The position numbers and the translations under genes are program-made. DNA of 64,000 bases, from contig CM059432.1 in assembly GCA_030390025.1 (NCBI GenBank), positions 46,378,001 through 46,442,000 of the forward strand, given 5' to 3'. The notes beneath the pieces are model-generated. The model saw nothing but the letters and a program-made list of their open reading frames with translations. It did not search any database and was not told the origin of the DNA. Positions 1-64,000 of the stretch are shown here, one piece after another. This DNA comes from Squalus acanthias. Its lineage: Eukaryota. Numbering within the stretch: position 1 is the stretch's first letter; each line of letters begins with the position of its first letter.

Positions 1-51
1 CCAGGCCTCTGGATTGCTAGTCCAGTAACATAACCACTATGCTACCGTACC
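1..51 (-). mobile_element. 5' head of a tRNA-derived SINE (runs off the window start)
   Basis: Reverse complement GGTACGGTAGCATAGTGGTTATGTTACTGGACTAGCAATCCAGAGG contains an A-box-like TAGCATAGTGG. Confidence 0.6.
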
Positions 52-54
52 AGC

Positions 55-700
55 AGGGCATCTCTGTGGCATGTCCAGTTAGTTAGACTTTTCCTGCACA
101 CTTCAGCTTGCAAAATTGCTGGAAGTGCGAGCTGATAACGGCAAGGGAAACAGGGCATCTGGGACCTTGAGAAATAAACAGAGGAAGGACTGAGAATGCA
201 TTAGAGTGGGTGAATTCAATGACAAATCAAATACAGAAAAAAAAGTGGGAAAGAAAGATTAGATTAAGAGAGAGAAAAAAAAGAGACAAAGGAAAAATAA
301 GAAAAAATTAAAAAAATTAAATTTTACATTTAAAAAATCTCCAACAACAATTCACTACCTCCATACTTTTAGTTGTTCATTTTCTGGGCCAGAAAGGTTC
401 ATTGGCAGTCATTAACAATTATCACATCATTAAAAGGGTACTTACGCTGTTAATTACTAGATTTACTTTTCTGTGGCGAGTTTAATGGACAATTAATGTG
501 CAAATGAAGCAACTTCATGAAACTCATAGGAAGATTAAGTGCAAGATGCTGTTTGTGCAAAACTAACAGTGGAGCAGTGCAAATCAGCCAGCAACTTGAT
601 GCGATTCAGAATTCACGGGGTATCTCTTCCTCGCCACAAATTTCTGGCTGATTTGCACATTAATAACAGCGTGCATCATTCACACACCGTTATTGTTTCA
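55..700. repeat. Non-autonomous DNA-transposon-like repeat, same family as 54229-54793
   Basis: Shares blocks such as gattaagagagag..aagagaca..aaggaaaaataa, ccaacaacaatt and actttctgtggc with 54229-54527. Confidence 0.55.
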
Positions 701-829
701 GGGGGGGATTTTAACTCCTTTTTCTGTCTCTGAGCTGGCGTCTGCGAGTGTAATAATCAGTCATGCTTCCTCTTGTGTAGTGCTGCCCTCTTCTTGTTCT
801 GTTCCCTGAGGGCTGTGCGGAGTTTTTGG

Positions 830-3195
830 ATCTGAAATGGAAGAATCTGAAGTGGCCTGCACAGAGTGGTCTTAAACGGAGTGCTTCTAAATAGAGTGTT
901 AAAGTTAGAAATTTTGAGAGAGTGGGAAGGAGGTGTTGCTTTTTGCCTCCAATACTTGTAGTGCTTTGTGTTCCAGGTAAATATTTAATTTCATCTACCT
1001 ATAACTTAATCTAGATCTAGTAATAAATTAAAATCTAAACTATAAGCTAAGTTAATTAAATACATAAACTTTAATTAATTAAATAAATAAAACAAATTTA
1101 TATAGGGATGGCAGTGCAGGTGGTATGCCGCAACTGCAGCATGTGGGAGTTTGTGGAGAGCATCGCGATCCCGATGACCACATCTGCACTAAGTGTTTGT
1201 ATCTCAATGAACTTCAGCTCAGAGTTGTTGAGCTGGAGTCCGAGGTGCAGACATTGCGGGGCATCAGGGAGGGGGAGAGTTATCTGGACACGTTGATCCA
1301 GGAGACAGTCACACCATTTAGGTTAGGTAGTGGTACAGGTCTGGTTAGTGGTCAGGGACAGGAGGGTGTGACTGCAACTCAGGGAGGTAAGGGGACCCCA
1401 GGTGCAGTGCTGGAGGAGCCTCGGCCTTTATCCTGATCCTACAGGTATGAGGTTCTTGCTGCCTGTGTGTACAAGGGCAAAGTCTGCAGGGTGGATGAGC
1501 AAACTGACACCGTGCTACAGGAGGCCATTCAAGTGGGGGAGTGAAAAGGAATGTTGTAGTGGTAGGGAGCAGTATAGTAAAGGGGAGACTGTTCTCTGCA
1601 GCCACAACCGGGAGTTGCGAAGGCTGTTTTGCCTGCCCAGTGCCAGGGTTAAAGATATCTCCTCGTGGCTGGAGAAGAACTTGGAGTGGGAGGGGGAGGA
1701 TCCAGTTGTTGTGGTCCACGTAGGAACCAACAACATAGGTAGAACTAGGAATGAGGTTCTGCTGAGAGTTTGAGGGGCTAGGGTCCAAATTAAAATGCAG
1801 AACTTCAAAGGTAATAATCTCTGGATTGTCACCTGAGCCATGCACAAATTGGCATAGGAACAAGCAGATCAGAGAGTTATATGCGTGGCTCAAAGAGTGG
1901 TGTGGAACGAAGGGGTTTCGATTCATGGGGCATTGGGGCCAGTACTGGGGAAAGAGGGAGCTGCTCAATTGGGATGGGCTCCACTTAAACCGGGCTGGGG
2001 TCAGTGTCCTAACGAATCGAATAACTTGGGCTGTAGATATGGCTTTAAACTAAAAAGGGGGGAGGGGTCAGGTGAGGGGAAATTTAGAAATCTAAAGAGA
2101 AAAGTCAAGGCAATGGAGCAGTGTAGCTATTTGGGTAAAGATAAGCAGAGAGTGACAGGAAGGGACAGAAAGTTTAACAGTAACAGTGCATCAGTAAATA
2201 AGGAGGAAGCAGAGAATAATGGTCAAAAGTTAAAATTAAAGTCTCTTTATCTGAATCCATAAAGCATTTGTAACAAGATAGATGAATTAATGGTACAAAT
2301 AGAGATAAATGGCTTAATCTAATAGTTATTACAGAGATGTGGTTGCAAGGTGACCAATGTTGGGAACTAAATATTCCAGGGTACTTGATGTTTCGAAAAG
2401 ACAAGCAGAATGGAAAAGGAGTGGGGTAGCCCAGATAATAAAGGATGACATAAGGACAGTAGTCAGAAAGGATCTTGGCTTAGAAGATCAGTAAGTAGAA
2501 TCCGTACCCGCCGAGGTAGGGAAAATCATGGCCAGAGAGTTGGCAAGCAGGTACAACAAGCAATTAGGAAGGCAAATGGCATGTTAGCCTTTATTGCAAG
2601 AGTAAGGAAATCTTGCTACAATTGTACAGCGCTTTGGTGAGATCACACCTGGAGTACTGTGCACAATTTTTGGTTTCCTTATCTGAGGAAGGATGTACTT
2701 GCCTTGGAGGCGGTGCAATGAAGGTTCACAAGATTGATTCCTGGGATGAGAGGGTTGTCTTATGAGGAGAGATTGAGTAGAATGGGCCTATACTCTCTGA
2801 CGTTTAGAAGAATGAGAGGTGATCTCATTGAAACATATAAGATTCTGAGGGGGATTGACAGGGTAGATGCTGAGAGGTTGTTTCCCCTGGCTGGAGAGTC
2901 TAGAACTAGGGAGCAGAGTCTCAGGATAAGGGGTCATCCATTTAAAACTGAGATGAGAAGGAATTTCTTCACTCAGAGGGTTGTGAATCTTTGGAATTCT
3001 CTGCCCCAGAGAGCTGTGGATGCTGAATCGTTGAGTATATTCTAGGCTGAGATAGATTGATTTTTGGACTCTAGATGAACCAAGGGAAAGTGGAGTTGAG
3101 ATTAAAGATCAGCCATGATTTTATTGAATGGTGGAACAGGCTACAGCAGCCGTCTGGCCTACTCCTGCTCCCAATTCCTATGTTCTTATGTTCTT
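830..3195 (+). mobile_element. CR1 LINE, decayed and internally deleted (5'UTR, ORF1, endonuclease start, ORF2 C-terminus, tail)
   Basis: Frameshifted ORF1 pieces (MAVQVVCRNCSMWE, HVGTNN, WDGLHL), KSLYLN endonuclease start, RRMRGDLIETYKI C-terminus, (TTCTTATG)n tail. Confidence 0.9.
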
Positions 3196-3299
3196 AAGAA
3201 AGGGACAAGAGTTAACATTTAGTGACTTGTGTAAACAGAGGCTTTTAAAAGCAGCAGCAGCAGCATGCATAGTGTGTGAGGGTGAGATTTAATTGAGAG

Positions 3300-3638
3300 G
3301 GGAATGAGGTAAAGATCTTTTCATTGCAGGATCTGACATTCACTTGCTGTTGAGCTTTTCGCTGCATCCATTTCCCTTTCTCGGTTAGGTAAATTCTAAC
3401 AACTGTTCCTTCTCTCTGAGCTTGTCTTTTACATCACTTATCCTCACTCTCAGAAGTCAGCTTGCAGTAGGGAGGTACCTTGCTTCATCTGCCAAATAGT
3501 CTGATTTAGTGAGCTATCCAGTATCTCACTTGGTATGTTGCATCCGTTAAGAAAAACAAGGATTGCCTTGTTGCTGGCCTTATGTGTTTTTTTTTCAGAT
3601 TGCTTTGGCAGTTTTAAACAGTGTTCATTGGACGTTAG
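3300..3638 (-). mobile_element. Ty3/Gypsy remnant, integrase C-terminal part
   Basis: Minus strand reads KTAKAI*KK...FLNGCNIPSEILDSS..LFGR, resembling the post-catalytic integrase segment. Contiguous with 4518-5430 once the CR1 insertion is removed. Confidence 0.55.
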
Positions 3639-4512
3639 TTATTATCTTAATGGCGAGAAACTGGAAAGTACTGCAGTACAAAGGGATCTGGGGGTCCTAG
3701 TGCAAGAAAATCAAAAAGTTAGTATACAGGTGCAGCAGGTGATCAAGAAGGCCAACGGAATGTTGGCTTTTATTGCTAGGGGGATAGATTATAAAAACAG
3801 GGAGGTATTGCTGCAGTTATATAAGGTATTGGTGAGACCGCATCTGGAATACTGCATACAGTTTTGGTGTCCATACTTAAGAAAAAACATACTTGCTCTC
3901 GAGGCAGTACAAAGAAGGTTCACTCGGTTAATCCCCGGGATGAAGGGGTGGACATTCAAGGAGAGGTTGAGTAGATTGGGACTCTACTCATTGGAGTTCA
4001 GAAGAATGAGAGGCGATCTTATTGAAACATATAAGATTGTGAAGGGGCTTGATCGGGTGGATGCGGTAAGGATGTTCCCAAGGATGGGTGAAACTAGAAC
4101 TAGGGGGCATAATCTTAGAATAAGGGGCTGCTCTTTCAAAACTGAGATGAGGAGAAACTTCTTCACTCAGAGGGTAGTAGGTCTGTGGAATTTGCTGCCC
4201 CAGGAAGCTGTGGAAGCTACATCATTAAATAAATTTAAAACAGAAATAGACAGTTTCCGAGAAGTAAAGGGAATTAGGGGTTACGGGGAGCGGGCAGGAA
4301 ATTGGACATGAGGCTGAGTTCGGATCGGTCGAGGCCCTGTGGGTGGCGTAGCGGGCCCAGGGGCTGAGTGGCCGGGTCCTGCTCCTACTTCTTGTGTTCT
4401 TTAGATTTGAGGTGAGGATCAGATCAGCCATGATCTTATTGAATGGCGGAGCAGGCTCGAAGGGCCGATTGGCCTACTCCTGCTCCTATTTCTTATGTTC
4501 TTATGTTCTTAT
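3639..4512 (+). mobile_element. Young 5'-truncated CR1 LINE
   Basis: Open ORF2 C-terminus and (TTCTTATG)n tail. GTTAG duplicated at 3634-3638 and 4513-4517. Only about 11 differences from 11597-12469 by eye. Confidence 0.95.
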
Positions 4513-4517
4513 GTTAG

Positions 4518-5430
4518 ATAGCTTTGTGATCTGGCGACAAGACAGAACTTACAGTGTACAAACACTTGGAATTCTAAGTTAGATGGTGGTCCATTGTCTG
4601 ATATAACTTCATTTGGAATACCAGAGCGTGCAAATGAGCTATACATTATGAATCAATCAGTCTGTCGATTGGAAAGAAATCAGAGCGATAATCGAAACTT
4701 ATGAGATAGTTTCTTCCAGCTGCTTCAAACTGATTACACTTTCATTTTCTCCCAGGGCTTTATTGGTACTGAGTAGCTAATAAGGGGTTCCTTTTTCTGT
4801 TTAGCTTGAAACTGCATGCATATCTTGTTGACTTTGTTTATCAGATGGCATGAAATTAATTCTCAGGTTTTCCGAAATCAACTTTGGATTCTGATGTAGC
4901 TTGACTGAACTCTGTACTTTATTTCCTTTCACATACACAGCATTATAACTATTCAATCTCCCTTGCATCCATTCTTTATGCTCAGCTCATGTCTTAATGT
5001 TGAAATGCAAAGAAATCTGGGTGACACCTGTAGCAGGCCACCTTTTACTATTGTCATTATCAACAGTTTCAAATCTTCTTCTCTCGTAGTTTACTGAATA
5101 GTCATTCTATCCTCAGGGGTACGAATGCTATCTATCTGTTTCTGAATGTGTGTCAAATTGACATGTACTCAATATCCCCTTGCAATTCTTGTAGACAGCC
5201 TCAAAGTCATATTTTTGAAGGTGGAATATCATTTTCTGACGCTGTTTAGGCACACTAATTAGAACTTTTTTCAAAATGGATTCAACCAATTTTCAATCAC
5301 TTTCTAAAAACATTTTCTTCTCAAAGATGTACTGCTCACATTTCACCAAACCAAAAACAATGGCTAAGGGCTATTTTTCTCTTTGATTATAATTTATCTC
5401 AATTTCTATTTGGATCTAGCTACAAAACAG
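4518..5430 (-). mobile_element. Ty3/Gypsy remnant, end of RNase H and integrase core
   Basis: Minus strand: NYNQREK*PLAIVFGLVKCEQYIF...LQKYDFEAVYK; QKKEPLISYSVPIKPWEK; NYLISFDYRSDFF; FARSGIPNEVISDNGPP. Confidence 0.8.
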
Positions 5431-5703
5431 ATTGGCAAATGGTGGGAAGTGGTGTTCCAAAAAGATCGGTGCTGGGACCACTGTTGTTCACTATTTATGT
5501 AAACGATTGGGACTCGGGAATCGGAAGTACAATTTCAAAATTTGCGGATGACACCATATTGGAGGGTGCAACAAGATACAGGAAGACATTAATAACCTTG
5601 TAGAATGGGCATGTAATTGGTAAATTAACTTCAATATAGATAAGTGCAAGGTAATACATTTTGGTAGAAAGAATAAGGAGGCCACATACTCCTTGGAAAG
5701 TAT

Positions 5704-7569
5704 GGGGGGAATTTTTCGGGGGGTCAGCGGGTGCCATGCGCCCTTTCCAAATGTCAGGTCTGTCAACGCTGTGCAGACCCGACACGCAATGGTGGGCGAG
5801 GCAATTCAAGTCATTATGACCTTGTTAACAGACCATTAAGAATTATTTTGAGCTCACCTTCAGAGTTTACCAGGTCACCCTTGGGGTCTATGCTGCTTGG
5901 GGATCATGTCAGGTAAGCAGATTGGGAGTTGAATGGCCATGGAATAATCTCATTACTTGACAACTGCAAATGTGCTATAAAAGCTCCCATCTCACAGTTG
6001 TTCACTTTCCAAGCTCAGAAGCTGTTGTTTACTGCATTTAGAAGACAGATTGAGCTTTATGCAGGTTGTAAGTGTTTGGAGTAAGCTCTGTATCCAGTGT
6101 CACCTCATTGGAACAACCTCTCTCATGATTGACAGATCACTTCTGTCATCTCAAGTTCACCTGCCATCTATTACACCAGCATTGGTGCCCTTGAAACTAT
6201 CTCACCTTGGTCCTCAGAATCCCACCACGATCAGCCCCAACAGCAGCAGCACCAGATACAACAGCAGCACCAACAACAACACCAACCTTCTCCGCAATCA
6301 ACTGATGCTGCACAGGACAGAGGGCTTCAGCACCCGACCACATTGTTGCCCAGGAGGCCAGGGAGGGCCTCGCCATGGCCACATTTACTTCACTTGACGC
6401 TGTACACCCTGGCTGCCACATGATGCGCCAGGTTGGCACCACCCCACACCAACACCATAAAGCATCCCTACTATGCCCAAGCCATTCCTTTAACACTCAT
6501 CACCATTGTGGGGGATACCGTTCTGTCTCACCATTCACTGCAACTCACTAAGCCACTTCCAAAGGTGCACACAGATCTGTCCAAGAAAACAAAGTGTTGA
6601 AAATAAAGGTTTCAATGTTTGACAGCACATTAACAGAAACTTCACATGAACATTGGCTAAAACACACAAGTGCCTACCCTTGTGTGTTTTTTTTTATTCG
6701 CTTATGGGATCTGGGCGTCGCTGGCAAGGCCAGCATTTATTGTCCATTCCTAGTTGCCCTTGAGAAGGTGGTAGTTAGCTGCCTTCTTGAACCGCTGCAG
6801 TCTGTGTGATGATTGTACTCCCACAGTGCTGTTAGATAGGGAGTTCTGTTAGTTGGTATGATTGGACGAGGACGAGGGTGAGTGTGAGGGGTGGCTACTG
6901 AGATGGGGAAGTGATAATGTAGATGGAGAGGGATGAGTGGAGGTGCAAGCTAAGCTGGTGTGAATAAGGATGAGCAGGAGTTGGGTAGGGAAGGCAGAGT
7001 GATGGGCATGTGATGATTGGCACAGCAGGATGAGGTTGAGTGTGGCTTTGCGGTAATGTTTCGTGATCTACTGAGATCATTGAAAGGTTTGCGTTACTGC
7101 AGCCTGGTCCTCCTGACAACATCCCTGTTTGTGACCTCCTGTGTAATGTGCAACCAGGCTGCATTGGTCTCCTGGGGAGGCATCTTCCGCTCATAGGAAG
7201 GGAAGAGAACCTCCTTGTGTGCAGTGACTCCCTCCAGAAGCACATAGAAGGAGTCATGGGAGAGCTTGGGTACAGCTGTGTACCTCTGTGCAGGCATTGT
7301 CAGTGTTTGCAGCACCTCAGTGCTGTAGAACACTGACAGCACAACTGTCAAACTAAATTTGCGCATGGTCCCTTTAAGGAAACCGGCTGTCTTTAAATGA
7401 CGTTATCAGACCCGCTTCCTTCAATTGGCCGGCAAACACGCTGGATGGGCTTAACAAGCCCAATCAGGGGAACATCATTTTAAACAGCGGGCTGGAGTCA
7501 GCAGCGAGGCTGGGACCCGCCACCGATGTCACCCGCCATGGACCCGCCGAGGTTGGTAACATCGAGCCC
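5704..7569. mobile_element. PIF/Harbinger deletion derivative with Myb/SANT-like ORF remnant on the minus strand
   Basis: Ends GGGGGGAATTTT / AACATCGAGCCC with flanking TAT/TAA. Interrupts host CR1 (ggaaag|taagtgtctc). Minus ORF 7094-7366 (VLLEGVTAHKEVLFP...AWLHITQEVTNRDVVRRTRLQ) is Myb/SANT-like. Confidence 0.8.
6683..6850 (-). mobile_element. 3' tail of second LINE family (family B)
   Basis: Reverse complement matches the 39840-39990 tail (gggcaataaatgctggccttgccag + A run). Confidence 0.8.
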
Positions 7570-8324
7570 TAAGTGTCTCAATGGGGTAGAGGAACAGCGG
7601 GATCTGGGTGTACAGATACAGAGATCACTAAAAGTAGCGATGCAGGTTAATAAGGCCATAAAAAAACAAACAAAGCACTGGGGTTCATTTCTAGAAGGAT
7701 ATATTTGAAAAGCAGAGATGTTATTTTAAACTTGTATAGAACTTTGGTTCGACCACACTTGGAGTACTGTGAACAGTTCTGGTCCCAATATTATAAAAAG
7801 GATATAGAGGCACTGGAGAAGGTGCAAAAAGGATTTACTAGAATGATACCAGAACTGAGAGGTTATACCTATCAGGAAAGATTGAACAGGCTGGGGCTCT
7901 TTTCTCTAGAAAAGAGAAGACTGAGGGATGACCTGATAGAGGTCTTTAAGATTATGAAAGGGTTTGCTGGGGTAGACATAGATAATATGTTTTCACTTGT
8001 GGGTGAGACCAGAACCACGGGCCATAAATATAAGGTAGTCACTAATAAATCCCAAAAGAAATTCAGGATAAACCTCTTTACCCAGAGAGTGGTTAGAATG
8101 TGGAAGTTGCTACCACAAGGAGTAGTTGAGGTGAGTAGCAGAGATGGATTCAAGGGGAAGCTGGATAACCACATGAGGGAGAAAGGAATTGAAGGATATG
8201 TTGACAGGGTTAGATGAAGACGGCACGTGTGGAGACTCAGATCAAACTGTCACAGAAGTGTATTGTTTTAATTTAAATTAATTAAAGGGTAAATAATATT
8301 AATAAATTTAATTAATTACATAGA

Positions 8325-9281
8325 ATGGGAGAGCAGGTGATGTGTTACTGCTGCAATATGTGGGAGCTGGTGGACACCATTGATGTTCATGGTGATCACA
8401 TTTGCAGTAAGTGTTGGCTGCTCGAGGAACTCCGGCTCCGTGTTGATGAGCTGGAGTCCGAGCTTCAAACACTGCGACACATCAGGGAGGGGGAGAGTTA
8501 CCTGGACTCTGTGTTCCAGGAGGTAGTCACACCAATTAGATTAACTAATTCAGATGTAGCCCGTGATCAGGGACAGGAGGGTGTGACTACGAGTGAGGCA
8601 GGTACGGGGATCCAGGAGGTAGTGTTGGAGGAGCCGCAGCCCTTGCTCTTGTCCAACAGGTTCGAGGCTCTTACTCCCTGTGAGGACGGGAGCAGGGACT
8701 GCAGGGAGGATGAGCAACCTGGCCACAGCACCGTGGTACGGGGAGCCATTCAAGTGGGGGGAGTAAAAAGAAATGTTGTAGTGGTAGGGGATAGTATCAT
8801 TAAGGGGATAGATAGGGTTCTTTGCAGCCGAGAGCAAGAGTCCCGAAGGCTGTGTTGCCTGCCCGGTGCCAGGGTTAAGGACATCTCCTCTGGGCTGGAG
8901 AGAAACTTGGAGTGGGAGGGGGAAGATCCAGTTGTCGTGGTCCATGTTGGTATCAATGACATAGATAGGACAAGGAATGAGGTTCTGCTGAGGGAGTATG
9001 AGCAGCTAGGGGCCAAATTAAAAAACAGAACCTCTAGGGTAGTAATCTCTGGATTACTACCTGAGCCACGAGCAAATTTGGCTAGGGTAAATAAAATCAG
9101 AGAGTTAAATGCGTGGCTCAAAGACTGGTGTGGGAGAAATGGGTTTTGCTTCCTGGGACACTGGCACCAGTACTGGGACAGGAGAGAGCTGTTCCGTTGG
9201 GATGGACTTCACTTGGCCAGTGCTGGGACTAGAGTCCTGGCGAATCGAATAACTAGGGCTGTAGAGAGGGCTTTAAACTAA
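8325..9281 (+). CDS. CR1 ORF1 protein (N-terminal Cys/His zinc finger, coiled coil, SGNH-type esterase domain), uninterrupted 318 aa
   Basis: CYCC..W...HICSKC, heptad ELRLRVDELESELQTL, VVVGDSII, HVGIND and WDGLHL motifs. Confidence 0.9.
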   Translation: MGEQVMCYCCNMWELVDTIDVHGDHICSKCWLLEELRLRVDELESELQTLRHIREGESYLDSVFQEVVTPIRLTNSDVARDQGQEGVTTSEAGTGIQEVVLEEPQPLLLSNRFEALTPCEDGSRDCREDEQPGHSTVVRGAIQVGGVKRNVVVVGDSIIKGIDRVLCSREQESRRLCCLPGARVKDISSGLERNLEWEGEDPVVVVHVGINDIDRTRNEVLLREYEQLGAKLKNRTSRVVISGLLPEPRANLARVNKIRELNAWLKDWCGRNGFCFLGHWHQYWDRRELFRWDGLHLASAGTRVLANRITRAVERALN

Positions 9282-9319
9282 TTAGTGGGGGGGAGGTTTC
9301 AAGAGAGCAAAAAATAAAA

Positions 9320-12270
9320 ATGTCAGCGGAGAAGGCAATAGAGCAAAGTAGCAGTGGGGTAATTAAAAACCAGAGCCTGTCAGGAAGGGACAGAATATAT
9401 AAAGATAAAGGTAAAGTAGTAAAGGGGGTAAAAGCAGGAATAAATTGTCACAAAACATATTTAAAAGTTCTTTATCTGAATGCACGCAGCATTCGTAACA
9501 AAATAGACGAGTTGACGGTACAAATAACTACGTATGGGTATGATCTTGTGGCCATTACAGAAACATGGCTGCAGGGTGACAACGACTGGGAATTAAATAT
9601 GCCAGGGTATTTAACAATCAGGAAGGACAGGCAGGAAGGAAGAGGAGGTGGGGTAGCTATGTTAATAAAGGAAGGAATCACTGTATTACAGAGAAATGAT
9701 ATTGGGTCAAAGGATCAGGATAATGAAACAGTTTGGGTGGAGATAAGGAATAATAAGGGGAAAAAAACACTAGTGGGAGTAGTATATAGGCCTCCTAATA
9801 GTTGCAACTCTGCTGGAAGAAGTATTAATCAGGAAATAGTTGGGGCATGTAATAAGGGAACAGCTATAATTATGGGGGATTTTAACTATCATATTAACTG
9901 GACAAATCAAATTGGGCAGGGCAGCCTTGAGGAAGAGTTTATTGAGTGTATTAGGGATGGATTTCTTGAGCAGTATGTAACTGATCCTACAAGGGGGCAA
10001 GCAACCTTGGACCTGGTCCTGCGTAATGAGTCAGGATTAATTAATAATGTCCTAGTTAAGGATCCCCTTGGAATGAGTGACCATAACATGGTTGAATTCC
10101 ATATCCAATTAGAGGGTGAGAAGGTTGGTTCTCAGACAAGCGTACTGAGCTTGAATAAAGGAGACTATGATGGTATGAGAGCAGAATTGATTAAAGTGGA
10201 CTGGGAAAATAGATTAAAGGGTAAGACGGTACATGAGCAGTGGTGTTCATTTAAGGAGTTATTTTACAACTTTCAAAAAATATATATTCCACTGAGGAAA
10301 AAAGGGTGTAAAAGAAATGACAGCCATCCGTGGCTAAGTAAAGAAATTAAGGATAGTATCCAACTAAAAACAAGGACATATAAGGTAGCCAAACTTAGTG
10401 GGAGGATAGAAGATTGGGAAGTCTTCAAAAGACAGCAAAAAGTAACTAAAGGATTGATTAAGAAAGGGAAGATAGATTATGAAAATAAATTAGCAAAAAA
10501 TATAAAAACAGATAGCAAGAGTTTCTATAGTTATATAAAAAGAAAAAGGGTGGCTAAGGCAAACGTAGGTCCCTTAGAGGATGAGACCGGGAAATTAATG
10601 GTGGGAAACATGGAGATGGCAAAAATGCTGAACAAATATTTTGTTTCAGTCTTTACGGTAGAGGACACTAAGAATATCCCAACACTGGACAAACAGGGGG
10701 CTCTGGGGGGGGAGGAGCTAAATACGATTAAAATCACTAAGGAATTGGTACTCAGTAAAATAATGGGACTCAAGGCGGATAAATCCCCTGGACCTGATGG
10801 CTTACATCCTAGGGTCTTGAGGGAAGTGGCAGTAGGGATTGTGGATGCTTTGGTAATAATTTTCCAAAATTCCCTGGACTCAGCAAAGGTCCCGGCAGAT
10901 TGGAAAACTGCTAATGTAACACCCTTATTTAAAAAGGGTAGTAGGCAGAAGGCTGGAAATTATAGACCAGTTAGTCTAACATCTGTGGTGGGTAAAATTT
11001 TGGAGTCTATTATTAAGGAGACAGTAACGGAACATTTAGATAAACATAATTTAATAGGACAAAGTCAGCATGGCTTTATGAAGGGGAAGTCATGTCTGAC
11101 AAATTTGCTTGAGTTCTTTGAGGACATAACGTACAGGGTGGATAAAGGGGAACCAATGGACGTAGTGTATTTAGACTTCCAGAAGGCATTCGACAAGGTG
11201 CCACATAAAAGATTATTGCTCAAGATAAAAAATCACTGGATTGGGGGGAATATTCTGGCATGGGTGGAGGATTGGTTATCTAACAGGAAGCAGAGAGTTG
11301 GGATAAATGGTTCATTCTCGGACTGGCAACCAGTAGCCAGTGGTGTTCCGCAGGGGTCGGTGCTGGGTCCCCAACTCTTTACAATCTATATTAACGATTG
11401 GAGGAGGGGACCGAGTGTAACATATCAAAGTTTGCAGATGATACAAAGATGGGAGGGAAAGTAGAAAGTGAGGAGGACATAAAAAACCTACAAGGGGATA
11501 TAGACAAGCTGGGTGAGTGGGCGGAGATTTGGCAGATGCAATACAATATTGGAAAATGTGAGGTTATGCACTTTGGCAGGAAAAATCAGAGAGCAAGTTA
11601 TTATCTTAATGGCGAGAAACTGGAAAGTACTGCAGTACAAAGGGATCTGGGGGTCCTAGTGCAAGAAAATCAAAAAGTTAGTATGCAGGTGCAGCAGATG
11701 ATCAAGAAGGCCAATGGAATGTTGGCTTTTATTGCTAGGGGGATAGATTATAAAAACAGGGAGGTATTGCTGCAGTTATATAAGGTATTGGTGAGACCGC
11801 ATCTGGAATACTGCATACAGTTTTGGTGTCCATACTTAAGAAAAGACATACTTGCTCTCGAGGCAGTACAAAGAAGGTTCACTCGGTTAATCCCCGGGAT
11901 GAGGGGGTGGACATATGAGGAGAGGTTGAGTAGATTGGGACTCTACTCATTGGAGTTCAGAAGAGTGAGAGGCGATCTTATTGAAACATATAAGATTGTG
12001 AAGGGGCTTGATCGGGTGGATGCGGTAAGGATGTTCCCAAGGATGGGTGAAACTAGAACTAGGGGGCATAATCTTAGAATAAGGGGCTGCTCTTTCAAAA
12101 CTGAGATGAGGAGAAACTTCTTCACTCAGAGGGTAGTAGGTCTGTGGAATTTGCTGCCCCAGGAAGCTGTGGAAGCTACATCATTAAATAAATTTAAAAC
12201 AGAAATAGACAGTTTCCTAGAAGTAAAGGGAATTAGGGGTTACGGGGAGCGGGCAGGAAATTGGACATGA
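9320..12270 (+). pseudogene. CR1 ORF2 (AP-like endonuclease + reverse transcriptase) with a single 1-nt deletion near 11398
   Basis: ORFs 9320-11464 and 11398-12270 overlap. Motifs YLNARS, ITETWL, MGDFN, SDH, NYRPVSL, GVPQGSVLGP, FADD. This copy has aacgaTTgg where the sister copy near 23320 has aacgaTTTgg. Confidence 0.93.
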
Positions 12271-12671
12271 GGCTGAGTTCGGATCGGTCGAGGCCCTGTG
12301 GGTGGCGTAGCGGGCCCAGGGGCTGAGTGGCCGGGTCCTGCTCCTACTTCTTGTGTTCTTTAGATTTGAGGTGAGGATCAGATCAGCCATGATCTTATTG
12401 AATGGCGGAGCAGGCTCGAAGGGCCGATTGGCCTACTCCTGCTCCTATTTCTTATGTTCTTATGTTCTTATAAACACCGGCATGGACCTGTTGGGCCGAT
12501 TGGCCTGTTTCTGTGCTGTAGATACTTTGTAATACTTGAAGCATAAGTTTTACAAATTCGGGTTGGCCATAGATATCTTCTCAGGTTCAGTAGTGTCAGT
12601 CACTCCCGTAAGCAGTTTTTTTTTAACCTTTTGTGAATACATTTTTGCTTTAAAAGCATTAAAAGTAACAC

Positions 12672-12899
12672 AATAGCAAAATACTGCGGATGCTGGAAAT
12701 CTGAAATAACAATAGAAAACACTGGAAAAACTCAGCAGGCCAGGCAGCATCCGTGGAGAGAGAAACAGAGTTAAAATCTATTCAATTTCCTGCTTTTTTC
12801 CAGTTCTGATGAAAGGTCTTCGACCTGAAACGTTAACTCTGTTTCTCTCTCCACGGATGCTGCCTGGCCTGCTGAGTTTTTCCAGCGTTTTCTGTTGTT
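12672..12899. mobile_element. Penelope-like element terminal fragment in inverted (hairpin) arrangement
   Basis: About 70-nt inverted arms (12705-12774 / 12833-12902). 14-bp direct repeat ATTAAAAGTAACAC at 12658-12671 and 12900-12913. Contains a hammerhead core. Confidence 0.8.
12802..12838 (+). ncRNA. Minimal type I hammerhead ribozyme motif
   Basis: AGTT-CTGATGA-A-AGGTC(TTC)GACCT-GAAAC-GTT/AACT: stem I AGTT:AACT, 5-bp stem II, palindromic AACGTT in place of stem III. Confidence 0.8.
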
Positions 12900-12959
12900 A
12901 TTAAAAGTAACACTTATTTTCAAATCCTTTCTGTGGAAAAATGGTCAAATAATTCTGAA

Positions 12960-13165
12960 ACATAACAATAACCTTCTTCCATGAGGCATGCTTCCAATTC
13001 TCTTTCAGATGTGCCACACTGTACAACTACATCTTTATTATGTATAAGTATTTTCATATTGTTGCTTCAGAGATGATCATCTTGACCTCATCCAGACAGT
13101 TCCATGTAAAGTCCTGTTCTTTCTTCAATTGGTCAGAGAAAGGGGTCATTACCACTGACAACTTG
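12960..13165 (-). mobile_element. Ty3/Gypsy remnant, RT connection and start of RNase H
   Basis: Minus strand: DQLKKEQDFTWN...NKDVVVQCGTSERELEACLMEEG, a decayed form of the xQCDASxxGLGAxL motif. Confidence 0.7.
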
Positions 13166-13833
13166 CTTGTGGCAGGACAAGTTGATAAGGCTGATAAACA
13201 GCATACGGGATCCTGAGCTTTATAAATAGAGGCATATAGTATGAAAGCAAGGAAGTTACACTACACCTTTATAAATCACTGGTTAGGCCTTAGCTGGAGC
13301 ATCGTGTCCAATTCTGCGCACCACAGTTTAGCAAGGGTTTCAAGGCCTTGGAAAGGGTGAAAAGGCGATTTACTGGAATGGTACCAGGGATTCGGGACTT
13401 CAGTTTTGTGGGGAGACGAGAGAAGCTGAGATTATTCTCCTTAGAGTATAGAAGGTTAAGAGGAGATTTAATAGATGTGTTCAAAATTATGAAAAGTTTT
13501 GATAGAGTAAATAAGGAGAAACTGTTTCCACTGGCAGGAGGGTCAGTAACCAGAGGACACAGATTGAAGGTAATTGGCAAAAGAACCAGAGACGACATGA
13601 GGAGAATTTTTTTTGTGTAGCGAGTTGTTATGAACTGGAATGCACTGCCTGAAAGGGTGGTGGAAGTAGATTCAATAATAACTTTCAAAAGGGAATTGGA
13701 TATATACTTGAAGCAGAAAAATTTGCAGGGCTATGTGGAAAGAGCGGGGGAGTGGGACTAATTGGATAGCTCTTTCAAAGACCTGGCATAGGCATGATGG
13801 GCTGAATGGCCTCCTTCTGTGCTGTATGATTCT
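13166..13833 (+). mobile_element. CR1 3' fragment (different subfamily)
   Basis: RRLRGDLIDVFKIMK and tail ggccTCCTTCTGTGCTGTATGATTCTA. Confidence 0.88.
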
Positions 13834-13835
13834 AA

Positions 13836-14640
13836 CTTTGGAGAAACTGTTCTCTGCACTTGTTGCAAGTGGGAGAAAACATCTTATGCACTGATTCAAC
13901 TTGATGAGGATTTGGTTTCATTTTATCTTTGTTCAGTTTGACATCTTTTTGTTGACATCATTTTATTCGGGCTTCTAGTTTCTGATCATGATCTTGTTCA
14001 TCTATAACATATACTAAAATGTTGTCTGCCATGACAGTGACTCCCTCCAGATTTCAAGTGCCTGGTGAAGCCTTCTCTCAAATTCATCAGGGGCTAGAAT
14101 GATTCCAAAAGCCATCTGCAACCAGCTGTATCTGCCAAACAGAGTTGAAAAGATAGTCAGCTGACTCAGATGTTCAGCAAATACAACCTACCAAAACCCA
14201 TTCTTTGTAGCCACAGCAGAAATATTTTAGCTTTCACTAGTTCAGACAAGTAAGAAGTGATTATGTTTGAGGGCTTTGCTCAGTGGCTTTAGATCAATGC
14301 ATAGGTGCACTTTATGATTCACTTTCATGACTATCATCATGGGAAAGGCCTAGTTCATCAGGGCTACTGACTGGTGAAAGAATAGGTGCATCAATGAGGT
14401 TGTTAATATGCATTTTGACAAGTTCTTTCACAGCTGGAGTTAGTTTCCTGACTGGCTTCTGTGGAGGTCGGATTTTGAGATTAATTTGTAGTGTCTTCTA
14501 ACCAACCCCTCCTTTGAAGATGTCCTGGTACTTGGTCAGTACATCTTGTTTGTGTGGTTTGATAAATTAACCATCATCGTAATGCTCTCATAGGTCACTG
14601 CATGATGCAGATGCTGAGTGACTCTAGCACCTAGAACAGG
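13836..14640 (-). mobile_element. Ty3/Gypsy remnant, reverse transcriptase
   Basis: Minus strand: DVLTKYQDIFKG; KVHLCIDLKPLSKALK; KNGFW*V...LTIFSTLFGRYSWLQMAFGIILAPDEFERRL; VMADNILVY...DHDQKL...KLNKDK. Confidence 0.85.
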
Positions 14641-14719
14641 ACTGTGTCTACTTTTTACCCCATATCCTCTCCATCACTAAACTGCCAACCTTCTCCTGTG
14701 TAACATTGCCCATCTCTGC

Positions 14720-15614
14720 TAGGTTGACCATACGTTCCTGTTTTCTGGGGACAGTCCCCAGATTAGGTACTGTGTCCCCGGGCAAACAACGTCTCTGGAA
14801 GAGTCCTCGGTTCAGGAAACTCATCGCTGAATAGAGCCATATTCATTGGTCTGCTGGTCGGCAGGAGTTGCATTTTAACTTTATTTTTGGATAAACTGGA
14901 AAAATTCAATCTTTGTTTTTTTAAACATGAATGTACAGAAACTCCAGGGGCAGCTTCTCGTCCCATTCACGCCCAGTTTGAGCTCAGGAATGGATTCCAG
15001 GAGCCGGTTGAATGGAGGCGACGATGGCGGCCCCACCTTCCCACAATGCAAGGCGGCGGAGAAAAGGCCCCATCAATAGCTCAGGCCACACTGCACGCTC
15101 AGTGATTGAGTCACCTGACCCCGTGTTTCGGCCAATAGTGACTGGCCGGAGGGTGGAACCTTTAAAATGCGTGGGAAAAGCCGAGGGCACGGTGAGAGCT
15201 GGTGGGTGAGTGGATTTACTTTACCTCCAAGATCAGTATGGTGCATCGTGTTTTTTTTAATGAATAAGGCAAGCTCTAAATTATCCCACCGGGAAGAGGC
15301 TTCTGAAACCTTCTGAGGCAGAGGCTGTTTCACACCTTATATGGAAAGTCAGAGTTTGTTTGGAACAGATTTAAAATTGAGAAATTAAAAGTTAGGGTAT
15401 TCGGAGAAGAGTATAGATGGTACAGTACTATTGCCAGAACACCTGCAAGATTCGAGATTCGGTGTAAAGTGAAAATAGTATTATCTCTACATGTATTCCA
15501 CTAGCAGAAGCAACAAAGTCATCATGCCGGTTTTCTTCAAACTCGTCCTGGCTACTTTGCTGTGCTCCCATCCTGTGTGTCCCCGGATTCGGTTTAGAAA
15601 ATATGCTCACCCTA
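14720..15614. mobile_element. Non-autonomous hAT-type DNA transposon
   Basis: TIRs TAGGTTGACCATA / TATGCTCACCCTA. 8-bp TSD ATCTCTGC (14712-14719) vs ATTTCTGC (15615-15622). Subterminal GTCCCC motifs. Confidence 0.8.
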
Positions 15615-15730
15615 ATTTCTGCCCCACCTCAGCCCGACTGCTGCCAAAACCCTCTTCCATACCTTTGTCACCACTAGACTCGACTATTCCAATGCTCTTC
15701 TGGGCAGACATCCATCCTCCACCTTCTGCA

Positions 15731-18700
15731 CAGGGCGGACGTAAACGGAGTGGACTTGAACAGAGTGTTTTATTTGGGAATTTGGAAAGAGTGGGAAATT
15801 GGAGAAGAGGGGGAAGGAGTTGCTGCTTTTTGCCTACACTACTTGTAGTGCTTTGTGTTATAGGTAGATATTTAATTTCAGTCCCCATAACCTAATCTAG
15901 ATCAAGTAAGTAGTCAAGAAACTACACTGTAAACTAAGTTACCTAATTACAAATTTAATTACATTTAATTAAATAAAACAAGGTCATATAGGGATGGCAG
16001 TGCAGGTGATGTGCCGCAACTGCAGCATGTGGGAGTTTATGGAGAGCATTGTGATCCCGGACAATCACGTTTGCAGTAAGTGCCTGCATCTTGAGGAACT
16101 TCAGCTCAGAGTTTTTGAGCTGGAGTCTGAGGTGCAGACATTGCGGGGCATCAGGGATGGGGAGAGTTACCTGGACACTTTGATCCAGGAGGCAGTCACA
16201 CCCCTTAGGGTAGGTAGTGGTACAGGTCTGGTTAGTGGTCAGAGACAGGAGGGTGTGGCTGCAATTCAGGCAGGTGCAGTCCTGGAGGAGCCTCAGCCTT
16301 TGCCCTTGTCCAACAGCTATGAGGTTCTTGCTGCCTGTGTGGATGAGGGAAAAGCTTGCAGGATGGATGAGCAAACTGACCATGGCACCATGGTGCAGGA
16401 GGCCATTCAAGTGGGGGGTGTGAAAGGGAATGTAGTTGTGGTAGGGGACAGTATAGTCAGGGGGATAGATACTGTTCTCTGCAGCCGCGAGCGAGAGTTC
16501 CGAAGGTTGTGTTGCCTGCCCTGAGCCAGGGGTAAAGACATCTCCTCGCGGCTGGAGAAGAACTTGGAGTGAGAGGGGGAGGATCCAGTTGTCATGGCCC
16601 ACGTAGGAACCAACGACGTAGGTAAAACTGGGAATGAGGTTCTGCTGAGGGAGTTTGAGGAGCTAGGATCCAAATTAAAAAGCAGAACCTCAAAGGTAAT
16701 AATCTCTGGATTGTTACCTGAGCCATGCGCAAATTTGCATAGGGACAAACAGATTAGAGGTCTAAATGCATGGCTGAAAGAGTGGTGTGGGAGGAAGGGG
16801 TTTCAGTTCATGGGGCACTGGCACCAGTACAGCGGAAAGAATGAGCTGTTCTGTTGGGATGGCCTTCACTTAAACCGGGCTGGGACCAGTGTCCTGGCAA
16901 ACCGAATAACTAGGGCAGTAGACAGGGCTTTAAACTAATGAAGTGGGGGTTTGGGAGGATTCAGGAAAGAGTAAATTTAAAAGCAGCGAGAGAAATGTTA
17001 AGGCTCTAGAGCAGAGTAGAGGGGGTCAGGAAGGGACAGAGAGAGTAACAAAGGTAATAAGGCATCAGTGACTAAGGTGACATCAGGGAAAAATAGAAAT
17101 AAGTCAAAGCTAAATGCACGATATCTGAATGCGCGAAGCATTCGCAACAAAATAGATGAATTAATAGCGCAGATAGAAATGAACAGGTTTGATCTAATAG
17201 CCATAATGGCGACGTGGTTGCAAAGTGGCCAAGGTTGGGAACTAAATATTCCAGGATACTTAACTTTTAGAAGAGATAGGCAAAATGGAAAAAGAGGAGG
17301 GGTAGCCCTGATAATAAAGAACGGGATAAAGACAGTAGAGAGAAAGGATCTTGGCTCCGAAAATCAAGAAGTAGAATCTGTTTGGGTGGAGCTAAGAAAC
17401 AGCAAGGGGCATAAAACATTGGTGGGAGTTATTTATAGGCCCCTAAATAATAGTTGTAATGTAGGGCAGAGTATAAATCAGGAAATTAGAGGCGCATGTA
17501 ACAAGGGTAATACAGTAATCATGGGGGACTTTAATCTACATATAGACTGGGCAAACCAAATTTGCAGTAATAGTGTGGAGGACGAATTCATGGAATGTAT
17601 GCAAGATAGTTTTCTAGATCAGTATGTTGAGGAACCAACGAGGGAACAGGCTATTTTAGATCTCGTATCGTGCAATGAGAAATGGTTAATTAATAACCTT
17701 GTAGTAAAGGGGCTTTAGGGAAGAGTGACCATAATATGATAGAATTTTATATTGAGTTTGAAAGTTAAAGATCGTATTAGATCAAAGGAAGAAGCTTATA
17801 ATGTTGCTAAAAAGAGTAGTAAGCCTGAGGATTGGGAGGATTTTAGAATTCAGCTAAGGAGGGCCAAGAAATTGATAAAGAAAAGGAAAATAGAATATGA
17901 GAGTAAACTAGCGAGAGACATAAAAACAGACTGTAAAAGCATTTTAAGTATGTAAAAAGGAAAAGATTAGCAAAAGTAAATATGGGTCCCTTATAGGCTG
18001 AGACAGGAGAAATTATAATGGGGAATAAGGAAATGGCAGAGAAATTAAACAAATACTTTGGGCGCGATCTTACCTCTCGGTGTGAGTTGGGAGCGGGTCA
18101 GCTGACTGGCGGGTTCTGATCCCGCCCCCAACGACGCCCGACGCACACACGTAATTTTACGTCAATTAGCCTTGTTAAGCCTGCCCTGTGGGCTTGCCGG
18201 CCAATTAAGAGAAAGCCGGTGTCAGATGACATCAGTTGATGACGCGTCATCTGCCGGTTTTCTTAAAGGGGACACGCTCATTTTTTTTCGACGCATGATT
18301 TTTCAGTGTTTGACAGCATTGAGGTGCTGCAAGCATTGCTGGTCACTGTACAAAGGTGAGCCCTTGCACCCAGACTCTCCAGAGACTCTCTCATTAGGAT
18401 AAAAGAGATGGCTGCTGCAGGTGAGGTTACAGAAGCGATCTGTCACTGGTGAGAGAGGTTCCCCCAATGAGATGGGACTACACAAAGACTTCAAACCTTA
18501 TTACCTACAGAAAAGTCTAAATACATTAAAAATGATTTCCCCAACATTTTCTTACCTCTGAAACTCACCAGTGTACCATTGGATCCTTCACACCACTTCT
18601 GCAGCTGTCATCAATGCAGAAACATTACAGTAGACCCACAGCATGCACACTTACCCTGGTGTGGTGTCCGGACATTGGGAAGCCCGCAATCGACCTGGCA

Positions 18701-20653
18701 AAATTGAAAAAAGCTTCTCTACTGCCTGTTAACTACCTGTTAACAGGCAGTTAAGTGGCTATAATCCTCTTCCCACCGCTAGGTGTCGGGTCCCTGCGCA
18801 AATCGGGGACCTGACACTTGGAAAGATTGTATGGAGGCGGGTTGACAGCAGGTTTGGGACCCGCTGTCAATCTTTGCAATTTTGCCAACAGTCCCGCCTC
18901 CAAACCCGCCCCCTGAGTGTTGGCAAAATTCCCCCCTTTGTGTCTGTCTTTACGGAAGAAGACGCAAAATACTTCCCGGAAATAGTGGAGAACCAAGGGT
19001 CTAGCGAGAATGAAGAATTGAAAGAAATTAGTATTAGTAAAAAAATAGTACTGGAGAAATTAATGGGACTGAAAGTCGATAAATCCCCTTGACCTGATGG
19101 CCTACATCCTAGGGTTTTGAAAGAGGTGGCTATAGAGATAGTGGATGCATTGGTTCATTTTCCAAAATTCCATAGATTCTAGAATGGTTCCCGCGGATTG
19201 GAAGGTAGCAAATGTAACCCCACTATTTAAGAAAGGAGGGAGCGTGAAAACGGGGAACTACAGACCAGTTAGCCTGACATCAGCAGTAGGGAAAATGCTA
19301 GAATCTATTATTAAGGACGTGGTAACAGGGCACTTAGTAAATAATAATAGGATTGGGCAGAGTCAACATAGATTTATGAAAGGGAAATCGAGTTTGACAA
19401 ATCTGTTAGAGTTTTTTGAGGTTGTAACTAGCAGAATAGATAAGGGGGAACCAATGGATGTGGTGTATTTAGATTTTAAGAAGGCATTTGATAAGGTCCC
19501 ACACAAGAGGTTATTAAACAACATTAGGGCTCATGGGATTAATATACGAGCATGGATTGAGGATTGGTTAACAGACAGAAAACAGAGAGCAGGAATAAAC
19601 GGGTCATTTTCAGGTTGGCAGGCTATAACTGGTGGGGAACCTCAAGGATCAGTGCTTGGGACTCAGCTATTCGCAATCTATATCAATGATTTTGATAAGA
19701 GGACCAAATGTAATATATCCAAGTTTGCTGATGATACAAAGCTGGGTGGGAATGTAAGTTGTGAGGAGGATGCAAGAGGCTTCAAGAGGATGTAGACAGG
19801 CTAAGTGAATGGGCAAGAACATGGGAAATGGAATATAATGTGGAGAAATGTGAAGTTATCCACTTTGGTAGGAAAAGTAGAAAAGCAGAGTATTTTTTAA
19901 ATGGTGAGAGATTGGGCAGTTTTGGTGTTCAGAGGGACCTAGGTGTCCTTGTACACGAATCACTGAAAGTTAACATACAGGTACAGCAAGCAATTAGGAA
20001 AGCAAATGGTATGTTGGCCTTTATTACATAAGGATTTGAGTATAAGAGTAAAGACGTCTTACTGCAATTATATAGGGCCCTGGTGAGAGCACACCTGGAG
20101 TATTGTGTACAGTTTTGGTCTCCTTACCTAAGGAAGGATATACTTGCCATAGAGGGAGTGCAACGAAGGTTCACCAGACTGGTAACTGGGATGGGGGGAT
20201 TGTCCTATGAGGACAGATTGACTAGACTAGGCCTATATTCTCTAGAGTTTAGAAGAATGAGAGGTGATCTCATTGAAACATACAAAATTCTTACAGGGCT
20301 TGGCAGGGTAGATGCAGGGAGCATGTTTCCCCTGGCTGTGGAATCTAGAACCAGGGGTCACAGTCTCAGAATAAGGGGTCAGCCATTTAGGACTGAGATG
20401 AGGAGACATTTCTTTACTCAGAGGTGGTGAATCTTTGGAATTCTCTACCCCAGAGGGCTGTGGAAGCTTAGTCGTTGAGTATATTCAAGACAGAGATCGA
20501 TAGATTTTTGAATATTAAGGGAATCAAGGGATATGGGGATAGTTCAGGAAAGTGGAGATGAGGTAGAAGATCAGCCATGATCTTATTGAATGGCGGAGCA
20601 GGCTCGAAGGGCCAAATGGTCTACTCCAGCTCCTATTTCTTATGTTCTTATGT
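15731..20653 (+). mobile_element. Largely full-length decayed CR1 LINE
   Basis: ORF1 (15994-16938, with stops), endonuclease (17068-17718), RT (19145-20430), (TTCTTATG)n tail. TGCA flanks both ends. Confidence 0.93.
18060..18936. mobile_element. Harbinger-type MITE inside CR1
   Basis: Ends GGGCGCGATCTTACC / GGCAAAATTCCCCCC with TTT TSD. Host restores to aaatactttgtgtctg (KYFVS). Confidence 0.85.
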
Positions 20654-21177
20654 TGCATAAACTTCAGCTCATCCAAAATTCTGCTTCCCATATCCGAACC
20701 TACACCAAATCCCATTCATCCAATACCCTTGTACTAGCTAACCTACATTGGCTCCCGGTCCCCCAATGAGTTAAATTGATAATTCTCTTCTCGAGTTCAA
20801 ATCCCTTCATGGCCTTGCCCCTCCCTTATTTCTGTTACTTCTTAGTCTTACAACCGTCTGTGAGCTCTGCATTCATCGAACTCTGGCTTCTTGTGCATCC
20901 CCCATTCCTTTCGCTCCACTATTAGCGCATGTGCCTTCACACGTCTAGACCTTACACTCTGGACTTCCCTCCCTAAACTTCTCTGCGTCTCCATCTCTCT
21001 CTCCTCTTTTAAGATCCTCCTTAAAACCTACCTCTTTGACCAAGCTTTTAGTCACCCCTTCTAATATTTCCTTCTTTGGCTCAGTGTCGAATTTTGTCTG
21101 ATTACGCTCCTGTGAAGTGCCTTGTAACATTTTTCTATGTTAATAACGCTATATAAATGCATGCTGTTGTTGTCTTT

Positions 21178-21403
21178 GTCATTGAGGATGATGAAGAAAC
21201 TCAGTGGTATTTCATGTTGTCCAGGTTTTAACATTGACCATTCTGTTCCTCAATGGCATCATTCCTGTTTTGTTGAGTATGAACAGTTAAGTGTTAATAT
21301 CCTGAAACTCTCTGCAATTTGGATCACAAATCAGCTTACAGTATTCATTCTCAGATAAAAGATTGACTCCAGCAATACAATCCAGCTGAAATTTAACTTG
21401 TTC
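21178..21403 (-). mobile_element. Ty3/Gypsy remnant, aspartic protease
   Basis: Minus strand EQVKFQLDCIAGVNLLSE, a decayed form of the FQLD(T/S)GAxVNLL motif. Confidence 0.7.
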
Positions 21404-21958
21404 TTTTTTGTTTTTTTCATTCTGGAATGTGGGTGTCGCTGGCAAGGCCAGCATTTATTGCCCATCCCTAATTGCCCTAGAGAAGGTGGTGGTGAGCCAC
21501 CTTCTTGAACCGCTGCAGTCCTTGTGGTGAAGGTACTCCCACAGTGCTGTTAGGAAGGAAGTTCCAGGATTTTGGCCCAGCGATGATGAAGGAACGGCCA
21601 GATATTTTCAAGTCAGGATGGTGTGTAACTTGGAGGAGGATGTGGAGGTGATGGTGTTCCCATGCTTCTGCTGCCCTTGCCCTTCTAGGTAGTAGAGGTC
21701 GCGGGTTTGGGAGGTGCTGCCGAAGAAGCCTTGGCGAGTTGCTGTAGTGCATCTTGTAGATGGTACACACTGCAGCCACGGTACGCCGGTGGTGGAGGGA
21801 GTGAATGTTAAAGGTGGTGGATGGGATGCCAATCAAGTGGGCTGCTTTGTCCTGGATGATGTCGAGCTTCTTGAGTGTTGTTGGAGCTGCACTCATCCAG
21901 GCAAGAGGAGAGTATTCCATCACACTCCTTACTTGTGCCTTGTAGATGGTGGAAAGTC
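21404..21958 (-). mobile_element. LINE family B 3' fragment
   Basis: ORF 21477-21923 (MEYSPLAWMSAAPTTLKKLD) is closely similar to ORF 39470-39925. Confidence 0.9.
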
Positions 21959-21959
21959 T

Positions 21960-22218
21960 TTTGAGCGTATTGGCATCTTAGCATACTAATCTTCTACACT
22001 CCAGCTACGTAAAGAGAATGTTATCTTCATCTGATTCGCCATTAGCAGCTGTTTGCCTTTGGTCTGATTTCTGGACTTTGATTCTTGGCTGACAACTGGT
22101 TCAGTTTTCTACATGTATTACTCTTTGAACCCAAACAGGTTTCTTTCTTTCTGGCATGGCATTTTTCATAGTATTTACAATGCATTTCAGGAGCTTTCCA
22201 AAATTTCAGAGGATTCAT
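21960..22218 (-). mobile_element. Ty3/Gypsy remnant, gag zinc-knuckle region
   Basis: CKYYEKCHARKKETC...NTCRKLNQLSAK resembles a decayed double CCHC knuckle and sits between the gag N-terminal and protease fragments. Confidence 0.55.
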
Positions 22219-23817
22219 ATAAGAACATAAGAAATAGGAGCAGGAGTAGGCCAATCGGCCCCTCGAGCCTGCTCCGCCATTCAATAAGATCATGGCTGAT
22301 CTGATCCTAACCGCCAATCTACTATCTATCACAGAACCATCTCCTGCATCTAACAGAATTGCACACACGAAATAGGAGCAGAATCAGGCTACACGGTCCC
22401 TGGGCCCGCTCCACTACCCACAGGGCCATGACCGGATCCGAACCTAGACTCATGTTCAAATTCCTGCCCGCTCCCCGTAACCCTTAATGCCCTTTACTTC
22501 TAGGAAACTGTCTATTTCTGTTTTAAATTTATTTAATGATGTAGCTTCTACAGCTTTTTGTGGCAGCATATTCCATGGACCTACCACCCTCTGAGTGAAG
22601 TAGTTCCTCCTCATCTCAGTTTTGAAAGAGCAGCCCCTTATTCTAAGACTATGTCCCCTAGTTCTAGTCTCACCCGTCATCGGGAACATCCTCCCCGCAT
22701 CCACCCGATCCAACCCCTTCACAATCTTATATGTTTCAATAAGATCGCCTCTCATTCTTCTGAACTCCAATGAGTAGAGTCCCAATCTACCCAACCTCTC
22801 CTCATATGACCACCCCCTCATCCCCGGGATTAACCGAGTGAACCTTTTTTGCACTGCCTCGAGAGCAAGGATGTCTTTCCTTAAGTAAGGACACCAAAAC
22901 TGTATGCAGTATTCCAGGTGCGGTCTCACAAATACCTTGTACAACTGAAGCAATACCTCCCTATTTTTATATTCTATCCCCCTAGCAATGAAAGCCAACA
23001 TTCCATTTGCCTTCTTAATCACTTGCTGCACCTGCATACTAACCTTTTGAGTTTCGTGCACCAGGACCCCCAGATCCCTTTGCACTTCAGTACTCTCCAG
23101 TTTCTTGCCATTAAGATAATAAATTGCTCTAGGATTTTTCCTGCCAAAGTGCATCACCTCACACTTTCCAGTGTTGTATTCCATCTGCCAAATCTCTGCC
23201 CACTTACTTAGCCTGTCTATGTCCCCTTGCAGGTTTTTTATGTCCTCCTCACTCACTACTTTCCCTCCCATCTTAGTATCATCTGCAAATTTTGATATGT
23301 TACACTTGGTCCCTTCCTCCAAATCGTTAATATAGATTGTAAAGAGTTGGGGACCCAGCACTGACCCCTGTGGAACACCACTAGTTACTGATTGTCAGTC
23401 TGAGAATGAACCATTTATCCCAACTCTTTGCTTTCTGTTAGATAGCCAATCCTCTATCCATGCCAGAATATTACCCCCAATCCCGTGATTTTTTACCTTA
23501 AGCAATAATCTTTTGTGTGGCACCTTGTCAAATGCCTTTTGGAAGTCTAAATACACTACGTCCACTGGTTCCCCTTTATCCACTCTATATGTTACTTCCT
23601 CAAAGAACTCCAGCAAATTTGTCAAACATGACTTCCCCTTCGTAAAACCATGCTGACTTTGTCCTATTAAATTATGATTATCCAAATGTCCTGTTACTGT
23701 TTCCTTAATAATGGACTCCAAAATTTTACCCACCACAGATGTTAGGCTAACCGGTCTATAGTTACCAGCCTTCTGTCTACTGCCCTTTTTAAATAAGGGT
23801 GTTACATTAGCAGTTTT
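22219..23817 (-). mobile_element. 5'-truncated CR1, close relative of the young family
   Basis: ORFs 23395-23844 and 22456-23361, duplicated 3'UTR and tail. Confidence 0.95.
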
Positions 23818-24430
23818 CTCCTTTTTCCTTGCTAACAATTGCATTCCATCCTTGATACTTATTTCTTTCAGCTGTTTTGCTGTCGACGCAAATGCTTTAC
23901 ATATATTGATGTAAGCTTTTTTGATGCTTGGTTCCTGTAAAAATCTCTTCCTTGTACCCTTGCTCTGTATGCTGTTCTCCAGAGTTCCACATTTGTAAGT
24001 TCCAGCTAAGATGCAGAAGCTAACTACATATAACTCGTGGGTACAAATTCTGCTCCAGCATGCTCCAGGGATACAGAAGCAGAATTTTTACTCTTTCATT
24101 GTTTCATCACGCTCTTTTTCCCAATTGTTAAAAATATAATGCTCACAGGTTTCATTAGTTTCCCCAACAGAATTGTTCCACATCGGTAAAGGCAACATCA
24201 ATGTCCATCTTGTCTTCATCTGACTCAAACTGAAGATTATCTTCAGTGCCTCTCGGCTTGTGCTGCCAATTAGTGTAACAGTTCTGACAGTTTTTGGCTG
24301 CTTAATGAGACATGATACAATCTCAGAGTTTTAATGACTTTTTCCAGATGCTTGCCAGATTGCCATTCCCAGTGTTGCTGGGAAATAATAGGCTTGCAGG
24401 CTGTTTTCTGGGGATTAATGGTAAACTTTT
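23818..24430 (-). mobile_element. Ty3/Gypsy remnant, gag N-terminal part
   Basis: GNLASIWKK resembles the GNLAENWKK gag start. Purine-rich coding-like minus strand, contiguous with 21960-22218. Confidence 0.5.
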
Positions 24431-25990
24431 TGTTTTAAATGACTGCTACAGTAACACAGAGCAGTAAAAAATGCAATGTAGTGCCAATATGGAATCAATC
24501 ACACACCAAAGGGGTGATTTTAAACTTGCTTGTTTGGCAGGGAAGGGGGCGAGCGGTTAAAATCGCTGCAGAGTACTTAACGTTCCGTTCCCAATGCGTT
24601 CCTACCGGCTACCATTTTAACCACGCAGTTTTCAGAGTCGGCAGAGGCAACTGCCAGAGACAGATGGGGGCCTCATGAATACATGAAAATTGGGGTCCTA
24701 TAAATGAAATTAGAATCCCAATGCCATTTTAACACAACATTGCAGAAGTTCCACCCAATGGCCAACTCGCCAGTAAAATCTAGCGGGGTTGGTCCCTCAG
24801 ATTCACTGAAGCAGTATGTAAAGGGCACACAGCTGCAGGTATTTGGATCACAGGATCTGTGTGCCATTGTGCTGTTTGGATTATCAGGAGAGTTTCCAGC
24901 CTCTAGATTGCATCTTTATGACATTTGTTGCCTTACCCCCAGTAAGTTCAATCTTCTTATCATGGGTGCTTTGTTGCCAGTTTCATTTGGATGTAGGAAG
25001 AGTTGGAGGAAGAGGAGCAGCAGCAGCAACTTTTGGAATCAGCACCAGGAGCAACTGGGCCTATTAAGATGAAAGCAGGTGAGGGGGAATGCTTGTTGGA
25101 GGCCATACCCAGCAACAGGGTGTACAGGCCATGTGTCACTTTGTTAGATCTATCTGAGAAGCAATGCATCAGGAGGCTTCTCCATTGGAAACCTTTGCAG
25201 TCTCCTGCAACAGAACCTGCTGCCTGCTGGACCAGGGGGCTATGCTTTAGAACATAAGAACATAAGAAATAGGAGCAGGAGTAGGCCATTTGGCCCTTCG
25301 AGCCTGCTCCGCCATTCAATAAGATCATGGCTGATCTTCTACCTCATCTCCACTTTCCTGAACTATCCCCATATCCCTTGATTCCCTTAATATTCAAAAA
25401 TCTATCGATCTCTGTCTTAAATATACTCAACGATTGAGCCTCCACAGCCCTCTGGGGTAGAGAATTCCAAAGATTACTACCCTCTGAGTGAAGAAATGTC
25501 TCCTCATCTCAGTCCAAAATGGCTGACCTCTTATTCTGAGACTGTGACCCCTGGTTCTAGACTCCCCAGCCAGGGGAAACATCCTCCCTGTCAAGCCCTG
25601 TAAGAATTTTGTATGTTTCAATGAGATCACCTCTCATTCTTCTGAACTCTAGAGAATATAGGCCTAGTCTACTCAATCTCTCCTCATAGGACAATCCCCC
25701 CATCCCAGTTACCAGTCTGGTGAAACTTCGTTGCACTCCCTCTATGGCAAGTATATCCTTCCTTAGGACATTGTACACAATACTCCAGGTGTGTTCTTGC
25801 CAGGGCCCTATATAATTGCAGTAAGACTTTACTCTTATACTCAAATCCTCTTGTAATAAAGGCCAACATACCATTTGCTTTCCTAATTTTTTTTGTACCT
25901 GCATGTTAACTTTCAGTGATTCTTGTACACGGACACCCAGGTCCCTCTGAATACCAACATTTCCCAATCTCTCACCATTTAAAAAATATT

Positions 25991-26884
25991 GGGGTAAAAA
26001 TTCAGTTGGTTGCGCCTCCCGTTAGCGCCTTAAGAGGGCGCTAATGGGGTGCAAAGCCGCTAACGCCCGGGCGCAGCGATGTTTGCGCCGCTCGGGAACT
26101 TAACTAGAGATTGTGCGGCGGCGCTAAACTTTACCGCTGCGACCACCTGCGCGCGCAGATTGTGACGTCATTCCATGGTGCAACGCCCTTGTGGCGCCCC
26201 GGAGCGGAAATTGAGTGGCGCCCCCTGCCTTACCGCCTGGCGCATCCAACGACCAGAAGACTGGAATGCTATCAATCGCTGTGGGGCTGGGGGGGGGTGC
26301 TATTTAAAGGGGGCCTCTTCCTGTCTTTTATTGTTGGTGGCATTTTTGAACTACGCATTCTGAGAGAGAGAGGGAGAGACTTCTGGAGAGATTCAACGTT
26401 GTGTGAAGGAGTTTTGGGTACTGAGCAGCACTTTGCAGGTCCATTTTGATTTGCCATTCCTTGTATCGATTTAGCAGAGACTGTGGGAGCTGCACTCTGA
26501 GCTCTTTGCCTGGTACTCTCCATTGTTCTTTCCAGCAGATTTGATGTGCAAGTCTCTCCAGGCCGAGATTCAAGGCTGCAATGAACAGGATGTGGATGGA
26601 AAGCAAGATTAACCATCCCCTTTAAGAACTGGCCCATGCCATTGTGTGTGTGTTCCATTGCTGACTGACATTACATGAGCTTCGCCAGCGCTCTGAGTTA
26701 GCGCCTCACTCCTTGGCCTTTGCGCCTTAAGACAGGTGTGCAGCGCCTGATTTAGCACTCCACTCACCTCCCGGGGCGGTAAAAGTGAAGTTTCCAGTCA
26801 GTGCCGATAATTAGCGCCAGGCGCTAATATTTGCGTCCAGACAATATTTGCGCCCCAAATGGGGCGCGACCTAATTTTTCCCCC
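25991..26884. mobile_element. Harbinger-type MITE (twin 1)
   Basis: TIR GGGGTAAAAATT / AATTTTTCCCCC with ATT TSD. Confidence 0.88.
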
Positions 26885-27449
26885 ATTATGTTTTTCTATT
26901 TTTCCTACCAATGTGGATAACTTCATATTTCTCCACATTATATTCCATTTGCCATGTTCTTGCCCACTCACTTAGCCTGTCTATATCCCCTTGAAGTCTC
27001 CTTGCATCCTCCTCACAACTTACATTCCCACCCAGCTTTGTATCATCAGCAAACTTGGATATATTACATTTGGTCCCCTCATCCGAATCATTGATGTAGA
27101 TTGTGAATAGCTGAGGGCGAAGCACTGATCCTTGCGGTACCCCACTAGTTACAGCCTGCCAACCCGAAAATGACCCGTTTATTCCTACTCTCTTTTTTCT
27201 GTCTTTTAAGCAATCCTCAATCCATGTTAGTATATTACCCCCAATCCCATGAGCACTAATTTTGTTTAATAACCTCTTGTGTGGCACCTTATCGAATGCC
27301 TTCTGAAAATCCAAATACACCACATCCACTGGTTTCCCCATATCTATTCTGCTAGTTACAACCTCAAAAATCTCTAACAGATTTGTCAAACACAATTTTC
27401 CTTTCATAAATCCGTGTTGACTCTGCCTAATCCTATTATTATTTTCTAA

Positions 27450-28342
27450 GGGGGAAAAATTCAGTTGGTTGCACCTCCCATTAGCGCCTTAAGAGGGCGA
27501 TAATGGGGCGCAAAGCAACTAGCGCCCGGGCGCGGCGATGTTTGCACCGCTCGTGAAATTAACTAGACATTTTGCGGCGGCCCTAAACACTACCGTCACG
27601 ATCTCCTGCGCTGGCAGATCGTGACATCAGTCGAGTGCGCAACGCCCCGGTAGCGCCCCGGAGCGGATATTGAGTGGCGCCCCCTGCCTTACCGTCTGCC
27701 GCTAGCAACGACAGGTTGAGTGGAGCATTTTGCAGTCAGGAAGGGACTGGGGGAGCGCTATTTAAAGGCGACCGCTTCCTGCCTTTTTTTGTCGGCGACA
27801 TTTTTGAACCACGCATTCTGAGAGAGAGAGGGAGAGACTTCTGGAGAGATTCAACGCTGTGTGAAGGAGTTTTGGGTACTGAGCAGCACTTTGCAGGTTC
27901 ATTTTGATTTTCCCTTCCTTGTATCGATTTAGAAGAGACTGTGGGGGTTGCACTCTGAGCTCTTTCCTTGGTGCTCTCCATTGTTCTTTCCAGCAGATTT
28001 GATGTACATGTCTCTCCAGGCCGAGATTCAAGGCTGCAATGAGCAGGATGTGGATGGAAAGCAAAATCAACCCTCCCCTTTAAGAACTGGCCAGCGCCAT
28101 TGTGTCTGTGTTCTATTGCTGACTGACATCACATGAGCTTCGCCAGCGCTCTGAGTTAGCGCCTCGCTCCTCAGCCTTTGCGCCTTAAGACAGATGTGTA
28201 GCGCCTGATTTAGCGCTCCAATCACCTCCAGGGGCGATAAAAGTCAAGTTTTCAGTCGGAGGCGATATTGAGCGCCAGGCGCTAATCTTTGCGCCCGGCC
28301 GATAATTGCGCCCCAAATGGGGCGATACTGAATTTCTCCCCC
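27450..28342. mobile_element. Harbinger-type MITE (twin 2)
   Basis: TIR GGGGGAAAAATTCAGT / ACTGAATTTCTCCCCC (15/16) with TAA TSD. Confidence 0.9.
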
Positions 28343-29399
28343 TAAGTGCACTGTTACCACGTCCTTAATAATAGATTCTAGCATTTTCCCTACTACTGAT
28401 GTCAGGCTAACTGGTCTGTAGTTACCCGTTTTCACTCTCCCTCCTTTCTTAAATAGTGGGGTTACATTTGCTACCTTTCAATCCACGGGATCCATTCTAG
28501 AATCTATGGAATTTTGGAAAATGATAACCAATGCATCTACTATCTCTATAGCCACCTCTTTCAAAACCCTATTTTTCAGTGGCTCTCAAACTCACCGCAG
28601 CCCTTAACTTCTTCGACACTGGCTCTTTCCATTTTGCTACAGGGGACATCACCTGCATCTCCCAGTCCACAGTACACAGCTCTATTAAGCAGATCAGGGA
28701 TGAACTGGTCACCAGGGCTGAGCAGTACATTACCTTCCCCATTGACCTCAACAGTCAACACAAGCGAGCCCAGGGATTTGCAGCAGTGACTGGTTTCCCT
28801 CAGGCCCAGGGCATCATTGACTGCACACATGTTGCCATCAGTGCACTGGAAGACTAGCCAGCAGCATTGATGAATAGGAAGGCCGACCAATCAAACAAAG
28901 TTTGTGCAATGTGCCCAGCCAGCTGTCACGATGCATTTATCCTGCAGCACTCAACTATCCACTCAATATTCAAACCTTCCACCAACTGGACTGGGTGGCT
29001 GCTGGGAAACAAGGGATATCCCCTAAGTATGTTGCTCTTGACTCTCCACGGCCACCCCATCCCTCATAAGTAGCACAAGTATAATCAATGCTATTCGACC
29101 ACAGGATTATTATTGACCACACCATAGGGCTGTGGAAGCAGAGATTCAGATGTCTGGAGAGGTTTGGGGATCCCTAAAATATGCCCCGCAAAGAATCTCC
29201 TACATCATAGTTGTGTGCTGAATGCTACACAAACTTGTCAGACAGAGAGGCCTGCATTTTGAGGATGCACAGCAACAGCAGCAGTCCTCATCAGATGAAG
29301 AAGGCGTGGATGCAACTAGGAAGTTCCTGGCAACTATACTCGTCTTCATTGTGAACAGGAGGTTAAGATTTTTCTGTACAAAGCTGTAGGCCAGGTCCT

Positions 29400-31600
29400 G
29401 GCATCATCCCAGCTGCAGTCTTGATAACATCCCAGCTGTAGTGCTGAAGGCCTGGGCACCAGAGCTAGTCACAACTGTGACACTGGCATCTACCCGACAA
29501 TGTGGAAAATTGCCCAACTATGGCCTATCCACTAAACACAGGATGGCCGCGAAATTGAGAGGTTTAGTGCAGGCCGTTAAGGCCGGTTTTGCTGAAAAAA
29601 TGGCATCCACCTCACTTCCGCCCGCTTCTGGTGGCCGCCATTTTGGGAAGGTCAGCAGCGCTGCCGTTGCCTGCACTTGCTGCCCACATGTAAATTACGT
29701 AGATTGTGACCTCAATCAGAGCGCAATGCCTGAATTGACACACGACTGTGATTTTGGACATCACCGGTCTTGATACCGCCCTCTCCAAACATTGCACGGA
29801 AGAACGTACGTACAGCAGTACTACAGAGACGCTGCCAGCGCTTTGTAAAGAGACACACACATCTTTCAGGTAAGTTTAGATTTTAGCTTTTGGATTTTTT
29901 TTTACACTTCCTTGGAGTAGTGGCTTGGTGCAATACATTAAAAAAGTTGTTAAAGTGTGCAGACAGTGCCGGAGTGCTGCTGAACGTTTGCAAGGCTTTG
30001 GATTTTAAAGGAAGGCCTCTGAGAACACCACTTGCTCACCGTCCTGGGGGCTCTAGTTGTAATCCCCCTTGTGCTGTAACATCACATGAAGATGAAGCAG
30101 AGGCAGCAAAGGGGACAAGCAGCTCACAGAGGGAAGAGGAAGAAGCAGAAGAGGAGGAAGCAAAAGGAAAGAGGCAACCCAGACAGCCCCTTTCTGGCCG
30201 GGATATCTTGAATCAAATCATTCACCTGCAGTACCAGTGAACAAAACCCCAATCCCCTTTTCAACATTTGTCCCACGCCTTACCTTCCCTCTGTTACTGA
30301 CTATCACAGCGTCCTCTTGACCACAATGCTGAAATAAAAGCCACCACAAAGCAAACTTTCCAATCCAACTTTATCCATATAAGCACCAAAAAATCAACTA
30401 ATCACCCTTGTGCATTCCCTTAGTGAGTGTCTTGCGTCTGCCTTTGCCTAACCTAGTGCTGTTACACAGTGCTACCTCAATGGCTGCAGCATGGCTGGTG
30501 GAAGGCTGCTGACTTTCAGTGGGGTACACTGCAGATGGCCTTGCAGGACGACCTCAAGGAGCTGGTGGCTGGGAGTGTGAAATGGAGTGATGGTGTTTCT
30601 TCTTTTTCTTCTTCTTCACTCTCCTCTCCCTCTTCTTGGTGAACCACTGACTGGACAGGCTGGATTTCTTGGGTGTCTGAAATGAGGAAGGCACAAGGGT
30701 AGAGTTGTGTGAGGGGAGGGTGGGAGAGCAAGAGTTGCGTGCTTACATCATGTGCAGTTTGTACATCAGAAGATATTGTGGGATGAGGGGGAAGTGGGAG
30801 ATGAGAAGGAGGATAACGTGTGAGGATATCAGCATCTTGTATTCTTGCAGCCAACCCACTGGTCAAGGACTCGGCCATGCCCCTGCCAAGAATGGGTGAG
30901 GTGAAGCAAGGAAGGTGAGGTGTGCCTCGTGTTTGGTAGAGATTGTTGGTGGGTGAGTGATGAAGGGGGGGTTGTACATTGAGCAATATGTGAGGCTAGT
31001 GGTGCAGTTGTTGGGAGATGGCTTTTGAAGATGCATTCACTGACCTTGACCACTTGTCTGAGGACATGAGACTTCTTTGGGCACTGGAGCCAGGTCCTGG
31101 GGGCAACACTGCTGACAGTGATGGCCTCAGCGATCTTATCCCACACCCTTCTTTTCACCTTTCAGAGCTGCAGACTGCCTAGATCGGAAGGATTTTAATT
31201 TTTTTCCCCCAAAAGGCAGTTCAGCTTTAAGGGCTAGAGACTTGCTTGAAAAGGAACAGGCTAGCTTTAAGTAAAGGCAGCCTCGCTCCAGCGACGCGAA
31301 CTTGGGCCCCTGCTGAGCGCACAGCCTGTCAGCAGTGCGTTAGTCACTAGGTTGTGCGCTATAATCATGTAAAGTAGCAGGCAGCACCAAATTGAAGTAT
31401 TGCCTGTGCTTTCTGAACGGGTGCAGGCATATCTCGCATCGCGGCCCCGCGCCCGTTTTTGGGCCTTATCGAATTTCATCCCGATAAGTTTAACCCAGCC
31501 AATTACTGCTCTATAAGCCTCTTCACAGTTATCAGTGAAGTGATGGAAGGAGTCATCAATCGTGCCATCAAGCGACACCTACTCACCACTATCCCGCTCA
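29400..31600 (+). mobile_element. LINE family B RT fragment (about 29400-29544 and 31483-31600), split by a Harbinger element
   Basis: DNIPAVVLK..GIYPTMWKIAQ..QD|KFNPANYCSISL joins across the insertion. Confidence 0.75.
29545..31482. mobile_element. PIF/Harbinger deletion derivative
   Basis: Ends GGCCGCGAAATT / AATTTCATCCC with GAT TSD. Acidic transposase-like C-terminus on + (30060-30240). Myb/SANT remnant on - (VWDKIAEAITVSSVAPRTWLQC). Confidence 0.83.
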
Positions 31601-32222
31601 CTAACACTTAGGACTTGATTTTAACTGTTCCTGCTGGGTGGGCAATGGGCCAGCTGACCGTTGTACAACCTGGTCATTTTTCCTATCCATTACATTCAGT
31701 TAATAGTTACATGGTAATGTAACTTAAGCTGCGGTTATATTCAGCACAACCTGCTTGTTTTAAAGCAAAAAAATCCTCAAATGTTTATGAAAGCCTAAGG
31801 ACAAATGCAAATGTAGAAGGTTCAAAACGTATTTCCCAGGGATGGTGGAGGGCTGTCTGGGGGCCTGCTTCTCCCAGAAATTTTAAATTTGTGACACTTT
31901 ATTTGGTACTTTTTCCAGTATTTTGAAAACTGCAATGAACACGGCGACGCATTTTCTTTTCACCTAAAAAGGGACATTTACTACATTTTATTGTAAATGA
32001 CACTCTAGTTGATTTAAAAAAAAATATATTGTAAAATTTCATTCAGCAGCAGCAAATAATTACTTGCAGAGAAAAAATATTTTTAAGAAAATAGCAAATA
32101 GGGGATTTAAATCCTGTTTTAGTGACCATGGGATCAGTCAGGCTGTAGAATTATGCAAAATAACAACAGAAAACGCTGGAAAAACTCAGCAGGCCAGGCA
32201 GCATCCGTGGAGAGAGAAAGAG

Positions 32223-32259
32223 AGTTAACGTTTCAGGTCGATGACCTTTCATCAGAACT
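32223..32259 (-). ncRNA. Minimal type I hammerhead ribozyme motif (downstream copy)
   Basis: Minus strand AGTT-CTGATGA-A-AGGTC(ATC)GACCT-GAAAC-GTT/AACT. Confidence 0.8.
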
Positions 32260-32614
32260 GTGAAGAGCCGGAAATCAAATAGATTTAAGGCCAGAGTAAA
32301 GCTGGGAAAAGGGGGAGGGGGATAAAAGAACAAAGGGGGAGATGAAGAGACATTAAGAGACATTAAGAGATATGCAAGGCAAACACGAGAAGGGAAACTG
32401 AAATCAATGAAGATGAACAAGGTTGAAGAGCCAAACGGAAATCCCGTCGAAGAGAAGAGCAGAACTTCTTCAAGGTAGGCATTCCTAGAAGAGAGGTGGC
32501 AGTGAACCAAACACTAATACGATAGCAAAATACTGCGGATGCTGGAAATCTGAAATAACAACAGAAAACGCTGGAAAAACTCAGGCCAGGCAGCATCCGT
32601 GGAGAGAGAAAGAG

Positions 32615-32651
32615 AGTTAACGTTTCAGGTCGATGACCTTTCATCAGAACT
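32615..32651 (-). ncRNA. Minimal type I hammerhead ribozyme motif (upstream copy)
   Basis: Identical to 32223-32259. Confidence 0.8.
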
Positions 32652-33191
32652 GTGAAGAGCCGGAAATCAAATAGATTTAAGGCCAGAGTAAAGCTGGGAA
32701 AAGGGGGAGGGGATAAAAGAACAAAGGGGGAGATAATTATGCACATTACTTCTGAATGTAACACCCCCTCCCCCTCCCCCCACATTTTTCCTGTGCATGT
32801 GCAAACCTGTGTTGCATTTCTAGGCAGATCCTTCAGGCATGTTCCCCTGGAAAATGTTGGTGTTAAACATTGTGAATTCTGGTTAATTTCAAACAATTTT
32901 ATAATTCACAATTGATAGATTTTTAATCTCAGAAAAAGGATTGTGACCATTTGGGTTTTCAACAGAACAACCAGACTATTATTTCTCCAAAAGCTACCGC
33001 AAATCACTCACATGACTGCCCCTACCCTGCCCCAGTTTCCAGAAGCACTCTATCGTCCTTGGACCCAACTTATAGAGATAGTTCAATTCCTCTCCAGCTT
33101 CTTCAGTTCAAGCTGGCACTCTCTTTCCTCCCCATCCAAAAACACTGCTCCTGGCTACTTCCCATTTAGTCCTCTCCACCACAAAAGCATT

Positions 33192-33622
33192 GGCCCAAAA
33201 TTTGCGATTGGAGGCTTCCAACGGACCTGTTAAAAAATCTAGGCATTTACCTGGTGGCCCGGGAGGTACGGAGGCTTGTGATCCTGGGCGCCTCCAGTGA
33301 CTCGCGGGCAGAGGCCCACATAGCCCAGGGATCACGTGGACCGGCCCAACCAATAAAAGAAGGGAATCCCCATTCATACTTATGGGAGTTGCGTACGTAC
33401 CAGGTGTAAGAATTTCACAGGCATTCAGCGGGCGGAAGTTGGGCAAATAGCGCAACTCTCCACCCGCAGAAGGCCTTCTCCCGGGGATGCGGAGGATCTT
33501 GACAGATCGCAAGTTCCGGGTTTTAGCGCATGTGCTTCGCATGCCTAAACCCGGAACTTGCACGGCCCCTACGGGTGCGTACACACCTCGTACGCACCCA
33601 TAGGGGTCGCAAAATATGGCCC
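33192..33622. mobile_element. Harbinger-type MITE
   Basis: TIR GGCCCAAAATTTGCGA / TCGCAAAATATGGCCC with flanks ATT/AAT. Internal 15-bp perfect inverted repeat spanning 33509-33561. Confidence 0.75.
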
Positions 33623-33774
33623 AATGCTTCTATTTCCTTTCATCCCCTCTCCATTCCACCCTTCCCTGTCCCCTACCCCCAGCCTCTTTCCCTTTTTCCT
33701 CCAATCTCCTCTACCCCATTCCCTCTCCCCTTTCCCGTTTCCTCTTCCATTTACTTTCCCCTCCACTTTATAGT

Positions 33775-33960
33775 GTCGCCTTGGTTCAGTGGTAGCACTC
33801 TTGCTTCTGAGTCACAATATGGTGGGTTCAATGCTTCCCACAGCCTGGAGCTGCCACTTCAAAGTAAAACTGAGCGAGTGCTGCATTGCTAGAAGTGGTG
33901 TATTTAGGATGAAGTATTATTGCTAATGTCCTGTCTTCCTATGGAAATAAATCCTAGCGT
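33775..33960 (+). mobile_element. Decayed tRNA-derived SINE (SacSINE1/DeuSINE-like)
   Basis: TGGTTCAGTGGTAGCACTCTTGCTTCTGAGTCA A-box, GGGTTCAA B-box and gagtgctgcattg body. A shorter head of the same family lies at about 40045-40085. Confidence 0.6.
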
Positions 33961-34422
33961 CATCATTTAAACTTCAGCCCACTTATAATTTATAACAGAA
34001 TTTTGGAAGTGGCTGCCTTCCATTAAATCCTGGGTTAATTGTATCAATGGACATGCTCAGTTCAATTTGTAGCTGCAGTGTTGTCACACAGTAAAATGTT
34101 TTGTTGTATCTTGGATTCATCTAAACATTAAAATTTACTGTTCTCTGTACTTATTGCTAGTACACTTCCCTTTAAAATACTCATCTAACATTTATATATT
34201 AATCTCGTTATCTCACTGTTTACTCAGCCTATTCTCTTATCCTAACTATCTGTTGGCTGAAATACTTAAACATCTAATCACTTATTAAAAATATGAATGA
34301 GATTACAATGTTAATGAGGCTGTTGGTTTAATCAGTCTCTGACAGCTCATCAGTAAAAGTCTAGGCCTGTGAGCAGTAAATGAATTTGTAGCTTAGACAA
34401 CCCGACAGGCTGAAGAAACAGT

Positions 34423-34872
34423 GGGGTGGAATTTGAGGCCTCCTGCATGGCGGAAACAGGATGGTAGCACCCCGAAAATGGGGGCCAATGACCTACCACC
34501 GTCCATTGATACCATTGCTGTTGCCACGGCAATGTTCACCGGGACCTCCCACTGGGCGGCCGGAGCAGCCCCTGAGTCAGGTGGTAGGACCATCTCAAAT
34601 GGAAATCAGGCCCTATAGTGTACACGGGACCCTGCTCGCCATTTTTGGACTGAGCTGGCTGGAGCATGCTCCGGGCATGCTCTGACCAGTATCAGGCGGC
34701 AGTCCTGCCAAAGAGGATCCCTCAGGTGAGTTCCTCTTCATCTTTTGTACAGAGTTCCACAAACCTGACCTCGGTGGCTGCTGCGCTGTCTTCCTCCCCC
34801 CTCCGCAGGAACCTACCTTCCATCGGCCTCGAGGCACGCCTCAAAATTGATTTTTGGGGCAAAGTCCACCCC
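34423..34872. mobile_element. Harbinger-type MITE
   Basis: TIR GGGGTGGAATTTG / CAAAGTCCACCCC with AGT TSD. Confidence 0.82.
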
Positions 34873-35694
34873 AGTGGTTCAATTATTTCAGTACCTTAAC
34901 AAATATTTGAATGTGTTTGGAATCTGGTAATCTGTTCTTCAATATAATGAATTTTGCTGTTTGCAAAGGACTCCGAGTCCTCTTTCACAACCGGAAGTCA
35001 GTATTCTAGCTGAAAAGTGCTGACTCCAGGCATTCCCACTGATGCATTGAAGACTGTTTCTTATGAGCTTAAAAAGTACATTTAGGGTAATCAATTGAAA
35101 CTTCTGTGTTGAAGGTAGATTTCCTCTGTTTTCTATTTGCAGCAATATCATAAACAGGTATATAAAGAACGTGTTACTAAATTCCCCAGAAATGATGAGC
35201 GGAGGCAGAATAATAACAGTAACATGTAAACTCCTGGCATCCCTATATCTCTCCCTGACCAAAGAACACTTGTTGGCCACATTTATACTTCATTTATAGG
35301 AGCAACACCTTCCTCCACCAGTGTCTCTGTGAGCCAGTGTTGGAAGTTTCCACCACATTTGTGCTTGTTAAAAGGTGAATTATATGTCGGAACCTCACTG
35401 ACCATGAGTTGCTTTGTGTAAAAAGGAGCAAGCAAGCTTATCAGTACATATTTGCTTGTTTATCTGAATCTAATATTTCCGATGTTATTGTAAAGATGAT
35501 CGGGTAGCTCTGTATCTATTCTCTCAGTATGTATTGTGCAGCAACAGGTGCAGCAGCACAGCTGGGGTGAAATTCTGGCACTCTGGATGTTCTGTATGAC
35601 GGATGTTGATAATGATTCACACAGGAAGATTCATGCAACAGAACCAGACATCAACATACCAGCCATTGATACATATATTGCCATATCATCAAAT

Positions 35695-36581
35695 GGGCCC
35701 AGAATTTGTGGTCCGGATGACGGCGAACTGGCAGCGTTCGCCGTCATTCCGTCTTTGAAACTGACCCCAACTTCGGGATTTGGCGCATGCGCAGGTCTGT
35801 CATTCACTGCTCTGCCACAAACTGCACCATGGGACCCCCCCCCCCCCCCCCCCCACTGCCCACCACCCCACACAGAACCGGCAATCAGTGAAATCTCTCA
35901 AATCAGGGAAAACTTCGACTCTTTCTCAGTAATTACGCTGTTAAATTCCCCACTAAAAGTTAGACCCAAAGGGATTAGGTGTAACTAGAGTTTTAACAGC
36001 GTATTGACTGCTAAACAAAGGTCACGGGCCAGAAAAACTCATTTTAATTTTGTGCACTGTCACATTTATCCATTTTAATAAAAATAAAATTTTTGAAAAA
36101 ACTTAAATTATTTTTTAAGTTTGTTCATCTTTATTTCAGGTTTACCTCTTTCACATGTGAAAGCTCCATCTTTGTTTTGCTCTCTCTAACATTTTTAAAA
36201 AGTTGACATTTTAGGAGCTTACCCACTTCCTGGTTCGCTGTCTGTGAGAATTCTGTGTTTTGATTGGTTGCTTAGAGAGGTTGTTGACGTCACAGCAGCT
36301 CGCACTAGGGGATCCCCACTAAACTCCGTTGATTTGAATTATCCTGTCAAATCTATGAATGAAAATTCCCTGCTACCATTGGCTCTCCATGGCCCACGTG
36401 ATCCCAGGGGACGCTTCGAACTAACTGCGCCCCTGGGATACGCAAGCACTGCGCGCCGGCAGCTGCAGGAGGCCCAGCACCCGAATTCCTCGTGGGCCCG
36501 AAGCACAACAGCAGGCGCGGTAGGTAAGTACGCGCGCGATGCTTGCACCCGCAGGAAGTCGGAGAGCCGAATTTCTGGCCC
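35695..36581. mobile_element. Harbinger-type MITE
   Basis: Ends GGGCCCAGAATTT / GAATTTCTGGCCC, CpG-rich subtermini. TSD not clean. Confidence 0.7.
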
Positions 36582-37496
36582 ATAGTAAAACATTCCGAGG
36601 CTCTTCATAGAGGCACAATCAAAAAAAATGGACACAGAGACAAAGAAGGAGAGATGGGGTGGCAGTGACCAAAAGCTTGGTCAAACAGGTGGATTTTATA
36701 GGAGAGGAGGTGGAGAGGTTGAGAGGCGTAGGAAGGGATTTCCAGAGCATGGGGCCCAGGTGGCTGAAGGTATGCCAGAACTATTTTCTTTTCCAGTACA
36801 TTAGCATTTCCAATATTTCCAGTGCCAGACATCCTCTTACTGGCCATGACTAAAACATGTCATTCCCAGTAATTGTCAGTTGTGAGTAGCAAATGTAAAT
36901 TCTGAAGGAACTGCCATTAGTGGTACTGCAGGCTATGGTTGCCGGCACAGACACGATGGGCCAAATGGCCTCCTTTTATGCCGTACATTTCTATGATTCT
37001 ATTAACTGAAGTGATTACAAGATAGTAATCTACAGCCTCTCTACTTCTCTCCTGCTTTAAGTCGGTCCTTAAAACCTACTTGTTTGACGAAGCTTTATGT
37101 GGCTCGGTGTCAAATTTTGTTTGATAACGCTCCTGTGAAGTGCCTCGGGACATTTTTTGCTATGTTAAAGATGCTACATAAATGCAAGTTGTTGTTATTA
37201 TACAGTTCACTTTACAAACCACAGGAGCAAAGCTCAAACAGTTTGTAACTGTCATTTACCCTCTGAAATTAGATTGCAGCCTTTAAATTACTTTTTGGTG
37301 TCAGTTTTCTGCTCATACTACACATAGTTATGTTGGAAGGTTTATTTGATTTTTTTTGTCAGTTATTGCCCTGATAGTGGAGATCGCTGTGAATGGCAGT
37401 AGTCTGTGCTCTTCATGTCCTTGATGCATAGAGATAGTTATGTAAGAGGATTAGCAATTTCGACGTCATTACTTCAGGTGTGATTATAGAGAGAGA

Positions 37497-37610
37497 GGGG
37501 GGAATCTTCAATTTACAATCAACGGAAAGGAAAATTGGGCGGTTTCTATAACGAGTGCCTAACTTGCAACGCTGGTTTCATGCTCCAGTGCTAAATTGAA
37601 AATTACCCCC
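37497..37610. mobile_element. 114-bp mini-MITE
   Basis: TIR GGGGGGAATCTTCAATTTA / TAAATTGAAAATTACCCCC with AGA on both sides, inside a GA repeat. Confidence 0.75.
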
Positions 37611-37784
37611 AGAGAGAGAGAAAGAACTTGTATTTATCATAAACAGTATGCAATTGTTTAGCAGGTATGTCTATTAAATATAATAATTAAGAGAAACAGT
37701 TATGGTTAGGAGTTGGTGCACTGCGGTAACACAATTCAGGGGGTTTAAGTAATACCATAAATTATTTAGAAAGAGGGAAACAGG

Positions 37785-37975
37785 TGGCACATGGATTGGT
37801 CTTTTACTCCAGTACTGGAGATCGAAGCCAGCCTAGATTAATAGGATTCGAGTCATTTCTCTCTGACAGCCTTAAGGGTTTTACGTGAAATGTGTTTGGG
37901 CATTCTCAATCCATAATAAGCCCTCTGCACAAAATCAAATCAGAACTAATTGGCACTAAGTTGGCAATCTCACAT
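37785..37975 (+). mobile_element. LF-SINE-like ancient SINE remnant
   Basis: Colinear motifs ccagcctag, gtgaaatg..ctcaatcca, cacaaaa and actaattggcac..gttggcaatctca resemble the LF-SINE consensus as remembered. Not verified by search. Confidence 0.5.
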
Positions 37976-38004
37976 GACTCATCTGGGACACAGGAAGATG
38001 TCAG

Positions 38005-38110
38005 TGAAACAGAAACAGAAATTGCTGGAAATAGACAGCGATCTGTAAAGAGAAAAGGTAAGTTAATATTTTGGATGTAACCCTTTGTCAGAACTGAAAA
38101 CTGAAAGATA
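38005..38110 (-). repeat. Degenerate Penelope-like terminal fragment
   Basis: acagaaattgctggaaata and a decayed hammerhead (minus strand cagttctgacaaaggg...aaaatattaact). Confidence 0.55.
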
Positions 38111-38160
38111 AGCAGGCATTTTAGTAGGGATAGTAAAAGGAAAAGGAAAGGGAGAAACAA

Positions 38161-39990
38161 CTCTGCACTCAAAGCTCTGCAGTCCTGCCACATTCAGTCG
38201 TGAATGGTGGTGGACCATTAAACAACTAACGGGAGGAGGAGGCTCCATGAATATCCCCATCCTCAATGATGGTGGAGCCCAGCACGTGAGTGTAAAAGAC
38301 AAGGCTGAAGCGTTTGCAATCATCTTCAGCCAAAAGTGCCGAGTGGATGATCCATACCAGCCTACTCCCGAGGTCCCCACCATCACAGAAGCCAGTCTTC
38401 AGCCAATTCGATTCACTCCATGTGATATCAAGAAACGGCTGAGCGGACTGGATACAGCAAAGGTTATGGGCCCCGACTACGTCCCGGCTACCGTGCTGAA
38501 GACTTGTGCTCCAGAACTAGCCGCGCCTCTAGCCAAGCTACAACACTGGCATCTATCCGACAATGCGGAAAACTGCCCAGGTATGTCCTGTCCACAAAAA
38601 CAGGGCAAATCCAACCCGGCCAATTACCGTCCCATCAGTCTACTCTAAATCATCAGCAAAGTGATGGAAGGTGTCATCGACAGTGCTGCTATCAAGCGGC
38701 ACTTACTCACCAATAACCTGCTTACTGATGCCCAGTTTGGGTTCCGCCAAGACCACTCGGCTCCCGACCTCAAACATGGACAAAGGAGCTGAATTCCAGA
38801 GGTGAGGTGAGAGTGACGGCCCTTGACATCAAGGCAGCATTTGACCGAGTGTGGCACCAAGGAGCCCTAGTAAAACTGAAGTCAATGGGAATCGGGGGGA
38901 AAACACTCCACTGGCTGGAGTCATACCTAGCACAAAGGAAGATGGTTGTGGTGGTTGAAGGTCAATCATCACAGCCCCAGGACATCACTGCAGGAGTTCC
39001 TCAGGGCAGTGTCCTAGGCCCAACCATCTTCAGCTGCTTCAACAATGACCTTCCCTCCAACATAAGGTCAGAAATGAGGATGTTCGCTGATGACTGCACA
39101 GTGTTCAGTGCCATTCACAACTCCTCAGATAATGAAGCAGTCCATGCCCGCATGCAAAAAGACCTGGATGACGTTTAGGCTTGGGCTGATAAGTGGCAGG
39201 TAACATTCGCGCCACAGAAGTGCCAGGCAATGACTATCTCCAACAAGCAAGAGTCTAACCACCTCCCCTTGACATTCAACAACATTACCATCGCCGAATC
39301 CCCCACCATCAACATCCTGGGGGTCACCATTGACCAGAAACTTAACTGAACCAGCCACATAAATACTGTGGCACCAAGAGCAGGACAGAGGCTAGGTATT
39401 CTGTGGCAAGTGTCTTAGCTCCTGACTTCCCAAAGCCTTTCCACCATCTACAAGGCATAAGTAAGGAGTGTGATGGAATACTCTCCACTTGCCTGGATGA
39501 CTGTAGCTCCAACAACACTCAAGAAGCTCGACATCATCCACGACAAAGCAGCCCGTTTGATTGGCACCCCATCCACCACCTTAAACATTCACTCCCTCCA
39601 CCACCAGCGTACCGTGGCTGCAGTGTGTACCATCTACAAGATGCACTGCAGCAACTCGCCAAGGCTTCTTCCGGAGCACCTCCCAAACCCGCATCCTCTT
39701 CCACCTAGAAGGACAAGGGCAGCAGGCGCATGGGAACACCACCACCTCCAAGTTCCCCTCCAAGTCGCACACCATCCTGACTTAGACGTATATCACCGAT
39801 CCTTCATCGTCGCTGGGTCAAAATCCTGGAACTCCCTACCTAACAGCACTGTGGGAGTACCATCACCACACAGACTGCAGCGGTTCAAGAAGACGGCTCA
39901 CCACCACCTTCTCAAGGGCAACTAGAGATGGGCAATAAATGCTGGCCTTGCCAGTGACGCCCAGATCCCATAAGCAAATAAAAAAAAAAT
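38161..39990 (+). mobile_element. LINE family B (CR1-group RT, A-rich tail), 5'-truncated
   Basis: NPANYRPISLL, ALDIKAAFDRVWH, GVPQGSVLGP and MFADD motifs. Tail ends in an A run. Confidence 0.92.
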
Positions 39991-41829
39991 CAGATACTGA
40001 AATCTCAGAGAGGAAGTTGAATGACCTGCAAGATGTCAGTCTTCACTCAGTGGTAGCACTCTCGCCTCTGAGTCAGAAGATTTGTATGTGGTTTCTCCAG
40101 AGGTTCCACCAATCATCCTGAAATCTTGCAGCAGTAGATCGGGAGAACCACCGCAGAATGACTAGATCCAGCCGTCCTGAAAAGAGAATAACCAGGCCAA
40201 CACCGTGGGCATCCTCTCAGAACTCCTATACCTCAAACATTAACCTTCCTCGCTTCGTCATCAATGCTGTCAGAGCTATGCCGTGTCACTAGCATCCCCT
40301 GCTGTAAAGAAAATAGAGGATATAGCCAAGGTCAGAAGTTACTTAAGTCAATGTTCAGACCAAAGGGCTAATTTTATTCTTGGGCACTCTGCAGAACATT
40401 GACTTTAATAACTTTCATATCCCCTATTTTGCAATTGAGGCTGAGAATTTGGAATGTTGTCCCAGGTGGCTCTAACCATGTTGTTGGATGGACCTTGAAT
40501 TTAAATAAAAGCTGGGACCTTAATGAACCTTTAGCACTATCTGTGCTCAGTGCTTTACGTTGCATTTTTTGGCCCCAGGGAGTCTATAATGGAAAGTGCT
40601 TAGTTTCCCAGCACCAGCATTTCTTAGTGTCATGAGTCATTTAAAACATCAGAGTGTGTTACAATTCTTAAATGTTGTTTATTGTTTAATAATATATGCA
40701 GTTCAGTTTTTATGAAAAACAAAATCTACTTGCCTCTAGCTCCGACTCCATCGACCTCCCCGAATGACCTCTCAGGCTTAAATCTGGTGGTGCGCAACTT
40801 CAGCGTTCAATCCTTAAATGAGTATTTTAAGTCCCCTCATCTGATCCGCTGCCAAGACTTCATTCATTGCTTGTCTATTCCCTAATTCTGCCCATCAGTA
40901 TTGAATTCTTAATCCCTGACTTCATCACCTCATAACTCTCCTTGCCAACCTCTCTGCCTACAATCTTTACAAAGTTCAGCTAATCTAGACCTTCTGTACA
41001 GAAAACATCAAAAACATCTAGCATTTATATAGCAGCTTTAATGTAGTAAAATGTCCCAAGGCGCTTCACAGGAGCATTATCAAACAAAACTTATCCTAGT
41101 CCAAACTCTGCCTGTGCCCCAGCAAATGTACCTCAAGATCTTCACTCTGGCCTTGTGATCTTCTTCAACCATGTCTCTCTACCCGCAACATCTGCTCCTT
41201 TGACTCCAGATTACTGAAAGCTCCCTGTTCCCTCCACTTCACCATCGGATGCCAATCTTGTGGTTACTGTACTCCTGCACCCTAGAATTCTTTCCTAAAG
41301 CCACTTTGTCTGCTACCTCCTCTTGTCTTCAAAAGCCTCCTAAAAATCAACTTCAAGCATGTATTTTCTGCTCCTGAAATGTCTCCTTTTTCTGCTTGGG
41401 GTTCACACCGCCTGGTATAATCTCTTTTTTTTCATTGAAGAGCACTACCATTAATGCATATTGTTGTTGTTTTTTTTTGGAGCTTTCACATTGGATTGTC
41501 ATCCTAATTTTTTTTCTGTTGGCATTGCCAACCACTACCATTATGGCTGCCAAGATTTTCTGTGGCGCTATTGAACCATTGAAGTTTTCAGTACTGAAAG
41601 TGGCCATTCAACCCATCATCTCAATGCTGGTTCTTTGCGAAAGTAATCCAAAACTACTCCCTTTGCCCTACTGTCTCCTCTAGCACTGTATCTTCCTCTG
41701 CTTCAAATATTTATTAAGTTCTCCCTTAAAATATGCATTGGTCTCGGCCTTAAGCACTGTGAAAAAACATTCCATTCTCCAGTAACACTCTGTTTAAATA
41801 AATTTCTCCTAACCTCTCCCAGTCTCTTA

Positions 41830-42500
41830 GTAAAAATGTTAAATTGATGACCCTTCATCACTAGCTATAGTACCGTATCCATAACCTAATCCTGATAACT
41901 TTATACTATACACTCTCAATGGCTTTTGTGTCCTTTCTATAATAGAGCTCCCTAAACTGCACACAGTATTCAAACTGTGGCCTAGTCACTGCTTTGTACA
42001 AATCATTATTTCTTTACTTTAGTGCTCTTTTTATAAAACCCAATATTTTTTGGCTTTATTTTCCTACACTTGCACTTTCAGGGAATTATTTGAACCCCAA
42101 AGTCTCTCTGTTCACCCAGATCCTTCAGTGTCTTTCTATTAAATGTATATTTCTGTTCCTTATTTTTCTCTCAATGCATGACCTCACACTTATCCCTATT
42201 AAGCTGGATCTGCCATCTGTCTGCCCATTCTACAAACCTGTTTATCTTTTGAAGTATTTTACAGCCATCTTGTTTTCCAAATCTTCTACTTTTGTGTCAT
42301 CAGCAAATTTTGAGACTGTGTTCCCTGTACTTGAGGCCAAATAATATATATATATTTATCAAGAGCAACAGTAGACTCAATACTGATCCCTTATATAGAT
42401 TCTTTCCAAGCCTTCTTCAATCCAAACAACACTCATTTACCCTAATTCCTTGTTTCCTGTCTGTCAACCAATTTTCTATCCATACTGCTATGTATCATCT
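41830..42500 (-). mobile_element. Highly decayed CR1 RT fragment
   Basis: gtgtcatcagcaaattttgag (KFADDT on minus) and aactgcacacagtattc (EYCVQ). Confidence 0.7.
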
Positions 42501-42519
42501 GAAGGCATACAGTTAGAAA

Positions 42520-45500
42520 GACACTGAAGGATCTGGACTATCAGCAAAACAAAAATAGAATCCATGTGGATAGAGATAAAAGATAATAAAGGATCAATCA
42601 CACTAATAGGGGTAGTCTACAGCCCACCTAATAGTGGAAGGGAGGTGGAGGAATAAATATGCAATCAAATTAGGGAAATGAGTAAAAAACATAGAATAAT
42701 AATCATGTGGGATTTTAACTACCCCAATATTAACTGGCCAGAAGGTAGGTAAAGGGGATAAGAACATGAACATAAGAAATAGGAGCAGGAATAGGCCACT
42801 TGGCCCCTCGAGCCTGCTCCGCCATTCAATAAGATCATGGCTGATCTTGGGCTCAAAACCACTTCCCTGCCTGCTCCCCATACCCTTTCACTCCCTTATC
42901 TTGCAAAAATGTGTCCAGGACTCCTTTCTAACTCAATATGTAAGAAGCCCAACAAGGGAGGATTCGCTATTGGATCTAGTAATGTGGAATGAACCAGAAC
43001 AGATAAGAGAAGTAAGCGTAGGCAACACCTAGGCAACAGTGACCATCATATACAGGAAACTCTTTATTAACCAGCACCGACGGGACCGGCGTGGTGTCGG
43101 TTTATCGAAAGTACCGGATAACGGAGAGTTATATCTACCGAGGCTATTTTTAACAAAGCAAAATAAATAAAGAAAGAAATGTGCAGTATACTTCCGACAG
43201 CACCAGGAGGCCGAGTAGTGGCACTTTTGAAAACTACCCCTACTGACTAAATCGGCTTTCGCGGACTCGGACTCGGACTCGGGATCGGCAACATTGCCGG
43301 TTATTTGAGAGGAGTTTTCGGAGTACTCGGCGTTCGCGGAGACTCGACTGCGACTCGGCAACATTGCCGGTTATTTGAGAGGAGTTTTCGGAGGATGATT
43401 TTTGCCGGTTAAGCGAGAATTCCGGATATTTGGGTGCCGGATAAACAAAAGTTTCCTGTAATATGCTTTAAGATAATAATTGAGAAGGACATAAGTATAA
43501 CGAAGACCAAGGTAATAGACTAGAGAAAAAACAAATTTGTGGGGCTGAGAATAGAATTTTGGAAAATAAAATGGACAACAATATTGGCAAACAATGATTT
43601 AGAACAGCAGTGGGAAACAGTATTCAACAGAGTCCGGGAAAAAAATATTCCACTAAAAAACAAGAACAAGCTAAACACTAATGAGACACCATGGATGAAT
43701 AAAGACATCAGAGAAAAATTGAGGATAAGGAAAGAGGCATACACTAAGTACATGCACAGCAGGGGAGAACATGACGAGAGAATATGAAGAAATTAGGAGG
43801 AAAGTAAAAAAAAAAACAATTAGAAAGGCAAAAAGGAACTATGAAATTAAATTATCAAGGAACATAAAACAAAATAGTGAAATACTTTACAGGCACATAA
43901 ATAAAAAAATGGTAAGTCAGGATGGGAATAGGGCCACTAAGGGATGGATGGGATAATATCACAGGTAGCAATAGAGAGATGGCAGAAATATTAAATCATT
44001 ACTTTACTTCAGTATTTACCAGGGAGACAGAACAGGTAGACATGACATCGGTAGATAAGATTAGAAATGAGATAATTGCATTTAAAATAAAAAGATGAGA
44101 AATATTAAATAAACTAATCAAACTCAAAGAGGATAAAACTCCTGGATGGATTATATCCACGCATTTTAAAAGAATATAGGGAAGAGATAGCAGAGGCATT
44201 AGTACACATATTTAGTAATTTGTTAGAACAAGATGTACTGCTAGAGGACTGGCGGATAGCTAACATAATACTTATATTTAAGAAGGGAGATAGAACATGT
44301 CCAGGGAACTATAGACCAGTCAATTTAACATTGGTGGTAGGAAAAATAATGGAATCCCTACTAAAGGTGAAAATAGAAGAACATCTAGCAACCAAAAATA
44401 TAATAATGAACAGTCAGCATGGATTTCAAAAGGGAAAGTCTTGCTTGGCCAACCTCATTGAATTTTTTGAAGAGATAACAGAGAGAGTAGACAAGGGTAA
44501 TGTAGTAGATGTAATTTATCTAGATTTTCAAAAGACCTTCGATAAGGTACCACATAATAGACTAATGAATAAGATCAGAGCATACAGAGTCAGGGGACAA
44601 GTAGCAAAATGGATAACTAGCTGGCTTCAAGACAGAAAGCAGAGAGTAAGGGTAAAGGACAGCTATTCAGAGTGGCAGACGGTGGGAAGTGGTGTTCCAC
44701 AAGGATCAGTGCTGGGACCACTGTTGTTCATAATTTATATTAACTATTTAGACTTTGGAATCAAAAACACAATTTCTGAATTTGCAGACAACACCAAATT
44801 GGGAGGGATAGTCAATACTGAGGAGGACTGCAATAAATTTCAAGAAGACATTAATAAATTTACAGAATGGGCATATAATTGGCAAATGAAATTCAACACA
44901 GATAAATGTGAGCTATTACATTTTGTTAAGAAAAATAGGGAGGTCACATATTACTTGGAAAATACGAATCTAAGTGGGGTAGAAGAGCAAAGGGATCTGG
45001 GAGTACAAATACACAAATCACTGAAAGTAGCAACACAGGTTAACAAGGCCATAAAAAAAGCAGACCAAGCACTAGGGTTTATTTCTAGAGGGATTGAATT
45101 GATAGGAAGAGAAGTTATGCTAAACTTGTACCAAACCTTGGTTAGACCACACTTGGAGTACTGCGTACAATTCTGGTCACCATGTAATAAAAATGATATA
45201 GAGGCACTGGAGAGGGTGCAAAAAAGATTTACAAGGATGATACCAGAAATGCGAGAGTATCAAGACTATACCTATCAGGAAAGGATGAACAGGCTGGGTC
45301 TCGTTGAAAAGAGAAGGCTGAGGAGTGACCTAATAGAGGTCTTTAAAATTATGAAAGGTTTTGATAGAGTAGATACAGAGAGAATGTTTCCACTTGTGGG
45401 GAAGAGTAAAACTAGAGGCCATCAATATAAGATAGTCACCAAGAAATCAAATAGGGAATTCAGAAGCAACTTCTTTACCCAGAGAGTGGTGAGACTGTGG

Positions 45501-45716
45501 AACTCGCTACCACAGGGAGTGGTTGAAGTGAATAATATAGATGCATTTAAGGGGAGGCTAGATAAGCATATGAGGGAGAAGGGAATAGAGGGTTATGCTG
45601 ATAGAGTTAGATGAGGAAAGACTGGAGGAGGCTCGAGTGGAGCATAAATGCCAGCGTGGACTGGTTGGGCCGAATGGCCTGTTTCTGTGTTGTATATCCT
45701 ATGCAATCCTATGTAA
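42520..45716 (+). mobile_element. CR1 ORF2 region, decayed 5' half and open 464-aa RT/C-terminus; hosts a minus CR1 tail (about 42760-42905) and a TA-targeting MITE
   Basis: GVVYSPP, DFN and SDH remnants, ORF 44220-45614, tail atcctatgcaatcctatgtaa. Confidence 0.92.
43053..43458. mobile_element. Tc1/mariner-pogo (Tigger-like) MITE
   Basis: About 26-bp imperfect TIR CAGGAAACTCTTTATTAACCAGCACC / GGTGCCGGATAAACAAAAGTTTCCTG with TA TSD. Confidence 0.85.
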
Positions 45717-45966
45717 ACCTGGATGACATTCAGGCATGGGCTGATAAGTGGGAAGTAACATTCGCGCCACACAAGTGCCAGGCAATGACTATCTCCAACA
45801 AGCGAGAGTCTAACCACCGCCCCTTGACATTCAATGGCATTACCATTGCCGAATCCCCCACCATCAACATCCTGGGGGTCACAATTGACCAGAAACTTAA
45901 CTGGACCAGCCGCATAAATACTGTGGCTACAAGAGCGGGTCAGAGCCTGGGTAGTCTGCGACAAGT
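45717..45966 (+). mobile_element. LINE family B internal fragment
   Basis: LDDIQAWADKWEVTFAPHKC matches 39161-39410. Confidence 0.85.
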
Positions 45967-46720
45967 GCCTCTGGCACCAACGTCCATCAACTTCCCTGGT
46001 CGCTTGCTCAAGCTGAGCTGAATGATCTGACAGCTATATGTCTCAACCTATACCTTCTGTTCCTCTGATTCCCGATTTGCACCATTCCTCTGGAACTCTT
46101 CCAAAGTCACTTTGCCTAGCTATGTCTCTTCCTGCCTTAAAAAAACTGTGTGCTTTTATATGGTAAATAATAGGGCCAATTTTCCTCCCTCTTTCGCCTA
46201 ACATGACTTGAACCCCTTCACCTGACATGACATGGGATGATCTGAAACTGCCTGTATTTCTGGGTGCAGGTAATTTGAATGAGCCTAACTTTTTCCCTAG
46301 TGCACACTGCCAGAATTGCAGACTAAAACTCAACAGCCTCAGCAGACCTCAGAGGCTTGAGGTAGTGGTAATACCTGCCAATGACAAGCCCTCTGGCTAC
46401 TGTCCAAAACAGCTCTTAAGATCTTCTTGGGTACCTGGTTGAAAAAGATACTAAACTTTTCCTGAGCTGCTTCTCTTGCTGCTTGCCCCCTACCAGATCC
46501 TCCAATCTGAGCGGGACTGAGCACAATGCATAATGCCTAATTCTTCTGGGTGCCCTTCCAGTTGGAAGAGGAAAATGAAGCAGGGGGCACCATTATGTCA
46601 CTCCTGCTTCACTATATGGGAATAGAATGCTTGCATCTGTTCAAGGTGCAAGGACTCTGTCCCCCACCTCCAAAATTGGGGGAAATCCCAAATTTGCAAT
46701 GCAAAGAGGGTGAAGACCTG

Positions 46721-46953
46721 GGGGTGAATTTCTTTAGGGCTGCTCCTGTTGCACCACCCTAACTGTGGCAGAATCCCATTTATGCATGTAAACAAGGTTT
46801 TCACTGGTCCTCAGCTGATGTTACAGCAGCGTAGCGGGAGAAGCCCTGAGGAAAATACTGGCGATGCTGTCACAGATCTCAGCCTCAATTTGCCTATGCT
46901 TTGCACCCGTGAACTGAGCAATCCCTGGGTACAAAGCAGAGGAAAACCACCCC
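46721..46953. mobile_element. Small Harbinger-type MITE
   Basis: Ends GGGGTGAATTTC / GAAAACCACCCC. Confidence 0.5.
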
Positions 46954-47427
46954 TGATTTCTTTTTAACACTTATGTGTCCACTGTCTCCACAAAAATGTT
47001 GTAACTGTAAACTTTTCCAAAGTGTCATTTCATAACAGTGCAATTATATCAGTGAATCTTAATAGTCTTGTTACTTATATTGCACCGCCCCAATTTATAG
47101 CATAATGTAATTTGTATTGCATCATAGTTAGTCATAATGCATAACTGAAGTTTCATTTTAAATCATTTTGTATTACATAGGAATAGGAGTAGGCCTTTTG
47201 GTCCATCAAGCCTGTTGCACCATTTTGTTATGCTGGCAGCTCTTTACCTTGTCGTCCAATTTCCTGTCCTTTCTCTAAACCTATAATATCTTTATTTCTC
47301 AAGTAAGTATTTCCCTTTTAATCAACTTAATTCATTCTGCATCCATGGTCCTAGGCAGTGTGTGTCTTGCTACCAGTTGTGTGAAGAATGATTTTCTGGG
47401 ATTGCTCTTAGTTCTGATTCTAAGATT

Positions 47428-47632
47428 ATGCTGGAAATACTCAGCACGTTAGGCATCCATGGAGAGAACAGACAAGACGTTTAGAGTATCAACCCTTACT
47501 CAGAATTCAAGAGGTTGGGTCCATAGCTGAAGCATCTTGTCTGTTTTCTCCATGGATGCTGCCTGACCTGCTGAGTGTTTCCAACATTTTCTGTTTTTGT
47601 TTCAGATCTCCAGCATCTATAACATTTTGTTC
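47428..47632. repeat. Degenerate Penelope-like inverted terminal fragment
   Basis: Inverted arms gcatccatggagagaacagacaaga / tcttgtctgttttctccatggatgc. Same body as 12672-12899. Hammerhead core decayed. Confidence 0.65.
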
Positions 47633-47783
47633 TTGCCATTCAGCAATGCCTTGTGTTGGTGCTTTAAAATGCTATGCCACCATTGCTCAGAAACGTATGT
47701 TTCTTTTTAAAATGTGATTTCTTTGGATGCTTTTTCAATGGCTGTAATGGACTGATTAATTGGCATCTCTTTTTTTTTTACAG

Positions 47784-47932
47784 ATATGGTTACAGAAGTA
47801 CGGCTATCTTCAAGCTAGTGAACCCAGAATGTCAGTATTGCGGTCTTCACAGTCCATGCACTCAGCTGTAGCTGCTATGCAGCAATTCTATGGAATTAAA
47901 GTTACGGGGACTTTGGATGAAAATACAATAGA
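47784..47932 (+). CDS. MMP16: Membrane-type matrix metalloproteinase (MT3-MMP), internal coding exon, probably exon 2 (prodomain)
   Basis: Polypyrimidine tract + CAG acceptor (47781-47783) and GTAAG donor at 47933. The 149 nt translate to IWLQKYGYLQASEPRMSVLRSSQSMHSAVAAMQQFYGIKVTGTLDENTI(D). WLQKYGYL..PRMSVLRS and AAMQQFYGI fit MMP16 better than MMP14/15/24 as I recall them. Confidence 0.92.
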
Positions 47933-50128
47933 GTAAGGAACGTCTGTTTTCCCCCTCAGCTAGCACCAGCTCACAAGTGCTGCATATGTCTGCTAGAGGA
48001 AGTCGATCAACTCCTACTTGTAATTTGCAGAGCAACATTGCTGTCATTTTCAATAATACCAGAAAATATAAGATTCTCCATTGCCTCTTAAGGGAAAATG
48101 CCACTTATTAATGTAGTGGTTATAGAGTGCCTGCAAGTAGCAGGAAATGTCATTTATATTCAGTAGGTACCTTTCAATTATACAGATCAAGGGTTTGCTG
48201 TTTTTCCGTTCCATGGTTGTGCACAACCATCATCCAGGCAGACCTAAACTCTAATAAAAATATTTACTGCAAGGTGCAGATGCACAATTTAAAGAGAATT
48301 TGCCACCTTGAAGAAAGACTAGCAAGGTAGTGTGAGGTTGATAGCATCGCACAGTTCTAACTTGTTATCAGTGACCAGGTCATTCCTGAGAAGCCAAAGT
48401 TGTTGATGAAAATCAAACTTGACTTTTATAGTAAGGATCTTTTTGACAGTTTCCAGTCTGTATATAGTCATCTAAACTGTATTGGAATAGCTGAAGGTCA
48501 AGCATTTGAAACTGCCCAAAATGTCTTACTGAAAACTCATGGTGGACTCCTATTTCCTCTGCTATTCTTAATACTCCAAACTAACTCCATCACCTTTATA
48601 AGTAGACCAGTGAAACTTAACTAATTTCTGGGTGCTGCAGTACTAACCAAAAGATGGGGAATTGAAGTTTATGAGCAGTATGTGCCTCAAAGTTACTTTT
48701 CTCATTGGGGTGAGTTTTTCATATCTCTTGGCCAAGCCATAAAATGGCAAGAAGTTCAACTGTGAGGTGGGAGGGAAAAATTTGGATCTGACATGCCTTG
48801 CTGAAACCATGCCTCAGCATGAACAGTGGTCGTACAATTTCTCAGACTATATCACCCCTCCCAGCCATAGGTTACATAGTGATAAGCTGCTTTCAAGAGA
48901 AGAAAATCGAGAAAAACTTCAAAAAAGTAATCAACCTTTCTCAATTTTTTCAAAGCAAGCAACAGGAACCTTGCTGTCACAGTTAGCTAAAACTCAGTCA
49001 GGCACTAATCTCATTCAGTGTGTTTATCTCCAGGAAATGAATTTGAATTCCATCTTGCCCAAGTAGTTAAAATGTAATACTGAAGTTTGTTTGAACAACA
49101 TCATAGCATAAAATACACTTTTACAGTTGATTCAATAATCTCAATTTAGGAGGTGTTTAGGTTGCATTACACCAGATATACCCAGGGACATTAATTACGG
49201 TCACTATCTTGAAAGTGTTTCAGCACCTTTATCACTACCTGAAAAAGCATAAAAGAATGTAACTGCTAGTCTGTGGAAAAGGTAACTTCTTGTAAAATTG
49301 GACAAGTGTATTGCCATTTTTTTAAAAAAAAGCCAAAAGTATAAATGGAAATGTCCTTAATTGGATTAAATTTTTTTTCTCAATGTCTGGATAGTTTAAG
49401 TTTGAGAAATATCAGGGACAACTGAAATTCCAGGCCTAAAACATTCCAAAACTGAATGTGACAGAGCTGCTTCTTACACGATACGAGAAGAGGTATTTCA
49501 ACCATTCATGAGATTGGTTGACATTAGAAGTACTGCCAATAGGAACTTATGTTGTGAGGGCTGAATTACCATTTTCTTACTGCAATTAAGACTAGCTGAC
49601 GATGCTATTGGAAACAAGAACAAAGACAGATTTTTGGCAAACAGCTGACTGTCCTAAAAGGAAAAAAGTGGTCAGCAGTATTAATTTTTATTTATTACAA
49701 AATGGCAATAAAACCTTTCCCTTATAAGTCTATATAATAGTATACTCTTGATGCTCCCTCCCATATGGTATCTGGAGCATCGGTCATATGGGGTAGCACT
49801 GTGAAAACCATATTTAGATATATGCACTTGGCATTTTGCCAAAACCACCATTAATATAATCTCTGAGTTTGAATTAGTGCTTTGTTTTAATAAAGTTGAT
49901 GCATCAAGTTGAGCTGATTTTGAAGGACTATGTAGCGAGGCCATACCTGATACCTGCCTGAAGCTAGAAAGTGGAGTCAAAGGCACTGTAGTGGTGCACT
50001 ACACGAGAGCCCAAGTGTGTTGTACACAGAGTGGTAGGACATAGGCTCACACGCACTCCTTCACATCCAATGATTAACCTGTCTCAGCCATGAGGAACTA
50101 CCGAGCAAAGGCCATAGGAAAAGATAGA

Positions 50129-51245
50129 GGCCTAGAAGTTAGAGGTGTTGGCACTGGCCATTAAGGTCGACTTTGGTACAATAAAAATGGCGGCCACCTC
50201 ACTTCTGCCTGCTTCCGGCCGGTCCTGCGCGGCCGCCATTTTCGGCAGTTCGGCAGCGTTGTCTGCGCTCACGGAAAGTATTTTAATTAGCAGAAGCGTG
50301 ACGTTAATCAAACTGGTCAGTTGAACGGTATAGGAGGTAAATACTTTTAAAATAAACTACTGTACGTACTACAGTTGTAATAATCTCAGGAAAAATCCAA
50401 GCTGCATTTCCTTACATTTTATACATTGGGGTTTTCTAGTTTAGGAACTGATAAAATGACATGCAAAGTTTGGAAGTCTGCTTTGAAAAGGCTTGACAGC
50501 ATATTCTCACCAAGAGTTCTTCAAAAGTCTGCTGTTGTTAAAAATTTAATTTAACTCTGTTCTGCACCATTTACACCAATGAACTCCTGACCAAGAGTTC
50601 ATGTACCCATTTTTAAAAATGTATTTCCATTGATGTTCCTGCAATGGTTTAAAGACATCTGTACCACAGTCTTACGTGGTGTTTCCAGTCACAATCCCTC
50701 CAGATCTGAGCCTGTGCTTTAAAAGCTCCTCACCAGGGAGTGAATGCCCTTTGCGATATGCAGGCTAGTGCACTGTCACTGCTAGCAGCAAGACGGTGCA
50801 TCCCCCTCCACCTCCAGCACCATGGTGGAGCACAAACCTCCACACAGCAACCATCTGGGTGAAAGATCTGTGGAGCTATGGCAGCTAGCGAAGGTGGGAG
50901 TACCAGGCAGTCTAAAGCCATTTGTGGACCCCACTCAAGACCCAGACAAATGTCTGCGAAAGTAAGAGGGGAGCCATGGACAAACAAATGCCTCTTAATA
51001 TGTCACAATGCACAATACTCCAACCCTACAAGGGCCATCAACGGAGTCAATAGCAAACCCAGGAGCTGTCACCAAATGATCCGACACAGCACATTGCCCG
51101 AGAACGCCGCACCGAGCCTTCAGACACGACCTTCGGCCTTCTGCTGAGCTTAGCGCTGGAAAGAGCACATTGCACCACAGATTCTCTGCTCTGCTCATGT
51201 AAATTAACAGGCAGCACCAAAATACCAGTGCTGCATGCGCTCTTT
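50129..51245. mobile_element. Harbinger derivative related to 29545-31482, right end lost
   Basis: Shares aaaaatggc..ccacctcacttc.gcc.gcttc.gg and gccgccatttt at the left end and gcagcaccaaa near the right end. Confidence 0.65.
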
Positions 51246-53250
51246 CTGCAGCGATGTTCTGGGGCTGAGATGATTGACCTCCAACAACCACAACCATCTT
51301 CCTTTGTGCTAGGTGTGACTCCAGCCAGTGGAGCGTCTTTCCCCTGATTCCCATTGATTTCAATTTTACTAGGGCTCCTTGATGCCACACTTGGTCAAAT
51401 GTTGCCTTGATGTCAAGGGCAGTCATTCTCACCTCACCTCTGGAATTCAGCTCTTTTGTCCATGTTTGGACCAAGGCTGTAATGAGGTCTGGAGCCAAGT
51501 GGTCCTGGCGGAACCCAAACTGGGCATCAGTGAGCAGGGTACTGGTGAGTAAGTGCTGTTTGATAGCACTGTCGACGACACCTTCCATCACTTTGCTTGA
51601 GAGTAGATGATTGAGAGTAGACTGATGGGGCAGTAACTGGCCGGATCGGAATTGTCCTGCATTTTGTGGACAGGACATACCTGGGCAGTTTTCCACATTG
51701 TCGGGTAGATGCCAGTGTCGTAGCTGTACTGGAACAGTTTGCCCATAGGGGCAGCTAGTTCTGGAGCACAAGTCTTCAGCACTACAGTCGGGATGTTGTC
51801 GGGGCCCATAGCCTTTGCTGTATCCATTGCGCTCAGCCGTTTCTTGATATCACGTGGAGTGAATCGAATTGGCTGAAGATTGGCTTCTGTGATGGTGGGG
51901 ACCTCAGGAGGAGGCCGATATGGATCATCCACTCGGCACTTCTGGCTGAAGATGGTTGCAAACGCTTCAGCCTTGTCTTTTGAACTCACATGCTGGGCTC
52001 CGCCATCATTGAGGATGGGGATAATCATGAAGCCTCCTCCTCCTGTTAGTTGGTTAATTGTCCACAATCATTCACGACTGGATGTGGCAGGACTGTAGAG
52101 CTTTGATCTGATCCATTGATTGTGGGATCACTTCGCTCTGTCTATAGCATGCTGCTTCTGCTGTTTAGCATGCATGTAGTCCTGTGTTGCAGCATGCCCA
52201 GGTTGGCACCTCAGTTTTAGGTGCTGCTCCTGGCATGCTCTTCTGAACTCCTCATTGAACCAGGCTTGCTATTATGGGTTGATGGTAATGGTAGAGTGAG
52301 GGATATGCCAGGCCATGAGATTACAGATTGTGATAGAATACAATTCTGCTGCTGCTGATGGCCCACAGCCCCTCATGGATGCCCAGTTTTGAGCTGCTAG
52401 ATCTGTTCTGAATCTATCCCATTTAGCACGGTGGTAGTGCCACACAACATGATTGAGGGTGTCCTCAGTGTGAAGACGGGACTTTGTTTCCACAATGACT
52501 GTGCGGTGGTCACTGCTACCAGTACTGTCATGGACAACAGGTGCATCTGTGACAGATAGCTTGGCGAGGATGAGGTTAAGTAGGTTTTTCCCTCATGTTG
52601 CTTCTCTCACCACCTGTTGCAGGCCCAGTCTGGCAGGACTCAGCCAGCTCGGTCAGTAGTGGTGCTACCGAGCCACTCTTGGTGATGGACATTGAAGTGC
52701 CCACCCAGCGTACATTCTGTGCCCTTGCTACCGTCACTGCTTCTTCCAAGTGGTGTTCAACATGGAGGAGTACTGATTCATCAGCTGAGGGAGGGCGGTA
52801 GATGGTAATCAGCAAGAGGTTTCCTTGCCCATGCTTGACCTGAAGCTATGACACTTCATGGGGTCCGGAGTCAATATTGAGGACTTCCAGGGCCACTCCC
52901 TCCCGACTGTATACCACTGTGCCACCACCTCTGGTGGGTCTGTCCAGCCGATGGGACAGGACATACCCAGGGATGATGATGGAAGAGTCTAGGACATTGG
53001 CTGAAAGGTATGATGCTGTGAGTATGACTATGTCAGGCTGTTGCTTGACTAGTCTGTGGGACAGCTCTCCCAATTTTGGCACAGATGTTAGTGAGGAGGA
53101 CTATGCAGGGTCGACTGGGCTGGGTGTGCTGTTGTCGTGTCCGAAGCCGGTGCCTCGGTTGATACCGGGTGGTCCGTCCTTATTCTTATTATTGGTTTTT
53201 GTAGCGGTTTTGTACAATTGAGTGGCTTGCTAGGCCATTTCAGAAGGCAG
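51246..53250 (-). mobile_element. LINE family B, endonuclease through RT, 3'-truncated
   Basis: LVKQQPDIVILT, ITIYRPPS, PDNIPTVVLKTCAPEL and ALDIKATFDQVWH motifs. Confidence 0.9.
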
Positions 53251-54228
53251 TTAGTAGGTGGTAGGCCTGTGGCATTAGGCTGCAGAGAGGAGGGAGGGAT
53301 GGGTCGCGTAGCGTCTGGGGGCTAACTGCGTGGGGGCCGGGGGCTCATCGGGGAGCATGGGGAGGATGCTGTGTGGCATCTGTGGCGGGGGCAGACAACA
53401 TTGGGGGGCCGAGGAGCATCTGTGGGGGGATAGGCAGACAACATTGGGGGGCCGGAGGAGCATCTGTGGGGGGATAGGCAGACAACATTGGGGGGCCGGA
53501 GGAGCATCAGTGGGGGGATAGGCAGACAACATTGGGGGGCCGGAGGAGCATCAGTGTGGGGGGAGCAGATGACATTGGGGGGCCGGAGGAGCATCTGTGG
53601 GGGGGGGGGGGCAGATGACATCGGGGGGCCGGAGGAGCATCTGTGGGGGGGTGCAGATGACATCGGGGGGCCGGAGGAGCATCTGTGGGGGGGGCAGATG
53701 ACATCGGGGGGCCGGAGGAGCATTGGGGGGAGGCAGACGACATTGGGAGGCCGAGGAGCATCGGTGGGGGGGGGATGGGGGGAAGGCGATCGGAGACTTG
53801 GGGGTGGGGGTGAATCGGAGGCCTGGGCGGGGGATCGGAGGCCTCGTTTGTGTGGGTGGGTCTCCGATCATGGTGGGTGGGTGAGGCAGAGACGCTGGAT
53901 CCAGGAGCTAAGTGTAAAGGCACTTTCCTGCTGGATCCAGCTGTCCTCGCCTTCCATTTGCTGACAGGTTTCACGAGGCCTGAAAAATCCGACCAGCCAG
54001 TGTTAAATATAAAATGGTGGTTAAATCTGAGGCACGCCAGCCTCATTATAATATGTAAATGGGCGACCCACCTCCTGTCAGCTGATTGGCTGCCCGCCCT
54101 CATCCTGCCTCCATTAAAACTATAAGTGGGCAGGTTGGAGGCAGTTTCTGGTCAGAATTCAGATTTTTAACACTTTAACTTTCCACTCGACCCCAACCCA
54201 CCCGTTTTTTGGGGTTAAAATTCCCCCC
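53251..54228. mobile_element. Harbinger-type MITE, same family as 63157-63800, left end missing
   Basis: Right end GGTTAAAATTCCCCCC. Shared ctggatccaggag, ccagcctc.ttataatat and ggctgcccgccc blocks. Confidence 0.7.
53389..53775 (+). repeat. G-rich minisatellite, about 9 copies of a 42-46 nt unit, inside a MITE ending at 54228
   Basis: Unit GGCAGA(CA/TG)ACAT(T/C)GGGGGGCCGGAGGAGCATCTGTGGGGGG(ATA). Confidence 0.9.
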
Positions 54229-54527
54229 AAAGAGAAGGAAAGAAATATTGGATTAAGAGAGAGAGGAAAAAGAGACAGAAAGGAAAAATAAAATATTAAA
54301 TTAAAATTTTTTTAATTTGACATTTTTAAAAACGCCAACAACAATTAATACCTGAAGGAATGGGTATCCGCATTTGTTACAGTTAATTTTCAGTGCCCGA
54401 GAGATTGATTGGCAACAATTAACAATTACCACGTTGTTAAAAGGATAGTTACGCTTGTAATGACAAGACTTAACTTTCTGTGGCAAGTTTGGTTTGTATC
54501 TACCGTGAAAATACAGCAACTTCACGC

Positions 54528-54685
54528 CATCTGTGGCGAGAGAAACAGAGTTAACATTTCAGGTCGATGACCTTTTCGTCAGAAACGTTAACTCTGTTTC
54601 TCTCGCCACAGATGTTGCCTGACCTGCTGAGTATTTCCAGCATTTTCTGTTTTTATTTCAGATTTTCAACGCCCGCAGTATATTG
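54528..54685. mobile_element. Penelope-like inverted terminal fragment with hammerhead core in the loop
   Basis: Perfect 28-bp arms (54528-54555 / 54587-54614). Minus strand CTGACGA-AA-AGGTC(ATC)GACCT-GAAA-TGTT-AACT. Confidence 0.75.
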
Positions 54686-55379
54686 GCACTTAACCGCGCA
54701 TCTGCCCCTCCCCTGAAATTGCTGTACCATTTATGCATAAAAAGCAGTGATCGCCATTAGCCTCACCATAATTTTGAATGAAAAATCTGTCCCAATGAAT
54801 TTGCCTGAGAATCTGTAGCTACAGGTGCCTCAAAGCTGAAATCCCTAACAGTAGCAAAACTAGTTTTCCGAAATGAATAACATTTAATCTCTCATTCCTA
54901 AAGTTAAAAAAATGTGCATATACTTATGCTCCCCTTTGCTTAATAGGGCACAGATACAACCTCCTGCTAATACTGCCTTTGGCGTGCATATTTTGCATTG
55001 CTATGAAGCAACTTACACATAATTGGATTAGTAAGAGCAGCCCAATTTGCAGCAATCTGGGATACTGCATTTAGTATGACTGTTATCTTATATGCACAAA
55101 ACCATTTAATTAACTTGAGTGAAAATGATTGAAACAGACAACCATGTTTATTTGATTGCATTTACACAGGAAGAAAAGCATATAATGATGTGCAACTTTG
55201 CCCATACGCCTATTCTTGTGACTTTTAATCCTGAGGAGAACCAAAAATCCAAAGCAAATATCACATCTGACATGTTAAAATCTGTGGCTAGCATCATTGT
55301 CTTTAGAGAGAGCTGAAACGGTTTTACAAATGTAGATGTTCTATGCATTATCCAGTGGACTAGCTGCTCCCACACTTCG

Positions 55380-57381
55380 GCCCTGAATTTCCTCGCTATC
55401 TTCAGCACGTACACTGTTATCATGCCATTATTGTGCTAAAATGATTCAGGAAATTAGCGTTTTAGCACATTTGAGTACATTTACGTCGTTAATGCACTAC
55501 ATGTGAGTTTCCTCAATCGTTTTAACAGTGCAAATCTTATGCGGTCAAAGTCCGCTCAGGGTCATTTGCATAGCTGCACTGTTCAAATATACGGCAGTTT
55601 CCTGGGTTTACACCACTTCTACAAGCGGTGTATCAAAAAAAAATCTAGCAGATCCTTCAGACAAGTGTAAGTGAAGAGTTGATGAGCTGAAGAAGGCACC
55701 AACTTCACTTACTGATTACAGGCTTTGAAGATCATCTCTTTTAACCCCTTCACATTTTTTTATTAACTGACGCATGCACTTCATTTTACCACTCTTCCCA
55801 GAAAAAATGTTGGAACCCCCAACTTCCCCAAACCCCAAACCCACACTCAGATCAACATCAGAAAAGGGATGGTTTTCCCCCAAACCACTCCAGCTCATCA
55901 TAACGGAGGACGAGTTGCTGCAGCAGCATGTCGAGGCCAGGCGAATCAGACAGCATGGCAGAGGACAGAAACCCACCACATGCAACCCTCATCATGTGTA
56001 CAGGCCGCACCAGACCTACGAGGACCTCTTCATTGAACTGTGCATCTGACGGCAGCACCTCTCCAAGGATGCCATTGGGCACCTCTGCCAACTAAAAGTG
56101 ACAACAGCCCTCAACTTTTACAGCGTCGCATCCCTCCAAACTACCACAGGGCATCTGTGCAACATCGTGCGGGTGACGGATGCCGTTTCATAGAGCAGCT
56201 AACACAGAGCCAGGGACTACTCCATCAACTGATCGACTGCAGCGGCAGCACCTCACCTTCTTCTACCTACCCTACCAGATGACACAATAGCAAACCACTT
56301 TGGCCCAACCACGACTTTGCCATGAAGCATTACTTGAGTGAAAAAGTCCGCACTAAATGAGTGCTCGCCTTCCTGAAAGTAACAAAGCACAAGATAACTG
56401 CACAGAGTATGCCAAACAAAATAGTTCTTTTATTTACAGAAAAGCAATTCATTTGCATCCAAATTATACGACTTGCTACTGTTCTCAGCACCGTGCTTCC
56501 CCCTCGTGCCTAACCATCTTTTGACAGGGACTGTCGGAGTCTTGGCATGTGCTGCTGTCCTAAGATTCGGCAGTATCAGGCACAAGGACTTCAGCCGCCA
56601 CTACTCCTCGGCCCTAGATCTGCAGCCCCACTGATTTAGCGCTGGCATGTAGACATAGGTGTTGAGTTACCCACCTGACCCCAGCAGGGTGACACCAACC
56701 ACTTCCTCCGCCACAGCTATGGAGGTGTGGGTCCCTTTGAGGGCCATGACCTTCTATTTATGGGGGCGCGGGGCGCGGTGGTGAGATCATTGAATTTTTA
56801 ATTCTGCATTGCTCTGCTATCCTGGGAGTGAGGGAGTTGGCCAAGAATGCCAGTGCCATCTCCCTTCAGGTGCCACAAATGACTGCTCTGCTAAGCATGG
56901 AGGAGCATTGTCCCAAGAGACTGTGCTTCTTCTCCTCAACCTTGTCTAAAAGAGCATCAATATCCTCCTCTTAGAAGATCACTGTTCTGCTTCTCCCACC
57001 TCTTCTGCCTGCTTGCCCAGTGGAAACAGGTGCCATCTGCATTGCCATTCTTCTGTCAACATAGAATAAAGATGTGGGTTATAGATGCCGTGGAGATATT
57101 TGACCAGAACCAGGAGAAAAAATATTCCCAGGGTTATGCTGAAGAGTGTAGTCTGCAGAGAGCTTTGAAACAGTTACACCATTATTGCATTCAAGTTTCC
57201 TGGGCGTTTAGCTGCTTACACTTGTTTTACACATGAACCGTGCCAGTACTTACGCCAGTTCTTATGCTAATTAACGTACCCAGGAAATTTGCATGGAACT
57301 TCCTCTGCTGGTGAATGATATAACTTTCCAGCGCAATGATGGTGTAACCACAGCGTAACTGACATTGAGGAAATTCGGGGC
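55380..57381. mobile_element. PIF/Harbinger deletion derivative
   Basis: TIR GCCCTGAATTTCCTC / GAGGAAATTCGGGGC (14/15). Transposase remnants on + (HVYRPHQTYEDL, LKVTTALNFY). Myb-like start on - (EEDIDALLDKVEERR). Confidence 0.8.
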
Positions 57382-59169
57382 ATTGATTTTTATTCTAGAA
57401 TATCTGATGAAACCTTGAGAGAGATGAACATCCTAGGCCACAGTCTGTGGCAGTATCCTTCATAAGCTCATCTCGAAAACTGTAGGAAGAGCTGGAACTG
57501 CTACGGTGACAGCATTCAATTATGCCAACAACTGGGCCCATTTTAGTAAACTAGCAGTGAAATAATTACTTTCTTTCTCCGACCTTACTATCAAAAGGAT
57601 GATGTTCACCCTCTGGTACCTCACCCAAGTGGCCTTTATTCGTGCATGATAGTGGGTATGGGCAGATTATTTAGATGGGCGTGTGACCCTCCTGCTCAGT
57701 TTTCCTCTATATGCTCCACTCAGTTGATCCTTTGTGCCCAAGTGCAATAACAGGAAGATTTAGCTTAACATGTTCTTTGTGAATAAAATTGATGTTAATA
57801 TTAAAGCAACCATAGCAAAGGCCCTTTCCATCCTTTTGCTATCCAATTAAGTTACTGTTTAGTAGATCCAGAAAGCTTCATGTCCCTGTGCAGAAGGTTG
57901 GTCTGTGATTGAGCCTCTTTGTTTAAATCTGCTGTAAGTGACGTGCCTGCGGTCAGTTCAGTGATTTACGCTCTACTGTTATTCATACGCACCCTGATCT
58001 GGAAAGTTCTTTGTTTTCTTCGCTCCTTTCCTGGAAGCAGAAGCTTGTGCTGAGGCCCAATTCCATGGGGATCAACAGCCCCCACTGCTGCCCCACAAAG
58101 TGGCTATTCTTCACCTGAGAAGCTGGACAGTGATTGGTGGCAGGCTACTTGATTGCAGGGCATCATAACTAAACCTCGTCCAGTAGAACCCATTGGATGC
58201 CAATCAGCTATTACCTCCCCAGTTAAGGGAAAGAGAGACCAATTGTAGCCCCTTCTCCACCCACATCTGGTGTGATACTAATCAGGAATCTGACACATTC
58301 CTGATTAGTATCACACCAGGCAATGCATTTACTCTCTCTGCTAACAATTTGCCGTTTGATAGGATTTTGAGTGCTCTATACATGTGTTAGATTGTCTGAG
58401 AGGTACTCATCATTTAGATTGAACTATATTTGCATAATTATTAGTGAATGATTATATTTATATGCAATTCTACTTCACTGCAACCAATCCAATGTTATGT
58501 TAAGTTCTGATATTCGATTTGACGTAATGATGGAACAAGTGCATCACTTTGGGACTGTACATGTTGTGGCAAAGAGAAATGGGAAATTAATATGGAAAAT
58601 TCAGTTTTTCAAATTCAGATCAGAATAATAAATGGAGGCCCACCATCAAGAAAATGAATAGGTTGGAATTATTGTTCCAACAGGTGAAAAATTGGCTGTG
58701 TTGTCCACTTTTATAACTATAAACATGTGACCTTGAAATCAGATTAAGATTTTAAGCATCAGTGTTGAACCTGTCCCCTTACAAAAATGGGCAGTATAAT
58801 TTGCCAGACAAAGGTAGATGTAGCATAAGGTAGTTGAAAATCAGGCTATTGGTTTGATGTAATTGTGGTACATGTAGAGCTTGCTTTAATTCACTTTATT
58901 ATGTGGATAATGACATCTTAATGGCTTCATATTTTTTGTTCTGTCCCTTGCTTCTTTCACGTGATATAGTGATATCACCTTGAGGTGAGAATTTGTTTTG
59001 TTTGTCTTGTTTAAATATCTCCTCATTTTTCAAATATGTTTAAATTTTGCTGTGGTGTGTACTTAATTATTTCAAACAGTAATGTCTGCCTTTAAGCGGG
59101 TAATTGCGGCTTTCCAGATATAATTGTATATTTTGAAAATTTGAGTATAATTAATAAGCATATTTCAAA

Positions 59170-59945
59170 TCTGTTTCCACTGATTTGATCGCTCTCCCTG
59201 GCAACTGTCTAAGGCTGACCAAGTCTGTTTGCAACCTTGGTGTGATATTTGATCACGATTTGAGCTTCCTATCTTATATCCATTCTATCACTAAGACCGC
59301 CCATTTCCACCTTCGTAATATCGCCCGTCTCCGCCCTTACCTCAACGTATCTGCTGCCGAAACCCTCACCCATGCCTTTAGCACCTCTAGACTTGACTAT
59401 TTGAACGCACTCCTGGTCGGCCTCCCTTGTTCTACCCTCCATAAACTTGAGGTCATCCAAAACTCTGCTGCCGGTGTCCTAGCTCGCACCAAGTCCCACT
59501 CACCCACCTCCCCTGTGCTTGCTGACCTACAGTTAAGCAATGCCTCAATTTTAAAATTCTCATCCTTGTTTTCAAATCCCTCCATGGCCTCACCCCTCTT
59601 TATCTCTGTAATCTCCTCCAGCCCTATAATCCCCCTAGACCTCTGTGCTCCGCCTATTCTGGCCTTTGAACATCTCCGATTTGAATTGATCCACCATTGG
59701 TGGCCGTGCCTTCAGCTGCCTAGATCCTAAGCTCTGGAATTCCCTCCCTAAATCTCTCCGCCTCTCCATTTCTCTTTCCTCCTTTAAGACACTCCTTAAA
59801 ACTTACCTCTTTAACCAAGCTTTTGGGCATCTGCCCGAACATCGGTGTCAAATTTTGTTCTTTTTTAATAACGCTCTTGTGAGACACCTTGGGACATTTT
59901 ATTATGTTAAAGGCGCTATATAAATATAAGTTGTGGTGTTCTTGT
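59170..59945 (+). mobile_element. L2 LINE 3' fragment (shorter L2 tails also at about 36600-36770 -, 37030-37200 +, 41130-41470 +)
   Basis: CNLGVIFD, FHLRNIARLRPYL, SRLDYLNALL and IQNSAA motifs. Tail aaggcgctatataaat..gttg. Confidence 0.88.
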
Positions 59946-60707
59946 TCTTTAGTGTTATGAAATTCAACAAATATGCCAGGAATAGTGGGGAGAGAGCTAG
60001 ATTAAAACATCATGCCAGAAAGTGTGAATTTTTTCACAAATCAATTAAACATGCCAAACTGTTGTGAATTGGAAACTGTACATTAGTGGGTGGTTAATGC
60101 AGGATCAGCAAGGCTTAATCCTTAATTGATCATGCTGTTAAATGCACTATGTCTAAATTACATTATGAGATTTATTTCTGCCAGATAATCACAATTATTA
60201 TTCAAAAGGTGATTACTGAAAATGTAGCTTTTGGCTTATTCTGTTCTATATTTCACTTATTATCATGAAATTCAGTCCATTTAAGTATATCCACCTGAAG
60301 GCGTCTCTAAACTAGTACACCAAAAATGTGGTATGGGTGTCACATCATTAAAAGAAAGGTTCTTTAATTATTGATTTAATTAAGCAAAATTAAAAAAAAA
60401 CATTAAAACTGCAGTGATCAACCACAGTATTTAACAGACAGTCTTGGACTGATGGAGACTGGCGAAGGAACAGGTGAGTAATGAATAGATCATGAAGCTC
60501 TAACCTACTGATTAAATGGACGAATATAATTCATTCACAAATATGATTAAATTACTTTCAGGGCCATTACACCTGTGTCATTTTCAGTTTGAATCCGACT
60601 CTGGGGACTTTCTGAGATAAAACCAAAAGTCTAATTTTAAAAGGGACTAAAAATCTAATCAGATCTATTAAGAAAAATGACAATTTAAAAATATGTTGGG
60701 ATGTATA

Positions 60708-60893
60708 GGGGCCAATTTTAACCTCCTCTGCGGGCGGGAAATGGGCAGTAGGGGTCAGTCACCTGTTTTACACCCCACCTGATGTTGCTTTCCATTGACT
60801 TCAATGGAAAGGAAAATCAGGTGAGATGTAAATCACGCAGTGAATCCACTGCTACCCATTTCCCGCCTGGAGAGAACAGTTTAAATCGACCCC
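60708..60893. mobile_element. Small Harbinger-type MITE
   Basis: Ends GGGGCCAATTTTAAC / GTTTAAATCGACCCC with flanks ATA/ACA. Internal inverted gcgggaaatggg.agta / tacccatttcccgc. Confidence 0.7.
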
Positions 60894-61083
60894 ACAGGGT
60901 CTGTTTTAAGAGCCGAGGAATTTTATTCTCTTTTCATAGTGTTAAACTCCACGGGCTCTACAATGGAGATTTTCATTTAAAACAGCATACGTCGCATTGA
61001 AAAGAAATGAAGCAATAAACCCCACTGTTTAAAAGGAGAACAAACGCACCAAGTTTAAGGATGTATTCTTTTATCTTTCACAG

Positions 61084-61206
61084 TTGGATGAAGAAGCCTC
61101 GCTGTGGTGTACCTGACCAGTTTGGCAGCAACGTTAGACTTAATGTTAGAAGAAAGCGGTACGCATTAACTGGGCAGAAGTGGCATCATAAACATATCAC
61201 CTACAG
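61084..61206 (+). CDS. MMP16: MT3-MMP internal coding exon, probably exon 3 (cysteine switch, furin site, start of catalytic domain)
   Basis: ttttatctttcaCAG acceptor and GT donor at 61207. The 123 nt are phase-compatible with the previous exon (GA|T = Asp) and translate to [40 protein letters not shown](S). Confidence 0.93.
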
Positions 61207-62524
61207 GTACCTGTACTCACACATCATCCAATAAGCAGCTTTGCTTAGTATTCATCGGGACATGAACTGTAAAGATAAAAAGAAAAAAGTCTTAGTTCTG
61301 TAAATCTGAAATGAGAACAGAAAATGCTGGAAATGCACAACCTGTTAGCATCTGAAGAGAAAGAACTCAGACAAGGGTCCCACTTGAAATGCTGCTCTAT
61401 CTTTCACTTTTAGGCACTGAGCTTCGGCATGTTCCTTTTTAATTTCAGTGATCTGTAAAGTATTACTTGCTAGGAATCTAGCAGCAACCTGTTTGTCACT
61501 GACAAGTAAAAATTGATTTTCTGTAGGGCATGCGTAAAGCTGAATGTATGCCAGCAAGCTTTATTACATATTTACTATTTTAGGAGCGAAATAACACGGT
61601 CAATTGTCGGGTGAAAGTAAATATGTTATTGTTGCCCTGTTTTGCTGCCGGCACTTACATTCAGCTGTTTGAGACTGAAATTGTTTGAAAGTAATTTTGA
61701 CAAGAAGTCATAATGATGACTAGTCCCCCAAGACTCGAAGCTGTGGTAAAGTGCAAACATTTTCGCTAGAAGGGTAATTTTCTCACTTTGCCTTCCTGGC
61801 AGGAAGCCTAACCTGCTGTTAGTGCACATCTGAAATTTGGATGTGCAGTTTTGCGTAACTTAATTTGAAATGGAACAGATACTCGATGAACTGAGATACT
61901 CAACATTCAATAGCTCTGCTTTAGAATAATGTTGTACATCGAGTGTCAGTCCAACCTGGCTAGTAAACAGCCAACTTTTTTGACAGGTTAGATACAATCC
62001 ACTTGTATTCCTAGATACCAGAGTAAAACAGTCTGCCTGTTTCAATAACTTATTGTAAAAAGGAAAATAAAAGTTTATAAAACATCAGATGCACATTTTA
62101 TGGATTGTGAATAAGCTATAACCATTCCAGGTACACCTTTTTGACACATACCCAACACAGCTCAAGACATTTACAGCATCTGTTAAACACAAAAGCAGAT
62201 TAGTGAGAAATCACAAGTGGATTAAGATTGTGCTGTGCAATAGTAGTAACAAACATGTTAGCATGTTCTACGAAATTCCTCTATCTTCTACTTTAACAAA
62301 GATAGTAATATATAAATGGGTTACAATAGAAGAAAAACAACTTCATAAACTTTAATAAATTTACTACTAATATCACAGTGTAATTCCAAACTAAAGGATT
62401 CACCACGGTTACTGTTGCAGCTGAAGAGGTGAAAGTTAGATAGTGCTGGTTGCTTTCTCTGATGCTGGCTGGCATTTATTTTAAAGTTAACTCCGTTTGA
62501 ATACCTGATAATGAAAAATGAGTA

Positions 62525-62680
62525 CTTAGAATGTCCCAGACTGCTTCACAGCCATATCATTACTTTTAAGTGTAGTCACTCTTGTTATGTAGACAACCAC
62601 GATAGCCAGTTTGCACACAGCAATGAACTAGTTACTCTGGTTCTTGGTGGTATTGAGGAATAAATGTTGGCCTGGTCATT
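62525..62680 (-). mobile_element. DeuSINE-like (SacSINE1-type) 3' portion
   Basis: Minus strand ggccaacatttattcctcaa, tgctgtgtgcaaactggct and gtgactacactt resemble the Deu domain as remembered. Confidence 0.6.
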
Positions 62681-62789
62681 GAAGGTTTATAAACTAACTA
62701 AAAATAGAAATTGAAAATGTCAGACTATGACTCCTAAGTGAATAGTGTTTATTTTTCCCCCTTTTCTCTCAAATGTATGGAATCATGCT

Positions 62790-63144
62790 TAGATACAGTT
62801 CCACAGGCACTAGCTGCCCTGCAGTACCTCACCCAAGTATCCACGCTTCATGTGTGAGGCTAGAAAGTGAGTATTGACAGGCTATTCAACTGCAGGAACC
62901 ATCACAGGCAAATCCACTCATAGCCTCACTCAACGTGCACACACATACCCTTTCTAGGATGGATCACTGGATAGTAATCAAGAATGGGTACTTGCACTAA
63001 TTTTGCCCCTCCCTAGCTCAGGAACAGTGAGGTTAATACCAGCGGCCCTGCATTTGTCCCAGCTGAGATTAGTCAACCCAGATGGAACTTTGATGGTCTG
63101 TCTGGCTCAGTCCACAGTGAGCAGTGCATTTTCCACCTGAGCCA
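62790..63144 (-). mobile_element. Old tRNA-derived SINE; related copies at about 57610-57680 and 58060-58335
   Basis: A-box TGGCTCAGGTGG starting at 63144 on minus. cctcacccaagt-like blocks recur in the other copies. Confidence 0.5.
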
Positions 63145-63156
63145 TTTTGAGAGTGT

Positions 63157-63800
63157 GGGCTAAATTTTAATGGGGAAGGCGGCTTGGGAGCAGGGGGCGG
63201 GGTGGGGGGGCTCCGAGGCGGTCGGGTAACCCGGGAGAGCGGGTATCCCACAGATCCTGCCAACTTTAACAGCAGAGCCTGATTTGAATGGGAAGCCTCT
63301 GTTTCCCATCCACAGCCAGCCAGATTGAGAGGAGGGATCGGAGGCCTGGGGCGGGGTGGGGGTGGGGGGGGGTAGGGGGAAGGCCTCGTGGAGGGATCGG
63401 ATGCCTAGGGGGAGGGAGGCCTTGTGGAAGGATCAGAGGCCGGGGGGGAGGTGTGGTGGTCTCCGGTCACGAGGGGTGGGTTAGGCAGGGATCCTGGATC
63501 CAGGAGGTTGGTGTAAAAGCACTTACCTCCTGGATCTAGCAGTCCTCACCTTGCGGGTTTGCAAAACACAACAGTTAAAACACAAAATGTAGGTTAAAGA
63601 AGAGGCTTCCAGCCTCGTTATAATATTTAAATAGATGGCCCGCCTCCTGGCTGCAGGTTGGCTGCCCGCCCCTGTCCCGCCTCCGTTAAATCCAAAAGTG
63701 GGCGGGTTGGAGGCGGGTTCAGGTCGGGATTCCGATTTTTAACACTTAAACTACCCCCACGCCCCCAACCCACCCATTTTTTTAGGTTATAATTCCCCCC
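63157..63800. mobile_element. Harbinger-type MITE
   Basis: Ends GGGCTAAATTTTAA / TTATAATTCCCCCC with flanks TGT/CGT. Confidence 0.75.
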
Positions 63801-64000
63801 CGTGTGAGTGTGTTTTACCAAATCGCACTTGCTACCACTTTAACATCCCAATTTCTCAGTTGCCTTCGGTATAACAGGTTACATCTTCTGTTATTTTAAT
63901 AACACGTCAAATGGCAATAAGTTAAAATGTGAAAAGTACAAAAAGACAAAGCTTGTAGAAAATCTTCTACTTTAAATAAAGAGCATTGCCTTTAACACCA

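Follow-up and report, generated by a model that had tools for sequence, protein, structure and literature searches.

In the 64-kb window, by which we mean the whole stretch of DNA that was analysed, a 577-nt unit at 32158-32734 carries two identical minimal type-I hammerheads on the minus strand, with cores at 32230-32255 and 32622-32647. Downstream, on the plus strand, lie two MMP-like exons (47784-47932 and 61084-61206), in which a propeptide, the cysteine switch PRCGVPD, and an RRKR site can be recognized. Their matches in the PDB are weak (five MMP chains, E 0.48-0.78), and we take them to be exons of a membrane-type MMP. Exon 1 of this gene was not found in the 64-kb window. The region 36200-36600 was considered as the MMP promoter and rejected, no signal-peptide exon having been found there. 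The original prediction had placed the unit antisense in an MMP intron; the two exons on the plus strand agree with the antisense placement, but with exon 1 not found the unit likely lies, as judged from the sequence, either in intron 1 of the MMP-like gene or in the DNA upstream of it. Because the element is antisense to this gene, the host pre-mRNA would not contain the hammerhead strand, and an RNA with the hammerheads would therefore need an internal promoter, as is known for Drosophila Penelope (PMC2377424), or some other read-through.

Several other repeats are present in the window. A MITE-like stretch of 445 nt at 33185-33629 is enclosed by 23-nt inverted repeats (87%) and contains internal hairpins; blastn detected no second copy of it in the window. 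Long LINE-like reverse transcriptase frames, presumably of the CR1/L2 type, run on the plus strand at 9257-12270 (735 aa) and 44118-45614 (498 aa). There are also four more pieces of the Penelope-like repeat. One of them, at 12658-12913, is an inverted pair in which an antisense tail-bearing copy (12672-12774) faces a sense copy (12775-12902) head to head; the pair is enclosed by a separate duplication of 11-14 bp and shares its 3' end with the 577-nt unit, and the sense copy holds a third hammerhead, with the loop UUC where the two in the unit have AUC. The remaining three, at 54528-54685, 47430-47617, and 61298-61365, are older, decayed pieces, the first two of them again inverted pairs. Matches to miRNA-like families in Rfam were discarded as false, being inverted copies of the Penelope-like family, for example at 54532-54610.

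Organization of the 577-nt unit

Hammerhead A extends over 32615-32651, with a predicted cut between 32619 and 32618, and hammerhead B, identical to it, over 32223-32259, with a predicted cut between 32227 and 32226, both on the minus strand. The predicted cut sites, after 32619 and 32227, are 392 nt apart and would delimit a hypothetical 392-nt RNA (32227-32618, minus strand, 44% GC). Each motif reads AGUU, CUGAUGA, one extra A, stem II, GAAA, CGU, U, the cut, and AACU; stem II has 5 bp (AGGUC/GACCU) and the loop AUC, and stem I has 4 bp (AGUU:AACU). The min-HHR core CUGANGA ... GAAA ... UH is present in both, as are the hallmarks of this class, namely a palindromic AACGUU without loop 3, the extra A between positions 9 and 10.1, and a helix I of 4 bp. 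The pair 10.1-11.1 is A-U in hammerheads A and B and in the copy at 12803, and G10.1-C11.1, a highly conserved pair that is described as usual but not as invariant, is thus replaced by a paired variant. At up to three mismatches the window contains three occurrences of the 35-nt motif, the third at 12803-12837 on the plus strand, and none of 100 shuffled sequences equalled that. The pair of identical minimal hammerheads 392 nt apart, as first described, is confirmed. The hammerhead profile comparison that had been suggested as a check gave nothing, Rfam returning no hammerhead match for the whole window at E up to 1 or for a 621-nt piece at E up to 10.

The direct repeats in which the hammerheads sit, originally estimated at about 185 nt, measure 182 and 186 nt. 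Repeat A, the 5' pseudo-LTR copy (32553-32734, minus strand), spans -90 to +92 relative to the AUG of the core, and repeat B, the 3' pseudo-LTR copy (32158-32343, minus strand), ends at +95, a 3' end of the commonest type. They differ by no substitutions and by two gaps, one of 3 nt and one of 1 nt, both in the 5' copy. Since the variants at 32220 and 32295 are identical in both repeats, these would derive from one source; the G at 32220, considered as a private variant, was rejected as such because about 28% of the depth in run X3 carries it. The TSD is a perfect 9-bp duplication, as had been claimed: AATTATGCA stands on the plus strand at 32735-32743, on the 5' side of the element, and at 32149-32157, on its 3' side, and it has no other plus-strand copy in the 64-kb window. 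As a chance control, none of 20,000 random positions had a 9-mer duplicate at this spacing.

Between the repeats, still on the minus strand, repeat A is followed by a 29-nt 'tail' (32524-32552) that lies between two recurrent element ends, seen as loose-end hot spots in three DNA-type runs, and that forms the 3' side of a predicted stem-loop (32534-32599) coming after the hammerhead. The extension past the tail (32381-32523) is the start of the element ORF, MPTLKK...SLLVF from 32482, recognized by homology and by its multi-copy depth; the 5' copy runs for a further 172 nt in place of the 29-nt tail. The segment 32344-32380, identified from contig depth and TRF, is upstream 3' UTR and occurs only before repeat B. 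It holds a 10-nt duplication, GAGACATTAA standing twice at 32347-32366, which TRF reports as 2.6 copies of a 10-mer (32345-32370). A predicted frame of 93 codons (32363-32644, minus strand) begins at the AUG of CUGAUGA within core A, 26 nt before the predicted cut site, crosses the tail and the ORF start, and stops five codons past the junction. Relative to the family RNA, the unit reads from -90 to +265 and then from -128 to +95, with an ORF-side stretch of 355 nt (+265 to -90) and a terminal-repeat stretch of 223 nt in the 3' copy (+95 to -128).

Homologues and abundance of the family

The ORF start in the spacer is identical in 29 of 35 residues to XP_067869940.1 from Heterodontus francisci, which bears out the proposal that the spacer contains the start of the element ORF and marks the family as shark-type. 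A HMMER search with the ORF start gave three matches, of which P0001 (XP_067869940.1) is a real homologue and P0003 represents the repeat itself in translation; P0002, a bacterial-type repeat protein, was dropped as a chance match. The homologue, the sole one found, is a 205-aa chimeric gene model without a Pfam match, in which about 80 residues of the element ORF start stand between unrelated sequence and a zinc-finger-like end, a splice structure that might reflect exonisation or an annotation artefact. Further protein searches, aimed at the ORF start or at a relative of full length, gave no match among 87, 6, and 23 candidates, with none usable in the ESM Atlas; the exact 93-codon ORF sequence is absent from the protein collection, and an RT or GIY-YIG domain of the family was not found in the protein searches.

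The assignment to the Penelope-like elements (PLEs), as far as it can be read from the letters, rests on non-coding anatomy. The PLE (EN+) traits present are partial tandems of pseudo-LTRs, direct or inverted, 5' truncation, a tail, a TSD, and an ORF that begins in or just after the hammerhead-bearing repeat. Together with the core, the palindromic AACGUU, and the recurrent ends, this anatomy upholds the proposed Penelope-like origin with minimal hammerheads of the dimer type.

Contigs from 4 of the 24 runs listed were compared with positions 31860-32560; two of the runs were from samples of organism A, a third was from organism B, and the fourth was a possible RNA run of organism A. Runs X3, X5, and X7 are of the DNA type, and X13 is guessed to be RNA. 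Over the hammerhead core the depth was 5.1-10.0 million, against 7-13 in the unique flank. With depth divided by 31 for contig overlap, the family comprises at least about 13,000-28,000 copies, a rough figure, as depth is not a copy number. Recurrent loose ends were observed at 32158 (equivalent to 32553; +95), in 171, 119, and 266 contigs of X3, X5, and X7, and at 32524 (+124 in an ungapped copy), in 686, 451, and 726 contigs of the same runs. At 32258-32260, just 5' of the hammerhead, hundreds of contigs depart with a shared majority continuation; these ends represent a second and larger subfamily, whose 3' UTR is a different one, plus a common truncation point. Organism B is nearly without 32268-32339, yet its depth over 32340-32387 roughly equals that over the ORF start, a pattern that reflects either a 3' UTR that has diverged or a family that bears the junction.

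In organism B, a contig of 1,251 nt tracks the flank as far as 32157, where the TSD ends, and then departs, as a contig from an empty site would. Because it looks like an empty site, the insertion would be younger than the split between organisms A and B. In X5, which represents another individual and was 55% read, the flank contig ends at 32136, and X13 has no cover across most of the unique flank. Scans with the family pattern gave no loci in metagenome contigs, viral contigs, or prokaryote genomes. No paper on this shark PLE family was found in the literature searched, and preprint supplements may list chondrichthyan repeats.

The junction between ORF start and 3' UTR

The true junction lies at 32380/32381 on the minus strand, where the ORF start (+264/+265) is joined to the 3' UTR (-128) with at least one shared G. 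The break is placed here because the H. francisci homologue reads on past this point, as LLVF-DEVSTK, with Asp as the next residue. The contigs agree with this position: among the pieces listed, three stop at 32380 and go on with unlike sequence, and three further ones begin at 32381-32383. None of the 32 contig pieces listed, out of about 106,000, spans 32380, but contigs in such repeats are short, and the missing bridges therefore carry little weight. A microduplication had originally been described at the junction. The 10-nt duplication is real, but it lies inside family sequence, since 32340-32387 is covered at depths of 149,000-1,571,000 in the DNA-type runs. TATGCA (at 32371) and ACATTA, both in 32344-32380, were tried as copies of the target site and ruled out, as the segment is high-copy in both organisms.

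At 32392, next to the junction, depth in the DNA runs of organism A falls to 5.3% and 2.5% of the value in the neighbouring UTR bin and to 23% and 5% of the ORF-start median. The residual depth is still 54-2,600 times that of the flank, and a small subfamily would therefore fit underneath. Organism B has a dip of just two-fold (46% and 57%, the former relative to the UTR bin), and its UTR segment stands at about the depth of the ORF start. With the dip, and with no bridging contig among the 32 pieces listed, the propagating non-autonomous element that had been proposed is not supported.

Other joints were also found. Among the 15 listed of 200, seven connect a tail directly to a truncated repeat, with differing breakpoint pairs (32247-32262 to 32518-32533) and a depth of at most 50 each; short tandem hammerhead pairs thus appear to keep arising, each with its own private junction. 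A contig of run X13 joins 32320 to 32379 at a depth of 64, with a short side of 23 letters, and connects the +265 point of the ORF to the 3' UTR. It shares its ORF-side breakpoint with the 577-nt unit, and its UTR breakpoint lies about 51 nt further 3'. Joints of this type are absent from those listed for the three DNA-type runs (15 of 200), and the X13 joint indicates either a recurrent restart site or a small deleted subfamily. At +265 the sequence reads GUGUUUG, which resembles GUUAUUU, the start at +95, and GUAUUUUG, that at +124.

Predicted folding and retrozyme traits

The original prediction held that the two copies could serve as each other's partners in one transcript. A double hammerhead is indeed nested and topologically feasible without pseudoknots, but in a nearest-neighbour model, run without a positive control and with core tertiary contacts omitted, it would cost about 19 kcal/mol (ddG), a single active site 11-12 kcal/mol, and the inter-copy stem III, with stems I and III of 4 bp each, has a probability of 0.0003-0.001. 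The ribozyme is probably weak, dimer-dependent, and protein-assisted, and we infer that its activity is low.

The unit shares with retrozymes its size (392 nt, within about 150-450 nt), its GC content (44%, below 50%), and its TSD (9 bp, above 4 bp). Where a retrozyme comprises two or more units in succession, each of them with its hammerhead complete, there are 1.47 units here, and TRF at 2 7 7 80 10 50 1000, the setting used to define vertebrate retrozymes, did not call them and reported just the 10-mer. The canonical type-I ribozyme of the 2020 definition has helix III and loop-loop contacts; in the unit there is no helix III loop and stem I has 4 bp. Retrozyme circles are described as highly self-paired, and the 392-nt circle is predicted to fold no better than shuffled sequences (-62.3 versus -60.2 +/- 5.0 kcal/mol in 60 shuffles, z -0.41, 44% paired; calculated with no retrozyme control). 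Because there is no array, no canonical ribozyme, and no such fold, we do not file the unit as a retrozyme, and its proposed role as a retrozyme-like source of circular RNA is not borne out by the copy number, the TRF result, the z value, or the disfavoured active fold.

Origin of the unit

We consider, with a probability of roughly 0.7, that the unit is a single young insertion of a high-copy Penelope-like element in the form of a short partial tandem, and not a retrozyme. An ordinary partial-tandem insertion had been named in the original prediction as what the unit would otherwise be, and it fits best among the readings. The endonuclease of the element would have cut an AT-rich site with a 9-nt stagger, and the reverse transcriptase would have begun at its usual internal site, +95 from the AUG of the hammerhead core, and proceeded through 223 nt of the terminal repeat as far as -128. 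From there it may have restarted at, or jumped to, +265, within the ORF start, and copied a further 355 nt, ending at -90, before the product was joined to the target. Internal deletion of a full pLTR-ORF-pLTR copy would give the same sequence. Either way, the two hammerheads 392 nt apart would be a by-product, and what remains would be a dead partial tandem. We infer this order of events, and likewise that the junction is unique to the locus.

An unlikely alternative, though one that the depth data leave room for, is that the unit belongs to a small non-autonomous, internally deleted PLE subfamily, whose linear RNA is copied by the protein of the autonomous element in the manner of MITEs, with no circle involved. 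The unit retains both repeats and 265 nt of the ORF start, and in the PAc element only the first 172 nt of the ORF are needed; mobilisation in trans and microhomology deletions are known for PLE derivatives (PMC3846280). The residual depth next to the junction would accommodate tens to hundreds of copies, the dip in organism B is just two-fold, and the X13 contig, which breaks at the same point of the ORF, could represent a member with a larger deletion. Against such a subfamily, at most 2.5-5% of the organism A copies with 32344-32380 can enter the ORF start, long contigs halt at 32380 and continue unlike the unit, and the other tandem joints are many and shallow (15 listed of 200). It is more doubtful that +265 is a third preferred restart site of the reverse transcriptase and that repeated dimers of 340-390 nt, which keep both hammerheads and the protein-binding ORF start, include at least one propagating circle-forming family with a 93-residue frame across the ligation site.

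A retrozyme in the strict sense, in which a dimer is cut twice, a 392-nt circle forms, and reverse transcription proceeds for more than one round (1.47 rounds from +95), appears improbable. The geometry would suit it (392 nt, 44% GC, a 9-bp TSD, a feasible nested double hammerhead), the repeats differ by no substitutions, as expected from one template, chondrichthyan tandem HHR repeats averaging 363 bp have been reported, and a circular route has been proposed for PLEs (PMC4209133). The hammerhead, however, is minimal and not canonical, with A-U replacing the usual G10.1-C11.1; no array is present, the predicted circle is unstructured, the active fold is disfavoured in the model, and two gaps set the repeats apart. 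In addition, for PAc no reads were observed to end at the cut site in vivo (PMC11167929), and in the Xenopus dimers covered by a 2026 preprint one of nine cleaved and eight did not (bioRxiv 2026.07.22.740005). The chances are slimmer still that two separate events or a later rearrangement produced the unit, either by insertion of a second copy into a solo truncated copy or by late loss of the middle. PLEs favour insertion into or beside existing copies (PMC6765202), and a post-insertion deletion would yield an identical sequence, but one TSD surrounds the whole unit and neither half has a second duplication, the absence of substitutions between the repeats implies that little time has elapsed, and the 6-mer TATGCA at 32371 is family sequence and not a target copy.

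As a single partial-tandem insertion, the unit matters little, being another truncated copy where there are tens of thousands, with an architecture described between 2013 and 2024. It does extend to a shark family the layout of PAc, in which the AUG stands in the catalytic core, 26 nt before the cut, with two internal starts. Should the junction turn out to be shared by a family, or +265 to be a recurrent restart site, the route that leads from PLE to retrozyme would become concrete, and a natural dimer of small size would be available with which to probe protein-assisted cleavage. Such a route has been proposed in a 2026 preprint, which argues from phylogeny and gives no mechanism (bioRxiv 2026.07.22.740005).

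Comparison with known systems

The closest parallels are with PAc, a Poseidon-type element of Anolis carolinensis, whose ORF begins at the hammerhead, with the cut 26 nt past the start codon and two internal RT start sites that define the tail (PMC11167929). According to that report, cleavage requires protein, the hammerhead is dispensable for insertion, and only the first 172 nt of the ORF are needed on the template. The shark unit likewise has its hammerhead in a pseudo-LTR with the AUG in the core, an identical distance of 26 nt from AUG to cut, two internal RT starts near a stem-loop that defines the tail, and partial tandems (PMC11167929). Its target is also AT-rich, TGCATAATT here, and the second copy in the window has ATT at the junction. 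It differs in being a 577-nt remnant with starts at +95 and +124 instead of 111-118, and in a 5' copy that extends for 172 nt in place of a 29-nt tail (PMC11167929); RT and GIY-YIG domains of its family did not turn up in the protein searches.

With the metazoan PLE min-HHRs the shark motifs share type I, the missing loop 3, the palindromic 15.2-16.2, the extra nucleotide between 9 and 10.1, a 4-bp helix I, and thousands of mostly truncated copies per genome (PMC4209133). They differ in the A-U pair at 10.1-11.1, where G-C is usual, and in a helix II of 5 bp. The same source describes low activity of these min-HHRs even as dimers, dimers and trimers cleaving poorly, and its pairs are either close (100-700 bp) and on opposite strands or in tandem about 3 kb apart, whereas the shark pair is both close and direct.

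Metazoan non-LTR retrozymes resemble the unit in monomer size, a GC content below 50%, a TSD above 4 bp, a tandem type-I pair, and an origin from PLE pLTRs (PMC7229834; bioRxiv 10.64898/2026.07.22.740005). Unlike them, the unit forms no array, its ribozyme is minimal, its predicted circle is not highly self-paired, and its spacer is the ORF start of an autonomous element; the 2026 preprint also accepts minimal hammerheads in retrozymes (bioRxiv 2026.07.22.740005).

Finally, pseudo-LTR partial tandems, 5' truncation, a tail of 30-40 nt, and a TSD are given as hallmarks of PLEs (EN+) (PMC8557442, PMC3846280). The Penelope derivatives of Adineta vaga have direct or inverted pLTRs, a 31-bp tail, TSDs of 8-10 bp, pLTRs that contain the first ORF codons, and microhomology deletions, in all of which they resemble the shark unit (PMC3846280). 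The rotifer families are low-copy, whereas the shark family is very high-copy.
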